From a bacterium (GTDB lineage Bacteria > CLD3 > SB21), in contig JABWCP010000005.1 in the NCBI GenBank assembly GCA_013360215.1, positions 124,001-188,000 of the forward strand: 64,000 nt of DNA. The letters run 5' to 3'. The notes below the pieces were generated by a model that worked only from the letters and a program-made list of their open reading frames with translations, was not told the origin of the DNA and made no database searches. The translations under genes were made by a program, and so were the position numbers. Every line of letters starts with the position of its first letter. Within the stretch, counting starts at the first letter, position 1. This document shows, in pieces, positions 1-64,000 of this stretch.

Positions 1-453
1 ATTGAGTTCATTGAGCGCTATGTCATAATCATTTTGACTGGCCAAATTCTTTTCAAAAAGCCCGCGTTGACGCACTTCATTGGATTCGGCCAATTTGCGT
101 TTAGACTCCGCGCGCTCCAGTTGGGCTGTCAGTTCGGCATCGTTGATTTTTATTAAAAGATCATGCTTATTGATAATACTACCTTCACGAAAATAAACCC
201 GCACCACACGCCCGGAAACTTCACTGCGTAATTCGACTTCTTCGTTGGCAATGACGGACCCGGTGGACTGAATTTTATTAGCCAAAGTTTGCGGCTTGAT
301 GATTTTAGCTTTGATCATCATCGGCGCATTGCCGCCACCGCCGCGATTTCCTCCGCCCGGTGAAGAAGTCGCCTCCTTCAGAAGACGGCTTACGGTCAGC
401 CAAATCACAATCCCTGCTAATATACCCCAAAACAAGTATTTCTTAATGGCCAT
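1..453 (-). CDS. Efflux RND transporter periplasmic adaptor (membrane fusion protein), 5' part; runs off window start
   Basis: Manual translation from ATG at 453: MAIKKYLFWGILAGIVIWL...STGSVIANEEVELRSEVSGRVVRVYFREG...LIKINDAELTAQL. N-terminal TM segment followed by lipoyl-like/hairpin MFP signature. Not in the ORF track because it is truncated. Confidence 0.85.
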   Translation of the reverse strand, partial: MAIKKYLFWGILAGIVIWLTVSRLLKEATSSPGGGNRGGGGNAPMMIKAKIIKPQTLANKIQSTGSVIANEEVELRSEVSGRVVRVYFREGSIINKHDLLIKINDAELTAQLERAESKRKLAESNEVRQRGLFEKNLASQNDYDIALNELN

Positions 454-817
454 GCAAATGCGGCTCCGTGGTTTCGATACGTTCGACTTCATCTAAAAAT
501 TCAACCGCCCGGCGGAGATGCGGTATCACGATGGAACCGCCCACCACCAATCCGACGCTGAACACTTCAAACATTTCTTCGCGAGTCACGCCCGCTTCTT
601 TGGATTTATTGATATGGTAAGCGATACAGTCATCGCAGCGCAATACAAGCGACGCGACAAGGCCGAGCATTTCTTTGGTTTTTATATTCAACGCTCCGTC
701 CTGATACGTCAACGTATCAAGCCCGAAAAACCGTTTGATGACCTTGTTATCCTCCGCCAGAATACGTTCATTCATTTTCTGCCGGTATTCGGTAAATTGT
801 TTGTAACGATCCGCCAT
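443..817 (-). CDS. Carboxymuconolactone decarboxylase / AhpD-family protein
   Basis: GAL..KTKEMLGLVAS.VLRCDDCIAYH core with CxxC. Start taken at ATG 817 (MADRYKQ). Confidence 0.85.
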   Translation of the reverse strand: MADRYKQFTEYRQKMNERILAEDNKVIKRFFGLDTLTYQDGALNIKTKEMLGLVASLVLRCDDCIAYHINKSKEAGVTREEMFEVFSVGLVVGGSIVIPHLRRAVEFLDEVERIETTEPHLHGH

Positions 818-932
818 GTGTTTTACCATCAAATAATGTGTGAATGAATAAAGTTAAAAAACCAAATAGCCGCAAGCATAAACGTAAAACAATTATTAGA
901 AACAAGTAACCGCGCTATCTTCTCTAAAAAAT

Positions 933-3008
933 TCAATTGTATAGTTTCCACACCAAACCAAAACGCCATTGCTGCGGCGTTACAGCATAACCATCCATAA
1001 GTTCGAAGCGGTTTCTAAAAATATTTTCCGCTTCATAAAAAATCTGCAAGTCGCCAACATACGCCGATACGCGCGCAAAAAAAAGAAACCCTCCCGATCG
1101 GTTAGATGTTGTCGGCACAAAATACATCGTCGGTGCATCTTGAAACGTGTACCCTGTCGGCTTATTCCAGTACGACGCCGTTATTGTACCCGTTAGACGC
1201 ATATTGTTTTGAAACACCATTTTTTCGCCATAACCGGTCAGCGATGCCCGATACCACGGTGTCCCGTTGCGAAACACCTGATCACCCTGGCTGACGGATT
1301 GGCGCAGTGTCCACGTCGTAAAAGAAAACGGATGGGACGCTTCAACATCGAATCCCCATGTTCTTCCGCTGGACTTGGTTTTAGGTACTACCCGTTCGGT
1401 GTCGGTATGAACGTGAACCGGTGTATAATACGTACCGCCTTTAATAAAGTTGGTATAAATCGTAGCGGACACGGTCAAACCTCGACCCGATGAACGATGG
1501 GCCATGGTACCGGAGATCGTGCGAATACGCGTCACCGGAAGTAAACTAAGTGAATCCTTTGGAAAAAAATAACTGCGGGTATATCCGTCAGCAAACGCAT
1601 CCGAATACAACGATGTCGTATGTATCATTTCGTCATGCAACGATGGAAAAACAACGGTACTTCCGACATCAGCGCGAAGGGTTAATTTCTTTTGTATAGG
1701 ATACGCCACAGACGCTGTCCACGTCATCCCGCCATCATATACCGAATGATGATCATAGCGCACACCCATCACTGCAGTCCATGATGCCCATCGAAATGTA
1801 TTTTCCGCAAATAACGAAGTCATCCGAAATGTATCAAAACGTGTGTTAAGCGTATCAAACGATGTTCGATCATACGCTGCGCCGACTACGGGCGACCAAA
1901 TCCCAATATCGCCCGCATACCGCGTACGGTAGGTTTGATTTTTTACTCCGTAGTAGCGTGGAACTAAACGATACGTAAATCCCGTGGAGCGGCGCACGAT
2001 ATCCGTGTTTTGATATTCAGCCGTCCACATATGCGTTTTATTATTTACAACTAAACGTGCCTGCCAATCATCGCGTTCATCTTTGCGTTCTGCGCCGCGT
2101 GTTGAAAAATCAAATTCATCCTTTAGCGGATCACGATCTCGTCCATAGGCATCGTATCGGTCTGTATAGATTTGGCGATGAATCTGCAACGCAATGTTTT
2201 CATGCATCAGTACTTTACCGCCGAAAAAAATGTTTTTTCCGGAGTACCGGGTACTGTTAAAATTAGCTAAGGTGCCTCCGCTAAGACCGATAGCGAGCTG
2301 CTCACCGGGCGTGCCGCGGCTGGAACCGCCGACATACGTCTGTACGCGCGAGCCAAAATTTCGCCCGAAAAATACACCCACATCGCGAAAATCATCAAAC
2401 ACCGAACGAAACTTGAGTGATGTGAGCGGTTTGTCCGCATCCGCTTGACGCAACACGATATTGATATATCCGGTTGCGGCTTGCGCGCCATATCGCACCG
2501 ATGCATTACCCCGAAATACCTCGATACGATCAATGGTTTCAAGGCTTACATAATTCAGATTACTCCAACCCCAGTCCGGTTCCGTGAGCGGCATACCGTC
2601 GAGCAATATCAATACATGACGATTGGATAATCCCGACCACGCTACCGAGATGGGTTTACCATAACTACCCTGATCGTGTAAATAGGTTCCGGTTATTTGC
2701 ATCAGCATGTCGGCAAAATCTTCGTGATAATAATGCAGCAGCGAATCATGCGTCAAAATCGTATACCAGAATGAAGATTCCCCACGCTGAATGTTTTCCG
2801 TCGTATCTATTTTTTCAAAAAAATGTTGAACCGAACGATAAGGAAACGGTTTGACCATCACCGAATCGGGCCGAATCGTAGTAGTGTCTGTCGAGGATAA
2901 ATGGAGGCTATCGGAGGTCGTTTGTGCGTTAAGAAGGAAATCGTTATTGATGCAAAATAGAGGCACCGCTACAAAGAGCAGTGCCTTTTTGACTGTCCTA
3001 TAAAGCAT
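933..3008 (-). CDS. TonB-dependent receptor-like outer-membrane protein (plug plus beta-barrel)
   Basis: Signal peptide, plug motifs (VLILLDGMP, IDRIEVFRGNASVRYG...GYINIV), aromatic-rich beta strands, terminal strand WRFGLVWKLYN. Confidence 0.8.
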   Translation of the reverse strand: MLYRTVKKALLFVAVPLFCINNDFLLNAQTTSDSLHLSSTDTTTIRPDSVMVKPFPYRSVQHFFEKIDTTENIQRGESSFWYTILTHDSLLHYYHEDFADMLMQITGTYLHDQGSYGKPISVAWSGLSNRHVLILLDGMPLTEPDWGWSNLNYVSLETIDRIEVFRGNASVRYGAQAATGYINIVLRQADADKPLTSLKFRSVFDDFRDVGVFFGRNFGSRVQTYVGGSSRGTPGEQLAIGLSGGTLANFNSTRYSGKNIFFGGKVLMHENIALQIHRQIYTDRYDAYGRDRDPLKDEFDFSTRGAERKDERDDWQARLVVNNKTHMWTAEYQNTDIVRRSTGFTYRLVPRYYGVKNQTYRTRYAGDIGIWSPVVGAAYDRTSFDTLNTRFDTFRMTSLFAENTFRWASWTAVMGVRYDHHSVYDGGMTWTASVAYPIQKKLTLRADVGSTVVFPSLHDEMIHTTSLYSDAFADGYTRSYFFPKDSLSLLPVTRIRTISGTMAHRSSGRGLTVSATIYTNFIKGGTYYTPVHVHTDTERVVPKTKSSGRTWGFDVEASHPFSFTTWTLRQSVSQGDQVFRNGTPWYRASLTGYGEKMVFQNNMRLTGTITASYWNKPTGYTFQDAPTMYFVPTTSNRSGGFLFFARVSAYVGDLQIFYEAENIFRNRFELMDGYAVTPQQWRFGLVWKLYN

Positions 3009-3014
3009 AGTGTG

Positions 3015-4505
3015 TTATTGCCCGGCGCTCATGAAGGGCGCGTATTTTTCTTCCGGCGACGGTTTAGTCATGAGGCTGACAAAGATCAAACATCCCAATG
3101 AAGAAACGATTGCAGGAATGATAATATAATCGGCTTCAAGCAGCGGTTGATCCATGACGGCATTGGCTACCGTGATACCGACCGTCACGATCATACTCGC
3201 AACCATCGAAGCGACACCGCCCTGAGGCGTAACGCGTTTCCATAAAAAGCTAGCAAGCAGTACAGGCGTAATGCCTGCACCGACCATCGTGTAGGCGGTA
3301 AACGCCATGGCAAGTATGGTCTGAAACTGCGTCGCCAATAAGAAGGCCGCCAGCGCAATAACTACGATCAATACACGCTGCATGGTGATGATCGTTTTCT
3401 GATCGGCTTGCGGATTGATAAAGCGCTGATAAATGTCGCGTGTAATATTGGTCGAGGGTATCATTAAAAAAGTATTGGCCGTAGATAAAATGATCGCTAC
3501 CGCCGCGGCCATCAATAACGCACCGGCGACCTCCGGCAAATCAAATCGCGCGATATGCAGAACGACCGTTTCCGACATCGAAGGATCAATTCCGCCGTCC
3601 GGCGTTTTGAATATAGGATTGGACCAATGTTTGGCGCTGCCGATAATAGACAGAAGGCACAACATACCTTCTACAAAAAGAACGCCGATGACCATGCCGA
3701 TGACAGCTTTTTTGGCCGTCGCTTCATCTCTAGCTGCAAAAAACTTTTGATAGATACTGCTTTCACCCATCAGCAGAAAAAATGTCGGGAAAAAGATGCC
3801 GATCACCCACCATGCATTATGCGTTCCCAATGCGGTAAAATGATCATTGGGCAGCGTTTCGGTTACAAAATTCCAACTGCCGATATCACTGCCAAACAAC
3901 AACAAAGGAACACCGATGATAACCGAAATCGTGATGATCAATCCATTAACAAGATCGGCCGCGATGATAGACACCATGCCGGCCAATAATGTAAACAGTA
4001 CGACGACACCGCATGTGATCATAGCGCCGACGAAAGGATCAAGTCCGGTCGCTGCATTGTGCGGGTCCGTACGGGTGATTATGTTGAGTAAACGTCCGCC
4101 GCCTTTAAATTGATAACCCGCGATGGACATATAGGCAATGACGATGGTGATCGTTCCGAGGATGCGCGCCGTCGCATTGTACCGTTTTTCCAAAATATCA
4201 GGCACGGTATATTCTGCGATTTTGCGAACGCGACCCGCAAGAAAATAAACACACACGATACCTACCCACGCACCGGCTGACATCCATAGCGCCGAAAACC
4301 CGTCGCGAAACGACAACCCTGCGCTTCCGAAAAGCGTCCCTGAACCGACCCACGTGCAGACAAGTGTACCGACCAAAAACCACATGGAAACACTGCGGCC
4401 GGCTACCATGAAGTCGTCTTGGCTTTTGATCTGAAAGCTTTTGTAAATTCCGATGCCGATCAGCACCAGCACATACACTGTTATGACTAAGAGAAAAAGA
4501 TTCAT
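3015..4505 (-). CDS. Sodium:solute symporter family (SSS) transporter
   Basis: DFMVAGRS, TVPDILEKRY, QKFFAARDE, AIILSTA motifs; about 13 hydrophobic segments. Confidence 0.9.
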   Translation of the reverse strand: MNLFLLVITVYVLVLIGIGIYKSFQIKSQDDFMVAGRSVSMWFLVGTLVCTWVGSGTLFGSAGLSFRDGFSALWMSAGAWVGIVCVYFLAGRVRKIAEYTVPDILEKRYNATARILGTITIVIAYMSIAGYQFKGGGRLLNIITRTDPHNAATGLDPFVGAMITCGVVVLFTLLAGMVSIIAADLVNGLIITISVIIGVPLLLFGSDIGSWNFVTETLPNDHFTALGTHNAWWVIGIFFPTFFLLMGESSIYQKFFAARDEATAKKAVIGMVIGVLFVEGMLCLLSIIGSAKHWSNPIFKTPDGGIDPSMSETVVLHIARFDLPEVAGALLMAAAVAIILSTANTFLMIPSTNITRDIYQRFINPQADQKTIITMQRVLIVVIALAAFLLATQFQTILAMAFTAYTMVGAGITPVLLASFLWKRVTPQGGVASMVASMIVTVGITVANAVMDQPLLEADYIIIPAIVSSLGCLIFVSLMTKPSPEEKYAPFMSAGQ

Positions 4506-4520
4506 AGCACCTCGGTTTGA

Positions 4521-5312
4521 TTATTTTCCGAAAACCTGTTTATGCCGTGCGTCGGCGAGTATCTGTTTGTTTTTTTCGTCAAGCCCTACAATGTCGTCTA
4601 AACTCATATACGCCGCAATACGAACATTTTTGTTTTCGTCCTTAGTAAGCGCGACTAACGTCTCGTACACGTTTTTAGGTAATTGTTCTTTACCGGCATA
4701 TACGACACTGAAGCAGTCGGCGCAGACTTCGCGCATATTCCATGCAAGACTGCGGCACCCTTCGATCAGAAATTCGACCGCGCCGTGCTGACCGTGCGTT
4801 GCGATTTCAGTGATGGCTTCGATAGCCGCCATACCCAAAGTATCTTCGCCGCCGTCATGATCGTGGTATCGCTGATGGGCATACGTTTTCAAAAACGCAA
4901 GCGACTCTTGCCCGCCGATGCGCCCCAATGCAATCAGCGCTTCCTGCAGCATCTCTATATCCCAAAGTACGCCCGGTGTCGGATGGTTTATCATTTCGAT
5001 AAGCACTTCTGCGCCGTCGGTATGGCGCCAGTTACCGAGGCCGACGATACCCGACATCACAAATCGTGCATCCGTCGAACGAATCAACTTCATCAACGGC
5101 TCTTCTAATCGCGGGTCGCATTCAAAATGACTGATCAAGTCGATAGCTTCTCGACGTTTCTCGGTATCTTCATTGTAGATATTCTCAATGATCGCGGTAT
5201 AATACATTTCTTTAGTCAGCGCGATATGCGCGGCTTCCGGATCTTCCTCATCCGCATCCGGCTCTTCCGGCAAATCCCATTCATTGAGTGGTTCTTCGTC
5301 CTGATTGCGCAT
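4521..5312 (-). CDS. HEAT/PBS-lyase-repeat protein
   Basis: Repeated helical units (EALIALGRIGG, AAIEAITEI, DENKNVRIAAYMSL) and an acidic N-terminus. Confidence 0.7.
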   Translation of the reverse strand: MRNQDEEPLNEWDLPEEPDADEEDPEAAHIALTKEMYYTAIIENIYNEDTEKRREAIDLISHFECDPRLEEPLMKLIRSTDARFVMSGIVGLGNWRHTDGAEVLIEMINHPTPGVLWDIEMLQEALIALGRIGGQESLAFLKTYAHQRYHDHDGGEDTLGMAAIEAITEIATHGQHGAVEFLIEGCRSLAWNMREVCADCFSVVYAGKEQLPKNVYETLVALTKDENKNVRIAAYMSLDDIVGLDEKNKQILADARHKQVFGK

Positions 5313-5941
5313 TATACTTTTCCGTTAATAATTTCCGTGATCCCGACACGTACCATCATAACGCCGATCGCGGCTAATAAGATGGTAAATACTTTAGCGA
5401 TGCCTTTGGCGCCGCTCCGTCCCGTAATACGTAGAACATACGGCGAAAAATGCAAAGCGCCGTAAACGATGAGCAGATTGATCATCACACTAAAAATCGT
5501 CGGCCCCATACCATAACTGTCGATCGTGATCATCATAGTTGTGAGTAAAGCCGGGCCCACGATCAGCGGTATACCGATGGGTACGATGCCGATCGTCGGA
5601 TTCTGATTGATATGTATTTCGGTCGTTTCATCGCGGACTTCGTTACTGATGCGATCGTCCGATGAGGAAATGAGATCATTGATGGCAATAGCAAAAAGAA
5701 TAATACCGCCGGCGATTTTGAAATCGCTGATCGAAATGCCGAGAAAAGCAAATATCGCCTTGCCAAGCGCCAAAAAAGTCATCGTAACCAAAAAAGCTGT
5801 CAGAATAGATTGGCGTAGTACGCGCGATTTGACGGGCTCGGGTATGCCGTCGGTCAATGTGATATAAAGCGGCATAAAACCGATCACATCAATAGCGACA
5901 AACACCGGTATGATCGCAAGGATATAGTCATTATAATTCAT
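5312..5941 (-). CDS. MarC family integral membrane protein
   Basis: FKIAGGIILF, IVPIGIPLIVGPA, LLAAIGV motifs. Start placed at ATG 5941 (MNYNDY), just after the upstream gene. Confidence 0.9.
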   Translation of the reverse strand: MNYNDYILAIIPVFVAIDVIGFMPLYITLTDGIPEPVKSRVLRQSILTAFLVTMTFLALGKAIFAFLGISISDFKIAGGIILFAIAINDLISSSDDRISNEVRDETTEIHINQNPTIGIVPIGIPLIVGPALLTTMMITIDSYGMGPTIFSVMINLLIVYGALHFSPYVLRITGRSGAKGIAKVFTILLAAIGVMMVRVGITEIINGKV

Positions 5942-5945
5942 AAGG

Positions 5946-6371
5946 TCAAAATTTTCCCATTTTATCCATGTCCATGAATAAAACATTCCACCGGTGTCCG
6001 TCCGGATCGCAGAACCCGCATCCATACATCCACGCCGTATTTTCTGCCGGTTTGGCAAATACTTTTCCGCCGGCCGCTTCCGCTCTTGCCGCAAGGTGAT
6101 TCACTTCCTCGCGACTCTCCGCATCAATCGAAAACAGAACTTGCGAACCGTGGCGCGTATCCGCAATCGGATGGTGGGTGAAACTTTGGAAGACATGCTC
6201 CGAAAACAACATGACAATCGTTTCTTTGCCGGCATCTTGATCGCCGACCAGCATGCACGCCGTATGTTCGGTATCGCGTTCTGAATTGAACGCAAATCCG
6301 AGATGACTATAAAATGCCCTGGCTTTTTTTATGTCTTTGACAGGCAGGTTGAGCCACATTTCTTTTGTCAT
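5946..6371 (-). CDS. VOC / glyoxalase-bleomycin resistance family protein
   Basis: NLPVKD..KARAFY..LGF and MYG..F.DPDGHRW motifs. Confidence 0.9.
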   Translation of the reverse strand: MTKEMWLNLPVKDIKKARAFYSHLGFAFNSERDTEHTACMLVGDQDAGKETIVMLFSEHVFQSFTHHPIADTRHGSQVLFSIDAESREEVNHLAARAEAAGGKVFAKPAENTAWMYGCGFCDPDGHRWNVLFMDMDKMGKF

Positions 6372-6519
6372 AACCTGAGCATCCGATACAAGTGATATAC
6401 GCGGTATTCGCTGTATAAATCTACGAAACGAAAAAATATATGCAGTTCGGCGGGAAAAATCCGTCTAAATAAAAAGAACTTACAAACGAAGTATGCGTAC
6501 CGAAGACACTCGAAAAATA

Positions 6520-7254
6520 TTATGCGCGCCCGGCGGTGTCCCGCACTTTGGTAAATTTGGCGTCGCCCCAGAGACGTTCGAGATCATAAAACGAACGCGC
6601 ATCTTTTTGGAAAACATGGACGATAACGTCCACATAATCCAAAAGAACCCATTTCAGCGATTGGTGACCTTCTTTGTGATGGAGTTTAGCGCCTTCCTGA
6701 GCGAGGCGATCTTCCACGTTATCTGCAATGGCTTTGGCATGCATGTCGGATGTGGCCGTACATATCACAAAAAAATCGGCAGCGCTGGACAATCCTTCTA
6801 AATCGGCGATAACAACGTCTTCAGCCTTTTTCTCAAACATGTATTCCGTTACACGGCGACACATCTGCATGGCCTCGGACTCCGGTAAGGCTTTTCCGGT
6901 TTTAGGGTCACGCGGTTTGCCTTTTTCACTTTCATAAGCCGCCAATTCCGCATCAATTTCTTCCGTCGTCAACCGGTCCACATCCTCATCCATCATTTCG
7001 TCCTGCGCGATGAGTGCATCTTTTTTGACGGGTTTGGTTTTTTTGGTTACTACTTTTTTAACCGTTTTGGGTTTTTTGGATACGGTTGTTTTTGTTGCTT
7101 TTTTAACGGTTTTGACGGATTTTTTGGTTTTATTGACCGTCGAGCCGGATTTTTTTAAAGTTTTACCCGTCTTGGGCGCTGCTTTTTTCTTAGCCGGTTT
7201 GGTTGATTTTCCGGCTTTAGGTGCCGCTTTTTTAGTCTTTTTGGATGTAGCCAA
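6520..7254 (-). CDS. rsfS: Ribosome silencing factor RsfS with long Lys-rich N-terminal extension
   Basis: C-terminal domain EKKAEDVV...DFFVICT...WVLLDYVDVIVHVF...RSFYDLERLWGDA. TTG start, so the exact start is uncertain. Confidence 0.9.
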   Translation of the reverse strand: MATSKKTKKAAPKAGKSTKPAKKKAAPKTGKTLKKSGSTVNKTKKSVKTVKKATKTTVSKKPKTVKKVVTKKTKPVKKDALIAQDEMMDEDVDRLTTEEIDAELAAYESEKGKPRDPKTGKALPESEAMQMCRRVTEYMFEKKAEDVVIADLEGLSSAADFFVICTATSDMHAKAIADNVEDRLAQEGAKLHHKEGHQSLKWVLLDYVDVIVHVFQKDARSFYDLERLWGDAKFTKVRDTAGRA

Positions 7255-7324
7255 GTTTTTGATTCTCCGATTTTTACAATGCGGTCAATATAGGGATGCC
7301 GATGCTTTAAAATCAAATAAAAAC

Positions 7325-7353
7325 TTGCTATTGCAGGGCTCGTTGGCTATATT
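7325..7353 (+). promoter_or_regulatory. Putative sigma70 promoter for tRNA-Leu-tig
   Basis: TTGCTA-17 nt-TATATT followed by GC-rich GCGCCGC discriminator. Confidence 0.55.
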
Positions 7354-7375
7354 GCGCCGCATTTGGCCTATATAT

Positions 7376-7459
7376 GCGGGATTGGCGGAATTGGCAGACG
7401 CGCCAGACTTAGGATCTGGTGGTTTTACCGTGTGGGTTCAAGTCCCTCATCCCGCACCA
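7376..7459 (+). tRNA. tRNA-Leu(TAG)
   Basis: GCGGGAT/ATCCCGC acceptor stem, CCAGA-CTTAGGA-TCTGG anticodon arm, long variable arm, GTTCAAGT T-loop, encoded CCA. Confidence 0.95.
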
Positions 7460-7498
7460 TTTTTTTGAAAAAAATATTTATAACACAGGAGAATTCCT

Positions 7499-8782
7499 TT
7501 GCAAGCGAGTGTGATTCACGAAGATAATGCTACCCGAAAATTAGCGGTAGAAGTGCCCTACGATGCGATGTTGCCATACTTTGAAGAAGCCTTGGCGATG
7601 TACCGCGAAGAAGCCCAGATCGAAGGTTTTCGTAAAGGCAAAGCCCCCAAAGATGTGATTCAGAAAAAATTTGGCAATATGATCGAAGCGGAAGCGTTGG
7701 AAGTGGTCGTGGAAGATTTTTACCGCGAAGCGCTGGAAGCAACTAAGACCGAAGCCATCGCGATCGGCAAAATCGAAAACATGGACTACAAAAAAGGGCA
7801 GCCGCTGAAATTTGATGTGACCGTCGAGATCATGCCCAAGTACGACGTCAAAAACTACAAAGGCCTCAACTTAAAACGCGAAGTACACAAAATAACAGAC
7901 GAAGAAGTGACTGGCGCTTTTGATCGTTTGCGCGAAAGCTATTCCACGACCAAAGAAACCGATGTGATTGCTGCGGGTAATTTCGCAACGGTGGATATTC
8001 AGGTGCTGGATGAAAGCGGCACGCCGCTCATCGGCAAAAAATACGAAGACCGTCGCATTCCGCTCACCCGTCAATTCGTGGGACAGGATTTTATTGACGG
8101 CCTTATCGGCGCCAAAACAGGCGACATGCGCACTCTTGATGTAGCCAAACGCCCTCCGCAGGAAGGCGAAGACATCGCAACGATCGAAAAAGAAAAATAT
8201 CAGGTGACCGTTCGCAAAATCGAAGAAATGCAACTGCCGGCTCTGGATGACGAATTCGCCAAAGATCTCGGATTTGAAACGTTCGAATTGCTCAAAGCCG
8301 ACATGCACAAAAATCTCAGCGAACGCTGGGAGCAGGAGTCCGAACAAAAATTTCGCGAAGCTTTGATTGACGAAATCATCAAACAAAACGAAATCCCTGC
8401 TCCGGAACCGCTGGTAGATAACTCGCTTCAACGCATCGGGCGCATGATCAAAGAACGTCTCAAAGGCCAGCCCGTCAAAGACGAGCTCATCGCCGAACGT
8501 TATCGCCCCAGCGCCATCCGCGAAGTAAAATGGACATTGGCTAAACGTAAAATCATCGAACAAGAAAACCTGAAGGTTGAAGATGCCGATGTTCAGGCCT
8601 ATCGCGAAAAAACAGCCAAACAAAATAAAGTGCCTTTGGAGCAGATCAATGTTCACTTCCATACGGAAACGGAACAACGCAACTTCGAAGATTATTTGCT
8701 TGAAGAAAAAGCGGCCAAACTGATTGCCGACTCAGCCAAGGTCGAAGAAGTGCCCGACATGCTCTCGGAAGAGAAAAAATAA
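7499..8782 (+). CDS. tig: Trigger factor
   Basis: GFRKGKAP ribosome-binding motif; tRNA-Leu-tig-clpP-clpX synteny. Confidence 0.97.
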   Translation: MQASVIHEDNATRKLAVEVPYDAMLPYFEEALAMYREEAQIEGFRKGKAPKDVIQKKFGNMIEAEALEVVVEDFYREALEATKTEAIAIGKIENMDYKKGQPLKFDVTVEIMPKYDVKNYKGLNLKREVHKITDEEVTGAFDRLRESYSTTKETDVIAAGNFATVDIQVLDESGTPLIGKKYEDRRIPLTRQFVGQDFIDGLIGAKTGDMRTLDVAKRPPQEGEDIATIEKEKYQVTVRKIEEMQLPALDDEFAKDLGFETFELLKADMHKNLSERWEQESEQKFREALIDEIIKQNEIPAPEPLVDNSLQRIGRMIKERLKGQPVKDELIAERYRPSAIREVKWTLAKRKIIEQENLKVEDADVQAYREKTAKQNKVPLEQINVHFHTETEQRNFEDYLLEEKAAKLIADSAKVEEVPDMLSEEKK

Positions 8783-8827
8783 GCTGATATTGCACACGAC
8801 GTAGTTAATATCTGTATTTTAAATTGT

Positions 8828-8862
8828 AAAAACTCTGACTTTGCTTTTTGTTCAGAGTTTTT
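8828..8862 (+). terminator. Probable intrinsic terminator after tig
   Basis: AAAAACTCTGA...TCAGAGTTTTT inverted repeat. Confidence 0.55.
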
Positions 8863-8874
8863 GCACTTTAAACC

Positions 8875-9561
8875 TTGAATTTGATGACCGAAACCAGGAC
8901 TTCTATGAATCCATACGAATCATTTGTTAAAAGTGAATTTAGTCGCCTCAGCGATGACAGCCTGCGATCCATCTCCGGTTCCGTCGTGCCTTATGTGATC
9001 GAACAAAAAGGTCAGATGGAGCGCGTCTATGACATTTATTCGCGCCTGCTGATGGAGCGTATTATATTTCTCGGTACGCCGATTAATTATGAGATTTCCA
9101 ATGTCGTCATTGCGCAGTTACTCTTTCTCGCGGCAACCGATCCGGAAAAAGACATTATCATGTACATCAATAGCCCCGGCGGCAGCGTGACGGACGGACT
9201 TGCGATTTATGATACGATGGAATTTATCAAACCGGAAATTCAAACCACCTGTACCGGCATGGCGGCCAGTATGGGCGCTATCCTCCTGATGGCCGGCACC
9301 AAAGGGAAACGTTATGCCTTACCGCATTCGCGGATCATGTTGCATCAACCGCTCGGAGAAACGCAGGGACAATCTTCCGATATCGAAATCTACATGCAGG
9401 AAATCGTGAAGATGAAGGATCAATTGAACAAAATCATCATGCAGCGCACCGGCCAAAACGCGGAACGCCTTGAAAAAGACATTGATCGCAATTTCTTTAT
9501 GTCTTCCGACGAAGCAAAGGCATACGGCATCATAGACGAAGTGCTTGTACGCAAAAAGTAA
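8875..9561 (+). CDS. clpP: ATP-dependent Clp protease proteolytic subunit
   Basis: DIYSRLL.ERIIFL, YINSPGG, GMAASMG, RIMLHQP motifs. True start may be ATG 8884 or 8905. Confidence 0.97.
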
Positions 9562-9681
9562 TTGCGTGTACATAGAACATTATCCGGTCCGGCATCCTCT
9601 CCGCCGGTATCTTATCGGTTTATATTGTTGCAAACGCGAACCCTATTTCTTATTCTAAAGCCATAACCTGAAAGTTAGTCC

Positions 9682-10929
9682 ATGGCACGTACTGTATTTT
9701 GCTCCTTTTGCGGTAAATCAGCCGAAGAAGTAGACAGCATTATTTCTGGACCTAACGGCGTCCACATCTGCAATGAATGCGTACGCAATGCGTTCGATAT
9801 GATTCGCTCGCATACGACACGCGACGTTTCATTGCCGCTGACCGACATCACGCCCGAAAAACTGAAACTGAAGTTAGATGAATACATTGTCGGCCAGGAT
9901 TTTGCAAAAAAATCGTTATCCGTTGCCGTCTATAATCACTACAAACGAATTAATGCGCTCCAAGACTCGGAAAACGATGTTGAACTCGAAAAAAACAACA
10001 TCCTCCTGATCGGACCGACGGGCACCGGTAAGACCTTGCTTGCACAAACGTTGGCCAAATTTCTGAACGTACCGTTTACCATAGCCGACGCCACAACGTT
10101 GACCGAAGCCGGCTATGTCGGCGAAGACGTTGAAAATGTACTCGTACGCCTCCTGCAGGCCGCCAACTATGACGTCCAGGCGGCGGAACGCGGCATCATC
10201 TATATTGACGAAATCGATAAAATTGCACGCAAAGGCGGCAACCCTTCGATCACACGTGACGTCTCCGGTGAAGGCGTTCAGCAAGCTCTTCTGAAAATCC
10301 TGGAAGGCACCGTGGCCAATGTTCCTCCCAAAGGCGGCCGCAAGCACCCTGAACAAAACCTCATCAGTATCAATACCAAAAATATTCTTTTCATCTGCGG
10401 CGGCGCTTTCGAAGGGATCGAAAAAATTATTCAAACGCGCGTCGGCAAAAAGAATATCGGCTTTACGGCTTCAGCGGACAAAAAAGCCGAACAATCCGTA
10501 AGCGAAGTACTCAAATTGGTAGAACCGGATGATCTACTGGGATTCGGCATCATTCCCGAACTGATAGGGCGTTTACCTGTAATCAGTCCGCTCGAAGAAC
10601 TGTCCGAATCGGCGCTCTATTCTATCCTTGTTCAACCCAAGAATGCGTTGGTCAAACAGTATAAAAAACTTTTTGCACTGGAACACGTCGAGCTGGAATT
10701 TGATGAAAAAGCATTGAAAGAAGTCGTCAAACTTGCGGTCAAACGAAAGACCGGCGCACGCGGGCTTCGTGCCATCATGGAAAAATTCATGACCGACATC
10801 ATGTATCAGATACCCAGTATTTCACACTTAAAAACAGTTACTATTCACAAAGATTGTGTCGTATCGGGCGGTAAACCGCGCATGACGTTTGCGGAACCGG
10901 AAGATTCGACCGTCAAAAAAACGGCGTAA
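9682..10929 (+). CDS. clpX: ATP-dependent Clp protease ATP-binding subunit
   Basis: CSFCGK...C..C zinc domain, GPTGTGKT Walker A, GYVGEDVE pore loop, RKH loop, IGF loop. Confidence 0.98.
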
Positions 10930-10935
10930 TGTTGT

Positions 10936-12144
10936 ATGCGTAGAAAGTTATCTCCTTCGGCTTCCATATCAACACAAAAATCTATGAAAAATCGCCCCAA
11001 AAACACCGAACCATCACCGACACAAATGGATGCTTCGGAAACGCTTTTGATCGAGGAACTGAAATCCAAAGTTTCAGAACTGGAAGCATCGTATATACGC
11101 GTCCAGGATGAAAATCAGCTTCTCCACAAACGTCTGCACCAAACGAGCCTGCTTTATAAAATAGCAGCCATGCTCAATTCGACGTACGATACGACCAAAC
11201 TTTATAATATCATCCAAAACATGCTGTCGGATATTTCGTTTGTCCGGCATTATGCCTTGATCGAGAGAACCGATTCGGGTTCGGTAAATGTACTCTTTCA
11301 CACCCACACTAAAGATCGTTCTTTGGCGCATGTGCTTGATGCGGAAAAAGAAGTAGCGGAAAAAGTGTTTTCAACGGAAAAAGAGTCTTACGTGATTTCC
11401 GTTAACGAACGGAAGGATTTATTAAAATATTTTCCGATGAAAACCGAAGGCAGCATCGTTGCACTGCCGTTGACGTTTCACAAAAAATCCAGTAAAGTGG
11501 TTTGTTATTTTGCCGAGCATAGTCTATCCGATGGAGAAAAAGAATTTTTGAATCTCATCACCAACGAAATCGGTGTGGCGGTTGAGCGCGCTTTACTGTA
11601 TCAGGAAACTTTTGAAATCTCCATCAAAGACGGTCTTACAGGGATTTACAATCGGCGCTATTTCAACGACCGCTCACAGCGTGAATTTAACCGTGCCAAG
11701 CGGTACAAGCATATCCTGTCATTTATCTTGATGGATATTGATCACTTTAAAAAATTTAACGATACCTACGGCCACAAAGTCGGTGACGAAGTACTGGTAT
11801 GGGTTGCAAAAAACTTGAGCAAAGGCTTGCGCGACCACGATGTATTAGCCCGCTATGGCGGTGAAGAATTTATTGTGATTTTACCGGAAACCGATGTCAA
11901 GGGCGCAGCGATCGTTGCCGAAAAACTGCGCAAAATCATCGATGAACAATCGGTTCAGATCAATCATCTTTTTGTGTCTCAGAATCCGCATTCGACCTTT
12001 CATACCGACCGTGTTACGATTTCACTCGGCGTAGCATCTTTTCCCAAAGACGGCGCAACGCTCGAAGAGGTACTGGAGCGCACGGATCAACAACTGTACG
12101 TCGCCAAATCGCAAGGACGTAATCAAGTGGGTTACGAAGAATAA
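10936..12144 (+). CDS. Diguanylate cyclase (coiled coil, GAF-like, GGDEF)
   Basis: DGLTGIYNRR, DIDHFKKFND.YGH..GD, RDHD I-site, RYGGEEF active site. Confidence 0.92.
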   Translation: MRRKLSPSASISTQKSMKNRPKNTEPSPTQMDASETLLIEELKSKVSELEASYIRVQDENQLLHKRLHQTSLLYKIAAMLNSTYDTTKLYNIIQNMLSDISFVRHYALIERTDSGSVNVLFHTHTKDRSLAHVLDAEKEVAEKVFSTEKESYVISVNERKDLLKYFPMKTEGSIVALPLTFHKKSSKVVCYFAEHSLSDGEKEFLNLITNEIGVAVERALLYQETFEISIKDGLTGIYNRRYFNDRSQREFNRAKRYKHILSFILMDIDHFKKFNDTYGHKVGDEVLVWVAKNLSKGLRDHDVLARYGGEEFIVILPETDVKGAAIVAEKLRKIIDEQSVQINHLFVSQNPHSTFHTDRVTISLGVASFPKDGATLEEVLERTDQQLYVAKSQGRNQVGYEE

Positions 12145-12206
12145 AACAAATACCAGATATTGAAAATAAAAAATCCCGGTCACTGTGTGATCGGAATTTT
12201 TATTTG

Positions 12207-12279
12207 TGAGCCAGGTAGGGCTCGAACCTACGACCTTCGCCTTAAAAGGGCGCTGCTCTACCGACTGAGCTACTAGCTC
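12207..12279 (-). tRNA. tRNA-Lys(TTT)
   Basis: Reverse complement GAGCTAGTAGCTCAGTCGGTAGAGCAGCGCCCTTTTAAGGCGAAGGTCGTAGGTTCGAGCCCTACCTGGCTCA. CCA not encoded. Confidence 0.93.
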
Positions 12280-12302
12280 GCCTGCTTCATTTGAAGCGTG
12301 CA

Positions 12303-12331
12303 ATTATATAGAAATTACCCTTAGTTGGCAA
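12303..12331 (-). promoter_or_regulatory. Putative sigma70 promoter for tRNA-Lys
   Basis: TTGCCA-17 nt-TATAAT on the minus strand. Confidence 0.65.
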
Positions 12332-12339
12332 GCAAAAAA

Positions 12340-12912
12340 TCACATTTTTAAAAAATTATTTATCATTTTTTTTCCGTGTTCGGTCATCACGGATTCGGGA
12401 TGAAACTGCACGCTTTCCGCTCTGGTACCCTGTATACGCAAACCCATGATTTCACCGGCATCCGTCTGTGCAGATATTTCTATCTTTTGATTCAGACTCA
12501 TCGGATCAACGATCAGGGAATGATACCGAGTAACCCGAAGTGGGTTAGGAATACCCGCAAACACACCTCTACCGTCATGTTTTATAGCCGATACTTTACC
12601 ATGCTTAGGTTCGTTTGCGCGCAGGATGCGGGCACCGTAGACTTGCGCCAGACACTGGTGACCAAGGCATACACCGAGCAGAGGTATGGTATCTGCGGCA
12701 TATCGAATCACATCATTGGAAATACCGGCATCGTGCGGAGAACCGGGCCCCGGCGATATGATGATGCGATCCGGTCGTAACGCTTCAAGTTGTGGAATCG
12801 TGATTTCATCATGGCGATATACTCGCACATCCGACATCGGCGCCGCTAATTCGCGTACGTATTGATAGAGGTTGTAAGTAAAGGAATCGTAGTTATCAAT
12901 AATGATAATCAT
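12340..12912 (-). CDS. trpG: Anthranilate/aminodeoxychorismate synthase component II (glutamine amidotransferase)
   Basis: IDNYDSFTYNL, SPGPG, GVCLGHQ, RYHSL, QFHPES. trpG and pabA cannot be distinguished here. Confidence 0.9.
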   Translation of the reverse strand: MIIIIDNYDSFTYNLYQYVRELAAPMSDVRVYRHDEITIPQLEALRPDRIIISPGPGSPHDAGISNDVIRYAADTIPLLGVCLGHQCLAQVYGARILRANEPKHGKVSAIKHDGRGVFAGIPNPLRVTRYHSLIVDPMSLNQKIEISAQTDAGEIMGLRIQGTRAESVQFHPESVMTEHGKKMINNFLKM

Positions 12913-13013
12913 AGGCCAAAATTCATAAGGGCTGCTTTAGCGGATTCCGGGAAGTTTTTTCGCTTCGACCAAACCCTTAAAGCAGCCCTTATATGTAATA
13001 ATAACGAAACGTA

Positions 13014-14270
13014 TTATTTAATTTTAAACGCGGCTTTCACTTTTCCTACGTAGTCCAGTTTTTCCCACGTAAAAAGTTCGACCTTCACCGTTTTTTGGAT
13101 GCCGTCACCGGATGTAAATGTTTTCGTAACCCATTCGTTCTTACGACCCATGTGTCCGTACGCGGCCGACTCCGAATACATCGGTGTGCGCAGTTTGAGG
13201 CGTTTTTCGATAAAATAAGGGCGCATATCAAAAATGGATTCGACTTTTTTAGCAATATCGGCATCGCTCATACCGACTTTGCCTGTGCCGAAGGTATTGA
13301 CAAAAATACCCATCGGTTTGGCTACACCGATAGCATATGAAACTTGCACCAGTACTTCGTCAGCCACACCGGCGGCAACAAGGTTTTTAGCGATATGCCG
13401 CGTCGCATACGCCGCCGAGCGATCCACTTTGGAAGGATCTTTGCCGCTGAATGCACCGCCACCGTGTGCCCCACGTCCGCCATAGGTGTCCACGATGATT
13501 TTACGACCTGTCAATCCCGTATCTCCGTGCGGACCGCCGATCACAAATTTGCCCGTCGGATTGATGAAATATTTGATCTGGTTATTAAAAAGATGTTTGT
13601 ACTTGGGATAACGCTTCATAACACGGGGGATCAGAATATTGATCATATCTTTGCGGATTTTATCCTGCATCGCGCTGTCCGATCCGAAATCATCGTGCTG
13701 CGTGGAAATAACAATCGTATCAATGCGCACGGGCTTACGATTTTCATCGTATTCCAGCGTCACCTGAGATTTGGCATCCGGACGAAGATATTTGATTTCC
13801 TTGTTCTCCCGGCGAAGCACAGCCAGCTCTTGTAATAACTTATGGGCGAGATCCAGCGTAAGCGGCATGTAGTCCGCTGTTTCATTGACCGCATAACCGA
13901 ACATCATACCTTGATCGCCGGCGCCTTGTTCTTCTTTTTTCTTTTTGTCAACGCCGCGATTGATATCCTGCGACTGTTCGTGAATCGCGGAAAGAATACC
14001 ACAGGAGTGCGCTTCAAACATATATTCACTCTTGGTGTAACCGATCTTACGAATAACGCCGCGCGTAATTTCCTGCACGTCAAGATACGTACTGGATTTG
14101 ACTTCGCCGGCCAATACGACCTGACCGGTCGTAACCAAGGTTTCGCAAGCAACTTTGGAATACGGATCGAATGCGATGAAGTGATCTACGAGCGCATCGG
14201 AAATCTGATCCGCTATTTTGTCGGGATGTCCTTCGGATACCGATTCCGATGTAAACAGATAATGTGACAT
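13014..14270 (-). CDS. metK: S-adenosylmethionine synthetase
   Basis: [35 protein letters not shown]. Confidence 0.98.
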
Positions 14271-14310
14271 GAACTACTCCTGTATTAAATAGGTTATTAA
14301 AATGAACAAT

Positions 14311-14343
14311 AAAAAAACCTCATCCGAAGTCGGGAGAGGTTTT
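14311..14343 (-). terminator. Riboswitch expression-platform terminator upstream of metK
   Basis: Minus strand AAAACCTCTCCCGACTTCGGATGAGGTTTTTTT: hairpin plus U-tract between the aptamer and the metK start. Confidence 0.75.
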
Positions 14344-14365
14344 GAAAGAAATCTGTGTTGCTTCC

Positions 14366-14484
14366 ATCTCATTGCCCCGACCGCTTACATTGCGTTCGGC
14401 AGGTATTAGCACCTTGACTACGCGCGGGACGTACGGTTGCTGTGGCTTCATCGTGCCTGATCACTCGGCCACTCTTCATAAGAA
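14366..14484 (-). promoter_or_regulatory. SAM-I (S-box) riboswitch aptamer
   Basis: Minus strand CTTATGAAGAG-TGGCCGAGTG...CACGATGAAGCCA-CAGCAACC...AAGGTGCTAATACCTGC...ATGAG matches the SAM-I core; located directly upstream of metK. Confidence 0.9.
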
Positions 14485-14558
14485 GGATATATGTGAAAGA
14501 ACGAATTTTTTAAAAGCGGGTCAATATATCGAAGCACGACCGCGCTGTCAAGCAGAAT

Positions 14559-15956
14559 TTAGGACGGCTTGGTGCCCCAAACTTCACCCGTAATATTTTC
14601 GACCGGTTCGTCAGGCTCTGCCGCATGTTTAAGTTTTTTCAAAAAGAAAATAATCATCACGGCTGAGAAGAAACAACATACGGTCAAGACGGTATAAAAC
14701 TGTGTGTGGGACCAGGTACTGTAAAACGAACCGAGAAATCCGGCAAAATAATTACCTATCGCCGTCGCGGCAAACCAACCGCCCATAAGTAACCCGCGCC
14801 AGCGGTACGGGGCCATCTTGCTGGCATACGAAAGCCCCATCGGGCTGAGGCATAATTCAGCTAACGTTTGTACATAATACGATGAAATAAGCCACAGCGG
14901 AGACATGGATTTATTATCCGCATCACCGCCACCCATCGAAGCAAAAATCATGATGGCAAAACCCAACCCGCAGAGCATCATGCCGATTCCGATTTTGGCC
15001 GGCGTTGCCGGCTCCAGCCCACGTTTATTGAGCCATCCCCAAAACATGACAACCAGCGGCGTCATCATGAGTATGAACATCGGATTGAATACCTGATAGA
15101 ATTCGGCTTCCGATGCGTTCGCCGGATCGGATATACCCAAAATCACATAAAGCACGCTGCGCAAGCCTTCAGGCAAATCCATCGGCCGTGTGGAGCGTTC
15201 GGCAAATAAAGTCAGTGCAAATCCGTTTTGGTGAAAAGACATCCAGAAAAAAACGACGATCAGATATACGATGATCAAAGCGATCACACGATCTTTTTCT
15301 TTTTTGGGTGAAACACGCTCCTCGGTCGCCATCGTCGTACTGCCGTTTGCGGCTACAGCGGCAGCAGAAGCATTATAGGAAGCCTGGCCAAGACGAAATG
15401 TGATAAAAGAAAAAAGCATGCCGGCGGCGGCGGCACCAAATCCCGCATTGTAACCATATTCCGGGCCGATCGAATTTCTAAGAAAAGTAGCCGCAATCGG
15501 AGCTAAAAAAGCACCGACATTGATACCCATATAAAAAATGTTATAACCGGCATCTTTGAGAGGACTGTTTTTTTCATACAAATTGCCGACGAGAACGGAG
15601 ATATTCGCTTTGAAAAGACCGTTGCTCATCGCCACGACAAATAAACCGAGATAAAAAAGCGACTCGGACGGCTTAGGGATGGCCAATATAGCGTAACCAA
15701 TACCGGTCGCAATAGCGCCCACCATAATGGTTTTAGGAAAACCCCAAAACTTATCGGCAAGGTATCCGCCGAGTACCGGCGAAAAATAAGTCAGCGCAAG
15801 GAATATTCCGTAAATCTGCCCCGTTTTGGTGTCTGGCCAGTCGAAGTAATTTCCCATATACAATGTGAAAATCGCAAGCATCGTGTAGATACCAAAACGT
15901 TCCCACATTTCCGAGAAGAACAAGACTTTGAGGCCGCGCGGATGTCCTTTGAACAT
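14559..15956 (-). CDS. POT/PTR family proton-dependent peptide transporter (MFS)
   Basis: GHPRGL, EMWERF (ExxERF), GGYLADK, FYMGINVGA, AELCLSP. Confidence 0.93.
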   Translation of the reverse strand: MFKGHPRGLKVLFFSEMWERFGIYTMLAIFTLYMGNYFDWPDTKTGQIYGIFLALTYFSPVLGGYLADKFWGFPKTIMVGAIATGIGYAILAIPKPSESLFYLGLFVVAMSNGLFKANISVLVGNLYEKNSPLKDAGYNIFYMGINVGAFLAPIAATFLRNSIGPEYGYNAGFGAAAAGMLFSFITFRLGQASYNASAAAVAANGSTTMATEERVSPKKEKDRVIALIIVYLIVVFFWMSFHQNGFALTLFAERSTRPMDLPEGLRSVLYVILGISDPANASEAEFYQVFNPMFILMMTPLVVMFWGWLNKRGLEPATPAKIGIGMMLCGLGFAIMIFASMGGGDADNKSMSPLWLISSYYVQTLAELCLSPMGLSYASKMAPYRWRGLLMGGWFAATAIGNYFAGFLGSFYSTWSHTQFYTVLTVCCFFSAVMIIFFLKKLKHAAEPDEPVENITGEVWGTKPS

Positions 15957-16044
15957 ATCTGTTCCTTTGAGGAATAATTAGAAATAAAATCTGAAACGTG
16001 AATTGAGTATGATCAGCGAACCATAAAAAATTTCGATGCTTTAC

Positions 16045-18009
16045 TTACGCATTCACTACTTGCCATCCGCGCGGATCCGTCAATTCGCCGGTCACCGCCG
16101 CCACGCCTGCAACGAACGGTGAAACGAGAAATACATCCCCATTTCCGCCCATACGACCGCTGAAATTACGGTTGCTCGTAGATGCGGTGATCGTATCTTT
16201 AGTAGAAATTCCCGGCCCATTGCCGATACAGGATCCGCATCCGGGTTCCGTTACTACGGCGCCAAAGTCCTGAAACATCTTGATCATACCAAGCTGTTTG
16301 GCATCATCATAGACTTTTTGACTGCTGGGCGTTACGACCATATGAATACGATCAAGCTTTTTGTGACCACGAATGGCCATAGCTACTTGTTTGAGATCTT
16401 CCAAAGATGCGCCGGTACAAGAAACAATAACCACATTGTCAACACGCGTTTTGGCAACGGCAGTAATCGGTTTGCGATTACGACTATCGCCGGGTGTGGC
16501 CACCGTAACCGGTACATCCGCGAGATTGACTTTATACACCGATTCGTACGTCGCCTTATCATCAGGATAAACAAGCATAGATCGCACATCCGATTCCGTC
16601 ATGCCACGTTTTTCGATCAGGAAACGAATAACCGGTGTACAAGGCTCGACAACACCGGTGGTTGCACTTCCTTCGACCGTCATATTCGTCAAAACGGATA
16701 ATTCATCCACGGTAAAACGTTCCAGTGCGGGCCCGCCGAATTGCATGATCACGGTATCACCCGGTTCTTTTTTCCACTGCATCTCGCGGAAATACGGATC
16801 ACCGATGATGTGAAGGATAATATCTTTAGGCGTTACCAGGTTGAGTTTATCTTCACCTTCGATCCAGATGCGTACAGTCTTAGGTACGGTTACCGGGATC
16901 ATGCCGGTGCCCAATCCCAACGCGATGGCTGTCGAACCGAGTCCGTATGCAAAACAATTCATCACGCCCGCCGTCGGTGTGTGCGAATCCGTAAGCGCTA
17001 TGACATCGCCGGGTTTGGCATAACTTTCCACAACCAAACGGTGACAGACACCGGCGGGAAGATTGCCACCCGGACCGTGCATCGGAAGATTGTGTTCTTT
17101 GCAAAATCCGATCAATTCTTGCGCGAGCGCCTGCGCCGAAGCCAAACGCTTGGATTTTACATCGCCGGGCACATCGTCATGCCCGATCAAAACAAAGTGA
17201 TCGTTAAATCCGCGAATAGTCACGCCTTTGTCCGTCGGATTGTGACCAAAAGCTTTTTCGTACAAACTGCGCACATGACCGCCGGTGTATTCATGAATGC
17301 CAAGAAAATCCGCTTTGACGAAAAGTTGTTCACCGGGTTCCGAATAACTCAAACCCTGTCCTCCGGGGGCATCCGTGGCTACGGCTTTGCGTGCTAATAT
17401 TTTTTCAGCGATCGTCATCGGTTTTACGGAACGTCCGGCGGCCTTATAGGGCAATTCCGCTTTTCCGGCGATCACTTTTTTTCCAAACTCCAAAAGTCCG
17501 CCGCCAAAAAATACAGATTTATACAGCGGTGATAACTGCTTTTCCATAAGTACATCAAGATCTACCGTTTCACCGGCAAGCAGTTTATCAATTACCGTCA
17601 TATCATTGGTAAAATACAGACGATCAAACGTCATGTTTTCACGGAAAATACGTTCGAGGCTTTTCGCAATCACCAGTTCGATACCGGCACCGCGGTGCGC
17701 GACCACGGCCACTTCGCGTGAGGAACCGCTGCCATAACTTTCGCCGCCGACTACGACGGAAAAATTTCCTTTTTGAACGTCTCCCTCATGGATGACATCG
17801 CCTTTGCCGACCAAAAAATGAGGGCCGAGTATCGGCTCCGTATAACCCAACGTACATGCCGCACCATTGATGATCGTATCGGTACTCACACCAAAAACCA
17901 ACGGCTGACCCGTGTATGTAAACGAACGCCCCTCAAGCTGATCGCGTACCGATCGGGCGTCTTCGGTATAATAAAAAATGCGTTTTTTTCCGAGAGAAAA
18001 CGGTTTCAT
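16045..18009 (-). CDS. Aconitase-family [4Fe-4S] dehydratase; LeuD/HacB-like swivel domain fused N-terminal to a LeuC/HacA-like large subunit
   Basis: N-terminal STDTII and GSGSSRE. C-terminal part has MTIAEKIL, DH, DSHT, SCT, PGCGSC, STSNRNF.GRMG, LVSP. Confidence 0.85.
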   Translation of the reverse strand: MKPFSLGKKRIFYYTEDARSVRDQLEGRSFTYTGQPLVFGVSTDTIINGAACTLGYTEPILGPHFLVGKGDVIHEGDVQKGNFSVVVGGESYGSGSSREVAVVAHRGAGIELVIAKSLERIFRENMTFDRLYFTNDMTVIDKLLAGETVDLDVLMEKQLSPLYKSVFFGGGLLEFGKKVIAGKAELPYKAAGRSVKPMTIAEKILARKAVATDAPGGQGLSYSEPGEQLFVKADFLGIHEYTGGHVRSLYEKAFGHNPTDKGVTIRGFNDHFVLIGHDDVPGDVKSKRLASAQALAQELIGFCKEHNLPMHGPGGNLPAGVCHRLVVESYAKPGDVIALTDSHTPTAGVMNCFAYGLGSTAIALGLGTGMIPVTVPKTVRIWIEGEDKLNLVTPKDIILHIIGDPYFREMQWKKEPGDTVIMQFGGPALERFTVDELSVLTNMTVEGSATTGVVEPCTPVIRFLIEKRGMTESDVRSMLVYPDDKATYESVYKVNLADVPVTVATPGDSRNRKPITAVAKTRVDNVVIVSCTGASLEDLKQVAMAIRGHKKLDRIHMVVTPSSQKVYDDAKQLGMIKMFQDFGAVVTEPGCGSCIGNGPGISTKDTITASTSNRNFSGRMGGNGDVFLVSPFVAGVAAVTGELTDPRGWQVVNA

Positions 18010-18051
18010 CCTTCTTCCTGTGTATAAATCTTAATATGAATTAATTCTAAT

Positions 18052-19026
18052 TTATTTGCGGCGAATTGCCCTTACTTTTTTATCACGTTCTACGCCGGTA
18101 CGAATTTCATCCCAATTGAGTTTGATTTTTTTAGGGCTTTTCCAAACCGTGGGAAGGCCTGCAGCGTCGAATTTGGTGAACACATCCGGATTGTTTTGAT
18201 ATATCAAACCCGAAGCTGATTTGAGGCCTTCGTTGGTGATATCCGCCGGAGCTATGGTTTGATACAATGTGTACTGATAATACAACGACATGATCAGGCG
18301 AATTTCGTCCTGAGGATTCCACGATTGGGTCGTGTACATTCCGCTGTTAATTTCGTTGATGATGATGTTGTTGCGTTCCGTGATCGTGCGCTTCTGACGT
18401 TGCTGTTCTTTGACGCGCATCAGCGAATCCACATTATTCAGCGTAGAATCTTTTTCAACCTTAAGTTCTTTTATGATCGTCTGCGCCGGTGGCGTATAGG
18501 TTGCAATACGATACACGATTAGCCCGATCACCACACTACCGATGATCAGCCCGCCGATAAGTATTTGTTTTTCTCGCACGGTCAAACCGGAACGGCTGCC
18601 CCAATAACGGGACTCTTCAAAACCCCAGGCTTCCGGCGCGTGCCGCCAGGAGTTAAACACTTTTCGTTTTTTGAACCATGTCCGGTAGTCTTCCGGCATG
18701 TGATACACAAAATCTTTTTTAGCGTCGAGGATTTGCGCTTCACGTTCGGCTTTGGCCGTTTCTATTTCTTCCGGGGTCGCGCCAGGATTTTTGACGACTT
18801 CTTTGTACTGAAGCTCGATTTCTTCCTGTAGATTGGTATATTGTTTGACGGCGGCTTTATATTGCCTGTTGTCCACTCCGATGATTTTCTCGACACCAAA
18901 TAAATCGAGACTCACCTTTTTGGCGCGCCACCATTCTTTGAATCGTGAAAAAAGAGGCGTTTCGACCAAGTCGGCATACTCGCCGGCCAAATCCTCTTTG
19001 GGGGTTGGTTTGTTATCCTGCTCCAT
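18052..19026 (-). CDS. Hypothetical single-pass membrane protein
   Basis: Long ORF, AGGAG RBS before ATG 19026, one hydrophobic segment ILIGGLIIGSVVIGLIVY. Confidence 0.7.
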   Translation of the reverse strand: MEQDNKPTPKEDLAGEYADLVETPLFSRFKEWWRAKKVSLDLFGVEKIIGVDNRQYKAAVKQYTNLQEEIELQYKEVVKNPGATPEEIETAKAEREAQILDAKKDFVYHMPEDYRTWFKKRKVFNSWRHAPEAWGFEESRYWGSRSGLTVREKQILIGGLIIGSVVIGLIVYRIATYTPPAQTIIKELKVEKDSTLNNVDSLMRVKEQQRQKRTITERNNIIINEINSGMYTTQSWNPQDEIRLIMSLYYQYTLYQTIAPADITNEGLKSASGLIYQNNPDVFTKFDAAGLPTVWKSPKKIKLNWDEIRTGVERDKKVRAIRRK

Positions 19027-19289
19027 AAAACATCTCCTTGAAAACCGCTTGGGACGTGCTGGCGAAATATAGTAACTGACAGTGGTAATGAAAAGAAAAA
19101 TCGGGAATTTTGAAATTCTCTGCCGGATATTTTGGAACATCCCTGATGTCTAATTCGACTGACCGATGGACGCATGTTTTTTCAAAAAACTTTTTCACAC
19201 CGAAGATTTTTTTAAAAATACATATATGATTATTCCAAAAACCGTTTTACATTAAATGGATAGGTTCTTCGGGAATATATATACCAGCC

Positions 19290-20240
19290 ATGTTTTCACG
19301 GGATAATAAAACGGTCATCGTATTTGTCGGCTTGCAACCCTTGCCGGAGTCGGTATGGGTGCACGTACTCAGTTCGCTCGCTGAGATCACAGCCGTGCAT
19401 GATCGCCGGTGGTTATCGGAATTTCGGGCCATCGAAATTTATTCAGTATGTACCGATAAAGCCCGCATGCATGCCTATATCGCGAAGACCTTACCGGACT
19501 TCCTTCAAAGTCATGCCATAGACTATTTCATTTTGGATTTAGCGACCAGGTCCAAAAAAATATTGGTGACCGACGTTGATTCGACATTGATACAAAACGA
19601 ATGCATTGACGAATTGGCACGCATGGCCGGCGTAGAAAAAGCCGTGTCGGAGATGACCGCATCGGCGATGCATGGCGCCATCCCGTTTGATGAAGCGCTG
19701 CGTAAACGTGTCGCATTACTTCGCGGATTGCTTGCCTCCGCATTGGAAGAAGTTTATGCGAATGCGATTCGGCTCACGCCCGGCGCACGCACGCTCAGTG
19801 CGACACTGCGCGAGCAAGGTTTACACCTCGTGATGGTGTCCGGCGGATTTACATATTTCACGGCACGCCTTTCGGAGGAACTCGGATTTCATCATCATCA
19901 CGCCAATACCTTAGAGATACGTGACGGCGTTTTGACCGGTGAAGTCAGCGGTCCGATTATTGACAAAGAAACAAAACGGCGTATTCTCATCCAACACTGT
20001 GCGACACTTCGGTTTGATACGAGCCTGGCTATAGCTTTGGGTGATGGCGCCAACGACTTACCGATGCTGATCACAGCCGGTGACGGGATAGCTTATCATG
20101 CGAAACCCATCGTCGAACAAACCGTGATGAATCGTATTCGTTACAACGATCTTACGGCCGTATTGTTTGCTTTGGGACTTGCGGATTACCAATTTTCAGC
20201 CATTGAGGAAGAAATTTCCGCCGAACTTAAAAAAACTTGA
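19290..20240 (+). CDS. serB: Phosphoserine phosphatase (HAD)
   Basis: DVDSTLIQNECIDELA, VSGGF, GDGANDL, AYHAKP. Confidence 0.92.
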   Translation: MFSRDNKTVIVFVGLQPLPESVWVHVLSSLAEITAVHDRRWLSEFRAIEIYSVCTDKARMHAYIAKTLPDFLQSHAIDYFILDLATRSKKILVTDVDSTLIQNECIDELARMAGVEKAVSEMTASAMHGAIPFDEALRKRVALLRGLLASALEEVYANAIRLTPGARTLSATLREQGLHLVMVSGGFTYFTARLSEELGFHHHHANTLEIRDGVLTGEVSGPIIDKETKRRILIQHCATLRFDTSLAIALGDGANDLPMLITAGDGIAYHAKPIVEQTVMNRIRYNDLTAVLFALGLADYQFSAIEEEISAELKKT

Positions 20241-20265
20241 CAATATTAGGCGATTCATATACTTT
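20237..20265 (+). promoter_or_regulatory. Putative sigma70 promoter for rho
   Basis: TTGACA-17 nt-TACTTT overlapping the serB stop codon. Confidence 0.5.
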
Positions 20266-20444
20266 GGGGTACGCTACAGAGACTTCGATCTGCAAAGGTT
20301 CACATCCTTAAATTCCAACACTTAATTTTCTGTTCGGCGCTAAAGCGGACAAATTTTCGTTGAATATCGTTGCCTCTAAAAACTGAATCCTTGTTTTTGT
20401 TAATTTTCTCTTTATAACCGTTTTTCACTTAATTTACCTCCAAC

Positions 20445-21875
20445 ATGAGCGAAGAAAAAGAAATCAAAACTGAAGCGGCAGAACCCGTAGCGGAAACCGC
20501 TGAACCAAAAACCACACGCAAACACGACGGTGCGCGTACACCCAGAGATAAAAAAGCCGATTCGAAAGCCGGTTTACCGGCCGATGTCGAAGAAGAAGCT
20601 CCCGCACCCCGGGAAAAAACGTCGCTGAATCTGGCCAAACTCAAAGACCTCAAAATCTCGGAACTTAACGATATCGCCAAAGATCTCGGCATGCTGAGTT
20701 TTACCGGGATGAAAAAGCAGGATCTGATTTTTACGATCCTCGAAGAACAAACCAAACGCGACGGCTTTATTTTCAGCGAAGGCGTTTTGGAAATATTACC
20801 CGACGGCTATGGTTTCCTCCGTTCGCAAAACTATAACTACCTGCCAAGCCCGGATGATATCTACATCTCTCCGTCACAAATCAAAAAATTCGGCTTACGT
20901 ACCGGCGATGTGATCAGCGGGCAGATTCGCCCTCCAAAAGAAAGCGAACGTTTTTACGCACTCCTGCGTGTCGAAGCGGTCAACTTCGAAAACCCCGAAG
21001 AAGCCAAAAATAAAATTCTGTTTGATAACCTCACGCCGATCTACCCCAAAGAACGGCTTGAACTGGAAACAAAGAACGCCAATAATTATTCGATGCGCAT
21101 CATGAATCTGATGACGCCCATCGGTAAAGGCCAGCGCGGTCTGATCGTCGCCCCCCCTCGTACCGGTAAAACGATTCTTTTGAAGAATATCGCCAATAGC
21201 ATTACGGAAAATCATCCCGAAGTCAAAATGATCGTACTGCTGATAGACGAGCGCCCCGAAGAAGTGACCGATATGGAACGCTCCGTAAAAGCGGAAGTAT
21301 TAAGTTCCACCTTCGACGAACCACCCGAGCGCCACGTACAAGTGTCGGATATCGTTCTCGAAAAAGCCAAACGCATGGTCGAATGCGGACACGATGTTGT
21401 GATTCTTTTGGATTCGATCACGCGCCTTGCCCGTGCACATAATACGGTCGTACCGCATTCCGGTAAAATTCTTTCCGGTGGTGTGGATTCTAACGCCCTC
21501 CATCGCCCCAAACGCTTTTTCGGCGCGGCCCGTAAAGTCGAAGAAGGCGGCAGCTTGACGATCATCGCGACCGCTTTGATCGAAACCGGCTCGCGTATGG
21601 ATGATGTTATCTTTGAAGAATTCAAAGGTACGGGTAACATGGAAATCATCCTTGATCGCCGTTTGTCCGATCGCCGTGTCTATCCTGCGATGGACATCAA
21701 TCGCTCCGGTACCCGTAAAGAAGAACTTCTCCTTACGCAGTTTGAACAAAGCCGCGTATGGATTCTGCGTAAACTGATGAGTGATAAGACGCCGGTCGAA
21801 GCGATGGAATATTTGCTCGACAAAATGCGCGGCACACGCTCCAATAAGCATTTCCTGGAGTCCATGAACGGTTAA
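20445..21875 (+). CDS. rho: Transcription termination factor Rho
   Basis: [55 protein letters not shown]. Confidence 0.98.
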
Positions 21876-21896
21876 TCGCATTTCGTCTTTAATTTT

Positions 21897-21932
21897 AAAA
21901 AGGGATGAGTCGCTCGGATTCATCCCTTTTTT
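21897..21932 (+). terminator. Intrinsic terminator after rho
   Basis: AAAAAGGGATGAGTC-GCTCG-GATTCATCCCTTTTTT. Confidence 0.8.
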
Positions 21933-22130
21933 ATTTTTTATATCCATTTTATTAACGCGCGTTTTTATACGTTTGTATGAAACGACATAAAATCGTCTCG
22001 CCGTACGTCCCACGATAGCCGATCAAAAATGCCTGTAATTTAAATTAAAAATCCGTAGCATTCGTCGGGGTTTTATTTTCATACGTTTTGAACGTCATGT
22101 TTTTTTGCTCTGCTTTTTCGGCAACTTTGC

Positions 22131-23387
22131 GTGCCAACAACTTATAATAAATCAAGAAAGCCGGTTATGAAGGACGCCGACACATCGCGCCACCTCCGTC
22201 ATATCACATTGGAAAGCCAGGGGCTGACGAAACCAGCGCCGTTTGGAAAAGGTAAAGCGGCTGTTCTCCGCGCTATGGAACACCTCGGGTACATCCAGAT
22301 TGACACGCTGTCCATCGTCGAACGCGCGCATCATCACACGCTATGGACGCGGATTCCGGATTATAAAACAGAATACTTAGACCAATTGATAGCCGAGCGC
22401 AAAGTGTTTGAATATTGGTTTCATGCCGCGTCCTATCTTCCCGTCAGAGATTTTCGTTTCGCGTTACCGCAGATGATGCGTTTTAAGCGCGGTCCGTCTC
22501 CGTACTATAATGCCGACCCCAAAGTGATGCAGTATGTGATGGATACGATTCGCACCGAAGGTCCCAAAAAAGCCAGGGATTTTGAAAACCGAAAAAAAAG
22601 ATCCGGAAGTTGGTGGAGCTGGAAACCTACCAAACTGGCATTGGAAAGGCTATTTATGCAAGGCGACCTGATGATCAGCGGACGGGACGGCATGCAAAAA
22701 ACGTACGATCTTCGCGAGCGCGTATTACCCGAAACTATGCATGCGACCGAACCGACATCGATGGAATGGGCCGAATATTTAGTTCGGACGTATCTCCGTG
22801 CATATGGATTTACTACGATCAAACAAATCACCCATCTTAAAACGGACGAACGCTTGCGAAAAAACGTGCAGGACATTTTACAATCCATGCTCACGGCGGA
22901 CGCTGTGCAGCGCGTAGATATCAAAGGCAGCCCGTCAGTATTTGTACTTTCGGAATGGGCCGAAAAAACATTCAAAAAAAACGGCCCCTCGATCCGGTTA
23001 TTATCGCCTTTTGATAATGCCATCATCCATCGCGACCGCGTCAAACATTTTTTTTATTTTGATTTTCGGATCGAATGCTACACGCCGCAGAAAAAAAGAC
23101 AATACGGCTATTTTTGTTTGCCTGTCTTATGGGGCGATACTTTTATCGGTCGCGTGGACTGCAAAGCGCACCGAAAAGATCAGCGGCTGGAATTGATCCA
23201 CCTGCATATCGAAAACACAGAACGGTCTTTTGAAATATGGGCGGAGGCTTTCATCGAATCCGTACGGCGTTTTGCTACGTTCAACGGCTGCTCCGCGATC
23301 GTACTGACCAAAGTAAGTCCGTCCCGCTACAAAAAAGCCTTAACGACGCTATTAAAAAATAAAAACTCGGGGGCACATGCCGTATGA
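22131..23387 (+). CDS. YcaQ/AlkZ-like winged-helix DNA glycosylase (HTH_42, crosslink repair)
   Basis: QID (QxD) catalytic motif, VERAHH, FEYWFHAAS, LLSPFD, R.YGYF.LP.L...IGRVD.K. Start may be ATG 22167. Confidence 0.88.
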   Translation: MPTTYNKSRKPVMKDADTSRHLRHITLESQGLTKPAPFGKGKAAVLRAMEHLGYIQIDTLSIVERAHHHTLWTRIPDYKTEYLDQLIAERKVFEYWFHAASYLPVRDFRFALPQMMRFKRGPSPYYNADPKVMQYVMDTIRTEGPKKARDFENRKKRSGSWWSWKPTKLALERLFMQGDLMISGRDGMQKTYDLRERVLPETMHATEPTSMEWAEYLVRTYLRAYGFTTIKQITHLKTDERLRKNVQDILQSMLTADAVQRVDIKGSPSVFVLSEWAEKTFKKNGPSIRLLSPFDNAIIHRDRVKHFFYFDFRIECYTPQKKRQYGYFCLPVLWGDTFIGRVDCKAHRKDQRLELIHLHIENTERSFEIWAEAFIESVRRFATFNGCSAIVLTKVSPSRYKKALTTLLKNKNSGAHAV

Positions 23388-23938
23388 GAAAAGTAATCGC
23401 TGCGATCAATATGACGCTGGACGGTTTCTGCGATCACACTGCCGGGATTGCCGACGACGCGCTTCATCAGCATTATACGGATATGCTCAGGCATGCGGGA
23501 ACGCTTTTATACGGACGGGTCACCTATCAACTGATGGAAAGTTTTTGGCCGAACGTGGTAAAAAATCCGACCGGCAATCCGGCTTATGACGAATTTGCCA
23601 CAGCCATAGAGGAAGTGCCCAAAGTTGTTTTTTCGAGGGCACTTAAAAATACCGCCTGGAAAAATGTACGCCTCGCGCAGCGCGACCTTGCGGAGGAAGT
23701 CTTAGCGCTCCGCCGGGAGACCGGCAAAGACATTTTCGTCGGCAGTCCGGGGCTGATCGCAGCCCTGACTGACCTGGGCTTGATTCAGGAATATCAACTC
23801 TGCATACACCCGGTCATCCTAGGGAAAGGTTTACCTCTGTTTAAACAGATCAGTGAAAAAAGAATACTCAAACTCACCAACACCAAAATATTCAGCTCCG
23901 GTTCCATCGTGTTGTATTATGGGGTGGGGAAAGAGTAA
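23384..23938 (+). CDS. Dihydrofolate reductase-like / RibD C-terminal domain protein
   Basis: MTLDGF, LLYGRVTY, KVVFSR, GLIQEY.L.IHPVILGKG.PLF. Overlaps the upstream stop (ATGA). Confidence 0.88.
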   Translation: MRKVIAAINMTLDGFCDHTAGIADDALHQHYTDMLRHAGTLLYGRVTYQLMESFWPNVVKNPTGNPAYDEFATAIEEVPKVVFSRALKNTAWKNVRLAQRDLAEEVLALRRETGKDIFVGSPGLIAALTDLGLIQEYQLCIHPVILGKGLPLFKQISEKRILKLTNTKIFSSGSIVLYYGVGKE

Positions 23939-24164
23939 ATATCATAAAATCACAATATTTTAGCTTCACATGCTGTTGCTCTGAAATGAAAATTCCGTTC
24001 CTCAAAAGCACTTTAAGAATACTTACTTGAAGTACATTAAATAAGATAATAGGATTTGTTCAAATATTATACCTCCGCTTCACAATAGATACTGCCAATC
24101 AAGATTTGATTAAATCTTCACTCCTTAAAAAAACCTCTAAACCGCCCCTTCTTATTCCCCCGTC

Positions 24165-24193
24165 TTGACAAATCCCCTGCGGTTATCTATCTT
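24165..24193 (+). promoter_or_regulatory. Putative sigma70 promoter for the Gld-like ABC operon
   Basis: TTGACA-17 nt-TATCTT. Confidence 0.55.
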
Positions 24194-24273
24194 TCCCGCG
24201 TTTTAGAAATACTCTTAGTATAGCTTATGTTTCTTAGTGTAGTATATGATTCATTAACCCAAACGGAGTTTCT

Positions 24274-25221
24274 ATGATTCGTGTCGAGAATCTCACCAAA
24301 GATTACGGCAGCGTGCGTGCGCTCAATAGCATCAGCTTTGAAGTGCAGGACGGCGAGATCCTCGGATTTCTGGGGCCCAATGGCGCCGGCAAATCCACGA
24401 CGCTCAAGATCATCACGTCGTATCTCGCGCCCACTTCAGGTAATGTCTTTATCAACGACCGCAACATCCTCGATCACAGCCTTGAGATACGCAAGCAGAT
24501 CGGGTACCTGCCGGAACTCAATCCCTTGTATTACGAAATGACCGTGTACGATTTTCTGAAATTCGTCGCGGCCGCCCGTCAGATCGAAAGCAGCGCTTTT
24601 ACCAAACGCCTCGGCGAAGTGATCGAACTCTGCGGCCTGCGCGGCGTCGTTCACAAAACCATCGCCGAACTCTCCAAAGGTTACAAACAGCGTGTCGGTT
24701 TGGCACAGGCGATCTTTCACGATCCCAAGATTCTGATCTTAGACGAACCGTCCACCGGACTCGACCCCAATCAGATCGTCGAAATCCGCGAACTGATCAA
24801 AAACCTCGGCAAGAAAAAAACCCTGATCATGTCCAGCCACATCTTGCAGGAAGTGCAAGCTACGGCCGACCGGATGGTCATCATCAATAAGGGTCAGATC
24901 GTCGCCAACGGCACCACCGCCGAACTGATGGCCGGCTTCAAAGGCAAGACCGTCGTCACGATGGAACTGCTCAACGCGCAGGAAGAGGCCGTACGCAAAC
25001 TGCAAGGCGCCGTGAGCGGTATCACCGTCACCCAAGTGACACAGGACAGCAATGCACTGATGGTCCGTCTCGAATATCCCAATCAGTCCGATCCACGCAA
25101 AGAGATCTTCGAATATGCCGTCCAACAGCAGTGGGCTATTCTGGAGATGAGCCGCCACAAAGTCAGCCTGGAAGATATTTTCCGGACACTCACCGTCGAA
25201 GGAGGCCAACCCCATGCCTAA
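24274..25221 (+). CDS. ABC transporter ATP-binding protein (GldA-like)
   Basis: GPNGAGKST, LSKGYKQRVGLAQA, ILDEP, SSHIL. Confidence 0.92.
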   Translation: MIRVENLTKDYGSVRALNSISFEVQDGEILGFLGPNGAGKSTTLKIITSYLAPTSGNVFINDRNILDHSLEIRKQIGYLPELNPLYYEMTVYDFLKFVAAARQIESSAFTKRLGEVIELCGLRGVVHKTIAELSKGYKQRVGLAQAIFHDPKILILDEPSTGLDPNQIVEIRELIKNLGKKKTLIMSSHILQEVQATADRMVIINKGQIVANGTTAELMAGFKGKTVVTMELLNAQEEAVRKLQGAVSGITVTQVTQDSNALMVRLEYPNQSDPRKEIFEYAVQQQWAILEMSRHKVSLEDIFRTLTVEGGQPHA

Positions 25222-25930
25222 TACACACATGATCTACCGCAAAGAGATGGCGGTGTTTTTTAACAGCCCCGTCGCCTATATCGTGCTCGCCGTATTTGCG
25301 GTGATGACCTCGATATTTTTTAGCAATACGTTTTTTCTAAATAACCAATCCGATCTGCGCCCGCTCTTTGAAGTCGTGCCGTGGGTGTTTATGTTCTTTG
25401 TGCCCGCGATCACGATGAGCCTTGTGGCCCGCGAACGCCAGTCGGGTACGCTGGAGTTTCTTGTCACCCTGCCGGTAACCGACAGCCAGATCATCATCGG
25501 AAAATTTTTGGCTGCATTTACGCTCGTAGCGACCGCGCTCGGATTTAGCCTCGTACATTTTTTTACACTGATCGCCGTCGGCAAACACGTGGATGTCGGC
25601 GCCGTATTGTGCGGATACTTCGGACTCCTGCTTGTCGGCGCGCTCTACTGTGCGATCGGTATTTTTTGCAGCACCGTGACCGATAACCAGATTTCAGCAT
25701 TCATACTCACGCTGCTGATCATCACGGTTTTCTTTTTCTTTTTCGGCAAAATGGTCACGTTCGTCCCGGCATTTCTCGCAGGACTTGTACAGTACATGAG
25801 CGTGGATCATCACCTCGAAGGTATCTCCCGCGGCGTGGTGGACTCCCGCAATCTGCTTTACTTCGGGTCGGGTATCGCGTTTTTCCTTTTGGTCAGCACC
25901 CGGCTCCTCGAAATGCGCAAGTGGCGTTGA
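25214..25930 (+). CDS. ABC-2 permease (GldF-like)
   Basis: FFNSPVAY, PAITM...ERQSGTLE.L.TLP, IIGKFLA, RGVVD. Confidence 0.9.
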   Translation: MPNTHMIYRKEMAVFFNSPVAYIVLAVFAVMTSIFFSNTFFLNNQSDLRPLFEVVPWVFMFFVPAITMSLVARERQSGTLEFLVTLPVTDSQIIIGKFLAAFTLVATALGFSLVHFFTLIAVGKHVDVGAVLCGYFGLLLVGALYCAIGIFCSTVTDNQISAFILTLLIITVFFFFFGKMVTFVPAFLAGLVQYMSVDHHLEGISRGVVDSRNLLYFGSGIAFFLLVSTRLLEMRKWR

Positions 25931-25961
25931 TTATTTACGAATGTATTAACGGATAAAACTT

Positions 25962-27518
25962 ATGCTCAAAATCACCAATAAAAGCACGTTCATCAACTAC
26001 GTCCTGCTCATCGCAGCGATCGTCGTGATGGCCAATATCGTGTCCCGCAATCTTTTCGTGCGATGGGATGCGACGGATAACAAACAGTATACCCTCTCCG
26101 AATCCAGCAAAGAAGTCATCGGCAAACTCAAAGACCCGATGCAGGTCAAAGTCTATTTTTCGGATAATCTGCCCGGCCCCTTAGCCAATACGCGCCGCTA
26201 TGTGCAGGATCTCCTGGAAGAATATCAGGCGTTTTCGGACGGCCAATTTGTTTTCGAATTTGTCAATCCGGATGCCGACGATAAAGCCAAAGAAAAAGCG
26301 CAGCAACTCGGGATCGGTCCCGTACCCGTGCAAGCCGTCGAAAACGATAAGATGGAAATGCGCAATGTCTATATGGGTATGGTACTGCTCTACGGCGATA
26401 AAAAAGAACCCATCCCCGTGATCCAGTCCACCGAAGGTCTGGAATACATGATCACGGCGACGATGAAAAAAATCGCCGCGACCAATCTGAAAAACGTCGG
26501 GATCATTTCTCCGGAAAATGAAGAAATCAGCACCCAAAATCTGAACCGCTTTTTGGATCAGCTGTACACCGTACGCAGCGTTTCCCTCGGCAGCGATATT
26601 CCCGCCGATATCCAGACCATCATCATGAATGGCGTTTCGGATTCCGTCAAATTAGACGATCTGTATCGTCTGGATCAGTTTTTGATGCGCGGCGGCAAAC
26701 TTTTTATCGGCCAAAGCAATGTCAAAGATTTTTTTCCGCAACCTTACGCTACGGACATTCGGTCTAACATATTTACATTCCTTGAGCACTACGGCGTCCG
26801 TATCGGCAAAGAAATGATCACCGATCAAAGTTGCAGCCAGATCCAGATGCAGTCGCAACAGGGCTTTTTTATGATGCGCACGGCCGTGGACTATCCGCCG
26901 TTTCCGATGATCCGAAACTTCAACACCTCGCATATCCTGACGCAAAAGATGACCGTCGCACGTTTGTTTTTTGTCAATGAGGTTTCCTCCGCCGAAGCCG
27001 CCGGAACGACGTTTACGCCGCTTATGTTTACGTCGGACAAAACCGGTATGCTGAACGGGCCCTTTTATCAGATCAATCCGACACAAAATCCGATGATGAA
27101 AGCATTTCCTTTCGGTACGAAAACCGTAGCGGCACTCGTCGAAGGAACGTTTAACAGCTTTTTCAAAGACAGTGCCCGGTATGCAAGCCGCGCGGGATTT
27201 ATCCCCGCCAATAATAACGGCCAAATCATCATTGTCACTGACAATCAGTTTTTCAACGATCGCCGCGCCGGCGGTGTGCAGGAAAACACGGATTTTATTC
27301 TCAATGCGGTGGATTATCTGAGCGGCGACAAAGAATTGATCGCTATCCGTTCACGCGACGTCTCGATGCGCCCGCTTGCGGAGATGACCGATTCGGAACG
27401 CCGCTCCTGGAAATGGATCAATATCCTCGCGCCCGGAGCGCTGGTTATCCTTTTTGGTTTGTATATGTGGCGCCGCAATCGCCAACAACGCAAAATGCTG
27501 GAGGATCGTTATGCTTAA
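25962..27518 (+). CDS. GldG-like ABC auxiliary component
   Basis: RWDATDNKQYTLS, LDQFLMRGG, N..FILNAVDYL.GD..LI.IRS, N- and C-terminal TM segments. Confidence 0.88.
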   Translation: MLKITNKSTFINYVLLIAAIVVMANIVSRNLFVRWDATDNKQYTLSESSKEVIGKLKDPMQVKVYFSDNLPGPLANTRRYVQDLLEEYQAFSDGQFVFEFVNPDADDKAKEKAQQLGIGPVPVQAVENDKMEMRNVYMGMVLLYGDKKEPIPVIQSTEGLEYMITATMKKIAATNLKNVGIISPENEEISTQNLNRFLDQLYTVRSVSLGSDIPADIQTIIMNGVSDSVKLDDLYRLDQFLMRGGKLFIGQSNVKDFFPQPYATDIRSNIFTFLEHYGVRIGKEMITDQSCSQIQMQSQQGFFMMRTAVDYPPFPMIRNFNTSHILTQKMTVARLFFVNEVSSAEAAGTTFTPLMFTSDKTGMLNGPFYQINPTQNPMMKAFPFGTKTVAALVEGTFNSFFKDSARYASRAGFIPANNNGQIIIVTDNQFFNDRRAGGVQENTDFILNAVDYLSGDKELIAIRSRDVSMRPLAEMTDSERRSWKWINILAPGALVILFGLYMWRRNRQQRKMLEDRYA

Positions 27519-28032
27519 TGCCAAACTCAAACCGTACGCGCCGTACATCGGCATTCTGCTGGTGCTGGGCATACTACTGATGTATTCGCAGATGCGCCAG
27601 CGTAAATATGAAGCCAAAATCGAAAAGGTATTCGATTTTGCCGCCACGGAAGTGACAGAATTTACCGTCAGCAAAAATGACGTCCAAGTCACCATCACTA
27701 AAGGCGATTCGTCATGGTTTTTTGCCGCGCCGGATACGGGTACGGCGGATGATTACCGGGTCAAACAATTTATCCGCGAAGTGCTCGGTGCCACGCGCGA
27801 AGATGCCGTGAGCGAAGATTCGATCAAGTATAATGAATACGGTGTCACCGAAAGTTCCGCCGTCAAACTCGAACTGCGTGCCAACGGAAAACAACTTTCC
27901 AAAGTATATCTCGGCCAATCCAAAAAAGATATCGGTCAGGAATACGTGCGCTATGCCGGCGATGATCGGGTGTATCCGCTGCGCGGACGCGTAATCAGCA
28001 GCCTCAGCGCCGCGGCTTCATGGTGGCGGTAA
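27511..28032 (+). CDS. DUF4340-like membrane-anchored protein
   Basis: N-terminal TM, EYGV, LG.....YVR....VY pattern; usual fourth gene of GldAFG-like operons. Start ATG 27511. Confidence 0.7.
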   Translation: MLNAKLKPYAPYIGILLVLGILLMYSQMRQRKYEAKIEKVFDFAATEVTEFTVSKNDVQVTITKGDSSWFFAAPDTGTADDYRVKQFIREVLGATREDAVSEDSIKYNEYGVTESSAVKLELRANGKQLSKVYLGQSKKDIGQEYVRYAGDDRVYPLRGRVISSLSAAASWWR

Positions 28033-28058
28033 GAGGAAATCAGATTTTCGTATATCTC

Positions 28059-28095
28059 AAAGCGGAGAAACCAATTTCTCCGCTTTTTTATTTTT
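28059..28095 (+). terminator. Intrinsic terminator
   Basis: AAAGCGGAGAAA-CCAA-TTTCTCCGCTTTTTT. Confidence 0.8.
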
Positions 28096-28150
28096 GCAGA
28101 ATAGAAAAACTTCGTAAGTTACACGGAGCGGACCCATCGGAGTTTTTCCC

Positions 28151-29788
28151 ATGATCAAACGGATATTCAAATATCTCGGTATTTTTTTTCTCTTAATCAT
28201 CGTCGCGATCGGATTGATCGTCGGGTATGTCTATGTCCGGCACGGTGGTTTTTTCAAATACCCGTCCGGCGGTGTCCTGTCGGCTCATCAAGCACGATAC
28301 GATGTCAAATCGTACGATATTACACTAGGCGTTGATCCTGAGGAGAAATTTATTCGCGGAACTACGACGATAAAAATCGAATCCCGCGCCGATGGATTGG
28401 ATACCATCCAACTGAATCTGATCGGGTTATACGACGTACTTCATGTCACAGGACCGGGCCAATTGCGCTTCACACAACAGGAAGACACGCTCTGGGTCAT
28501 CATGAACCAAAAACTTGATTCGGGCTCCTTAGTCGATATCGGCATTTCATATCACGGCACACCGCCCACCGCTTTGTATCCGCCGTGGCTTGGTGGTTTT
28601 AATTGGTCAAAGGATGAATCCGGTCACCATTGGGTTGGTCTTTCATGTCAGGGTGAAGGCGGTAAAATATGGTTTCCGTGCAAGGACCATCCTTCGGACG
28701 AACCTGATAGCGTAGCGCTACATATCACTGTTCCCCAACCTTATGTCGTCGCCGCCAACGGCATTTTGAAAAAAATCACTACCACATCGCACGGAATGCA
28801 TACGTATCATTGGGTGACGCGCTACCCCATCAATAATTACGACATCAATCTGAGCATCGGGCGATACGACATCGTAGAGCGTTCGTATGCTGCGGCGTCC
28901 GGACAGACGATGCCCGTCCAGTTTTATGTGTTGCCTCAGGATCGTGCGAAAGCGGATACTTTGATTGACATGGCTGTTGATATGCTGAGCACTTACCGGT
29001 TGTATTTCGGCGAATATCCGTTTCTGTCGGAAAAATTTGGTTTAGTACAAACCGATTACCTCGGGATGGAACATCAGACGATCAATGCATACGGCAATAA
29101 TTTCGAATACCGGGAATTTGCCGGACACCGATGGGATGAACTCATGTTGCACGAAATGGGGCATGAATGGTGGGGTAATAAAGTAACTGTCAACGATTGG
29201 GCTGACTTTTGGATTCACGAGGGGATTTGTTCCTACGGTGAAGCCTTGTATCAACTGTCCAAAACCGGAGAAGCAGGTTATCACAATCACATGTCGCGGT
29301 TGAGCAAACGGATTCGCAATAAAAAACCCCTCGTTGTTCATCCCAATGCGACCACGTCCGAAGCATATAACGACGACATCTACTCCAAAGGCGCCTATCT
29401 TATGCATTCGCTGCGTTTTATGCTCGGGGATTCAGTGTTTTTTAAAAAACTATACCGCTTTGCCAACGATAGCGCTTACACCTATCAAAACCGTGTCAAT
29501 ACCAACGACTTTGTCCGGCTTTGGGCAGACGTAGAAGATGGCAACACGACATTATTCATTCGCGAATTTATCTACACTACCAATCTTCCGGAAATTACGA
29601 TGGATTCGACAGCGGCCGGCACGTATGTCATACGAAGCCGAAACCCGAAGTATGCGTTGCCTCTCGAAATACAAACAAGCCGCGGACTAGAGCGTATCAC
29701 AGTTCACGCCGAGGGAACGAGCATTCAAAGCGCCACGACACCGGTAGTGGATCCGAGACGGTGGTATTTACTTAAAAGTGAAAAGTGA
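28151..29788 (+). CDS. M1 family zinc aminopeptidase (intact active site)
   Basis: WFPCKDHP, GMEHQT, HEMGHEWWGN-(x)-WIHEG, IYSKGA; N-terminal anchor. Confidence 0.92.
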   Translation: MIKRIFKYLGIFFLLIIVAIGLIVGYVYVRHGGFFKYPSGGVLSAHQARYDVKSYDITLGVDPEEKFIRGTTTIKIESRADGLDTIQLNLIGLYDVLHVTGPGQLRFTQQEDTLWVIMNQKLDSGSLVDIGISYHGTPPTALYPPWLGGFNWSKDESGHHWVGLSCQGEGGKIWFPCKDHPSDEPDSVALHITVPQPYVVAANGILKKITTTSHGMHTYHWVTRYPINNYDINLSIGRYDIVERSYAAASGQTMPVQFYVLPQDRAKADTLIDMAVDMLSTYRLYFGEYPFLSEKFGLVQTDYLGMEHQTINAYGNNFEYREFAGHRWDELMLHEMGHEWWGNKVTVNDWADFWIHEGICSYGEALYQLSKTGEAGYHNHMSRLSKRIRNKKPLVVHPNATTSEAYNDDIYSKGAYLMHSLRFMLGDSVFFKKLYRFANDSAYTYQNRVNTNDFVRLWADVEDGNTTLFIREFIYTTNLPEITMDSTAAGTYVIRSRNPKYALPLEIQTSRGLERITVHAEGTSIQSATTPVVDPRRWYLLKSEK

Positions 29789-29868
29789 TCGTCGGATTAT
29801 AGATCTAAGAAGGACGAACAAAGAATTTGTCGTTTCTTGAATTGCTTTAGTTCAAAAGATGAAGCTCA

Positions 29869-29935
29869 GAAAGCCGTTAGGCTTTCAAATTTGGTAATGC
29901 CTCAACAAAGGAAAGATGAAACCCGTAGGGTTTCA
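29869..29935 (+). repeat. REP-like hairpin doublet at the 3' side of tnpA
   Basis: GAAAGCC-GTTA-GGCTTTC (29869-29886) and TGAAACCC-GTA-GGGTTTCA (29917-29935). Confidence 0.7.
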
Positions 29936-30403
29936 ATACTCTTCCATAACATTAGAAAAGACATAACGCTCATCGTAGTTAATCTCATACCGCTTAAGCA
30001 ACGCGACGTATTCTTCGCGGAATGTTTGTTTTTTGTGATGCTGTTCTTGATTCTCAATATAGCGACAGACGGTATTTAATTGCGACTTGGCATAGGAAAA
30101 CGCACCATACCCTTCCTGCCAAGAAAACCGGCCCTTGATCCAACCTTTTTCGTTTATGAAATTGGTCGAACATCGTTTGACCTCTTTGACTAGAGCCGAT
30201 AAAGCTTCGTGGGGATCGTATCCTATCAGAAAATGAACATGATCCGGCATGCCATTGATCGCAAGGAGTTTATGGCCTTTGTTTTGAATAATGCCGGTCA
30301 TGTATTTATACAGCTCAATCTTATGATTATCCGGTATCAAACTCATTCGACCTCTGACGACCGAAACGATGTGGATGTAAAGTTGGGTGTAGGTGTTAGC
30401 CAT
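29933..30403 (-). mobile_element. tnpA: IS200/IS605-family Y1 (HUH) transposase, solo TnpA / RAYT-like, no tnpB
   Basis: HIV, MPDHVH (HUH), WQEGYGAFS, YIENQ (catalytic Tyr). Confidence 0.92.
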
Positions 30404-30418
30404 AGTTTTCCTCTAATT

Positions 30419-30487
30419 CATTCCCTACAGGAATGCCACGCTTTCTATCAGTTCATAGTTAACCATTTTTATTCCCTAACGGGAATA
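30419..30487 (-). repeat. REP-like hairpin doublet at the 5' side of tnpA, inverted relative to the left doublet
   Basis: Minus strand TATTCCC-GTTA-GGGAATA (30470-30487), then CATTCCTGTAGGGAATG (30419-30435). Confidence 0.7.
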
Positions 30488-30684
30488 CAATCTGATCAAT
30501 AGCTCCTGAGACATAGAGAGCGTTGCCAGAACTTACAAAGCGACTAATAGAAAAAATAAGTAACGATTTAAAAAAATATAGATCAGGGAAAATTTGCATT
30601 CAAGCGTTAGCAATATTTACTGAATAGCGAAAACAACAAAACCTGTGAATAACTAAAAACACCACTAGGCATACGATGTTTCAT

Positions 30685-31434
30685 TTAGCGAGCCGAGGAA
30701 CCGTACGACCACGGAATACTCAGCGAACATTGGATGCCGCGATTTTTTCCGCCGACACCCTGATCACGTCGGAGCATTTGAAACAGCATAACCGACAAAC
30801 GTATATCCGGATTATGCTTTTGGGAAAAAAGTGAAACACTGCCCATCACTGCGGCCGAATAAAAACTTTGGTGATCGAAAGTCGCCGCATTAGCCCACAC
30901 AAATCCGGTCCATTCCCATCGGTGTGACGGTGCATAGGTGAGACGCAGACGATGAACGATGTCCGCACGATCCGCTTTTTTAAATCCATCAGCCCACAGC
31001 GTCGTATTTTCTATCTGCCACGAAGAGTGCGGCGAAAATAAAACCGACGCACCGCCGATGGCGTAAGGCGAATTAAACCACTTCCCGTTTTGCGGAATTT
31101 CGATGATCGCGTACGGAGTCACGGACCATGTATTGCTAAGATGAAACCAACGATACAGACCGGCTTGAAAATAATTGATATCCGAATTTCTCGTTTGGAG
31201 GTCTAACGACTGAAAAACATACGCGGAAATAAACGGCTTTTCATACGTGCCGACGATATCGCCCGACGGATGAAGATTGATTAATCGCCCGGAATACGGA
31301 AAAAATCCCGATGAATGTAACCGCAAACGAAGCGAACCTTTGGTGCGGCATGAATCATCTCCCGCATTTACCGCGGCACTCCAATTCAAAACAATAAACC
31401 ATAACAACAAACCACGGATCGTATTTGAAAACAC
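30685..31434 (-). CDS. Hypothetical exported protein, possible beta-barrel
   Basis: Signal-peptide-like N-terminus (..AVNA), alternating aromatic beta-strand pattern. Confidence 0.55.
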   Translation of the reverse strand: MFSNTIRGLLLWFIVLNWSAAVNAGDDSCRTKGSLRLRLHSSGFFPYSGRLINLHPSGDIVGTYEKPFISAYVFQSLDLQTRNSDINYFQAGLYRWFHLSNTWSVTPYAIIEIPQNGKWFNSPYAIGGASVLFSPHSSWQIENTTLWADGFKKADRADIVHRLRLTYAPSHRWEWTGFVWANAATFDHQSFYSAAVMGSVSLFSQKHNPDIRLSVMLFQMLRRDQGVGGKNRGIQCSLSIPWSYGSSAR

Positions 31435-31507
31435 GTTTATGTCTCCTTTGTTTTTTTGAAAAATTTATAACCGGCCGTTGCGTTTTCCAACCCGATTCTT
31501 GCGCAGA

Positions 31508-31957
31508 TTAACCCCCCGATTTTCCTTTGATAAAACACACCACGGTCAACGCGGCAAACAAAAACGATAACCAGAAGTACACATTCATAGACTCTTTGAA
31601 AACCAGCACCGCAAGGCCGATGGATGTAGTGACCATCGCCAGTATAGCGTACAGCGTATAATAGGCGGCTCCGTAATGACGGTACAGCACGTACAAAAAA
31701 ATATTGAGTAAAATCAGACCTGCTGCGGCAACGGCAAACCAGACAAAATTTTCCACGGCGTAGGGTATTATTTTACCGGAAGAAAAAAATGTTGCGATAC
31801 CAAACAATCCGAGCGATGCGAGAAGCAATGAAAAAGCACCAAAATAAAACGGGTGATCAAATGGTGTCGCTTTCTTTTGAGCATAGGTGACCAAGGCATT
31901 GCCTATCGCCGCGACGAACGCCAATCCAAACGGCACGGAAGCCGCCCACCACTTCAT
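31508..31957 (-). CDS. Small DMT/EamA-like membrane protein
   Basis: Five hydrophobic helices, C-terminal VLVFKE motif. Confidence 0.65.
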   Translation of the reverse strand: MKWWAASVPFGLAFVAAIGNALVTYAQKKATPFDHPFYFGAFSLLLASLGLFGIATFFSSGKIIPYAVENFVWFAVAAAGLILLNIFLYVLYRHYGAAYYTLYAILAMVTTSIGLAVLVFKESMNVYFWLSFLFAALTVVCFIKGKSGG

Positions 31958-32484
31958 ACGTCAAACCGCTTGGTCATAACCTCATACTCAAAATGCATTG
32001 AATGAAAATCATACGCATAACGTGTCGTTTTTTGGAAACCATGACGTTCGTAAAACCGAATGGCCTTGTCATTACCATCCCAGACGGCGAGCCAAAGCGT
32101 ACGAATACCCAACAAGCGCACCTCGTCAAATAAAGCACTCTGTAGCCGCTCTCCGATACGCTGGCCGATAAAATTGCGCAGCATATATATTTTTTGCAGT
32201 TGAGCGGGTTTGGTATCTTCCAGTAATTTGTACGGCGACACTTTTTTCATTTTGGCGTAACCTACCGGCAAACCATCGGCCAGAGCGATCCAAAAGCTAT
32301 TGTTTGTTTTGCTGAGACTCGATGTGATTTTGGGAACAGAAAAAGTTGTGTCGAGATATTCTTTCAGTACCGGTTTATCGGTCCACACGTAACCGAAAGC
32401 ATCCTCAAATGTAACCCGCGCAAGAAGTGCCAACGCTGTCGCATCGGCGATCGTGGCTCTACGAACCGATATATCCATGCTCAT
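31954..32484 (-). CDS. GNAT N-acetyltransferase (PaiA-like)
   Basis: QLQKIY...GQRIG, LWLAVW..N.KAIRFYERHGF. Confidence 0.88.
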   Translation of the reverse strand: MSMDISVRRATIADATALALLARVTFEDAFGYVWTDKPVLKEYLDTTFSVPKITSSLSKTNNSFWIALADGLPVGYAKMKKVSPYKLLEDTKPAQLQKIYMLRNFIGQRIGERLQSALFDEVRLLGIRTLWLAVWDGNDKAIRFYERHGFQKTTRYAYDFHSMHFEYEVMTKRFDV

Positions 32485-32581
32485 TTCCTCAGTTCAAATA
32501 TGGGTCGTGATTTCATTGTTTATTTTCACTGGACGCAGTTTTTTGTTTTATATCAAACGTTTTTCATTCGTACTTATCCGA

Positions 32582-33505
32582 TCAGATCGAATGCATGATT
32601 CGGCTCAACTGACGATCGCTATTCAATCCCACCGCACGGGCAATCTGAACCCGCGACAAATCCGGGTTTTTAAGTAACAATTTTATTTTTTCTTTACGCA
32701 CGAGTGTCGTGTACTCATTGACGGTGATCCCGGCTTCTTTTTTAAAAATGCGTGTAAAATTACGTTCACTCATGCACGCGATTTCGGCCAAATGACCGAC
32801 GGAAGATTTTTTATGAATATTTTCCGAAAGATAATCCTGCACTTTATGGATACCGGAGTGAATGTGATTTCGGTAATCAAGGTACGAACTTTTTTGGGGC
32901 TGAGAACCCGTGCGCCGCGTATAGATCACCATTTCACGGGCGACTTTGTGCGCAAAATGCGATCCCTGTATGCGTTCTAAAATATATAACGCCATATCAA
33001 TACCGGAGGCAATCCCCGCACTGGTTATGATATTACCGTCTTCTACAAAAAGCACGTTTTCCTGTACATCCAGTTTTGGAAAATAACGTTTCAATTCAGC
33101 CGTCCGCTTGAAATGCGTCGTACATTTTTTGTAATCCAATAAACCTGCATACGCCAGCGCAAATGCGCCGGAGCACACGCTGCACAGCGTGATATTTTCA
33201 CGATGGCAACGCCGCAACCAATCCAGTAACTCGGTTTGTGAAGTAAACTTGTAATCGTGAATGGATCGGACATTCGGACCGGGTATAAAAATATAATCCT
33301 CCGGTTTGATCGCCACCTCGCTAAAATGTTTGATATGACCAAACGTGAGCCCGCCCGAACTTCGCAATTCTTTGGTATATGTACAGTATTCGATTTCAAA
33401 CGGTGCACCGTAACCGATAGCTTCCAAAAACACCTGCTCAGGCCCACCCAAATCCAACAGATGAACTTCCGGCAATATTAGAAAAACAATTTTTTGAGAT
33501 GCCAT
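32582..33505 (-). CDS. GlxA-family transcriptional regulator (DJ-1 domain plus AraC HTH)
   Basis: LLDLGGP.QVF, SVCSGAF.LA.AGLL, TSAGIASGID, MSERNFTRIF. Confidence 0.92.
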   Translation of the reverse strand: MASQKIVFLILPEVHLLDLGGPEQVFLEAIGYGAPFEIEYCTYTKELRSSGGLTFGHIKHFSEVAIKPEDYIFIPGPNVRSIHDYKFTSQTELLDWLRRCHRENITLCSVCSGAFALAYAGLLDYKKCTTHFKRTAELKRYFPKLDVQENVLFVEDGNIITSAGIASGIDMALYILERIQGSHFAHKVAREMVIYTRRTGSQPQKSSYLDYRNHIHSGIHKVQDYLSENIHKKSSVGHLAEIACMSERNFTRIFKKEAGITVNEYTTLVRKEKIKLLLKNPDLSRVQIARAVGLNSDRQLSRIMHSI

Positions 33506-33558
33506 AACACGTCCTTTGATCTTTGTTTAAAGATAACACCGGTTATGCTAACCCGTGC

Positions 33559-33708
33559 GCCATTAATCAGACATTTTCGGCCAATCAGTATTAATCTACC
33601 CAGCAATATAAACTCAATAAAATCAAATTAGATAGACGTAAAAAATAAAATATAAGCCAGCTTAATTTATTTCAAAAAATTATTGGCCAGAAATGTCTTT
33701 TTATTGGC
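33559..33708. promoter_or_regulatory. Pair of inverted 27-bp boxes, candidate AraC/GlxA operators, in a divergent promoter region
   Basis: Reverse complement of 33559-33585 (ATTGGCCGAAAATGTCTGATTAATGGC) matches 33682-33708 (ATTGGCCAGAAATGTCTTTTTATTGGC) at 22 of 27 positions. Confidence 0.6.
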
Positions 33709-33778
33709 GATGCTAATTTTTTCATAAGCCGTATTTTGTAAAAAAGTATACACGTCACCGATTTTCGCACGAGGTATT

Positions 33779-34366
33779 ATGAAAAAAAACGTAGGCATTT
33801 TGATTTTTGATGATGCGGAAGTATTGGACTTCGCCGGACCGTTCGAAGTTTTTGCCGTTGCATCCGAAGTGCATGATTTTTCCTTGTATGATGTATTTAC
33901 GGTCGCCCGGCATATGAAACCGGTACGCGCCGTCAACGGTTTACTCGTCACACCCAATTATGATTTTTCAAATCACCCTCCGATTGATATTCTGATCGTC
34001 TCCGGCGGGCAAGGCACGAGAGCGTTACTCCACGATCAAGAGCACCACGATTGGTTACAACGTGTCCATCGTACAACCGAATACACTCTGAGTATTTGTT
34101 CCGCCGCACGAATTTTTGGCGCGCTCGGTTTGCTTGATCGTAAACCCTATTGCACGCACCATCAGGTGTACGATCACTTAAAAGAAATCGTGCCCACCGG
34201 ACAACCGCAAAACGATCGGCGCTTTGTCCAAACCGATGAACGGCTTTACACGTCGGGCGGCATTTCCGCAGGCATAGATCTTTCATTTCATATTCTTGAG
34301 CAGCGCCACGGCAAAGAAACCGCCGTTCGAACAGCTGAATATATGGAATACCGTTATACACCATAA
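33779..34366 (+). CDS. DJ-1/PfpI family protein
   Basis: EVLDFAGPFEVF, GGQG, SICS nucleophile, TSGGISAGID, AEYMEY. Confidence 0.92.
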   Translation: MKKNVGILIFDDAEVLDFAGPFEVFAVASEVHDFSLYDVFTVARHMKPVRAVNGLLVTPNYDFSNHPPIDILIVSGGQGTRALLHDQEHHDWLQRVHRTTEYTLSICSAARIFGALGLLDRKPYCTHHQVYDHLKEIVPTGQPQNDRRFVQTDERLYTSGGISAGIDLSFHILEQRHGKETAVRTAEYMEYRYTP

Positions 34367-34379
34367 ACCGGAGTTTGGT

Positions 34380-37001
34380 ATGATCAGACCATTAATTAAA
34401 AAAATATGGATTGGCTTTGTATGCCTGATGTGGCCTGCGACGATGAAACCACTGCACACGCAGGATAGTGCAACGATCATCACGCCGGAACGTTGGGCGC
34501 GCATTCACAAAATAGATGTGCAACATGTCGATTTGAATCTGCGTCTGGACTGGAAAACAAAATCGGTGGAAGGGTATGCGACTATCATTTTGCAAATGCG
34601 TACCGCCACGGATCGTATCGAACTCGACGGCGCTTTTCTGACGATACATCGTGTCGAAGCCGGCGACGGGACGCCTCTGCGTTATACGTACGACGGCAGT
34701 GATCGTGATGGCGCTCTGCAAATACAGCTTGATCGGACTCATGGGGCAGGTGAAATCCTGACCTTGAATGTTTTTTACAAAACCGGATGGGTCAACTATA
34801 GTGATCCGAACAATCTCTGGGGAAGCAACGGTAAAGGTATTCGTTTTTTTGAACTCACATTTTCAGAACCCCGCCGCCGCAAACAAGCCTGGAGCATTTC
34901 CGAATACACTTCCAACCGTTATTGGTTTCCCGGCCATGATACGCCTTCGGATTTACGTACCACCACATTTTCGATGCGCGTGGACACACCGCTTACAGTC
35001 ATCTCCAACGGCACTCTGCTGCGTACGGAAGATCATTCCGACGGCACCAGAACATTTCATTGGCGAATGGATACACCGTATGCCAATCATCGTACATCCT
35101 TTGTCGTTGGTCGTTATTCAATATTTCGCCAGATGACCGACGGTGTCGTGATCGACAACTATAGTTATCCCGACGAGTACGACGCTACCGTAGCCACGGT
35201 CGAACGTTTACCCGATATGATGCGTTTTTATTCCGAACTTACCGGACAATCGTACCCCTTTTCGCAATACGCTCAGGTTTTTGTTCAGGATTTACCGTGG
35301 GGCATGGAAAATGCAACCGCCTCCACACTAACTGAAAATATGGTGGATGATCATCCGACGCATACGGAATTTCTTTTTTTATGGGACATGCTGGAAGGTG
35401 AAGCGCTGGCGATGCAATGGTTTGGAAGTTACGTTCCTGCTGCATCATGGGAAGACATTTGGCTTAATCGGGCCTTTGCGCGGTATTTGTCTTGTATGTA
35501 CGACGAATATAAAAATGGTCGCGACGAATTTCTCTTGTGGCAATTGGCGTTTCAACATAACACGTACCTCTCCGATTGGGCATCCGGTACACGGCTTCCT
35601 GTAGTTGCCCGACGCACCGCAGCTGAAGCTTCTCTGGTGAACGGTAATCACACTTATCTTCACGGCGCCAGTGTTTTGCATATGCTTCGCAAGCATGTCG
35701 GCGAAACCGCGTGGAAAAAAATCCTGCAACACTATGTACTGACTTACGGCGGCCGTCCCGTTCAAACGGAGGATTTGCGCCGCTCTGTCGAAGCCGTCAC
35801 CGGTGAACCGATGGATTGGTTTTTTGATCAATGGCTGTATCGAACCGGTCACCCGGTGTTTACTGTAACCAAAGAATACCATCCCGGAGAAAAAACCCTG
35901 ACGCTTACAGTTCGTCAAACCCAATCACCGGACACAACCGCGTCGGTGTTTTCACAGAACCGCTGGTTTCAGGGAAAGATGGAAATAGCCGTAGATGACC
36001 GTATCGAAACAATATGGATCAAACCGCAATCGGAAAATGTATTTCGTTTGGCATGCGAACGTGCGCCGCGCCGTGTTATTTTTGATTACGAAGGGACGTG
36101 GATCAAAGAGGTGGCATTTGAAAAAACATTTTCAGAGTGGATTGATCAGTTTACCGGCGACGGTGATATTTTAGCCCGACGGGATGCGATGACCCGACTT
36201 TCCGCGATGGCCTCCGACTCCGGCACATCGCTTCGCGATAAACAAAAAATTTATGCTGCTTTTCGCACTGTGATCGGCGGTACGGCATATTGGCGACTCC
36301 GTTACATGGCTACACTTCAACTTCAATCACTGATAGCGCCACCTTCAAACCCTAAACCGGTACTTGATAATGAAACGCGTCGCTTACTTCTTACCGTCAT
36401 TCGCAGGGACAGCATGTGGTGCAAAACCGCAGCCATAAGCTTATTAGGCTCTACCCGGGATCCGTCGAATGCTTCGCTCTTTATTGATTTGCTCCGCGAT
36501 CCTAAAGATCGCGTCGTAAACGCAGCCGCCATCGCCTTGGGTAAAACCAAACACCCTAAAGCGTTTGACGCTTTGAGTGAATTGACCCGTCGCCCTTCAT
36601 GGAAAAACCAAAGCCTGATCAGCGCGCTCAATGGTTTGAGAGAATTGGGGGATGCGCGCGGAGCCGATATCGCGGTCGCTGCGCTGAGCGATCGCTATGC
36701 GCCGCGCTGGACACTGGTCACTCCGGTGTGGGACTTTCGTATCGCAGCCGCACAAACATTGGTCACTCTTGGCCATTCAAACAAAGCGTATTCCATCATC
36801 GCAGATCGCTTCCAAAAAGCCATGGAGGAAAACGATATCAACGATATTCTTAATAACGCTTTACTCATCGCAACACTGGCGGACCCCAGAGGCAAAGAAG
36901 TTTTTGATGCTTTGAAAGCAAAATTTAAAAATGATGCCAATACCATAACGGCCGTTACGCAATACGAAAATCAATTTTTGGAAGCGCTTAAGAAAAAATG
37001 A
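34380..37001 (+). CDS. M1 aminopeptidase homologue with C-terminal HEAT repeats; zinc motif degenerate
   Basis: RYWFP, ISNG, GMEN retained, but EALAMQWFG replaces HExxH and WLNRAF replaces WLNEGF. Start ATG 34380. Confidence 0.85.
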   Translation: MIRPLIKKIWIGFVCLMWPATMKPLHTQDSATIITPERWARIHKIDVQHVDLNLRLDWKTKSVEGYATIILQMRTATDRIELDGAFLTIHRVEAGDGTPLRYTYDGSDRDGALQIQLDRTHGAGEILTLNVFYKTGWVNYSDPNNLWGSNGKGIRFFELTFSEPRRRKQAWSISEYTSNRYWFPGHDTPSDLRTTTFSMRVDTPLTVISNGTLLRTEDHSDGTRTFHWRMDTPYANHRTSFVVGRYSIFRQMTDGVVIDNYSYPDEYDATVATVERLPDMMRFYSELTGQSYPFSQYAQVFVQDLPWGMENATASTLTENMVDDHPTHTEFLFLWDMLEGEALAMQWFGSYVPAASWEDIWLNRAFARYLSCMYDEYKNGRDEFLLWQLAFQHNTYLSDWASGTRLPVVARRTAAEASLVNGNHTYLHGASVLHMLRKHVGETAWKKILQHYVLTYGGRPVQTEDLRRSVEAVTGEPMDWFFDQWLYRTGHPVFTVTKEYHPGEKTLTLTVRQTQSPDTTASVFSQNRWFQGKMEIAVDDRIETIWIKPQSENVFRLACERAPRRVIFDYEGTWIKEVAFEKTFSEWIDQFTGDGDILARRDAMTRLSAMASDSGTSLRDKQKIYAAFRTVIGGTAYWRLRYMATLQLQSLIAPPSNPKPVLDNETRRLLLTVIRRDSMWCKTAAISLLGSTRDPSNASLFIDLLRDPKDRVVNAAAIALGKTKHPKAFDALSELTRRPSWKNQSLISALNGLRELGDARGADIAVAALSDRYAPRWTLVTPVWDFRIAAAQTLVTLGHSNKAYSIIADRFQKAMEENDINDILNNALLIATLADPRGKEVFDALKAKFKNDANTITAVTQYENQFLEALKKK

Positions 37002-38179
37002 TTATTGGGATAATATCCTCACACATGCAGGAGATGGTGATGAATCGGTTTTTTGGTATTGTTTATATGGTAACTTTATTCGGATTGGGTGAAAAGGTGC
37101 TTTCTCAAACACCCGCCAATGAATTGATGTTGCGCGTAGATCCGCGAGTTGAATTACTTTGTATTGCTTTTCGCTTGGCGGATTATCCGGAAGTAATAGA
37201 CACGTTAAACTCGGCCTACACGCAGCGGATAGATGCGCATTTTCAAAAGTACAAGAACCATCCTTTGATCGAAGATATCCGGCTTCTCCTAGACAGCGTA
37301 AAAAAACACGACATCGAATTTGGTTATTGGGATATCCCCGCCATTGCGATTCATATACGTGCATCCGCGGACTGGACACCGGTGGCGACAGCAGATCAGC
37401 TTGTTGACGATATTTGGGATAATCGCACTTGGCTCACACCCCGGCGGATGGAATTGATCAGAGCATTTTATTATGACAGCGATGCACGCCGGTTTTTTGA
37501 CGATGAACGGGATTATTACGCACGTGCCGAAGCGAGCATCAACCATCGCATAATGCATTTACAAAAAACGTGGTTACAGAAATATTTCGGCATGGCCGAA
37601 TCGGAGGCGTATTTCGCAATTCTTGGTTTGCAATTGCGTCAGGGTGCCTATTTGCGTGTAAATGCTCCTCATGAAATGCGGCAAACCTTTACGCTGTTTC
37701 CGTGCACGGCATTCGATCGTTGGGGTCTGCCTGCGTCTCTGGATTCGCTGCAGATTATACGCTCCATTTTACACGAATACATCCACGCGTTTGTAAATCA
37801 AGCCGTGGACGCGTACGAAAGCCAATGGCAAAAACCGGCAGAGCTGATTTTGGCCGATCCGCATCTGTGGTCATTGATGAAAGATGCTTTTTATAATAAC
37901 CCGCGGTATCTCGTTTACGAATCATTGGTTCGCGCCACATCGATCATCTATCTGACCCGGCACCATCCCGAACTCATTTCTCTTGAAAAGGAAATCACAG
38001 CGCAGGAAAAATGGGGATTTTATTGGATGAGGGAAACGATCCGTCTTCTGGAGAATTGCGAAAAAGAACGAAATCGTTATTCGGATTTTTATTCGATCAT
38101 GCCGGAGGTGTGTCGTTTATTGGAGTTGGTCTCAGGTCGCATGCGAGACGGAAAATACGTCTCCCCTAATCGGCAATAA
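36998..38179 (+). CDS. DUF4932-like exported protein with HExxH motif
   Basis: VDPRVELL, HEYIH.FVN, ESLVRA, GF.W pattern. Confidence 0.7.
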   Translation: MIIGIISSHMQEMVMNRFFGIVYMVTLFGLGEKVLSQTPANELMLRVDPRVELLCIAFRLADYPEVIDTLNSAYTQRIDAHFQKYKNHPLIEDIRLLLDSVKKHDIEFGYWDIPAIAIHIRASADWTPVATADQLVDDIWDNRTWLTPRRMELIRAFYYDSDARRFFDDERDYYARAEASINHRIMHLQKTWLQKYFGMAESEAYFAILGLQLRQGAYLRVNAPHEMRQTFTLFPCTAFDRWGLPASLDSLQIIRSILHEYIHAFVNQAVDAYESQWQKPAELILADPHLWSLMKDAFYNNPRYLVYESLVRATSIIYLTRHHPELISLEKEITAQEKWGFYWMRETIRLLENCEKERNRYSDFYSIMPEVCRLLELVSGRMRDGKYVSPNRQ

Positions 38180-38256
38180 ACCGTCACCGGATGTACGACA
38201 GGTTTCGGTATTGAAACCCGGCATGATGTTTCACGTATACACCAGATAAAAAACCT

Positions 38257-38451
38257 ATGGCTACATTTTTTATCTGGTGTATTTTGTTGATTCTGTGCTG
38301 GCCGCTTGCCCTGGTCGCCTTGATCATGTACCCGTTTGTTTGGTTGATATTGCTGCCGTTTCGAATTGCCGGATTGGCGGTGGAGGGTGTACTCAAGTTT
38401 ATCTGGGCCTTATTTACGCTGCCGTTTCGGGTACTCAGCGGCGGAAAATAG
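38257..38451 (+). CDS. Small hydrophobic hypothetical membrane protein
   Basis: 64 aa, CWPLAL.AL..YP.VWL..LPFR with a repeated LPFR; fills the gap between genes. Confidence 0.65.
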   Translation: MATFFIWCILLILCWPLALVALIMYPFVWLILLPFRIAGLAVEGVLKFIWALFTLPFRVLSGGK

Positions 38452-38453
38452 TT

Positions 38454-39092
38454 TTAACAACCGTCTCTGATTTTTTCTTCTTCTTTTTCAAATCGCGGAG
38501 CATCTATTTTTTTTCGGGGCGGTTCTTGCTTCTTCACCGTCACTTCGGGCTTAGGTTCCCGGATCACCGTAGGCTGACCGCCAAAATAGAGGCTTATCTT
38601 ACTTCTTTCTTCGAAACGTTTTTTCTCTGCATCTTTTGCATCAGGCAATAACTTTGGAAACAATATTTCCGAACGCCAGGCTGATAATCCTCCGTGCATC
38701 GTATACACATTCTTAAAATTTTTAGCTTTGAGTAGCACCCATGCTTGCCCGGCATGAATGCCGCCTTCGGAATATAGAATTATCAATTCATTTTTTTTCA
38801 AGGTAGAATGCAGCAGATCAGGAAGCGACTTTAACTCAGCGCCGGGAATGTGATATCGGGAGTATGATGACGAATCACCAAGATGAATGATACGCATGGG
38901 TTTTTCATTCATAAGCCAAACAGCTAATGAATCGGACAAAACATGATCGTTTTCTGTCTCGACAAGATCCGCTATTTCATTGATCTTGTCATGATAGGGA
39001 TCTGAATTGCCTGAAAGCAGCGCTAAAAGACCGAACACAAAACAGACTGCAAATAAAAAACGATTAACCGTCACGCGCTCAACCCTTTGCAT
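38454..39092 (-). CDS. Membrane-anchored rhodanese-like protein with C-terminal Cys
   Basis: YHIPGA, LYSEGG (active-site Cys replaced by Ser), GGLSAW, Lys/Pro-rich tail ending DGC. Start uncertain. Confidence 0.8.
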   Translation of the reverse strand: MQRVERVTVNRFLFAVCFVFGLLALLSGNSDPYHDKINEIADLVETENDHVLSDSLAVWLMNEKPMRIIHLGDSSSYSRYHIPGAELKSLPDLLHSTLKKNELIILYSEGGIHAGQAWVLLKAKNFKNVYTMHGGLSAWRSEILFPKLLPDAKDAEKKRFEERSKISLYFGGQPTVIREPKPEVTVKKQEPPRKKIDAPRFEKEEEKIRDGC

Positions 39093-39672
39093 GTAATTTT
39101 TCAATACGTTCAGCGGCTACAAAACCTAATAACGCCATCATAACTACGATAAAAACAGCCGTGCCGTACGGGATTTGAAAAAACTGAAACAAGGTGATAT
39201 CTCCCAGCGATGTTGAAAAATACCAACTCTCGATATAGGGATAGGCCTCCGCAAAAATAAAAATTCCTGTCATCATGCCGATAAAATGAATCCATCCATC
39301 CATTCGACCGGTAACAGAAGCCACACAACACGTACCCGGACAATATCCGCCCATAATAAATCCGACACCAAAAACGACGCCTCCGGCGAGCTGCGGATAT
39401 ATATACGTGGGAAGCACACGAATAGCCGAAAGATCCAGCAAATCCAGTTTATTCAACCAAAACAAGCCCAACATAGCTGTTACAAGCGCAGAAAACATAA
39501 CTTTGAATACAGACAGATCATTTAGATAAAATTGCTGCGCTAGTTTGACGGCGCTCCCAAAACCGGCTTGCTCAAGAAAAAAACCAAATCCAATACCGAT
39601 GAAAACCGCTATTATCAGCGATTGTTCAAAACCGATCATATCAAATTTCAAAAAAGGGGCGTTCATTTCCAT
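39079..39672 (-). CDS. YeeE/YedE family sulfur-compound transporter subunit
   Basis: GFGFFLEQAGF, GGVVFGVGF..GGYCPGT. Confidence 0.88.
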   Translation of the reverse strand: MEMNAPFLKFDMIGFEQSLIIAVFIGIGFGFFLEQAGFGSAVKLAQQFYLNDLSVFKVMFSALVTAMLGLFWLNKLDLLDLSAIRVLPTYIYPQLAGGVVFGVGFIMGGYCPGTCCVASVTGRMDGWIHFIGMMTGIFIFAEAYPYIESWYFSTSLGDITLFQFFQIPYGTAVFIVVMMALLGFVAAERIEKLHAKG

Positions 39673-40175
39673 TGCCTTCTAAAAAATTTGGCGACCAGAT
39701 ACGCCGTTATAAACACGGAAGCGATAAATATCCAACTGCCTACACTCATCAATGCACCTCCCGTCAAAGCCTGACCGCTCGTGCATCCGCGAGCAAGCTT
39801 GGAACCCAAACCCATCAGAATTCCGCCGGCAAAAGCAAAAATAAAACGCGTGCGGGTGGATACGCTTTCGGATTTTTCGATTTTAAATTTTAATCTTCCC
39901 GAAAACCAACCGGATAACAAACCGCCGATCAGAACACCGGCCATCTCAAATACTAACCAGTCTTTGAGAGGGTTTCCGTTATTGTAATATTCACTGTAAA
40001 AAGCGTTCGACTGGATATGCGACGGTGCGACCGTATTTACGGTCGAAGTTAAAACAGAACTCAATGCGCCGGAAGCACCCAGACCTCGTCCCACAATGAA
40101 AAAAGACAAGAGTAAAACCAGCCCAAGTCCAACACCCGCCACATAGGGATTCATATAAGGTTTCATCGGTTTCAT
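39663..40175 (-). CDS. YeeE/YedE family sulfur-compound transporter subunit
   Basis: NPYVAG, GLGASG, GG.LMG.G..LARGCTSGQAL.G. Confidence 0.88.
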   Translation of the reverse strand: MKPMKPYMNPYVAGVGLGLVLLLSFFIVGRGLGASGALSSVLTSTVNTVAPSHIQSNAFYSEYYNNGNPLKDWLVFEMAGVLIGGLLSGWFSGRLKFKIEKSESVSTRTRFIFAFAGGILMGLGSKLARGCTSGQALTGGALMSVGSWIFIASVFITAYLVAKFFRRQWK

Positions 40176-40178
40176 GGT

Positions 40179-41057
40179 CTATTTTTTTACCTGATACGAT
40201 TCATCACGTACATTCCAGTCTTCAAAACATCCGTCGTATAATAAAGCTTCATACCCTAACATACGTGCAACTGTATATACCAAAGTAGCTTGTTGCCCGA
40301 CATGACAGTAGGTGACAACCGTATCGCCTTTTTTGACGCCTGCATCATCAATGATTTTTTGCAAACTGGCGACGGGTAAAATTTTATTGGTACTATCCGT
40401 CAATGTGGAAAAGGGAATATTTCTGGCGCCTTCAATGTGACCGGTTCGCAATATCCCGCCGCCATTGCCGGCGTAAAAATTTTTAGAACGCGCATCTATA
40501 ATTTTAACTTTTTCAGACGACAAACGCGACTTGACCCATTCTGCATTAGTGATGATTTCCGGATGGAGTTTAAGCGCCAGTGCTGTTTTTTGTACGATCG
40601 GTATATTCTTGGTAATCGGACGCCCTTCCGCTTTCCATACATCAAGACCACCATCCAGAACTGCTGTCTGATCATCAAATCCAAAATAAGAAAGCGCGAC
40701 GAGCATCCGCGTCGTGGTGGTAACACTACCTCTGGTAAACACGACGACAATTTTTGATTTTTGAGAGATACCCAGATTTTCCAATACATTTTTAGCCGTT
40801 ACGCTATCCGGCATTTCCGTGGATAAATCCGGCGTATCCATAGCGAGCCAGTTAAACCATAAAAATCTTGACCCTGGAATATGTCCTACAGCGTACTCTT
40901 TTCGTGTAAAAGCGGTTTGAAGTATCACTAGATCAGAATCATTGATATGATCGGCCAACCACTGGGTTGAAACAAAATAAGGCAATGTACGCTCTGAACC
41001 TTCCGCGGACGGGACCGACAGATAAAAAAGAATCAAACAGCAAAGAAGCTTCTTCAT
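40179..41057 (-). CDS. Exported tandem-domain sulfurtransferase (rhodanese/MST)
   Basis: Signal peptide, VSTQWL, GHIPG, LDGG, DARS, GHIEGA, YCHVG active site, LYDG...W. Start ATG 41057. Confidence 0.9.
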   Translation of the reverse strand: MKKLLCCLILFYLSVPSAEGSERTLPYFVSTQWLADHINDSDLVILQTAFTRKEYAVGHIPGSRFLWFNWLAMDTPDLSTEMPDSVTAKNVLENLGISQKSKIVVVFTRGSVTTTTRMLVALSYFGFDDQTAVLDGGLDVWKAEGRPITKNIPIVQKTALALKLHPEIITNAEWVKSRLSSEKVKIIDARSKNFYAGNGGGILRTGHIEGARNIPFSTLTDSTNKILPVASLQKIIDDAGVKKGDTVVTYCHVGQQATLVYTVARMLGYEALLYDGCFEDWNVRDESYQVKK

Positions 41058-41345
41058 AAACAAATTACCTTTTATAAATTTAAGAGGGAAACGAACGGTA
41101 TAGACTTGCGTAAGTCTTTACGGTTTTAATTGGTTTATGTTTCATGTTTTTACAATGCGTGACACCCGACAAATCTATGCGCTCTCTACTCAGAACAACG
41201 CCAAACCATCGCGCATTTAAATATGTAAACTGAAAATCGCTACGCTTATAACTATGCTATTATTTATATATCGTAAAAACATTCGGCAGACGGTTGTCCG
41301 CGATCATGAAGGTGTGAACTAAACTTGTATCTTCGTGCATCCTGC

Positions 41346-42632
41346 TTAAGCCGAGCGATCTACGGCGTCTCGAATCACTTCGGCCGGTTTATTCATATAC
41401 CCAAAAAGCAGATGTGGAAATTTTTCGCGAACACGCCGCATCAAAGAAGGAACACCGGCCGCTTTGGAGCGATATTCGCCAACGACATCGTTCAGATACC
41501 AGTCGGGATCAATATTGAAATTGCGCCACTGAATCAGATGAAGTTTTGTATCGGCTATAAGAGCCATTAGCGCACGTATTTCCGCTTGGGAATCCGTTAT
41601 ACCCGGAAAAACAAAATAATTGATTGAGGCAAATTTTTTATGATCGCGCGCGACCTTCAGCGATCGTACTACATCGTCAAACGTATAGTTGTTGGGTTTG
41701 TAATAGCGATGATAAAGATCCGGCTGAGCCGAGTTCATACTCACACGGACACTGTCGAGGCCCGCATCAAATAATCGCACTAACGTATCCGGTTTGCTGC
41801 CGTTGGTATTGATATGAATAACACCACGCTTGGTGTGTCGACGTATCGCCCGTATGGAATCTTCGATCAATTTACCGCGTAACAGCGGCTCGCCTTCGCA
41901 TCCTTGACCAAAACTCAAAATGGCATGTTCGGCCTTTTCCAAATGCGGTACGGCATATTCGACGATTTCTTCGACCGTAGGAACAAACTCTAAGCGATTT
42001 TGCGGTGATGGAACGGATTCTTTCGGTTGAAATGAAATGCAACCGACACAATTGGCATTGCACGCCGAGGCTACGGCGACCGGCGCCTCCCAACGTCCGA
42101 GAAAAAGATTTTTAGCGTTAGGACAACCGTATTCGATAGCGCAGGCATGACCATGATGCGCCAATAAACGATTATTAGGATGACGAACGATCCACGCATC
42201 GACAGCGTGCTTCACTTTTTTATCATCAAAAGACGTCGGCAACTGTTTGATATCTTCATCGACATGCACGGCAGGTACGTAGTAACGACCACGATAATAA
42301 CCCACTGCGGTAAAAGAAAAAAGCGGAAGCCGGGGCGCTCCTGTGATGGTTTCGTAGGCGGCCATGAGATAATGCGTATATGACGGCGGGATGTATGCAG
42401 CGACGGCATACGCATCATCAAATACTATGAGTTCGCCGGTTTTTCTATCGTACCCCATAGCTTTACGTTGAGGTAAGAAATATAATTGCGAACCTTCCGG
42501 CAGAGGGATCAATGTATCGGCTGTAACAGGAACCGTATTGTTTCCACTGCGCCCAGCCATGGCAATCTGCGGAATGTCGCTAAATCGCCCTTGCGCATCG
42601 CTGATCAGCAGATGAGGTATGGTTTTAAACAT
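41346..42632 (-). CDS. Radical SAM protein of unknown function
   Basis: CNANCVGC (CxxxCxxC), SFGQGCEGEPL, INTNGS. Confidence 0.9.
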   Translation of the reverse strand: MFKTIPHLLISDAQGRFSDIPQIAMAGRSGNNTVPVTADTLIPLPEGSQLYFLPQRKAMGYDRKTGELIVFDDAYAVAAYIPPSYTHYLMAAYETITGAPRLPLFSFTAVGYYRGRYYVPAVHVDEDIKQLPTSFDDKKVKHAVDAWIVRHPNNRLLAHHGHACAIEYGCPNAKNLFLGRWEAPVAVASACNANCVGCISFQPKESVPSPQNRLEFVPTVEEIVEYAVPHLEKAEHAILSFGQGCEGEPLLRGKLIEDSIRAIRRHTKRGVIHINTNGSKPDTLVRLFDAGLDSVRVSMNSAQPDLYHRYYKPNNYTFDDVVRSLKVARDHKKFASINYFVFPGITDSQAEIRALMALIADTKLHLIQWRNFNIDPDWYLNDVVGEYRSKAAGVPSLMRRVREKFPHLLFGYMNKPAEVIRDAVDRSA

Positions 42633-42653
42633 GATAGAATGGAATTCGGGGAA

Positions 42654-43151
42654 TTATTTTCCGCGCAGGCGGTTAATTTCGGTTGTCTTTTCGCGAAGGT
42701 CTTCGGTAAGGCGGAGGTTTTCAGTGGCAAGGCGCTGATTTTCAGAGGCTAATTCTATCTGACGGCGATTTTCGTCATACCGTTTGACAGCTAACTCTAT
42801 CGTATTGAGTAATTCGTTGAGATCCCAAGGCTTATTGAGATATCTGAAAATCTCACCGTAGTTTACGGAATTAATCAAAGCCGTCATATCGGAATACCCG
42901 GACATGATAATACGAACCACTTCGGGACGGCGCTCACGGACATGACGCAAGAATTCTGAACCGGTCATTTCCGGCATACGTTGATCTGAAATAACGACGG
43001 ATACCCGTTCGTCCAAAAGCTCCAGACCGGCTTTGGCACGCGATGCCGTTAAGACGTCATAATCGTCTTCAAGTGATTTTTGCAAAACCTTTAAAATTTC
43101 GACTTCATCATCTACGATGAGCAAAACCGGTTTTGTTAGCGGCTGGGACAT
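42654..43151 (-). CDS. Stand-alone response regulator receiver with coiled-coil tail
   Basis: LIVDDE, SDQRMP, SGY, KPW. Start ATG 43151. Confidence 0.88.
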   Translation of the reverse strand: MSQPLTKPVLLIVDDEVEILKVLQKSLEDDYDVLTASRAKAGLELLDERVSVVISDQRMPEMTGSEFLRHVRERRPEVVRIIMSGYSDMTALINSVNYGEIFRYLNKPWDLNELLNTIELAVKRYDENRRQIELASENQRLATENLRLTEDLREKTTEINRLRGK

Positions 43152-43370
43152 GCCGTTTCCTGTCATAATGAGAAATAGGTAGTATAAAAACCGTTTTAAA
43201 GATACAATCAAAGCGTCGCAAAATCAAAATATTTTCTCTAAAAACGGTTTGACTTTATTGGGATGCCGACCTATATTTTTTCCGGATTTTTCAGCCTGTC
43301 GCTGGCACTTCCATATACCATTCAAAATACTTTCTATACATCTTCGTTATACTAACGGAAAAGGTAATCT

Positions 43371-45428
43371 ATGGCACATGACGCTCAAGCGGGCTCTTCG
43401 ACGACGGGTTCGCACCAATTCACGCCTTACATCGCACCGGAACACAATGTACCGGAGTTTACGGCTAAAGCGCTGATCCTCGGTGCGCTTTTCGGTATCA
43501 TCTTTGGCGCGGCAACGGTCTATCTTGCGCTCAAAGCAGGACTCACCGTATCCGCTTCCATTCCTATCGCTGTTCTGGCGATCTCATTGGGACGCAAACT
43601 TTTTAAAACCACGATTCTTGAAAACAACATCATTCAGACCGGTGGATCGGCAGGCGAATCCATCGCTGCCGGTGTGGTTTTTACGTTGCCCGGATTTCTC
43701 TTTCTCAGCGCTGAAAGCATGGGACCGAGTTATTTCAACTATTGGACAATTTTTGTATTAGCCATGTTCGGCGGTATTTTAGGAACGTTGATGATGGTGC
43801 CGCTGCGCCGACCGTTGATCGTACAGGAACACGGCGTACTTCCTTATCCGGAAGGAACCGCTTGCGCATCCGTTTTGGTTGCCGGCGAAAAAGGCGGTGA
43901 CTTTTCCAAAACGGCGTATCAAGGTCTTGGCTTTGCATTCATTTATGCATTCTTCCAGAAAGTATTTCACTTCATCGCCGAAACACCGGCTTGGGTCACA
44001 CAACAAACCAATAAATTTTTTCCTTCCGCCACGGTAAATGGTGAAATCACGCCGGAATACATGGGTGTAGGCTATATCATCGGACCGCGCATTGCCGGGG
44101 TGCTTGTAGCCGGCGGTGTGCTCGCATGGCTCGGTTTGATACCGCTGTTAGCATCACTGGTTCCTGCCGCAACGATAGCCGAACAACTTGTCAAACTCGG
44201 TTATTTGCCGGATATCCTCACCGCAGGCGGACCGGGCGGCTGGGATCCTGCTACGCAAACTTTTGGCAGTACCGCTACAGCCGTCTATCGTGCGTATGTG
44301 CGCCAGATCGGCGCCGGCGCTGTCGCCGCAGGCGGATTTATTACATTGATCAAAACGCTTCCCACGATCGTAAGCTCTTTTAAAGGCAGTGTCGCCTCGC
44401 TGAAAAACAAACAATCCGAAGAATCCGTGCGTCGTACGGAACGTGATCTGTCGTTTGGAACAGTAATCGCCGGTTCGCTCGGATTAATAGTTCTTATCGC
44501 CATCCTCCCCATTATCCCGGGCGATTCGATCATCAGCAAAATTGTGTTAGGTTTATTGATTATTGTATTTGGTTTTTTCTTCGTAACGGTATCAAGCCGT
44601 ATCGTCGGCATCATCGGTTCGTCATCCAATCCGATTTCCGGTATGACCATCGCCACCCTCATGGGCACAGCTTTAGTTTTTATCGGTGTAGGTTGGACGG
44701 GCAGTTTATATGAACCGATGGCACTTGTCGTCGGAGGTATGATCTGTATCGCAGCCGCTAACGCCGGTGCGACATCCCAGGATCTTAAAACCGGTTACAT
44801 CGTTGGCGCGACACCGAAGTATCAGCAGATTGCACTTTTTGTCGGCGCGATTGCCAGCTCCGCGATGATCGGATGGACGGTGCAAATCCTTGATACTCCG
44901 ACTTCCGAAATGGCCGCACAAGGCATCCAGCATGCGATCGGCACAGAAAAATACCCGGCACCCCAGGGAACATTGATGGCTACCTTGATCAAAGGTTTGT
45001 TATCATTTAACCTTGATTGGCAGTTTGTTCTTGTCGGCGCATTTGTAGCGGTGACGATGGAACTCTGCGGCGTCAAGTCGTTATCGTTTGCCGTTGGTGC
45101 ATACTTACCTCTTTCGACGACGCTTCCTATTTTTGCCGGTGGCGCCATCAAAGGTATTGCCGATTGGAATCGTTCACGTAAGGGCGAGTCGGAAGAAGAT
45201 GCGGAACTTGGCAAAGGCAGTCTCTTTGCGACAGGTCTTGTTGCCGGCGGTGCGCTCTTTGGCGTCATCGTTGCCATCGCAACTGTGTTTGCCGAAGACT
45301 TCATGAAATCCATCAATATGGAACATGCTTTCTCCGGTATTTTGGGCCAGGCCGGTTATGAAATTTTCGGTGTTATCTGTTTTGCTATCATGGGCATTAC
45401 ACTGTACCGGGTTGCAATGAAAAAGTAA
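43371..45428 (+). CDS. OPT family oligopeptide transporter
   Basis: YLALKAGLTVSASIP, ENNIIQT, LPYPEG, SSNPISG, QDLKTG, PAPQG.LMA. Confidence 0.93.
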   Translation: MAHDAQAGSSTTGSHQFTPYIAPEHNVPEFTAKALILGALFGIIFGAATVYLALKAGLTVSASIPIAVLAISLGRKLFKTTILENNIIQTGGSAGESIAAGVVFTLPGFLFLSAESMGPSYFNYWTIFVLAMFGGILGTLMMVPLRRPLIVQEHGVLPYPEGTACASVLVAGEKGGDFSKTAYQGLGFAFIYAFFQKVFHFIAETPAWVTQQTNKFFPSATVNGEITPEYMGVGYIIGPRIAGVLVAGGVLAWLGLIPLLASLVPAATIAEQLVKLGYLPDILTAGGPGGWDPATQTFGSTATAVYRAYVRQIGAGAVAAGGFITLIKTLPTIVSSFKGSVASLKNKQSEESVRRTERDLSFGTVIAGSLGLIVLIAILPIIPGDSIISKIVLGLLIIVFGFFFVTVSSRIVGIIGSSSNPISGMTIATLMGTALVFIGVGWTGSLYEPMALVVGGMICIAAANAGATSQDLKTGYIVGATPKYQQIALFVGAIASSAMIGWTVQILDTPTSEMAAQGIQHAIGTEKYPAPQGTLMATLIKGLLSFNLDWQFVLVGAFVAVTMELCGVKSLSFAVGAYLPLSTTLPIFAGGAIKGIADWNRSRKGESEEDAELGKGSLFATGLVAGGALFGVIVAIATVFAEDFMKSINMEHAFSGILGQAGYEIFGVICFAIMGITLYRVAMKK

Positions 45429-45444
45429 GTGCCGTGAACTGTTT

Positions 45445-45473
45445 TTGACTTTATAGAAAACATTACTTATTAT
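45445..45473 (+). promoter_or_regulatory. Putative sigma70 promoter for leader peptide-phhA
   Basis: TTGACT-17 nt-TATTAT. The predicted start site falls at or next to ATG 45481. Confidence 0.6.
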
Positions 45474-45480
45474 TTGAGAC

Positions 45481-45570
45481 ATGAAAACAGCACCTATACA
45501 TATTGAAACATCGTTTTATTATTACTTTTATCGCAACGGATCCCCGCCTTTGGAGATGCGATTAAGGTAG
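45481..45570 (+). CDS. Putative Tyr/Phe-sensing attenuator leader peptide (29 aa)
   Basis: MKTAPIHIETSFYYYFYRNGSPPLEMRLR*, six consecutive Phe/Tyr codons, followed by a terminator and phhA. Confidence 0.8.
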   Translation: MKTAPIHIETSFYYYFYRNGSPPLEMRLR

Positions 45571-45591
45571 TTTTTATTTTTAAAATCACCG

Positions 45592-45626
45592 ACCCGTTTC
45601 CCCAAAGGAAACGGGTTTTTTATTTT
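45592..45626 (+). terminator. Attenuator terminator upstream of phhA
   Basis: ACCCGTTTCC-CCAAA-GGAAACGGGT followed by TTTTTATTTT. Confidence 0.85.
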
Positions 45627-45651
45627 CACCCTTTAATGAAAGGAAAACGCC

Positions 45652-46401
45652 ATGACTTTGGAAAATGAAAACCACACAACGGAAGAACTCGAAGTTTGGA
45701 GACTTTTGTTCGAACGCCAATCGTCACTGCTGCACCATACGGCATGCCAAACGTTTTTGGAAGGACTCACCGCATTGGATTTTCAACCGGACGCCATTCC
45801 TCATTTGAAATCCATCAATGCAAAACTTCGGGATATGACCGGTTGGTCGCTCACGGTAGTACCCGGCATCGTTGAGGATGCGATTTTTTTTGAAATGCTG
45901 TCGCGTAAAACATTTCCCGTTACAGGATGGTTGCGATCCAAAAAACAACTTCAGTATATCGAGGAGCCGGATATGTTTCATGATGTATTCGGACACGTCC
46001 CCATGCTAACCGATAAACAATTTTGCGGTTTCTTGGAAGGATTGAGCCGCATTGCCTTAGCCTATCCCAACAACACCTTTGTTATTGAACGCCTCGTACG
46101 TATGTATTGGTTTACGGTCGAATTCGGTTTGGTACGTGAATCCGATAACGTCAAGATTTGCGGCGCAGGAATCCTTTCATCCATCGGCGAAACGCTGTAT
46201 TGTCTCAGTGGCAAACCGCCCGTTGTGGAGTTCGATTTACATACCGTATTTGAAATGCCTTTCCGAAAGGATCGTTTTCAAGATCGGTATGTGTTGATCA
46301 ATGATTTTGAGCAGCTATTTCGATCCGTGAATCAAATGGAAGAAACTTTGTTGCGTTTGCAAAGACAAATTCAACTTCAGGTTTTATCATGGAGTTGTTG
46401 A
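45652..46401 (+). CDS. phhA: Phenylalanine 4-monooxygenase
   Basis: EPDMFHDVFGHVP (two Fe-ligand His), YWFTVEFG (Glu ligand), GAGILSS.GE. Confidence 0.93.
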   Translation: MTLENENHTTEELEVWRLLFERQSSLLHHTACQTFLEGLTALDFQPDAIPHLKSINAKLRDMTGWSLTVVPGIVEDAIFFEMLSRKTFPVTGWLRSKKQLQYIEEPDMFHDVFGHVPMLTDKQFCGFLEGLSRIALAYPNNTFVIERLVRMYWFTVEFGLVRESDNVKICGAGILSSIGETLYCLSGKPPVVEFDLHTVFEMPFRKDRFQDRYVLINDFEQLFRSVNQMEETLLRLQRQIQLQVLSWSC

Positions 46402-46472
46402 GCGATAAAACTGAAAACAATTGAAAAACACGTTTTTATGGCTAAATTTAGCACATTCAAAAAAGGTTACGG

Positions 46473-48470
46473 ATGAATTCAGCCAATAAATCAAACGAAA
46501 TCGAACGCATTGCGGACATGCTTCGACTGGAGATGAACAATCGTCCCAGCGAAGATTTTATTAAATCGTTTATTCGCCAAATAGACAGCCTTGCGCCCAA
46601 TGTATTACGGTATTTTCGCTCTACGCTCAGTCAGACTTTGATCGAACGCGAAAATCAAGGCAAAGGTCATCTTAAAATCGAAGCGCTTCTTGAGTTATTG
46701 GATTTATGCGATTTACAGGTGTGGCTTACTTCGGCAGGACTGCATGAAAAAGCCGCCCGTAATGTCGTCAAAGGATTAAAAAACCGATCCACGGAAGAAC
46801 TCAATAGAATCATTCACGGCAAACTCTACATCGAACACGATCGCACGGAATTACTGGAGTTCTTGGTTGATGCCGGTGTTGAAGGTGATGATGCCGAACA
46901 TTTTGTGAAGCTTGTTCGTGAGATGGATGTGTCCGTAACGGAAATTATTGACCGCATCTTCAAACTTAATTTTCTTGCCGAAAATGCCTTTCGGCAAGAA
47001 TCTTTGCGTGGTATGATGTCACTGAAAGAAATTGTGACATTATACTTATACTCGGTTTTACAAGTTACGATCAGTGACTATGTGCACGACGAAGAAACGA
47101 TAAGCGAAATAGCCGCGCGCCTTGCTTTATGTAACAATATGCGCCGTGAATTCGCTTTAGTTCAGCAATTAGAACGCTACTTTTTCAGCACTACATCCGT
47201 AGAAGACACCCAAAACAAAACACGGGATTTTTGGATCAAACTGCTGAACGATTACGAAGTGAAGCTGGCGCTGGAGCAATATATCGGTGATGATAAATTG
47301 AAACGCTCCGATATGGAGATCGCCGACCTCTATGTAGAGGCCGGGCACATTTTTGACGATGTCAGCGAGATCAAAGATCAGACTTTAGCCGTTATTTCGA
47401 TCACCTACCGGCTTGATAATCCCGAAGAAACAGGTCATACTGTCGAAGAACTTCTTGCCATCATAGATCAGATCAAACTGCTCACCACCGAGATGGGCCC
47501 GCTGAGCATTATGACAAGAGATATTTTTTCGTTTTTTGAAATCCTCGGTGAATCCGATCACAAGAATCGTTTTTTCCACAAAACAATTATTTCATTCCGT
47601 TCGTTACTACGCAAATTAGTGGATCTCAACGAAAAAACAGGCGAGCGGGTGACATTGGATCAATTAATTCTCACCTATTTACACGCGCGCCTCAAAGCTT
47701 TTCTCGAAGATTACGAGGGCCCGCGGGAAAAACATCTTGAGTCTATCAAAACTCGCATTTCCCATTGCCATGATATGCACCGTCAGTTTGCCATCACGGA
47801 CCTGGTAGAAGAACATATCTTCGAAAATCCGGGATTGCTGTTGACGCTTTCCGAACCGGATAAATACTGGCCGGAACTCATCAATACATTTGAGCTCAAT
47901 ATCATGCTGGAGATTTATATCGAGCGCGAGTATTTGGTCTCCGGGCATCACGATATGACCAAGCGCCAGATGATGGAAACTTTGCAACAGCTCATCAACG
48001 GTATTCAGGAAATTTCCATCAAAAGCCTCAGCGTGGTATTTCTCACAGCGCATCTGGCCGCTATGCAAGATCACGCCAAAAGTAAAACCGTTTCTCTTGA
48101 CGAAATCATCCAGACCATCGCTCAACTTCGCAAAGATGCGGAGATGGCTGCCAAACAGATCACCGTGGAGTCGCGTGTCAAACACGATATTCTTACGACA
48201 TTGACTGAACGGCTATTCCGTTTGGAAACGATACAAAGCGCCATCACGCTTAGTAACACTACAGATATCATAGATCGCTTAGATGAAGTGATTGTCGGTT
48301 TACGTACACGCAGAGATAATCTGATCGGCGGGAAAATGGATGCCAAAGTTTTGCAGGATGACCTGAATACTTATCTTCATGACTCAAAAGTTGTCGGATT
48401 GATTGACGAAGTAGAAAGACTGTATAAAAACGAACTTGCCCAACAGGCCAAACTTGTTGCATCCAAATAG
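46473..48470 (+). CDS. Hypothetical all-helical protein with an internal duplication
   Basis: 665-aa ORF with no recognisable catalytic motif; two related segments start near aa 183 and aa 394. Confidence 0.75.
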   Translation: MNSANKSNEIERIADMLRLEMNNRPSEDFIKSFIRQIDSLAPNVLRYFRSTLSQTLIERENQGKGHLKIEALLELLDLCDLQVWLTSAGLHEKAARNVVKGLKNRSTEELNRIIHGKLYIEHDRTELLEFLVDAGVEGDDAEHFVKLVREMDVSVTEIIDRIFKLNFLAENAFRQESLRGMMSLKEIVTLYLYSVLQVTISDYVHDEETISEIAARLALCNNMRREFALVQQLERYFFSTTSVEDTQNKTRDFWIKLLNDYEVKLALEQYIGDDKLKRSDMEIADLYVEAGHIFDDVSEIKDQTLAVISITYRLDNPEETGHTVEELLAIIDQIKLLTTEMGPLSIMTRDIFSFFEILGESDHKNRFFHKTIISFRSLLRKLVDLNEKTGERVTLDQLILTYLHARLKAFLEDYEGPREKHLESIKTRISHCHDMHRQFAITDLVEEHIFENPGLLLTLSEPDKYWPELINTFELNIMLEIYIEREYLVSGHHDMTKRQMMETLQQLINGIQEISIKSLSVVFLTAHLAAMQDHAKSKTVSLDEIIQTIAQLRKDAEMAAKQITVESRVKHDILTTLTERLFRLETIQSAITLSNTTDIIDRLDEVIVGLRTRRDNLIGGKMDAKVLQDDLNTYLHDSKVVGLIDEVERLYKNELAQQAKLVASK

Positions 48471-48473
48471 TCG

Positions 48474-50783
48474 TTATTTCATTGATCGTAAAACTATCGT
48501 TGTCTTATTAGCCGTTTGTTCTACGATTACTTCATCAACGAGTTTTTGTATGGCACCAATACGCCGCGCACGGACCGCTTTGCCTTCGGCTTGATCTGAT
48601 CCTTCCGAAATCCTCGCCATATTCCAAAGTGCATTGTTATCCTGATCCGTGATTCGCACTTCGACGCCGTCATCCCACGCTTCGGTTTCGACATGAATCG
48701 ACTTCTTCAGTTCAGACGGCTTGGTACTCCGGGCAGCATAGGTTATCGTTTCGCGGCAAGCGGATAGCATGGACTTGATTTTTTCCGATTCAAAACCACG
48801 ATTCGCCATCATCGTTTGGATCTTATTTTCCGTGTCAAATTCTACATCCGACCCTGGTGTAAATATGAAATGCTCTTTAACGCTTTCACGGCGAGCTATT
48901 TTTAATATGACGGCGTCACTATGTTTCGAATCCATCGCTGTGTTATGAATTTTCTCCGGCCCATCGGTCATCGTGTCGGGCGAAATTCCATTGCTGTGTA
49001 AAAACATAGTTTCACCCGTAGCCAATACAAATGTCGTGGTTTCAAAAGAACCAAGCCATTGAGGCATACCCAGAGCTCTACCGCGTATAGCGATAGATTG
49101 CGTTTGATCCTTTTTTTGCAAAACAGGGTATTCCGACCCCGCATTGATCAACCGTACTCGATGGTCGTGGGTATTGATGATTCCGACACCAAGCGCTATC
49201 GTTCGCGTATCGGTATCCCGATGTTTCATAAAATCCGTTTCAAGTTCGTTCATCCATCGCAAAGGGTCTTGCAGAAGCAAATCACTGCGTTTCCAATACG
49301 CACTCAGCAATCCCTTCATCAGTGCAGCATAAAACGAACCGATGGCGCCTTTACCGGCAGGATCAGCGATAGCAAAAGCAACAAACCCCGGTTGCGGTTC
49401 GGTTATATCGTAAAATTTTCCGTTGTACTCTTGAGCTATCACTAAACGACCATTGATCGTCAGACCGCGCGTTATTAACGGCGATGACCGAAGAGTACCG
49501 CCTTGGATTTTTTTTACAACATTGGATTGAGTCTTCAATTCCGATTGTACATCAGACCATGCACGTTGAACGGATTCGGTTTGTATCGTACTTTCCTTTA
49601 GGGATTTTACCATGTTTGCTATAGCGCGATGAAGAGCGCCGATCTCATCTTGTGGATCAGAGGAAGATTCGCGAAGTGTATGCGTTTGATCACCGGACGC
49701 AACGATCTGAACATCGTCTGCCAACCGACTCAAGGGTAAAAGAATAGTACGACTGAGATACCAACTCAACAAAACTCCGGTCAAAAATCCAAATACGGCC
49801 GAAAAAATCAGTACACGTATCAATGCCGATTCGGCGTATGCCATATTAGGAAAGGCCGTATTCCATACCTGCAAAAAAACCACCGACCAGTTATCACTGC
49901 GTAGCGGGTATCGCGCAAAAAAAATCTGTTCTACGGAATTACGCCCATATCCTTCGTTTTTTATTCCGCGTATTATGTTTTCATTCCATTGTTTTTCGTT
50001 GGTCGCGATGATCTCATTATCATGCAGCAAAAAAACAGATACGCCCGGCATGGATTGTTTTATTTCAAGCAGCCAAGCATTCGTTCTGATATAGAGTAAA
50101 ATATAACGCTTTTGCCCTTCTGCGGTTTCGAGAGGTATAAAATATTTGAGGGTGTGCCACACAGGGGCTTTATTACCATCGCTTATAGGCTGGAATGACG
50201 GTTCGACGAATGCCGGATTGGGCAAATTACGAACGGGATAGTTTTCTTTGTATCCGGTTGATATCGGTTCAGACAAAAGACTTACACCCTGATCGTCCAG
50301 GAGATAAACTGAAAAATAATCTTCGGAATGATGTCTAAGGAATTCGGCTAATATACCCGGTTGCCTCCAAAACGGTTCCGCAGTAAGTCGTTTCCTCAAA
50401 AACTCGCCTTGTTCGGTATGTTTCATAAAACGATTGTTTAAGTTGGCCCGATAGGACGCCAGACGATCAAGGTTGGCCGACAAATCCGCTTCCTGTATCA
50501 CGTGATCGATATGGCCGCGAAAAAGATAACCTACGATTACAAAACAAAATGTCATAGCGATAATGATTACGGAACTCATGCGCCGTGCGATACGTGCTGT
50601 TTTAGTAAAATATAACAGCGCCAGCACACAAAAGGTCGTACCGGTTATACCTGCCAAAACTAAATACAATACACGATCTTCTTCCGCCCAACGAAAAAGA
50701 AAATACACGACACCGGCGAAAAGCAGTAACTGAGAGATTGCAACACGGAAACGGTTTGTCCACCTTGCAGGAAAGGTCATCAT
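48474..50783 (-). CDS. Membrane sensor: TM, extracytoplasmic domain, HAMP, SpoIIE/PP2C-like and RsbW-like HATPase domains (degenerate)
   Basis: PLSRLA...DEIGAL HAMP; AIADPAGKG and INAGS.YP PP2C remnants; C-terminal KLVDEV...TTIVL anti-sigma-like domain. Confidence 0.75.
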   Translation of the reverse strand: MMTFPARWTNRFRVAISQLLLFAGVVYFLFRWAEEDRVLYLVLAGITGTTFCVLALLYFTKTARIARRMSSVIIIAMTFCFVIVGYLFRGHIDHVIQEADLSANLDRLASYRANLNNRFMKHTEQGEFLRKRLTAEPFWRQPGILAEFLRHHSEDYFSVYLLDDQGVSLLSEPISTGYKENYPVRNLPNPAFVEPSFQPISDGNKAPVWHTLKYFIPLETAEGQKRYILLYIRTNAWLLEIKQSMPGVSVFLLHDNEIIATNEKQWNENIIRGIKNEGYGRNSVEQIFFARYPLRSDNWSVVFLQVWNTAFPNMAYAESALIRVLIFSAVFGFLTGVLLSWYLSRTILLPLSRLADDVQIVASGDQTHTLRESSSDPQDEIGALHRAIANMVKSLKESTIQTESVQRAWSDVQSELKTQSNVVKKIQGGTLRSSPLITRGLTINGRLVIAQEYNGKFYDITEPQPGFVAFAIADPAGKGAIGSFYAALMKGLLSAYWKRSDLLLQDPLRWMNELETDFMKHRDTDTRTIALGVGIINTHDHRVRLINAGSEYPVLQKKDQTQSIAIRGRALGMPQWLGSFETTTFVLATGETMFLHSNGISPDTMTDGPEKIHNTAMDSKHSDAVILKIARRESVKEHFIFTPGSDVEFDTENKIQTMMANRGFESEKIKSMLSACRETITYAARSTKPSELKKSIHVETEAWDDGVEVRITDQDNNALWNMARISEGSDQAEGKAVRARRIGAIQKLVDEVIVEQTANKTTIVLRSMK

Positions 50784-51000
50784 TGCGGAATATTCCTCTT
50801 TATAAAAGCAACGTACACAATCCGTTTCTGTAATTCAACTTGGGATATTGATGCTAGCCATAGCGATGCTTGAACAAATTAAAACACGTGCTACTGATAT
50901 GCTCTGCGAAGATTAATATGCAGTATGATTTTTCGTTGGCAACACATAAAATAAAAAACCAATAAACTTCTTTGTTCATTGGTTTTTATTATTTTCGACG

Positions 51001-51074
51001 TGGAGCTGAGGGGGATCGAACCCCTGACCTCATCATTGCGAACGATGCGCTCTCCCAAGCTGAGCTACAGCCCC
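51001..51074 (-). tRNA. tRNA-Ala(CGC)
   Basis: GGGGCTG/CAGCTCC acceptor with G3:U70, CATCG-TTCGCAA-TGATG anticodon arm, GTTCGATC T-loop. CCA not encoded. Confidence 0.95.
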
Positions 51075-51076
51075 AA

Positions 51077-51440
51077 TACAAAACAATTTCAAAGTTACAT
51101 TTAAAATTTACCAGATCGAACCACTGACCTTCCCGCCTTCAAGCGGGACGCTCTCCTCACGCCCACGGCGTGAAACTACAGCCCCGATACAAAAAGCGGG
51201 ACGCTCTCCTCACGCCCACGGCGTGAAACTACAGCCCCGATACAAAACAATTTCAAAGTTACATTTAAAATTTACCAGATCGAACCACTGACCTTCCCGC
51301 CTTCAAGCGGGACGCTCTCCTCACGCCCACGGCGTGAAGCTACAACTGCATTGCAAAAAAATTTCAAAGAAATTTACCAACTAAACCCACTCAACATCCT
51401 GCTTTCGCATCGGGATGTCCTCTAAATCTGAACTAAAGTC
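51077..51440 (-). repeat. Tandem array of truncated, hairpin-substituted tRNA-Ala-like units
   Basis: 51077-51174 recurs at 51241-51338 (offset 164). A 53-nt block is duplicated in tandem (51141 and 51194). A more degenerate copy lies at about 51360-51440. Confidence 0.85.
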
Positions 51441-51486
51441 AAAAAAACTATTTTAAAAACGATAACTTATTATTCAACGATGGCGC

Positions 51487-51515
51487 AATCTAAATGACGG
51501 CATGTAAAAATACAA
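51487..51515 (-). promoter_or_regulatory. Putative stable-RNA-type promoter upstream of the tRNA-like array and tRNA-Ala
   Basis: Minus strand TTGTAT-17 nt-TAGATT followed by GC-rich GCGCCA. Confidence 0.5.
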
Positions 51516-51522
51516 TGAATTT

Positions 51523-52095
51523 TTACAGCTTGGAGAAATACTCATGCCGCAACAAACTGTATAAGTAATGATCCACCCGTCGACCTTGGATATCAAAATA
51601 TTCACGCATAATACCCTCGCGATGAAAACCCAATCGCTCCAGCAAACGTGAAGATGCCATATTTTCGACAGAACATTTGGCCTCAACCCGGTACAAACGG
51701 GCTTCGTAAAATATTTTTTTCAACACAAGCCGTATCGCTTCCGTCCCGTAACCGCGCCCCTGAAAAACGGTCGCAATACTGTATCCGATTTCACCGATTT
51801 CGTGTTCCCAAGAACGTATCGTCAACGTAATCCAACCGATGGGTATACGATCTTCTGTTTTTTCTATGATCCACTGAAACCGTTCACGGTTATAATCGGG
51901 TAAAACATTGGACTGCGAACGTAACAAATCCTGCTCTATCGTATCCACGGTGACCGTACGCAATGGCTGATGCGCTCTTACCGTGGCCTCATTGCGCCAT
52001 ATCACCATCGTCGCCGCATCTTCCGGATAAGGATCGCGCAATACTAAGCGTCCTGACTCACTTTGTGAAGGGGCATGTTCTGCAAAATCAATCAT
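51523..52095 (-). CDS. RimJ/RimL-family GNAT acetyltransferase
   Basis: RLVLR, GEIGY, QGRGYGTEA, N.AS.RLLERLGF.REG. Confidence 0.9.
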   Translation of the reverse strand: MIDFAEHAPSQSESGRLVLRDPYPEDAATMVIWRNEATVRAHQPLRTVTVDTIEQDLLRSQSNVLPDYNRERFQWIIEKTEDRIPIGWITLTIRSWEHEIGEIGYSIATVFQGRGYGTEAIRLVLKKIFYEARLYRVEAKCSVENMASSRLLERLGFHREGIMREYFDIQGRRVDHYLYSLLRHEYFSKL

Positions 52096-52249
52096 CTTTC
52101 AGTTACTCAAACCAATTTTGTAAAATGTTAATCCGTCGAAATCTAAAACGCATCAAAAAATACAATTCTATATAACTAATCGCAAGATTAAGCTTATCAA
52201 AATCACCTAAACCCATAAAAAACAGTGCGTGAAAAATCAATATTATTAC

Positions 52250-52278
52250 TTGACAAACGAAAGCTTTTAATATATATT
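52250..52278 (+). promoter_or_regulatory. Putative sigma70 promoter for rpmG
   Basis: TTGACA-17 nt-TATATT. Confidence 0.65.
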
Positions 52279-52338
52279 TCTGCCCATTTTGGATAGAATA
52301 TAATTTTATTATAAACATAGTCTTTTGGAGAGTTCGTC

Positions 52339-52524
52339 ATGGCAAAGTCTAAAGGCAATCGCATCGTGATTACGCTGGAATGCACATCCTGCAAAGACAG
52401 CGGTTTGCCCGGTATGTCCCGTTATACCACGGAAAAGAACAAAAAAAATAATACGGAACGCCTTGAAGTAAAAAAATACTGCAATGTAGAACGTAAACAT
52501 ACCCTGCACAAGGAAACCCGTTAA
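52339..52524 (+). CDS. rpmG: 50S ribosomal protein L33
   Basis: [30 protein letters not shown]...KHTLHKE; GGAG RBS. Confidence 0.95.
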
Positions 52525-52552
52525 TAAGCATTTTTTGTAAAGGAGCTTTGCC

Positions 52553-52756
52553 ATGGCAAAGAAACAAACATTTGTTGATAAAACCGCTAAAGTCGCAGCG
52601 TATGCTGAAAAAGTAAAATGCGAAGCCTGCAAACAGGAATCTGTCGCATCGTACGCCAAATTCGTAGAATCTAAAGTATCGGAAAAAACCGGTGCATGGA
52701 AATTTTTGGAACGCAAAGTAAAACTCTGCGGTAACTGCGGCACCATGATCGCCTGA
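52553..52756 (+). CDS. Small basic Zn-ribbon protein, DUF4295/bL38-like
   Basis: MAKK start, SEKTGAWKF motif, CEAC and CGNC, AAGGAG RBS, directly after rpmG. Confidence 0.65.
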   Translation: MAKKQTFVDKTAKVAAYAEKVKCEACKQESVASYAKFVESKVSEKTGAWKFLERKVKLCGNCGTMIA

Positions 52757-52776
52757 TCTATTCAAATTTAGTTTTT

Positions 52777-52814
52777 AAAAGCCCGTATCGGTTGACGATA
52801 TGGGCTTTTTTTTT
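52777..52814 (+). terminator. Intrinsic terminator of the rpmG operon
   Basis: AAAAGCCCGTATCG-GTTGA-CGATATGGGCTTTTTTTTT. Confidence 0.85.
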
Positions 52815-52929
52815 AATGCATTGCCGGGTATTTTACTTGCCATTCCTTATACGGCGATCTATATTTTGATGCACATCACATAATTTTATTTTCAATCAAC
52901 GGTCTTGTACATCAAACAACGAGGTTTAT

Positions 52930-53754
52930 GTGAATTCAGGACTCGCCCGCATCGTGGTCGCGATTGTAGCTTTGCCTTTTGTCATCGCCGCCATCATTTA
53001 CGGTTCTTGGTATTTTTTTGCACTGATGGGTACTATACTGCTCATCGGCATATCCGAAATGCTAAATCTGCTTCGCCACAAAAACAGTAAACCGCAAACT
53101 TTCGCTGCTTTTCTTTGGGGATTGATTTTTCTAGGACTCACGTTTTTCGGTAAAACCGAGCTATTATTACCCGCCTTTTTTATGTTTGCAATATTTGTCA
53201 TGACTGTGGAATTGTTTCGTAACACCGGCTCGGATATGATGAATATGGCGGCCACATGGATGACCGTTTTTTATCCGTCGTTATTGATCGGATCGATGAT
53301 TTTACTCCGTAATACCGGCGGCGCGGAGAGTCATAGCGGCGCTCAATTAGTGTTTTTGGTTTTTTTGAGCATTTGGGCATGCGATACATTTGCGTATTAT
53401 GGTGGCCGAATGATGGGTAAAAATATATTTTTCGAAAGGGTCAGCCCTAAAAAAACATGGGAAGGCGCCATTACCGGTTTTTTTGGTGCATTGATCGGCG
53501 TATGGCTCGTACGCTACGTATATCTGACGCTTGACATCCCTTTCATTATGAGTTTGCCGCAAACATTGGTAATCGGTTTTTTGGGCGGTACATTCGGACA
53601 GATCGGTGATCTTGCCGAATCTTTGATCAAACGGGATGCCGGCGTCAAAGACAGTGGCGCTCTGCTTCCCGGGCACGGAGGCATTCTGGATCGGTTTGAC
53701 AGTATGATGTTTGTCGCACCGCTCACCTATGTTTATGTCACTTATTTTGTTTAA
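52930..53754 (+). CDS. cdsA: Phosphatidate cytidylyltransferase
   Basis: DTFAY..G, SPKKTWEG, GDLAES.IKR.AGVKDSG..LPGHGGILDRFDS. Confidence 0.96.
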   Translation: MNSGLARIVVAIVALPFVIAAIIYGSWYFFALMGTILLIGISEMLNLLRHKNSKPQTFAAFLWGLIFLGLTFFGKTELLLPAFFMFAIFVMTVELFRNTGSDMMNMAATWMTVFYPSLLIGSMILLRNTGGAESHSGAQLVFLVFLSIWACDTFAYYGGRMMGKNIFFERVSPKKTWEGAITGFFGALIGVWLVRYVYLTLDIPFIMSLPQTLVIGFLGGTFGQIGDLAESLIKRDAGVKDSGALLPGHGGILDRFDSMMFVAPLTYVYVTYFV

Positions 53755-53761
53755 TAACTCT

Positions 53762-55420
53762 ATGCGCCGGTGGCTGATTGTTTTGGCGATTATCCATCTG
53801 ACGGGATGTATGCCACACACACCCTCGGACGGCGGAATAGCAACCATCGCTTTGTCATCCGATCCTGAAACGCTAAGCCCTCTTTTTGCTACGGGTACCA
53901 ATTCTTCCGCAGTGATTTATTTTTTATACCCGGACTTGGTAGAATACGACTTTAATGAAATCACCGGACGCGACACCAATCTCCCATCATTAGCAAACTC
54001 CTGGACTATTTCGGATGACTATTCTACGGTGACTTACCATTTGCATACGCATGCACACTGGCAGGACGGAAAAAAAATCACGGCGCATGATTTTGCGTAC
54101 ACTTATCGTTTGTACTTCGATCCGCAGATCGGAAGCGCAAGACGAACACGAAGCGATATCGTACAAACCCGTGACGACGGTTCGATTGATTGGGAAAATG
54201 TAATTCGCACGCCGGATGACTCCACGATCGTATTTCATTTCAAAAAAAACACGCCACATCACCGTATGACCGAATGGGCACAACAGACCCCCATTCCCAA
54301 ACACGTGCTGGATACAATCCCGCCTTCGCGTATTCGTACATCCTGGTTCAATCAGAAACCGGTGAGCGGAAAACATTTTATCTTGGAACGATGGGAACGA
54401 AAACAAAACCTGATTCTCAAACGCAATTCGGAATGGACGATACCCGACAAAGCACATCTTGATCAGATAGTGTTTCGTATTATTCCCGATATGACCACAC
54501 GCCTTATCGAATTACAATCCGGACGTGTGGATGTCGTCGAAGGTGTTAACCCGTCCGATGCCGCCGAACTGCGCAAGCAATCCCGTTTTCGAATCGAACG
54601 TCAATCCGGGCGCCGCGTCGAATTTGTCGGATGGAATCATATTGATCCATCGCCCTATATTTCCTCCGGAACCATAAAACCGCACAAATTTTTTTCCGAT
54701 CAACGTGTACGCAAAGCTTTGAGTTACGCGATTCATCGCGCAGAGATCACACAAAATTGGTGTGGAGAATATGGTCAAATAGCATCAGGTCCCGTATCGC
54801 CGGTTTTCCGATGGGCATACAACGATCAACTCCCGGAGATGACCTACGACCCGGATTCGGCACGCATTATCCTTCAAAGTGCAGGATGGGCCGATCATGA
54901 CGGTGACGGTATTCTAGATAACAACGGAAAGCCTTTTCAATTTACGCTCACCACCAATACCGGCAATCCACGCCGCGAGTTTATCGCACAAAAAATCCAA
55001 TCGGATCTTTTGCGCATCGGCATCAAAATAGAAATCCAGATGCTTGAAACGGCGGCCTTCAATGCTGCGCTGCGTGAGCGAAAATTAGACGCATTCATCA
55101 CCGGCTACTCGGTCAACATGAATCTTGACCTGCAACCGCAATTCGGTTCCGATCTGAAAAAAAATACATTTAACGCATCAGGTTATCAAAGTGCTGAAGC
55201 GGATAGTTTACTGAATGTTATCTACAACGCAGCTGATCGTTACTCTGTAGCCGACGCTTATCGCGCATTGCAATCCGTTATTTACCGCGATCAACCTGTA
55301 ACTTTTTTATTTTGGTATGATAATTTGACTGTGTTTAATAATCGTGTCCGCGGCACACACGCAGACATCTATTCGCCATACCACCGTTTTTGGGAATGGT
55401 ATATCGAAGAAAATCCATAG
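53762..55420 (+). CDS. Peptide/nickel ABC transporter substrate-binding lipoprotein (family 5)
   Basis: Lipobox LTGC, PSLANSW, WQDG..ITA.D, RVRKAL..AI.R, AGW.D.DGDG. Start ATG 53762. Confidence 0.9.
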   Translation: MRRWLIVLAIIHLTGCMPHTPSDGGIATIALSSDPETLSPLFATGTNSSAVIYFLYPDLVEYDFNEITGRDTNLPSLANSWTISDDYSTVTYHLHTHAHWQDGKKITAHDFAYTYRLYFDPQIGSARRTRSDIVQTRDDGSIDWENVIRTPDDSTIVFHFKKNTPHHRMTEWAQQTPIPKHVLDTIPPSRIRTSWFNQKPVSGKHFILERWERKQNLILKRNSEWTIPDKAHLDQIVFRIIPDMTTRLIELQSGRVDVVEGVNPSDAAELRKQSRFRIERQSGRRVEFVGWNHIDPSPYISSGTIKPHKFFSDQRVRKALSYAIHRAEITQNWCGEYGQIASGPVSPVFRWAYNDQLPEMTYDPDSARIILQSAGWADHDGDGILDNNGKPFQFTLTTNTGNPRREFIAQKIQSDLLRIGIKIEIQMLETAAFNAALRERKLDAFITGYSVNMNLDLQPQFGSDLKKNTFNASGYQSAEADSLLNVIYNAADRYSVADAYRALQSVIYRDQPVTFLFWYDNLTVFNNRVRGTHADIYSPYHRFWEWYIEENP

Positions 55421-55424
55421 CTGT

Positions 55425-56408
55425 ATGTTGAGATTTATATTAAAACGCGTGCGCACGGCGATCCCGATGATTTTCGGATTGCTCACGGTGACTTTTTTTT
55501 TAATACGATTAGCGCCCGGCGATCCGACATCACTTTTTATTGATCCATCGATAGATCCGCAAGCGGCTGCTCAACTTAAAGAAAACCTCGGCCTTAATGA
55601 TCCTTTACCCGTTCAATACGGAAAATGGCTGGGTGTCATACCGCCGTTTGAAGGTTTATTGCAAGGCGAACTGGGTATTTCATTTAGCAAACAAATACCC
55701 GTTGTAGAAGTGATTTCGGAAGCACTAATCAATACGCTGATCCTAACCGTTGCTGCTTTGATTGTGGATATTCTTGTCGGCGTCGGGCTCGGCGTTATAT
55801 CGGCGTTACGCAGGGGTACGGCTTTTGACCGAATGACAACTGTCGTAGGTTTATTTTTTTATTCGATGCCGCATTTTTGGTTGGCGCTGGTTTTGATTAT
55901 GATTTTTTCACTTTATTTGGGCTGGTTCCCGGCTTCGCAAATGCATAGCATCGGTTACGAAGTGTGGCCTTTCTGGACACGCGTGCAGGATTTGCTGGCG
56001 CACATGGTGTTACCGGTTTTTGTGTTGGGGATTGCTTCTGCCGCTTCGACGATTCGTTATGTGCGCAGTAGTATGTTGGAAGTTTTGCAGCAGGACTATA
56101 TCCGCACGGCGCGTGCCAAAGGATTGCCGGAGTCTACGGTGATATGGAAACACGGTTTACGCAACGCATTGTTACCTTTGATCACGATCATCGGATTATC
56201 GTTTCCATTTTTACTGGCGGGCGCTGTCGTTACGGAAGTTGTTTTTGCGTGGCCGGGGATGGGACGGGTTATTATTGATGCGATTTTTGCACGGGATTAT
56301 CCGCTGATCATCGCCAACACCATGATGGCCGGCGTATTAGTTATCCTGGGAAATCTTTTAGCTGATATATTGTATGCAGTAGCCGACCCGCGTGCACGTG
56401 CGGAATAA
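55425..56408 (+). CDS. Peptide ABC transporter permease (DppB/OppB-like)
   Basis: APGDP, DYIRTARAKGL, H.LRNALLP, E.VF.WPGMG, RDYP, DPR. Start ATG 55425. Confidence 0.93.
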   Translation: MLRFILKRVRTAIPMIFGLLTVTFFLIRLAPGDPTSLFIDPSIDPQAAAQLKENLGLNDPLPVQYGKWLGVIPPFEGLLQGELGISFSKQIPVVEVISEALINTLILTVAALIVDILVGVGLGVISALRRGTAFDRMTTVVGLFFYSMPHFWLALVLIMIFSLYLGWFPASQMHSIGYEVWPFWTRVQDLLAHMVLPVFVLGIASAASTIRYVRSSMLEVLQQDYIRTARAKGLPESTVIWKHGLRNALLPLITIIGLSFPFLLAGAVVTEVVFAWPGMGRVIIDAIFARDYPLIIANTMMAGVLVILGNLLADILYAVADPRARAE

Positions 56409-56415
56409 TATTGCT

Positions 56416-56979
56416 TTAGTGTGCGGTACCCAAAGCCTGAAGTTTTAATGCGATGACTTCCGCTAAATTGGCCGCCTCCATATTCGGAGCAAACGTATCA
56501 TCCAATGCCTGAATTCTGTTAACCGCCCCCGGATAATTTCCCAACTGATAATAACAGCTGGCCTGAACCCATATCAGATCTTTATGTGTCACGCTGCGAT
56601 CAAGCGAGAGTTTGAACTCCGGTTTTTTTCGCAACACAAAGGCCGTTTTATCCAATGACTGCAAAAGACTCCCGGAACCCCACAGCGTAACACTCCAACC
56701 GGCATATCCGTCCGGTATCGAATCCAAAGCTGCTTCTGAAAAATATACATTCGCCGTATTCAGATCGTTGAGTCGCATCGCGGACCAACCCGCACCAACA
56801 CGCGCCGTCGAACCTTCGGTCGCGATCAAACTTTCATAACGACTTAGTGCTTCTTCATAATCACCGTCTTCAAACAACTGTTGCGCCTTTTCGATAGCCG
56901 TTTCATCTTTGGACGGGCAACCTGTAATCCAAAAAACGGAAACCAATAAAATCAAATAGCGGATAGATAAAGTTTTCAT
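56416..56979 (-). CDS. TPR-like lipoprotein
   Basis: Lipobox-like ITGC; helical TPR-like units (GDYEEA, GNYPGA). Confidence 0.65.
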   Translation of the reverse strand: MKTLSIRYLILLVSVFWITGCPSKDETAIEKAQQLFEDGDYEEALSRYESLIATEGSTARVGAGWSAMRLNDLNTANVYFSEAALDSIPDGYAGWSVTLWGSGSLLQSLDKTAFVLRKKPEFKLSLDRSVTHKDLIWVQASCYYQLGNYPGAVNRIQALDDTFAPNMEAANLAEVIALKLQALGTAH

Positions 56980-59900
56980 TTTACTAAAACCATTCTGCGT
57001 GTTTGTGTGAATGCGCCCGAACTTAAACGATACAGATATACGCCCGAAGCTACCGCGAGGCCTTTTTCGTTTTTACCGTCCCAAATTGTTTCAAAATTTC
57101 CAGCCGGTTTATATCCGCTGAAAAGTGTTCGCACTTCCTGCCCGAGCATATTATAAATTTTTAACGTCGTATGTCCCGGTTGTGAAATCGCAAAACGAAT
57201 GGTCGTGGACGGATTAAACGGATTTGGATAATTTTGATCAAGGGCAAATGTTTTCGGTTGCACGATATATTCGGGATCATAAAACACCGCGATACGTACA
57301 TTTTTATGAATGCGTGTTTCAACCGCGCCAAAGCGACCTTCTCCGGAAAGGCGTTGCCATTGATGATTTTCATAAGCATAGACACCGATACGCCCTTCAT
57401 CAAAATTTTCATCCGCCGCACGCAACGCGCTTAGATGATCCTGATATCGGACATGCACGGTAACTTCGGCTGAGGAAGCCGTATTCAGCACATTCACCGC
57501 ATCCGAAAGCGGGCGCAACAACATCGGGACATTCCCGGTTTCAGCTTGATCTAAAACAAGATATCCGCGTTGATTACCTTCAAAAACAAAATTACTGTAG
57601 GTTGTTTTTTTGTCCAAAGAAACTACCGTGTAACTTCGTCGAATCGTATCCTTATTTCCGGCAAGATCAAATACTTCACCCACGACCGGTATTACACCGA
57701 CAGATTCGATGCTGTAGTCGCCGAAATACACTCCGTTGTTTGACTCGATATCAATCACCTGTCCGTTGGCGGTAAGCGCGGCCGAAGCGATGGTTTCGTT
57801 ACTTCCCAATGCAAACCGAATACGCTGAAGTAACGGCGAAGATAATGCCGCCAGATATGCCACCGGCGCCGTATTGTCCTGCACTACGACACGGAATGTA
57901 TCCGATACCGTAAATTCACCGTCGGAAGCAATGATGCGTACGGAAACGTTACCAAAAAAATCCGCTGTACTGCGCAAATACAAGGAATCATTAGAAATCA
58001 ACGGGTCTACCCCATCGGCAAATTTGACGAACGAAAAAGTCAGCGCGGTATGGTCCGCATCATAAAATACGGTTGAAAGTTTTTTGATCAGAACCTTACC
58101 GAAATTTTGCGGCAGCGTCGTATCCGATATTGTCGCCAAACGCACGGGTCTGTCGTTAACCGGTACAATTTGCAAGACCAGCGTATCCTTGGCTGACAAA
58201 TCAGACAGATCCGTAGCTGAGAGATACAATTCCATCGAACCGGTCGAATCCTTTAGCGGCGTAACATACAACGTATCGCCGGAAATCGCTGCGACCGATT
58301 TGCTATTGGAAAGTAATACACCATACGTGACGGGTTCCAAATCCGGTTCCGAAAAAATCATCGGCAGATACAAAATCGCCGTACGGGCCGCATCCTCTTG
58401 TACACTCGTATCACGGGCTGCAAATATTCTACTCGGCGCATCATTGGCTGCTGTTACGGTAAAAAAAACAGTGTCGCGGATTTCCGTGTTGCCATCGGAT
58501 ACACGGATTTCAAGTGAAGCGCTTCCAAAAAAATCTCTATCCCCTTCCACGTACAACGAATCGTTAAGGATATAACCCTCGACGCCGGCATTTACTACAA
58601 AAGAAGAAAAATCAATCACACCATCATCCGGATCACTATAATAATCTGGCAAATAAACCATCGCACGATACGAAAAATCCTCCGCAAAACTGGTGTCCCG
58701 CAACAGCGACGTACGCGCCGGCGGATCGTTGATCGGAATGATTTGAAGTTGGAATGTGTCGCGATTGCTCAAAGGCGTGGGATCGGAAGCTTCGATGATG
58801 ACCTGGCTCTGACCGTTGAGGTTATTTTGTGACAAGGCATACAAACTGTCACCTGAAATACTCAACGCAACAAACGGAGACGGCGTATGCACTGAAAATG
58901 TCATTGTTTCACCATCCGCTTCATGAAACACCAATGGCAGATAGGCTAACAATTGTTTTCCAAAATCCTCTTGTAAATTTTTCGGCCCGATCGGAGTAGC
59001 TACTTTCGGCGCATCATTTTGTTGCGTTACCGTGACAAGGAGCGTATCGTATGCAAAGTTACCGGAATTATCCTGCGCTTCAACGATCACTTCAAACAGA
59101 CCGGATGAATCTTCAGATGAAAAGAACTCCAATGTGTTACCGGTGACCCACGCATCCGCTCCCGATACCAATGTACCGGCAGAAAAAGTAAGCGAACTAT
59201 TTTCCGGATCGGAAAAAATATCATGGAGGTTCGTTATGATCGTACGAGTGCCGCTATCTTCTGCAAATGTAGTATCCCGTATCATTTGTATCCGTTCGGG
59301 CGAACGGCTCAGCGTCGTCTGTTCACCGACAGCCGCGTCTGTCAAATAATCCGCATCACTCCCCGTGCCGTTATACGTGAAAACAGAAAAATAATATTTT
59401 ACTCCACGCGATAATCCGCTGATACTCACGGACGTTCCGCTGCCTGCAAAAACAGCGTAGGTATTACCGCCAAGATCCGTGCCGCTGCCAAACGTCGAAT
59501 TCGCTGTAATACTTTGACCGTCATTGGGTGCAAGCTCGATGAGCGCATCGGCGCGGACAAGTACCAAATGATAGTCGCCGTCACCACCCTGCCAAGCGAT
59601 GGTCATCGCCGAAGAATCAATCCCGCTAAATACGACATCCGATGGCGGCAATGTCGGTTCACTGAATGCGCACAAACCCGTTACGGCCAGTGTCTGTGTA
59701 ACACCGCTTTCATGTACGATCACACTGTCATACGATCCGGTAACCGAGGGCGCAAAACGCACATAAATTGTCGTAAGCTCAATTACCCCGCCGGTTTCAG
59801 GAAGTGTAATATTGGAACCAAACACGCCTCCGCTGGTTGTAGAGATTTCAAATCCATGCGGCGCATGTATTAATAAAGAACCGCTCAAACCCGTAGCCGA

Positions 59901-60053
59901 CACGGCATACGAAAACTCATCAGAAATCGCACCGGGCGCTGTAACCGGAAACGGTTGCAGGTCCCCTGAAAGTGAAATTTCCTGAGCCGACAGATACGAA
60001 CGAAGACCGCCCGCAAAAAACATTACAAATAAATACACTCGAATGTAGCGCAT
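56976..60053 (-). CDS. Large secreted/surface protein with FN3-like and tandem cadherin/Ig-like repeats and a T9SS/FlgD-type C-terminal domain
   Basis: Signal peptide, five units of about 96 aa (ED...D.D...D.F...V...NDAP), C-terminal FALDQNYPNPFNPSTTI...IYNMLGQEV...WDG...SGVYLY. Confidence 0.85.
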   Translation of the reverse strand: MRYIRVYLFVMFFAGGLRSYLSAQEISLSGDLQPFPVTAPGAISDEFSYAVSATGLSGSLLIHAPHGFEISTTSGGVFGSNITLPETGGVIELTTIYVRFAPSVTGSYDSVIVHESGVTQTLAVTGLCAFSEPTLPPSDVVFSGIDSSAMTIAWQGGDGDYHLVLVRADALIELAPNDGQSITANSTFGSGTDLGGNTYAVFAGSGTSVSISGLSRGVKYYFSVFTYNGTGSDADYLTDAAVGEQTTLSRSPERIQMIRDTTFAEDSGTRTIITNLHDIFSDPENSSLTFSAGTLVSGADAWVTGNTLEFFSSEDSSGLFEVIVEAQDNSGNFAYDTLLVTVTQQNDAPKVATPIGPKNLQEDFGKQLLAYLPLVFHEADGETMTFSVHTPSPFVALSISGDSLYALSQNNLNGQSQVIIEASDPTPLSNRDTFQLQIIPINDPPARTSLLRDTSFAEDFSYRAMVYLPDYYSDPDDGVIDFSSFVVNAGVEGYILNDSLYVEGDRDFFGSASLEIRVSDGNTEIRDTVFFTVTAANDAPSRIFAARDTSVQEDAARTAILYLPMIFSEPDLEPVTYGVLLSNSKSVAAISGDTLYVTPLKDSTGSMELYLSATDLSDLSAKDTLVLQIVPVNDRPVRLATISDTTLPQNFGKVLIKKLSTVFYDADHTALTFSFVKFADGVDPLISNDSLYLRSTADFFGNVSVRIIASDGEFTVSDTFRVVVQDNTAPVAYLAALSSPLLQRIRFALGSNETIASAALTANGQVIDIESNNGVYFGDYSIESVGVIPVVGEVFDLAGNKDTIRRSYTVVSLDKKTTYSNFVFEGNQRGYLVLDQAETGNVPMLLRPLSDAVNVLNTASSAEVTVHVRYQDHLSALRAADENFDEGRIGVYAYENHQWQRLSGEGRFGAVETRIHKNVRIAVFYDPEYIVQPKTFALDQNYPNPFNPSTTIRFAISQPGHTTLKIYNMLGQEVRTLFSGYKPAGNFETIWDGKNEKGLAVASGVYLYRLSSGAFTQTRRMVLVK

Positions 60054-60120
60054 GCGAATTAGTTATCCGATTTACGACTGTGACAATTATACAAAAAAAC
60101 AACCTATTCGGGCTAAAAAA

Positions 60121-61074
60121 TTATTTTATCAATTGAAGAACGGCATTAAAATCATCCGGCAGCTCCGAATCAAAGCGCATTATTTTTTTAGTTGTCGGAT
60201 GAATAAAACCCAGCGTTTTGGCATGCAGCGCCTGACGTGGTATCAGTTCTAATATATTTTCAGCGTGCTGTTTTTTCTTTTTTTCTCCGCCCGCCAAATT
60301 CGGATTATCTCCGCCATACGTTTTGTCGCCAAGTATCGGATGACCGATATAGTTCATATGCACGCGGATCTGATGCGTTCGCCCGGTTTCCAGCTGGCAT
60401 CGAATCAATGAAACGCTTTCGTACGCCGTTATCAATTCGTAATGCGTGATAGCGTTTTTACCTTCTTTAGTCACGGCAAATTTTTTTCGATCCTTCGTAC
60501 TCCGACCGATCAGAGTTTCAATCGTATCTTTTTTCTTTTTGGGTTTACCCCATACCAGCGCCCAATATTCGCGCTCGATATTATGATCTTTAAAAAGTTT
60601 ACTCAGATGACGGTGCGCCCGATCATGTTTGGCAACTAATAAAAGACCGCTGGTGTCTTTATCAATACGATGCACTATACCCGGACGCAACTCACCGTTG
60701 ATACCCGACAAATCCTGCACATGATGCAGTAAGGCATTGACCAGCGTACCGGTATAATTAGCATACGCCGGATGAACAACCATGCCGGCCGATTTATTAA
60801 CCACCAAGATATCATCATCTTCATATACCACACGAATAGGAATATCTTCGGCTTGCGCTTCGACTTTTTCCGGCAAAGGTAATATTACTTCGATCCGATC
60901 GCCCGGGCGTATCATATACGATTTGGCAACAAACTTACCGTTGACACTGACCATGTTTTCCGACACCAGCTGTTGCGCGCGCGAACGTGAAAGATTTTCG
61001 ATCGCGTGGGTCACAAAGTGATCAAGACGTTTGGGGCGTTCGTTGGCCGGTATATTGAACTGATACTTTCGCAT
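60121..61074 (-). CDS. rluD: RluA-family pseudouridine synthase with S4 domain (RluD-like)
   Basis: RLDHF S4 domain, VVNKSAGMVVHP, HRIDKDTSG, TGRTHQIRVH, QALHA. Start ATG 61074. Confidence 0.9.
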   Translation of the reverse strand: MRKYQFNIPANERPKRLDHFVTHAIENLSRSRAQQLVSENMVSVNGKFVAKSYMIRPGDRIEVILPLPEKVEAQAEDIPIRVVYEDDDILVVNKSAGMVVHPAYANYTGTLVNALLHHVQDLSGINGELRPGIVHRIDKDTSGLLLVAKHDRAHRHLSKLFKDHNIEREYWALVWGKPKKKKDTIETLIGRSTKDRKKFAVTKEGKNAITHYELITAYESVSLIRCQLETGRTHQIRVHMNYIGHPILGDKTYGGDNPNLAGGEKKKKQHAENILELIPRQALHAKTLGFIHPTTKKIMRFDSELPDDFNAVLQLIK

Positions 61075-61151
61075 GCTTTCAGGAATTCGCCGTTGAATGA
61101 ATGCCGTTAATTGTGTAACATAGTCAAAACAATTCTGAATTTCAATTTGCT

Positions 61152-61901
61152 GTGGCACATTACCCGGTTTATTTTTCCGACTCTACCCTTGCGTTACACC
61201 GCTCGGATTATCACTCCCTTTTTGGCAATGATGCACCTGTCGTACAGGAAACCGCACGTATCCAGATCGGTGATACGGCCCTCACCGTCGCCGTGACATT
61301 ATCCGACAGCAATGCGCTGTGTCTTACGCCACAAGATAGTTTTCGATTAAAACTTAATCCCTCTATATTGACATCAACCCCGACACCGGATTTTCTAAAA
61401 ATCATTGTTATGGTACATGCCCGTGGAAAAGAGACCCGCTTTAATGGTACCTTGCAATTGATCGAACGCGAACTTCTTTTGCAAAAACACGAAATGACAC
61501 AGCTTAAGCTAATTCCCGGCCAAGTGGTTTTTCTTGCTGCGCGCAAAGGACGTGATACGATTTTTGGCGGTGTGCGCGTCATCGAAGTCAGCGGCGCCAA
61601 TCGGGCCAGGATACCACGTGATGAAGCACAAGGCGCTCTTTTACAGGAGAACGATCTGCTTTACCTCACCGGGTTGGGTACGCCGAATTCTATTCCCGTT
61701 TCGGAAACACCGGCTTTACCCGAACGTTTTCTAGCGCTGGATCTGAAACCAGGAAAAAGCGGTACATCATGGATTACCGAAAAAGACGTGTGGCAAGCCA
61801 TTCTCAAACACAAAAAAATCTGGGTCCCCAAAAATGCCCGCCTTACTCCGGCCGCGGCAGATCTCGGCAAATCACATCGCATTTTTGAATTTGAAGCATG
61901 A
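61152..61901 (+). CDS. Divergent PduL/EutD-like protein
   Basis: D...LFG, L...D...L, G....R.TIF.GVRV, DEA..A.L pattern of PduL, plus a C-terminal ITEKDV...LTPAA.D module. Metal-binding His motifs are absent. Confidence 0.5.
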   Translation: MAHYPVYFSDSTLALHRSDYHSLFGNDAPVVQETARIQIGDTALTVAVTLSDSNALCLTPQDSFRLKLNPSILTSTPTPDFLKIIVMVHARGKETRFNGTLQLIERELLLQKHEMTQLKLIPGQVVFLAARKGRDTIFGGVRVIEVSGANRARIPRDEAQGALLQENDLLYLTGLGTPNSIPVSETPALPERFLALDLKPGKSGTSWITEKDVWQAILKHKKIWVPKNARLTPAAADLGKSHRIFEFEA

Positions 61902-62482
61902 CGCTTGATTGGTATGAAATTTTCGGATTTGTAACGGGTGTCCTGTGCGTCGCCCTCCTGATCCGTCAGAATATCTGGAACTGGCCGGTCGCTATCGGCA
62001 ATGCCGTGTTCTATATTATCGTATTTTATAATGCACGTTTGTATGCCGATGTGGTGTTGCAGTTTTTTTTCATCGGCATCAATGCGTATGGTTGGATAGT
62101 CTGGCTGCGACGCGGACCTCAAGGTGAGACGCTGCACGTCAACTCAATGGATAAGGTCGCATGGCTTTGGTCTCTGTTGGCGATAGCGGCAGGCACGACT
62201 TCCCTCGGAGCATGGCTCCATTATAATACCGACGCCGCACTGCCGTATGCCGATGCCTTCGGAACGGCCACCAGTTTGACGGCTCAATTTTTGATGGCCC
62301 GAAAAAAATGGGAAAATTGGATTTTGTGGATCGCCATCAATATCTGGTATATCGGTTTATATTTTGTTCGGGACCTCTATCTTACCCAAGTCCTTTATGT
62401 GATTTATCTCGGCCTTGCCATCGCGGGCTTGATCGAATGGCGACGCGCTTTTCGCAACTCCAAGCAATCCCTTACCAACTAA
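61898..62482 (+). CDS. pnuC: PnuC family nicotinamide riboside / vitamin transporter
   Basis: NIWNWP, LYAD..LQ, YGW..W, DAF.T..S..AQ.LMARK..ENW..W. Confidence 0.9.
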   Translation: MTLDWYEIFGFVTGVLCVALLIRQNIWNWPVAIGNAVFYIIVFYNARLYADVVLQFFFIGINAYGWIVWLRRGPQGETLHVNSMDKVAWLWSLLAIAAGTTSLGAWLHYNTDAALPYADAFGTATSLTAQFLMARKKWENWILWIAINIWYIGLYFVRDLYLTQVLYVIYLGLAIAGLIEWRRAFRNSKQSLTN

Positions 62483-62503
62483 CTGTAACACAGGTACCAT
62501 CTG

Positions 62504-63076
62504 ATGCGCGAACAACAGTATGACTCGGAATCCTTTGTACAAATTGATTTCACCAAACAACGTATCGCACTGAATACCTACGATACCTGCACATTTGAAC
62601 GATGCGATTTTTCGAAATCGGATTTGGCGGAAGTTTGTTTTTTAGATTGCCGGTTCATCGGTTGTAATTTTACTTTGTGCAGCGTGGGCAACACCGTCTT
62701 CGGTAATGCTGTTTTTCAAGAATGTAAAATGACGGGAATTAATTTCGAAAAAGCCAATACGGCGTTATTCTCCGCTTCATTTATCCAATGCGACCTCAGT
62801 TCATCCCTATTCACCAAAATAAAACTCCGTAAAACACAGTTTGATAACTGCATATTAAAATCGGTTGATTTTACGGGATGCGATCTGACCGATGCAAAAT
62901 TGTCGGCCAGCGATCTAGCGGGAGCGCATTTTGAAAATACCATACTTGAAAAAGCGGATTTACGTACCGCGTTCAATTATTCGATTGATCCGGATATCAA
63001 CCGCATACGAAAAGCGCGTTTTTCACAAAGCGGTTTACACGGTTTGCTTGAAAAACACGGAATAGAAGTCAGTTGA
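62504..63076 (+). CDS. Pentapeptide repeat protein
   Basis: Tandem [A/C/S/T/V][D/N/x][F/L]xx repeats; ADLRTA.NYSIDP..N tail. Confidence 0.92.
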   Translation: MREQQYDSESFVQIDFTKQRIALNTYDTCTFERCDFSKSDLAEVCFLDCRFIGCNFTLCSVGNTVFGNAVFQECKMTGINFEKANTALFSASFIQCDLSSSLFTKIKLRKTQFDNCILKSVDFTGCDLTDAKLSASDLAGAHFENTILEKADLRTAFNYSIDPDINRIRKARFSQSGLHGLLEKHGIEVS

Positions 63077-63099
63077 ATTATTTAACCCGACCGAAAGTT

Positions 63100-63681
63100 A
63101 TGACAACAACCTCGAAAACAAAAAAACAACGATGCTGGTGGTGCGGCGACGACCCTTTGTATTGCGAATATCATGATAAGGAATGGGGCGTACCAGTACA
63201 CGATGATCAGAAAATATTTGAGTTTTTAATTCTCGAAGGATTTCAGGCCGGGCTGAGTTGGATAACGATACTGCGCAAACGCGATAATTTTCGCAAAGCG
63301 TTCAAACAATTTGATCCTAAAAAAGTGGCACGCTTCTCAAAAGCGGACGTCAGCCGTCTGATGCAAGACACCGGTATCGTGCGTAACCGACTCAAAATCG
63401 AAGGTGCGATCAACAACGCCAAATGTTTTCTCGAAGTACAAAAAGAATTCGGCACATTTGACCGTTATATTTGGTCTTTTACCGGGTATAAAACGCTACG
63501 CAATCCAAAACGCTCCCGCGAAAATATCATGGCCACTTCGCCGGAATCAGATGCCTTGTCCACTGATCTGAAATTGCGCGGTTTTAAATTTGTCGGTTCG
63601 ACCGTCATTTATGCGCACATGCAAGCTTCCGGAATGGTAGATGATCATGTCAAAGGATGTTGGAAGCACAAAAAGCGCTAA
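63100..63681 (+). CDS. tag: DNA-3-methyladenine glycosylase I
   Basis: RC.W, YHDKEWG.P, LEGFQAGLSW.TIL.KR, GFKFVG, MQASG...DH...C. Start ATG 63100. Confidence 0.96.
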   Translation: MTTTSKTKKQRCWWCGDDPLYCEYHDKEWGVPVHDDQKIFEFLILEGFQAGLSWITILRKRDNFRKAFKQFDPKKVARFSKADVSRLMQDTGIVRNRLKIEGAINNAKCFLEVQKEFGTFDRYIWSFTGYKTLRNPKRSRENIMATSPESDALSTDLKLRGFKFVGSTVIYAHMQASGMVDDHVKGCWKHKKR

Positions 63682-63738
63682 AACTTTTTAATCGTTGCAC
63701 TAACTCCACCTCGACCGGTTAACCCGAAGGTGGGTTAT

Positions 63739-63999
63739 CTATTTCTTATTAACCCAAAAAAATCGCTCGGACGAAGCCGTCTGACCGGACAACAGATCTT
63801 TGACGGTAATCGTCAAAACGCATTCGCCTTCCGGCAATTCGCTGATATCAAATCCCACGTATTCCCGTTCTGTCGGCAAGGTTCCGGTTTTTTGTGTCAC
63901 CGACGTGATCGTCGCTTTACTCCTACCAAAAAGTTTACCTACAGCCCGCGTTAAAATATTTCCGCGTTGAACCGGTGCCAACGTATAACTGATTTCGTA
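63739..63999 (-). CDS. C-terminal part of a protein entering from the window end (Ig-like terminal domain)
   Basis: Open frame to the edge: YEISYTL...FDISELPEGECVLTITVKDLLSGQTASSERFF. Resembles C-termini of GWxTD-domain proteins (tentative). Confidence 0.6.
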   Translation of the reverse strand, partial: YEISYTLAPVQRGNILTRAVGKLFGRSKATITSVTQKTGTLPTEREYVGFDISELPEGECVLTITVKDLLSGQTASSERFFWVNKK

Positions 64000-64000
64000 G

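Follow-up and report, generated by a model that had tools for sequence, protein, structure and literature searches.

A putative tyrosine-sensing leader-peptide attenuator upstream of the phenylalanine hydroxylase gene phhA

The phenylalanine hydroxylase gene phhA in the DNA analysed here is very probably controlled by a classical ribosome-mediated transcription attenuator, in which a short leader peptide would report the supply of charged tRNA-Tyr. The sequence, called the window here, is a stretch of 64,000 nucleotides (positions 124,001 to 188,000 of contig JABWCP010000005.1, GenBank assembly GCA_013360215.1), and all features described below lie on its forward strand. The anatomy of the site, its conservation, the covariation of its terminator and antiterminator helices and the gene content of the genome are directly observed. 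The mechanism is a classical one; as far as searches of Rfam 15 and the literature show, what appears to be new is that tyrosine is the sensed amino acid and phenylalanine hydroxylase the target. A Tyr-responsive attenuator had been proposed in an initial annotation of this DNA, and the predictions that can be checked in sequence support it.

The proposed regulated gene, phhA (45652..46401), encodes a phenylalanine 4-monooxygenase of 249 amino acids (PF00351, E = 8e-48). The protein scores 247.4 bits against the NCBIfam equivalog for this enzyme (NF008877), for which the cut-off is 247. Among 18 homologues, H110 and H115 are invariant and E157 is nearly invariant. A Shine–Dalgarno-like AAGGA for phhA was read from the sequence at 45640..45644, and AAGGA is also found ahead of phhA in G004, a genome of the same family. 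Upstream, on the same strand, lies a gene for an OPT-family oligopeptide transporter (43371..45428; PF03169, E = 1e-79), and only 17 nt separate its stop codon from the −35 box of the promoter-like site described below. The neighbours of phhA are this transporter and a protein of 665 amino acids, the latter without any family match; the window also encodes a protein with a T9SS sorting domain. Contigs from four RNA-library runs, inspected between 45100 and 46700, cover phhA and the interval between the 3′ end of the OPT gene and 45547, and leave 45548–45619 uncovered; such contigs are blind to transcript starts, ends and strand.

Between the two genes lies an ORF of 29 codons (45481..45570, ATG at 45481), with the sequence MKTAPIHIETSFYYYFYRNGSPPLEMRLR. 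It scores 76.9 bits with a covariance model (R1) that we built from 19 leaders. Codons 12–17, TTT TAT TAT TAC TTT TAT (F Y Y Y F Y; 45514..45531), are the sensor codons, and we propose them as the site at which the ribosome would stall when charged tRNA-Tyr is scarce. To see how unusual such an arrangement is, the whole genome (3.72 Mb, both strands) was scanned for a short ORF starting with ATG, containing a window rich in one amino acid and followed by a terminator. The scan returned 13 matches, and the phhA leader was the only tyrosine one; two of the other 12 candidates were inspected and lie ahead of mutS and of a gene for a TonB-dependent receptor.

A sigma-70-type promoter-like site (45445..45473) precedes the leader. 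It consists of TTGACT (45445–45450), a 17-nt spacer and TATTAT (45468–45473), matches the consensus at 10 of 12 positions and ends 7 nt ahead of the leader ATG. Sites of this grade number five in the region and 3.6 ± 1.7 in shuffled sequence, so the match alone is not significant. The distance from the −10 box to the leader ATG leaves no room for a Shine–Dalgarno sequence, and on the promoter geometry alone, a leaderless start of the leader ORF is plausible. The geometry recurs elsewhere: in G004, TTGCAA and TATTAT, also 17 nt apart, end 10 nt ahead of the leader ATG, and in 31 of 52 Bacteroidota loci the start codon of the leader lies 4–8 nt past the last box of the promoter. The initial annotation had called the leader peptide probably leaderless. 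The spacing here, in G004 and in the Bacteroidota loci speaks for that view, whereas the promoter match itself is no better than chance.

The leader RNA can be divided into segments with mutually exclusive partners. The intrinsic terminator (45591..45627) has an 11-bp stem with six G–C pairs and a 5-nt loop (45591–45617), followed by a T-run. Segment 1 (45521..45535), the left arm of the protector, overlaps the Tyr codons and pairs with 45557–45571 when it is free of ribosomes; minimum-free-energy folds contain this helix as leader nt 41–55 with nt 77–91. Segment 2 (45547..45576) comprises CCTTTGGAGATGCG, which is located 8–21 nt ahead of the leader stop codon, and the next bases; it has either segment 1 (protector) or segment 3 (antiterminator) as its partner. 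Segment 3 (45584..45608) starts in the bases before the terminator, continues through the left arm and loop of that hairpin and extends 2 nt into the right arm, up to CCAAAGG. The leader ORF, the promoter-like site, the terminator and both alternative pairings all lie where the initial annotation had placed them. The protector (TCGCA with TGCGA) is present in the computed folds of the window leader; the antiterminator (45547–45560 with 45595–45608) is likewise found in computed folds, and it covaries across loci.

The leader RNA folds better than all 200 of its 200 shuffled versions (z = −3.46). The duplex between segments 2 and 3 has an energy of −16.6 kcal/mol here, compared with −10.2 ± 3.0 kcal/mol for shuffled sequences, and 3.5% of the shuffles equal it, which places the window antiterminator among the weaker ones. 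Across loci, cognate 2:3 duplexes average −19.19 kcal/mol and non-cognate duplexes −14.81 kcal/mol, and none of 10,000 permutations was as good. This covariation was assessed by duplex energies per sequence, as subfamilies of leaders are one column out of register, making column counting unusable. In the alignment of 19 leaders, the terminator shows compensatory changes at 8 of its 11 pairs. Segment 3 also carries a compensatory change, with CTTTCGG/CCGAAAG in G004 and CCTTTGG/CCAAAGG here. As for the protector, a small CCGA...TCGG hairpin is seen by eye in the alignment of Bacteroidota leaders, and the equivalent of the protector in G004 pairs elsewhere.

We calculated folds of the window leader with the ribosome placed at different positions. 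The fold without a ribosome contains both the 1:2 hairpin and the terminator, and placing a ribosome on the stop codon gives the terminator. When nt 1–58 are masked, the full leader has the antiterminator as its minimum-free-energy structure (−25.4 kcal/mol). When nt 1–64 are masked, the nascent RNA ending at nt 128 adopts the antiterminator (−18.8 kcal/mol), whereas the full leader at equilibrium retains the terminator (−24.3 kcal/mol); with this mask, read-through must thus depend on the order of folding. Along the leader, the Tyr codons run to nt 51, segment 2 follows from nt 67, and the stop codon (nt 88–90) precedes the terminator, which begins at nt 111. With this spacing, segment 2 would stay exposed when a ribosome stalls and would be covered by one that terminates.

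From these features, we infer where transcription starts, that the leader is translated, that ribosomes stall on it and how the switch responds to tyrosine, as follows. Transcription would start at the leader ATG or a few bases from it. When tyrosine is plentiful, the ribosome would reach the leader stop codon and cover segment 2, the terminator hairpin (45591–45617) would form, and transcription would stop 30 nt before phhA, this being the gap between the terminator and the gene. If the leader is not translated, segment 1 would pair with segment 2, and the terminator would again form and stop transcription. When Tyr-tRNA is scarce, the ribosome would stall on the Tyr codons (45517–45531), covering segment 1 and leaving segment 2 free. 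Free segment 2 would then pair with segment 3 as it emerges, no terminator would form, and RNA polymerase would read into phhA. The PhhA produced would convert phenylalanine to tyrosine.

The leader is conserved ahead of phhA in other bacteria. G004, whose PhhA is 50% identical, has a homologous leader of 28 codons with the core YYYVYYY, followed by a terminator. An upstream ORF with at least four Tyr in seven residues precedes phhA at 16 of 80 genome loci. By the same criterion, the controls gave 1/80 (reverse complement), 0/76 (far upstream) and 0/76 (downstream). Metagenome loci yielded such ORFs at 25 of 75, so that the Tyr-rich ORFs expected before phhA orthologues were found in G004 and in both collections. 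Model R1 matches upstream of phhA at 22 of 80 genome loci, nearly all from Bacteroidota, of which 17 are rows of the training alignment; outside the training set, it matches 30 of 78 metagenome loci at E ≤ 1e-4. Carriers of the element include the culturable Cytophagales species Fulvivirga sediminis, Pontibacter locisalis, Marivirga sericea and Roseivirga seohaensis. Four weak R1 matches elsewhere in the host genome look like plain terminators on inspection. Other phhA leaders carry runs of 4–7 Tyr codons at the aligned position. Most leaders from Bacteroidota have 4–7 Tyr and no Phe in the run, being Tyr-only or Tyr with His or Trp. Towards its C terminus, the peptide shows partial conservation in the form of an FG/IG-x-G motif. 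The gene itself is patchy in relatives (4 of 41 searched, including the host genome), and a metagenome scan for closer relatives gave nothing above 54% identity. The earlier proposal of Tyr/Phe sensing holds for the run of Tyr codons, which is conserved, but not for the two Phe codons, which are not; the signal is mainly tyrosine.

It could be argued that the hairpin is a mere terminator of the OPT gene and the Tyr-rich ORF a chance frame with no regulatory role. The OPT gene, as read from the sequence, has no terminator of its own ahead of the leader promoter or the hairpin, the promoter-like match near the OPT gene and the leader is not above chance, and one RNA-library contig spans the 3′ end of the OPT gene into the leader, which does not imply a single transcript. 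In G004, however, the same leader and terminator stand behind a different gene with its own terminator, followed by the promoter-like site, the leader and the second terminator. The hairpin is hence not just the end of an OPT transcript. Tyr-rich ORFs before phhA (16/80 and 25/75 loci) exceed the controls (1/80, 0/76 and 0/76), the phhA leader is the only Tyr-type match genome-wide, and the complementarity of segments 2 and 3 covaries. Sequence comparison has largely refuted this explanation, and we consider it extremely unlikely.

A conditional terminator might instead be set by a protein, by a small molecule bound to the RNA or by sequence-specific arrest of the nascent peptide, and not by stalling for Tyr-tRNA. 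Such an explanation could draw on a weak, sub-threshold Rfam likeness to PyrR and other leaders (23.1 bits, gathering score 54) and on the partly conserved FG/IG-x-G terminus. Yet neither the window leader nor any of 10 related loci scores at the gathering threshold of an Rfam family. The conserved C-terminal codons fall on segment 2, and segments 2 and 3 covary, so that RNA pairing accounts for the conservation of these codons. The run of Tyr codons is invariant, and additional His or Trp codons are present in leaders followed by his or aro genes, a pattern that a fixed ligand would not predict. We judge this possibility to be quite unlikely. The leader could also report Phe and Tyr jointly, or general translation capacity, since two of the six sensor codons are Phe and mixed F/Y leaders precede DAHP synthase genes in Cytophagales. 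Against this, Phe is not conserved in phhA leaders: the core is YYYVYYY in G004, and most runs in Bacteroidota contain 4–7 Tyr without Phe. Inducing an enzyme that consumes Phe during a shortage of Phe would also be metabolically senseless where no pheA is found, and a joint or general signal is very unlikely. The attenuator responding to charged tRNA-Tyr is the reading that we prefer.

The codon content of the leaders appears to be rewritten to fit the genes that follow. Leaders before phhA-hisH contain 2.93 His codons on average (at least two in 14 of 15), compared with 0.53 in phhA leaders that do not precede phhA-hisH (at least two in 2 of 19). Trp codons occur as well in two of the three leaders that precede phhA-aroB. 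The same scaffold occurs in those genomes in His-run attenuators before hisH or hisG and in leaders with alternating F/Y before DAHP synthase, and R1 cross-matches these His and F/Y attenuators at 43.5–66 bits. In this shared scaffold, segment 2 is of the TTCGGA type, and the left arm and loop of the terminator contain TTCCGAAA. The sensor would read Tyr alone before phhA, Tyr and His before phhA-hisH, Tyr and Trp before phhA-aroB, and alternating Phe and Tyr before DAHP synthase. Tentatively, the phhA leader may be one case of an old leaderless attenuator cassette, re-programmable by codon choice and common to this uncultured T9SS-bearing lineage and Bacteroidota. In the host, in which neither pheA nor tyrA was found, tyrosine supply might be controlled at this point alone, and the adjoining gene for peptide uptake might couple peptide scavenging to the conversion of Phe to Tyr.

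The gene content of the genome, which is 100% complete, agrees with PhhA as a tyrosine-biosynthetic route. We found no match to PF02153 (prephenate dehydrogenase, tyrA), as the initial annotation had asked, none to PF00800 (prephenate dehydratase, pheA) or PF04209 (homogentisate dioxygenase, hmgA), and none over the cut-off for 4HPPD, that is, no true HPPD. Pterin carbinolamine dehydratase (PCD) and chorismate synthase are present. Given these negative results and the presence of PCD, PhhA is the only recognizable source of tyrosine. Phenylalanine is presumably supplied from peptides. In G004, pheA is present and tyrA was not found. Two further genomes that carry the element, G044 and G045, likewise gave no tyrA match over the cut-off. 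The Phe codons of the sensor fit poorly with this gene content: through them, a shortage of Phe would switch on an enzyme that consumes Phe, in a genome in which no pheA was found.

Echinicola vietnamensis is a Cytophagales species. In this bacterium, Dyella japonica and Legionella pneumophila, fitness data presented in passages of PMC7311316 identify the phenylalanine hydroxylase, PAH, as a route of tyrosine biosynthesis. The same passages report that no prephenate or arogenate dehydrogenase was identified in Dyella and Legionella, and the present genome, in which no prephenate dehydrogenase was found and PAH would supply Tyr, resembles them. The passages on PAH biosynthesis describe no regulation, and the attenuator proposed here would provide the regulatory logic to be expected. 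PAH requires O2 according to the same part of PMC7311316, a requirement that may count against our reading.

Leader-peptide attenuators are textbook systems for Trp, Phe, His, Leu, Thr and Ile/Val. The enterobacterial examples are trpL-trpEDCBA, pheL-pheA, hisL and thrL, which follow the Yanofsky model. Like these, the phhA leader has a short ORF in which codons for the regulating amino acid are clustered, and an intrinsic terminator immediately ahead of a gene whose enzyme produces that amino acid. Its RNA can likewise be divided into four segments, with an antiterminator, a terminator and, in the computed folds of the window leader, a putative protector. Unlike the enterobacterial leaders, it would sense tyrosine, its target is an aromatic amino acid hydroxylase and not an enzyme of the chorismate pathway, and its ORF apparently begins where the transcript does, lacking a Shine–Dalgarno sequence. 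The Rfam models of the known leaders do not recognize it (Phe_leader RF01859, 17.3 bits against a gathering score of 55; Trp_leader RF00513, 17.3 against 41). A permissive Rfam 15 search of 45300–45800 gave nothing near any gathering score, and a search of 10 related loci at the gathering threshold gave no matches. In the literature, we found no description of a leader-peptide attenuator for tyrosine or of one before phenylalanine hydroxylase.

Among Bacteroidota, the Bacteroid-trp motif, attributed to Weinberg in 2010, is reportedly a leader-peptide attenuator. The phhA leader has the same RNA scaffold as the Bacteroidota attenuators, which are located ahead of his, trp or aro genes; Rfam 15 has no family for the phhA/Tyr version. 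For Flavobacterium psychrophilum, a passage of PMC9723704 describes leader-peptide attenuation upstream of operons for amino acid biosynthesis, and that passage on attenuators does not name the phhA/Tyr version. In mycobacteria, leaderless short ORFs encoding polycysteine are described as cysteine-responsive attenuators in part of bioRxiv 10.1101/834739. Like the phhA leader as proposed here, the ORFs described there are leaderless, rich in one amino acid and regulate genes for that amino acid; they belong to another phylum and another amino acid, and in our case a terminator and an antiterminator are evident. The phhABC operon of Pseudomonas aeruginosa is activated by PhhR, a sigma-54-dependent protein of the TyrR family, as stated in a section of PMC1173090. 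Both systems concern the same enzyme, phenylalanine hydroxylase. Whereas PhhR is a protein that activates an operon for catabolism, the phhA leader is proposed to be an RNA/ribosome switch with biosynthetic logic, and neither homogentisate dioxygenase nor a true HPPD was found in the present genome.

The regulatory logic would serve as an independent marker that bacterial PAH is tyrosine-biosynthetic in many lineages, in agreement with the fitness data in the passages of PMC7311316. Better prediction of auxotrophy would follow for uncultured bacteria that apparently lack tyrA. The system would also offer a compact example of a regulatory ORF that is leaderless, open to genetics in culturable Cytophagales. 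If the tentative view of a re-programmable cassette holds true, PAH would be, across much of the bacterial tree, primarily a regulated enzyme of tyrosine biosynthesis and not a catabolic one.

We consider it very likely that the element upstream of phhA is genuine and conserved and attenuates this gene by means of a leader peptide with tyrosine codons; ribosome stalling would lead to read-through of a switchable terminator. A reading of positions 45200–46500 on the forward strand revealed every element claimed in the initial annotation (upstream ORF, promoter site, terminator and phhA). The leader ORF has 29 codons (45481–45570), and its sensor codons 12–17 (45514–45531) encode F Y Y Y F Y. 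A sigma-70-type promoter-like site, TTGACT-17-TATTAT (45445–45473; 10/12 matches), ends 7 nt 5' of the ATG. Five promoter-like matches were found in the region versus 3.6 ± 1.7 in shuffled sequences, which is no better than the shuffles, and thus the promoter call relies on where the site lies and on its conservation rather than on the scan. The intrinsic terminator consists of an 11-bp stem (6 GC; 45591–45617) followed by a T-run. The 181-nt leader region folds with −42.2 kcal/mol (z = −3.46), surpassing all 200 shuffles. Next comes phhA (45652–46401), with an AAGGA box in front of its start. The product is a clear phenylalanine 4-monooxygenase (PF00351, E = 8e-48; NCBIfam equivalog NF008877, 247.4 bits with a cut-off of 247). 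Across 18 homologues, residues H110 and H115 do not vary, and E157 hardly does; we take these three to be the metal-binding residues. A 665-aa ORF that lies 72 nt 3' of phhA (46473–48470, forward strand) had no Pfam or NCBIfam match and no usable match in the protein atlas. Farther along, on the reverse strand (56976–60053), lies the gene of a 1025-aa protein that clusters with proteins named 'T9SS type A sorting domain-containing protein'; this secretion system is a typical feature of the Fibrobacterota–Chlorobiota–Bacteroidota group.

Such an arrangement could arise by chance, or the hairpin could simply be the terminator of the gene before it. Both strands of the entire genome (3.72 Mb) were scanned for a short ATG-initiated ORF containing a 7-residue window rich in one amino acid, followed by a hairpin and a T-run. 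There were 13 matches, and the leader of phhA was the sole tyrosine one. Two other candidates, before mutS and before a TonB-dependent receptor, were unconvincing as attenuators. The gene phhA is patchy, being present in 4 of the 41 genomes searched (the window's own included) and in 1 of 14 other same-family genomes. This relative, G004, encodes a PhhA that is 50% identical to that of the window. Its leader is a 28-codon ORF with the core YYYVYYY, followed by a 14-bp terminator with a T-run, and the promoter-like site TTGCAA-17-TATTAT ends 10 nt 5' of the leader ATG. Homology between the two leaders is visible along the latter half of the ORF and in the A/T-rich spacer. The gene upstream of the G004 leader is different and has a terminator of its own (locus L002, 2583–2557), so the leader terminator is not just that of the preceding gene.

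Outside the lineage, the closest PhhA sequences show about 50% identity, and almost all of them come under Bacteroidota names. Tyr-rich upstream ORFs, expected before phhA orthologues, were indeed present: a short ORF in which four or more of 7 neighbouring residues are Tyr, within 480 nt upstream of phhA, occurred at 16 of 80 genome loci and at 25 of the 75 metagenome loci that have 250 nt or more of upstream sequence. The controls gave 1/80 (reverse complement), 0/76 (far upstream) and 0/76 (downstream). A covariance model of the element made from 19 aligned leaders (R1) matched 22 of 80 genome loci at E < 1e-3, of which 17 are training rows and five are new among the 63 others. It also matched 30 of the 78 metagenome loci searched (E ≤ 1e-4), none from the training set. 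The window scored 76.9 bits and G004 82.2 bits.

The alternative structures put forward in the initial annotation were examined by folding and by covariation. RNAalifold recovered the terminator from the 19 leaders, and 8 of its 11 pairs show compensatory changes. For the antiterminator, we took at each locus the best duplex between the stretch that begins at the Tyr run and ends shortly after the stop codon and the stretch comprising 12 nt before the terminator, its left arm and the loop. The cognate duplexes had a mean of −19.19 kcal/mol versus −14.81 for swapped partners, a control that is conservative, not lenient, because relatives have sequence in common; the cognate mean was reached in 0 of 10,000 permutations. 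Compensation is seen in CCTTTGG/CCAAAGG (window), CTTTCGG/CCGAAAG (G004), GCGTTCCGGA/TCCGGAATGC (locus L006) and AGGAATCGG/CCGATTCCT (L030). The window duplex itself has −16.6 kcal/mol, whereas shuffling the partners gives −10.2 ± 3.0; the window value is equalled in 3.5% of shuffles.

The window leader was folded under several ribosome masks (nt 1 = 45481). In the absence of a ribosome, nt 41–55, a segment overlapping the Tyr codons, pair with nt 77–91, and the terminator forms. Masking nt 1–58 (ribosome at Tyr15) makes the antiterminator the minimum-free-energy structure of the entire leader (−25.4 kcal/mol). The antiterminator also forms (−18.8 kcal/mol) when nt 1–64 are masked and the RNA ends at nt 128, where most of the right arm of the terminator is not yet transcribed. 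A ribosome at the stop codon (nt 73–103 masked) gives the terminator. One result counts against the model: when the mask reaches nt 64 and the RNA is complete, the terminator is favoured at equilibrium (−24.3 kcal/mol), so read-through would depend on the order of folding, as in other attenuators. As modelled, the constrained folds show classical attenuator logic.

The leader peptide was also claimed to be probably leaderless. The −10-like hexamer ends 7 nt (window) or 10 nt (G004) before the ATG, and there is no AAGGA box before the leader ORF. In Bacteroidota, a strict match to the −7 promoter box, TAnnTTTG, lies 4–10 nt upstream of the leader ATG at 31 of 52 loci, most commonly with a gap of 5 nt (19 loci). 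PMC9723704 places this box at −12 to −5 from the start site in Flavobacterium psychrophilum, where just 5.5% of mRNAs are leaderless. With this geometry, a gap of 4–5 nt would put the A of the leader ATG at +1 or +2, which implies that these regulatory ORFs are translated with no leader or behind one of 1 nt. The geometry fits the claim, and the probably leaderless start is a well-supported inference from it, not a demonstration. Mycobacteria offer a precedent for a leaderless regulatory ORF rich in the codons of one amino acid (bioRxiv 10.1101/834739).

The initial annotation considered PhhA to be a tyrosine-biosynthetic route. The window's genome (100% complete, 0.53% contamination) was searched by family, and every search recovered its target in those control genomes that possess it. 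As anticipated, no tyrA was found: prephenate/arogenate dehydrogenase (PF02153) had no match, and neither did prephenate dehydratase (PF00800) or homogentisate dioxygenase (PF04209). For 4HPPD (TIGR01263, cut-off 277), only a fragment scoring 29.8 bits turned up. Chorismate synthase (PF01264) and pterin-4a-carbinolamine dehydratase (PF01329) were found. From these searches, PhhA is the sole recognisable tyrosine source in this genome, and no homogentisate route for tyrosine degradation was found in it. Among 20 relatives, tyrA was above the cut-off in two same-family genomes only (G005 and G009); G004 has pheA and no tyrA. Most of the 20 whole genomes from the family, order and class (G000–G019) had matches to neither prephenate dehydrogenase nor prephenate dehydratase, so the lineage may be largely auxotrophic for Phe and Tyr. 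In five leader-carrying Cytophagales genomes, tyrA was above the cut-off in three and PF04209 in none. The GapMind paper (PMC7311316) identifies phenylalanine hydroxylase as a tyrosine-biosynthetic route from fitness data in Echinicola vietnamensis, Dyella japonica and Legionella pneumophila, and notes that the route requires oxygen.

The codons of the leaders could be compared with the genes that follow, an unplanned internal control. At 15 of the 34 leader-bearing loci at which the following gene was tested, the gene after phhA is a class-I glutamine amidotransferase (4/4 checked are HisH equivalogs), as at L079 1311–2849, L056 1316–2830, L083 1235–2904, L026 1252–2937 and 11 other loci. These 15 leaders carry a mean of 2.93 His codons (at least two in 14/15) versus 0.53 in the other 19 (at least two in 2/19), counts that are descriptive and not a statistical test because the loci are mutually related. 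This suggests dual Tyr/His attenuation of a predicted phhA–his operon in Cytophagales. The order phhA then hisH is found in many Cytophagales. At three metagenome loci with Tyr-rich leaders (L146 821–2828, L141 977–3323 and L154 1286–2885), phhA overlaps a 3-dehydroquinate synthase gene (aroB) by 4 or 1 nt; the leaders of L146 and L141 each carry two Trp codons in addition to Tyr. R1 also matches attenuators on the same scaffold elsewhere in leader-bearing genomes, some with His runs before hisH or hisG and others with alternating F/Y before DAHP synthase (L180 1501–1642, reverse strand; L183 1501–1641; L181 1501–1633; L182 1501–1634; Pontibacter, Fulvivirga, Marivirga and Roseivirga genomes).

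Among 108 R1-negative loci, 66 have a gap of at most 250 nt upstream of phhA, and 47 upstream genes drawn from these were tested. They include 10 for DAHP synthase (L007, L018, L022, L024, L028, L032, L040, L051, L066, L115), five trpA (L058, L074, L085, L100, L171), two tyrA (L057, L159) and two hisIE; just 3/47 are HPPD-like or HgmA-like. By gene order, phhA without a Tyr leader is often directly behind DAHP synthase, trpA or tyrA, in putative aromatic biosynthesis, not catabolic, operons. In Fulvivirga (G041 C7 37130–39738; L175, L185), a Tyr leader, phhA, an aminotransferase and, within about 2.5 kb, tyrA follow one another on one strand and may form a tyrosine operon under one attenuator.

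The phhA leader belongs to none of the families in Rfam 15. A full-text literature search, which did not reach subscription journals, turned up neither a described tyrosine leader nor an account of phhA attenuation. In the part of PMC1173090 that discusses phhA and PhhR, predicted attenuators are given for tyrA only, and the terms hydroxylase, tyrosine and phenylalanine are absent from PMC2965389 and PMC4833913. Clues to leader-peptide attenuation upstream of amino acid operons are mentioned in PMC9723704. The attenuation mechanism itself is ordinary, and the phhA leader would work in the same way as the trp, phe and his attenuators of enterobacteria. What is new, as predicted from sequence, is that tyrosine is sensed, that the target is phenylalanine hydroxylase and that the start is probably leaderless.

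Follow-up and report, generated by a model that had tools for sequence, protein, structure and literature searches.

Partial tRNA-Ala(CGC) copies with hairpin-swapped arms upstream of the intact gene in a bacterial genome, best read as debris of tRNA-gene breakage and repair

Four truncated 5' copies of tRNA-Ala(CGC), one of them degenerate and one partial, were found downstream of the promoter region, ahead of the intact gene, in the window, a 64,000-nt stretch of bacterial DNA (GenBank assembly GCA_013360215.1, contig JABWCP010000005.1, positions 124,001 to 188,000). In these copies, GC-rich hairpins occupy the places of tRNA arms (Table 1). The array is best read as non-coding debris of repeated breakage and recombinational repair at tRNA-Ala(CGC), and it appears to be the remnant of a selfish DNA element rather than a working RNA. 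We lean, by a modest balance of probability, towards a nuclease-less relic of tRNA-gene breakage, repair and tandem amplification resembling that driven by SegB of T6, later colonised by a lineage-specific hairpin. Taken by itself, the feature in the window would be a relic with no obvious function. The description of the array in the first-pass annotation (i.e., truncated tRNA-Ala mimics, swapped hairpins and intervening spacers) agreed exactly with the minus strand in both coordinates and letters.

Table 1. Window coordinates of the array, its hairpins and neighbouring features.
Feature	Position	Strand	Remarks
Terminator hairpin and T run, 3' of tRNA	50954-50987	-	14-pair stem plus T tail
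Intact tRNA-Ala(CGC) gene	51000-51074	-	Sole functional-looking copy; ARAGORN; Rfam tRNA/tmRNA-clan match 50998-51074
AT-rich spacer/leader directly 5' of real tRNA	51075-51113	-	Carries leader motif TTTGAAAT-TGTTTT
Unit 2b	51114-51185	-	tRNA-Ala positions 1 to ~60; hairpins in D-arm and anticodon-arm places
Upstream copy of exact 53-nt tandem duplication	51186-51238	-	Partial unit 2a (51238-51194) and 8-nt leader piece
AT-rich spacer	51239-51277	-	Copy of 51075-51113 (repeat search)
Unit 1	51278-51349	-	Built as unit 2b, acceptor strand decayed; fold z -2.8
Shorter, older AT-rich spacer	51350-51379	-
Unit 0	51380-51440	-	Most degenerate unit; 73% copy (repeat search)
Promoter-like match TTGAAT-16-TAAAAT	51450-51477	-	~10 nt before unit 0; no statistical support
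GNAT acetyltransferase gene	51523-52095	-	Pfam Acetyltransf_3, 2.3e-27; conserved upstream neighbour, marks orthologous locus
D-arm-place hairpin TCACGCC-GTG-GGCGTGA	51157-51173, 51210-51226, 51321-51337		7 bp, 3-nt loop; lineage-specific
Anticodon-arm-place hairpin TCCCGC-TTGAAG-GCGGGA	51131-51148, 51295-51312		Widespread type
Y1_Tnp gene (IS200-like, single in genome)	29933-30403		Flanked by small CC-loop-GG hairpins

Every unit breaks off after the T loop, and the 3' acceptor strand and T stem are absent. The units agree with the real gene in their initial 10 nt, in GGAGAGCG and in 16 of the 17 nt that span the variable loop and T arm. In unit 0 the D arm is native-like, without an inserted hairpin, and a decayed hairpin occupies the anticodon place (51415-51397); judged from the promoter-to-tRNA distance in relatives, this unit lies about where relatives place the tRNA itself. 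Tandem amplification, which had been proposed from the letters, was borne out by an exact duplication with a period of 53 nt (Tandem Repeats Finder, 2.0 copies, 100% match, 51141-51247) that shows 2-nt microhomology, and by a 131-nt pair, 94% identical at a spacing of 164 nt, in a repeat search. ARAGORN, applied as a check on the mimics, ignored all four units and called only 51000-51074 in the region, and none of the four was matched by 4227 Rfam models (E<=10, 50500-52000). The intact gene folds into an acceptor-closed, cloverleaf-like structure. Folds of the units show two hairpins (stable in unit 2b, at -29.3 kcal/mol and z -2.2) and no tRNA-type acceptor helix; with the acceptor 3' strand and T stem missing, the units are predicted to be incapable of a tRNA-like fold.

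The array is real and not an artefact of one record. Contigs assembled from three DNA runs, each of a different metagenome study, were identical to the window at 51076-51174, 51198-51269 and 51309-51700, and in one of the three runs identity extended over 51198-51338 with no differences. In the listed contig pieces 51175-51197 and 51270-51308 are uncovered, and the number of units and the 53-nt junction lie outside this support. An artefact of assembly might be suspected from the similar tRNA arrays that end contigs elsewhere in the assembly (C37/C47 and C39/C48) and from the lack of a single public contig that spans the array, but exact pieces crossing unit-spacer boundaries in three studies render it extremely improbable.

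The GNAT gene is the sole ORF adjoining the array, and no integrase lies beside it. The same neighbour was noted in six relatives (G007, G010, G001, G008, G003 and G014). A stable-RNA-type promoter had been placed upstream of the array; the match exists, but the scan that found it returned 3 sites compared with 1.4 +/- 1.4 in shuffled sequences and was thus not above the shuffles. On the other side of the tRNA, a comparable CCAATGA...TTGGT terminator was found in G008 and G003. The 3' flank of the tRNA in the window contains no 3' unit and no nuclease gene and looks ancestral.

A search of the genome for the two hairpins showed that they are recurrent, non-random and located exactly at the arm places of several tRNA genes. 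The 17-nt D-place pattern was present at 10 sites in the 3.72-Mb genome, compared with ~0.03 expected for its 14 fixed bases, and a reversed-pattern control gave 0 sites in 20 genomes. This hairpin has the commonest non-homopolymer 7-bp perfect stem of the genome (10 of 1845) and was found elsewhere in the phylum at one site in each of 3 of 19 other genomes. Five tRNA genes of the genome bear hairpin-containing partial copies; besides tRNA-Ala(CGC), arm-replacing hairpins occur at the Gly-CCC, Val-TAC, Val-CAC and Arg-CCT genes. Hairpin-swapped units were present in 4 of 20 genomes of the phylum. The hairpins substitute for arms and do not interrupt them, and no common word was seen in the flanks of 7 distinct D-place sites. 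One copy of the D-place hairpin lies in the remnant flank of a GIY-YIG element (C19:9044), and in a paralogous flank this hairpin is imperfect, with 2 arm positions changed. TTCCCGC-NNNN-GCGGGAA hairpins border both C19 GIY-YIG copies, outside any tRNA context. These flanks and the C19:9044 copy suggest that the hairpins belong together with the nuclease genes. Among the 31 anticodon arms of the genome's own tRNAs that were available for comparison (14 other rows, including that of the real tRNA-Ala(CGC), being blank), none matched TCCCG/CGGGA; stems of adjacent real tRNAs also differ from it (CATCG/TGATG here, CTTGC/GCAAG in Ala-GGC loci).

At the same locus in relatives, a nuclease ORF lies downstream of the tRNA and continues into a 3' tRNA fragment with a swapped-in hairpin; nuclease genes placed after tRNA genes also occur in metagenomes. 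The order in G014 is GNAT, promoter and tRNA-Ala(CGC), then the nuclease ORF with a hairpin-swapped 3' unit after it, followed by a decayed ORF and a second 3' unit, and the order in G004 and G005 is 5' unit(s), tRNA, nuclease ORF and 3' fragment. In G009, a congener of G005, the tRNA is bare. Units on the 5' side were noted in 2 of 3 nuclease-bearing relatives as opposed to none of the 8 examined relatives that lack the gene, and were absent at tRNA-Ala(CGC) from 10 of 12 relatives examined. The leader motif of the window (Table 1) is invariant in an alignment with the units of G004 and G005, and in G007, an array-free relative, the tRNA is preceded by a leader like the window spacer. G003 contains a dead tRNA-Ala copy peppered with many different hairpins of 15-17 nt, of the form T..GCC-NNN-GGC..A.

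In public genomes, the anticodon-place hairpin, flanked by D-stem and variable-loop sequence, was found at no fewer than 121 loci in many phyla, mostly Bacteroidota, the typical layout being a real tRNA, in most cases Ala-GGC, that is preceded by tandem 5' units or followed by 3' units. Among 80 loci sampled by hairpin and fetched (122 units), 58 contained a separate same-strand tRNA within 350 nt (Ala-GGC in 37), with units upstream of it at 23 loci, downstream at 30 and on both sides at 5. An identical stem accompanies genes for Ala, Val, Ile, Asp, Thr, Arg and Met tRNAs in many phyla. A nuclease ORF was present within the 700-nt flanks of 24 of the 80 loci and absent from those of the other 56; its stop is the TAG of the D loop, immediately 5' of the hairpin. 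Breakpoints were analysed in the 90 of 122 units that had a comparison tRNA. Each of the 41 upstream units evaluated stops within gene positions 44-61 (i.e., in the T stem or T loop), and 28 of 49 downstream units reach the 3' end and begin in the D region. Hairpin length was 18 nt in 53 of 96 cases, the anticodon arm being 17 nt, and the hairpin interior varies yet stays palindromic, with an extra pair in 61 of 78 compared with 19.5 expected. Lineages vary in end points, in copy number and in which arm is replaced, and 3' units at other loci sit behind terminators. At one locus (L103), the acceptor strands of the 5' and 3' units are complementary to each other and differ from those of the intact tRNA between them; this locus and a T-stem variant common to G004 and G014 suggest that the tRNA allele beside the nuclease may be foreign. 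For the idea of a split resident gene, only one of the 6 loci that carry units both upstream and downstream was informative. In a scan of viral contigs, the hairpin motif gave a single match, which lay in a high-GC contig without recognisable tRNA surroundings and was treated as unrelated.

The tRNA-linked ORFs encode small putative nucleases of the UPF0213/Slx1-like GIY-YIG family (Pfam GIY-YIG, 5.5e-16 and 7.3e-18). In 17 sequences of 79-87 aa, the residues Y, G, R, W and K are invariant and H, N and E nearly so, with no extra domain. The best PDB matches were the UPF0213 proteins 1zg2 and 1ywl (4e-11 and 8e-10), followed by SLX1 (8e-7); these proteins and eukaryotic Slx1 are the closest solved relatives and consist of no more than a minimal catalytic domain, the link to hairpins and tRNA fragments being an observation of the present analysis. 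A second set of loci, sampled with 7 closer, Bacteroidota-type nuclease sequences and thus leaning to Bacteroidota, comprised 79 loci and 94 copies, of which 76 full-length copies were left after 18 truncated ones were dropped. Among 65 copies with upstream room, 36 followed a tRNA within 150 nt (Ala-GGC in 34) and 24 more followed a tRNA 3' fragment. The hairpin was located at the nuclease stop in 50 of 74 copies with downstream room, and a T loop follows in 42 of these 50. The sixth pair of the hairpin is Watson-Crick in 45 of 50 (A-T in 28, C-G in 16), pairing having been kept through two-sided changes.

A PF01541 search returned no GIY-YIG match on the contig of the window and 6 matches in the genome, all on other contigs; four small GIY-YIG genes lie elsewhere in the genome. 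The window is linked to the nuclease by homology of layout only, because its contig carries no GIY-YIG gene and the downstream flank of its tRNA looks ancestral. A tblastn search of 50,697 phage records with the G005 nuclease gave no match, and an NCBIfam scan gave only sub-threshold matches to group I intron endonucleases. Eukaryotic Slx1 acts on branched DNA in a structure-specific manner. This protein takes part in keeping rDNA copy number (PMC1564403), and the accessible portion of the same source gives no function, target or tRNA linkage for bacterial Slx1-like proteins. Searches of the open literature gave no account of hairpin-swapped tRNA fragments or of a tRNA linkage of bacterial Slx1-like genes.

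The nearest parallel is SegB of phage T6, a GIY-YIG enzyme encoded beside tRNA genes that cuts inside tRNA genes with a preference for the motif RAWTSGAAC and drives recombination-dependent tandem amplification, in trans as well, the resulting arrays being unstable and built of units that fuse the nuclease gene's 3' end with a tRNA's 5' region (according to the accessible portion of PMC13096335). By our reading, the SegB motif would be the complement of the T loop. As for the repeat junctions, the units of the window end after the T loop, read here as the preferred site of SegB, a preference that the present nuclease may or may not share. Likeness to SegB extends to a GIY-YIG gene beside tRNA genes, here seen in G014, G004 and G005, and to head-to-tail repeats with tRNA sequence, seen in the window. 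The differences are that the window has no nuclease gene beside the amplified tRNA sequence and that the present setting is a cellular chromosome, as opposed to the tRNA cluster of a T-even phage with a free-standing homing endonuclease. Moreover, the present ORFs encode an 80-90-aa Slx1/UPF0213 domain without the DNA-binding part of SegB, so that the relationship, as predicted from the proteins, is limited to the catalytic fold. Finally, dead tRNA fragments are repeated here, in contrast with whole tRNAs whose dosage is raised by SegB, and the swap of arms for hairpins goes unreported for SegB in the available part of PMC13096335.

The anatomy of the array, its recurrence in other genomes and its tie to the nuclease gene are observed; we infer nuclease cleavage, an order of events and a route from arm to hairpin as follows. 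A nuclease, encoded either beside the tRNA by a gene since lost or in trans by one of the four small GIY-YIG genes, would have cut in or near the T arm of tRNA-Ala(CGC). Repair would then have produced a tandem duplication of the leader and tRNA positions 1 to ~60, in which only the promoter-distal copy was whole. The arms of the dead copies would next have given way to GC-rich perfect hairpins of the type that flanks these nuclease genes, and the hairpin units would have multiplied by unequal recombination or slippage to yield the 164-nt-spaced and exact 53-nt duplications. Breakage and repair alone do not explain the precise exchange of arm for hairpin or the outer stem conserved across phyla. 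The model also leaves unexplained that an intact tRNA beside the nuclease gene would itself be a target.

REP sequences are short extragenic palindromes associated with Y1 (RAYT) transposases and usually number hundreds of copies per genome. The present hairpins could likewise be autonomous miniature palindromes (REP- or MITE-like), possibly moved by Y1, that settled in the stem-loops of dead tRNA copies, with the nuclease genes as bystanders. Such an origin, although unlikely, would suit a D-place hairpin that is both the commonest stem of its kind in this genome and nearly confined to it, the Y1_Tnp gene in the window with small hairpins on its flanks, and the many different hairpins in the dead tRNA-Ala copy of G003. 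However, free palindromes inserting into loops fit poorly because arms are replaced and not split, because no conserved word (such as the tetranucleotide that flanks REPs) is found at the sites, and because the hairpin is tied to the nuclease gene and to at least 121 loci. Of the proposal in the first-pass annotation, that small loop-targeting palindromes were followed by tandem amplification, recurrence of the hairpins and the amplification are supported, and free insertion in its simplest form agrees poorly with the data. The copies number ~10 rather than hundreds, and the transposase scored 31.6 bits with the NCBIfam REP-transposase model (NF047646, REP_Tyr_transpos), below the cut-off of 80. 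A link to this transposase was rejected, since the hairpins beside its gene differ in sequence and its distribution in the phylum (15 of 20 genomes, compared with 4 for the units) does not follow that of the units. Templated correction of quasi-palindromes converts imperfect hairpins to perfect ones with several changes at once. Replication slippage that copied the leader together with the 5' portion of the tRNA, followed by templated strand switching that perfected quasi-palindromes in the arms, would require neither nuclease nor mobile element. The 2-nt microhomology of the 53-nt duplication, the 164-nt-spaced duplication, the peak of hairpin length near that of the anticodon arm, the variable but palindromic inner part and the perfect and imperfect D-place hairpins in paralogous flanks are consistent with this route, and the likeness of the spacer to the native leader makes plain tandem duplication without any element possible. 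Nevertheless, we judge the route as a whole to be distinctly unlikely: the TCCCG/CGGGA stem resembles neither the 31 compared arms nor the stems of adjacent real tRNAs, its presence across many phyla beside seven tRNA isotypes is not explained by local correction, and the route does not account for how strongly the hairpin is linked to the nuclease ORF.

It is very unlikely that the units form a functional, structured leader RNA that is transcribed together with the tRNA and serves as a processing platform, a regulator or a decoy for a factor that binds or cuts tRNA. The units are probably part of the tRNA precursor because the sole plausible promoter region is upstream of them and the tRNA downstream, and the stability of their hairpins (z -2.2 and -2.8), the retention of stem pairing through changes on both sides and one RNA-library contig over 51221-51618 (depth 5) might be taken to favour a role for such RNA. 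That contig, however, could stem from DNA carry-over and does not demonstrate transcription, and the earlier suggestion of a decoy or processing RNA found nothing in its favour when set against the 10 of 12 relatives without a 5' unit, the variation among lineages in copy number, end points and replaced arm, the 3' units behind terminators and the lack of the acceptor 3' strand and T stem needed for a tRNA-like fold. Integrases usually duplicate the 3' part of a tRNA, whereas the units of the window are 5' parts; leftover attachment sites of integrase-driven genomic islands in the tRNA gene are thus a highly improbable source of the array. Fragments attributed to integrase-type elements or to CRISPR activity, those from integrating elements being common in prokaryotes, are similar insofar as partial, non-canonical copies lie beside real tRNA genes and confuse annotation (accessible portion of PMC9897764), and a 69-nt copy of tRNA-Val(TAC) in this genome might be of the same kind. 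In contrast with the fragments described in that portion, the present ones are tandem 5' fragments with replaced arms, whereas an att core stays identical; their end points are spread over positions 44-61, and an integrase is absent beside the array.

Beyond the relic proposed for the window, a broader and tentative idea, which we hold to be less probable than its negation, is that Slx1/UPF0213-type GIY-YIG genes and GC hairpins together form widespread, unrecognised selfish cassettes in bacterial tRNA genes. The hairpin would be the nuclease substrate or an immunity scar, and cycles of cutting and repair would split resident tRNA genes, import or maintain a single functional copy and generate tandem arrays of swapped 5' and 3' fragments. 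If true, this would be the first biological role for bacterial Slx1-like proteins, and the very common UPF0213 proteins, for which structures are solved and a role is lacking, would gain a testable setting in tRNA genes, hairpin substrates and repeat amplification. The "genomic accordion" of T6 SegB would likewise reach beyond phages to the chromosomes of bacteria from several phyla, Bacteroidota above all, with long-lived scars. In practical terms, such scars break short-read assemblies, cause tRNA miscalls and place hundreds of bases of structured leader before some tRNAs.

Elsewhere in the genome, an exact copy of positions 8-76 of tRNA-Val(TAC) (69 nt) is located 1.5 kb downstream of that gene, and ORFs in the intervening 1.5-kb island matched no family at useful E-values. 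A few hairpin units were called by ARAGORN as Cys, Lys, Val or undetermined isotype. Some hairpin matches in CPR (Candidate Phyla Radiation) genomes were called tRNA-Ala(CGC) by the same program and may be real genes with a TCCCG stem.

The array in the window, whose coordinates and sequence letters in the first-pass annotation were correct on re-reading, lies between a GNAT gene that marks the orthologous locus in relatives and the intact tRNA-Ala(CGC) gene. Units 1, 2a and 2b have a tRNA-like start, with 2a and 2b matching the tRNA over the first 10 nt, after which the position of the D stem and loop is taken by a hairpin with a 7-bp stem and a 3-nt loop (TCACGCC-GTG-GGCGTGA type, termed the D-place hairpin). 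The units then return to tRNA sequence at GGAGAGCG, and the 17-nt anticodon arm is swapped for an 18-nt hairpin (TCCCGC-TTGAAG-GCGGGA type, termed the anticodon-place hairpin). Past this second hairpin, units 1 and 2b contain the variable loop and 5' T stem and end after the T loop; unit 2a ends inside the hairpin. An exact 53-nt duplication was identified at 51141-51247 by Tandem Repeats Finder, and a repeat search detected a 131-nt repeat pair in the array with 94% identity and a spacing of 164 nt. The predicted fold of the units is governed by the two hairpins, and no tRNA or other RNA match to any unit was obtained with ARAGORN or Rfam (4227 models, E<=10), only the real gene being recognised.

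Features of the array in the window and sites of the D-place hairpin in the source genome (C, contig)
Feature	Position	Strand	Remarks
GNAT gene	51523-52095	minus	upstream of array, start of minus-strand layout
Promoter-like stretch	between GNAT gene and unit 0	minus	
Unit 0	51440-51380	minus	degenerate; followed by spacer
Unit 1	51349-51278	minus	followed by spacer
Unit 2a	51238-51194	minus	partial; plus 8-nt leader piece
Unit 2b	51185-51114	minus	followed by spacer
Intact tRNA-Ala(CGC)	51074-51000	minus	ARAGORN; followed by terminator
D-place hairpin, 3 sites	window		
D-place hairpin, 1 site	before tRNA-Val(TAC)		between its first 10 nt and its anticodon stem
D-place hairpin, at least 4 sites	after tRNA-Arg(CCT)		50-nt tandem array, off two contig ends
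D-place hairpin, 2 sites	C43		intergenic cluster
D-place hairpin, 1 site	C19		remnant flank of GIY-YIG element

Recurrence of the hairpins was evident within the source genome (3.72 Mb, 56 contigs, 44.8% G+C, 46 ARAGORN calls). The D-place pattern occurred at 10 sites and was the commonest among non-homopolymer 7-bp perfect hairpin stems of this genome; the reversed-pattern control had no site across 20 genomes. At least three tandem 5' units, reaching two contig ends, precede tRNA-Gly(CCC) and carry a close variant of the D-place hairpin at the place of the anticodon arm, and in a 3' fragment after tRNA-Val(CAC) the place of the T arm is taken by the other hairpin type. In a k-mer screen, 12 of 46 tRNA genes had partial self-copies nearby, of which hairpin-bearing copies were confirmed for five; the remainder, where checked, were mostly adjacent tRNAs with common T-loop words. 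Arrays at the ends of C37 and C47 and at the end of C39 and start of C48 had periods of 50 nt (after tRNA-Arg(CCT)) and 115 nt (before tRNA-Gly(CCC)), and are probably the cause of the assembly breaks there. Also noted were a 79-nt ARAGORN call of tRNA-Ala(CGC) at C4:81386-81464 within an apparent heavy-metal efflux pump (transporter) gene, which is probably a false positive, and a 1.5-kb AT-rich insert after tRNA-Val(TAC) (locus L167, G000:C45:34983-36656) with two ORFs of no known family. At its end, this insert repeats positions 8-76 of tRNA-Val(TAC) exactly (69 nt), native anticodon arm included, and it looks like a young, hairpin-free form of the same duplication type with other cargo.

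Four of the 20 phylum genomes available have the anticodon-place hairpin with GAGCG before and AGGT after it, namely the source genome (G000), G003, G004 and G005. At the tRNA-Ala(CGC) locus, G001, G003, G007, G008 and G010 have the GNAT gene, approximately 100 nt and the tRNA with no units, and units were likewise lacking there in G006, G009, G016 and G017, the tRNA of G009, a congener of G005, being bare. In G004, a single 5' unit precedes the tRNA; an 81-aa GIY-YIG ORF that starts 3 nt past this tRNA is followed by a hairpin and by the last 15 nt of the tRNA. In G005, one or more 5' units at a contig break are followed by the tRNA and by an 87-aa ORF that begins on the last base of the tRNA and continues into a hairpin-bearing copy spanning the D loop to the 3' end; elsewhere in this genome the same ORF with its hairpin is fused to the 3' end of tRNA-Ala(GGC). 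In G014, two 3' units follow the tRNA at the GNAT locus itself, the first behind the ORF and the other behind a decayed ORF. Units of G000, G004 and G005 were alignable, including the leader motif, with a native-like D arm retained in unit 0 and the G005 unit and with the other hairpin type in G004 at the position of the source genome's own hairpin. In rRNA operons of G003 (L020, G003:C11) and G005 (L017, G005:C71), a dead copy after tRNA-Ala(TGC) was studded with many differing perfect hairpins of 15-17 nt (T..GCC-NNN-GGC..A) sited within the acceptor strand and the T loop as well as at the anticodon place.

In public genomes, the anticodon-place hairpin with both flanks was found in at least 121 stretches, mainly from Bacteroidota with several other phyla among the matches listed, and 80 of these, with 122 units and several units at 29 loci, were fetched. 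A separate same-strand tRNA lay within 350 nt at 58 of the 80 loci (Ala-GGC at 37; Val, Ile, Thr, Arg, Asp, Met, Gln or Ala-TGC at the rest), with units upstream at 23, downstream at 30 and on both sides at 5; 19 loci, many at contig ends, had no same-strand tRNA call. Apart from 32 units with no tRNA for breakpoint comparison, upstream units started at position 1 in 23 of 41 cases and ended at positions 44-61 in all 41, and downstream units started in the D region and reached the 3' end in 28 of 49. ARAGORN called some hairpin units (L033, L108, L049, L066, L042 and L075) as tRNA (Ala-CGC, Lys, Val, Cys and one undetermined). Two Candidate Phyla Radiation cases may be genuine tRNA-Ala(CGC) with an anticodon stem equal to the outer stem of the hairpin, which could hint at the origin of the latter.

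Linkage to the nuclease was noted from both directions of sampling. Homologues of the G004/G005 ORF were present within 700-nt flanks at 24 of the 80 hairpin-sampled loci, the ORF stop being the D-loop TAG a few bases upstream of the hairpin, and complete modules of ORF plus 3' unit were in tandem at L092, L045 and L111. Protein-based sampling, seeded with Bacteroidota-type sequences, comprised 79 metagenome loci and 94 copies, 18 truncated copies being excluded. Of full-length copies with upstream room, 36 of 65 lay no more than 150 nt behind a tRNA (Ala-GGC in 34) and 24 more behind a tRNA 3' fragment. A T[CT]CCG...CGG[GA]A hairpin was found at the ORF stop in 50 of 74 copies with downstream room, with a T-loop word next in 42 and a Watson-Crick sixth stem pair in 45 of the 50 (A-T 28, C-G 16). 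GAGCG preceded 56 and AGGTC followed 51 of 96 hairpin sites in these loci, and 11 of the 96 lay behind the variable loop, i.e., at the T-arm place. The protein consists of a GIY-YIG domain alone. Among solved structures it is closest to the UPF0213 proteins (1zg2, 1ywl), with SLX1 next, and it had no match in the phage collection. A 2006 survey of GIY-YIG proteins describes bacterial Slx1-like members as minimal stand-alone domains, in passages that do not mention tRNA linkage (PMC1564403).

The closest documented process is amplification by SegB of phage T6, a GIY-YIG enzyme that adjoins tRNA genes and is described as cleaving inside them, with recombination-dependent tandem amplification, junctions between a tRNA 5' end and the 3' end of the SegB gene, and distant loci also open to its action (PMC13096335). 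By our reading, its preferred motif, RAWTSGAAC, is the complement of the T loop. The layouts described above are SegB-like in the fusion of ORF and D region, in their tandem modules and in the T-arm breaks of all upstream units, and on this basis the array in the window is read, with moderate confidence, as a relic of SegB-like nuclease events at the tRNA-Ala(CGC) gene. The nuclease gene would have been lost through recombination between the tRNA and the former 3' unit, restoring the ancestral trailer, or alternatively the nuclease may have acted from another site in the genome; the units would afterwards have multiplied in place. This reading does not account for the swap of whole arms by perfect GC hairpins, for their common outer stem or for the escape from cleavage of an intact tRNA beside the nuclease. 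Three ideas fit the data on the hairpin, which may abolish a cleavage site, serve as the substrate structure of a Slx1-like enzyme or break up homology and thereby guard the duplication against collapse. At L103, the acceptor strands of the 5' and 3' units are complementary to each other and differ from those of the intact tRNA between them, and G004 and G014 have a T-stem variant of the nuclease-adjacent tRNA in common; these sequences, with one of six two-sided loci informative, hint that the cassette may be able to bring or convert a tRNA.

Other explanations were weighed against the same observations. Independent palindromic elements and pure slippage with quasi-palindrome correction are two of these. 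The outer stem of the hairpin is common to different tRNAs in different phyla, and its inner part comprised 88 distinct sequences in 96 locus-level entries yet remained palindromic, with at least one extra pair in 61 of 78 (expected 19.5) and at least two in 15 of 20 (expected 1.25). Integrase scars are a further rival, tRNA gene fragments having been ascribed to integrating elements (PMC9897764). A functional leader RNA is another. The first-pass annotation had proposed either small palindromic elements aimed at tRNA loops, with later tandem amplification, or a structured RNA for tRNA processing or as a decoy; this was supported in part, in that recurrence of the hairpins and amplification were borne out and nothing was found to favour a decoy RNA. 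An RNA-library contig covering 51221-51618 is by itself no proof of transcription. The array is probably a functionless scar. As for an assembly artefact, 20 of the 24 public runs listed contained this stretch, 14 of them with at least half its sampled words, and contigs from three DNA runs of three studies and from the one RNA library were compared with the array. The DNA-run contigs matched without difference over 51076-51174, 51198-51269 (to 51198-51338 in one run) and 51309-51700. The structure of the array is thus backed but not its copy number, since no listed piece from these four sources crosses the whole array and two short stretches had no listed cover. Full-text searches of the main text of openly available papers brought up no account of hairpin-swapped tRNA fragment arrays or of a link between them and these nucleases, and the array belongs to a widespread variant of nuclease-linked tRNA-gene amplification that, going by these searches, is undescribed.

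GIY-YIG genes in other settings were also present in the source genome. Two copies on C19 have TTCCCGC-NNNN-GCGGGAA hairpins in their flanks and no neighbouring tRNA, the D-place hairpin being perfect in one flank and imperfect in the paralogous flank, and copies on C29 and C14 have different flanking repeats. At C14:133300-134200, inverted palindromes that contain GGTTCGA enclose a 103-aa GIY-YIG ORF and, behind it, a 39-nt repeat present in tandem at least five times. The end of C4 (98413-98730) and the start of C49 (1-250) carry arrays of GGGAACGACA-GCTTTCGC that include TTCCCGC and CACCCGC hairpins and belong to the repeat family found around the C19 genes. This genome has a single IS200-like Y1 transposase gene, located in the window at 29933-30403 on the minus strand (156 aa, Pfam Y1_Tnp 3.8e-27) with small CC-loop-GG hairpins on both sides (e.g., TATTCCC-GTTA-GGGAATA upstream and GAAACCC-TAC-GGGTTTC downstream), which could be a domesticated REP-type arrangement.
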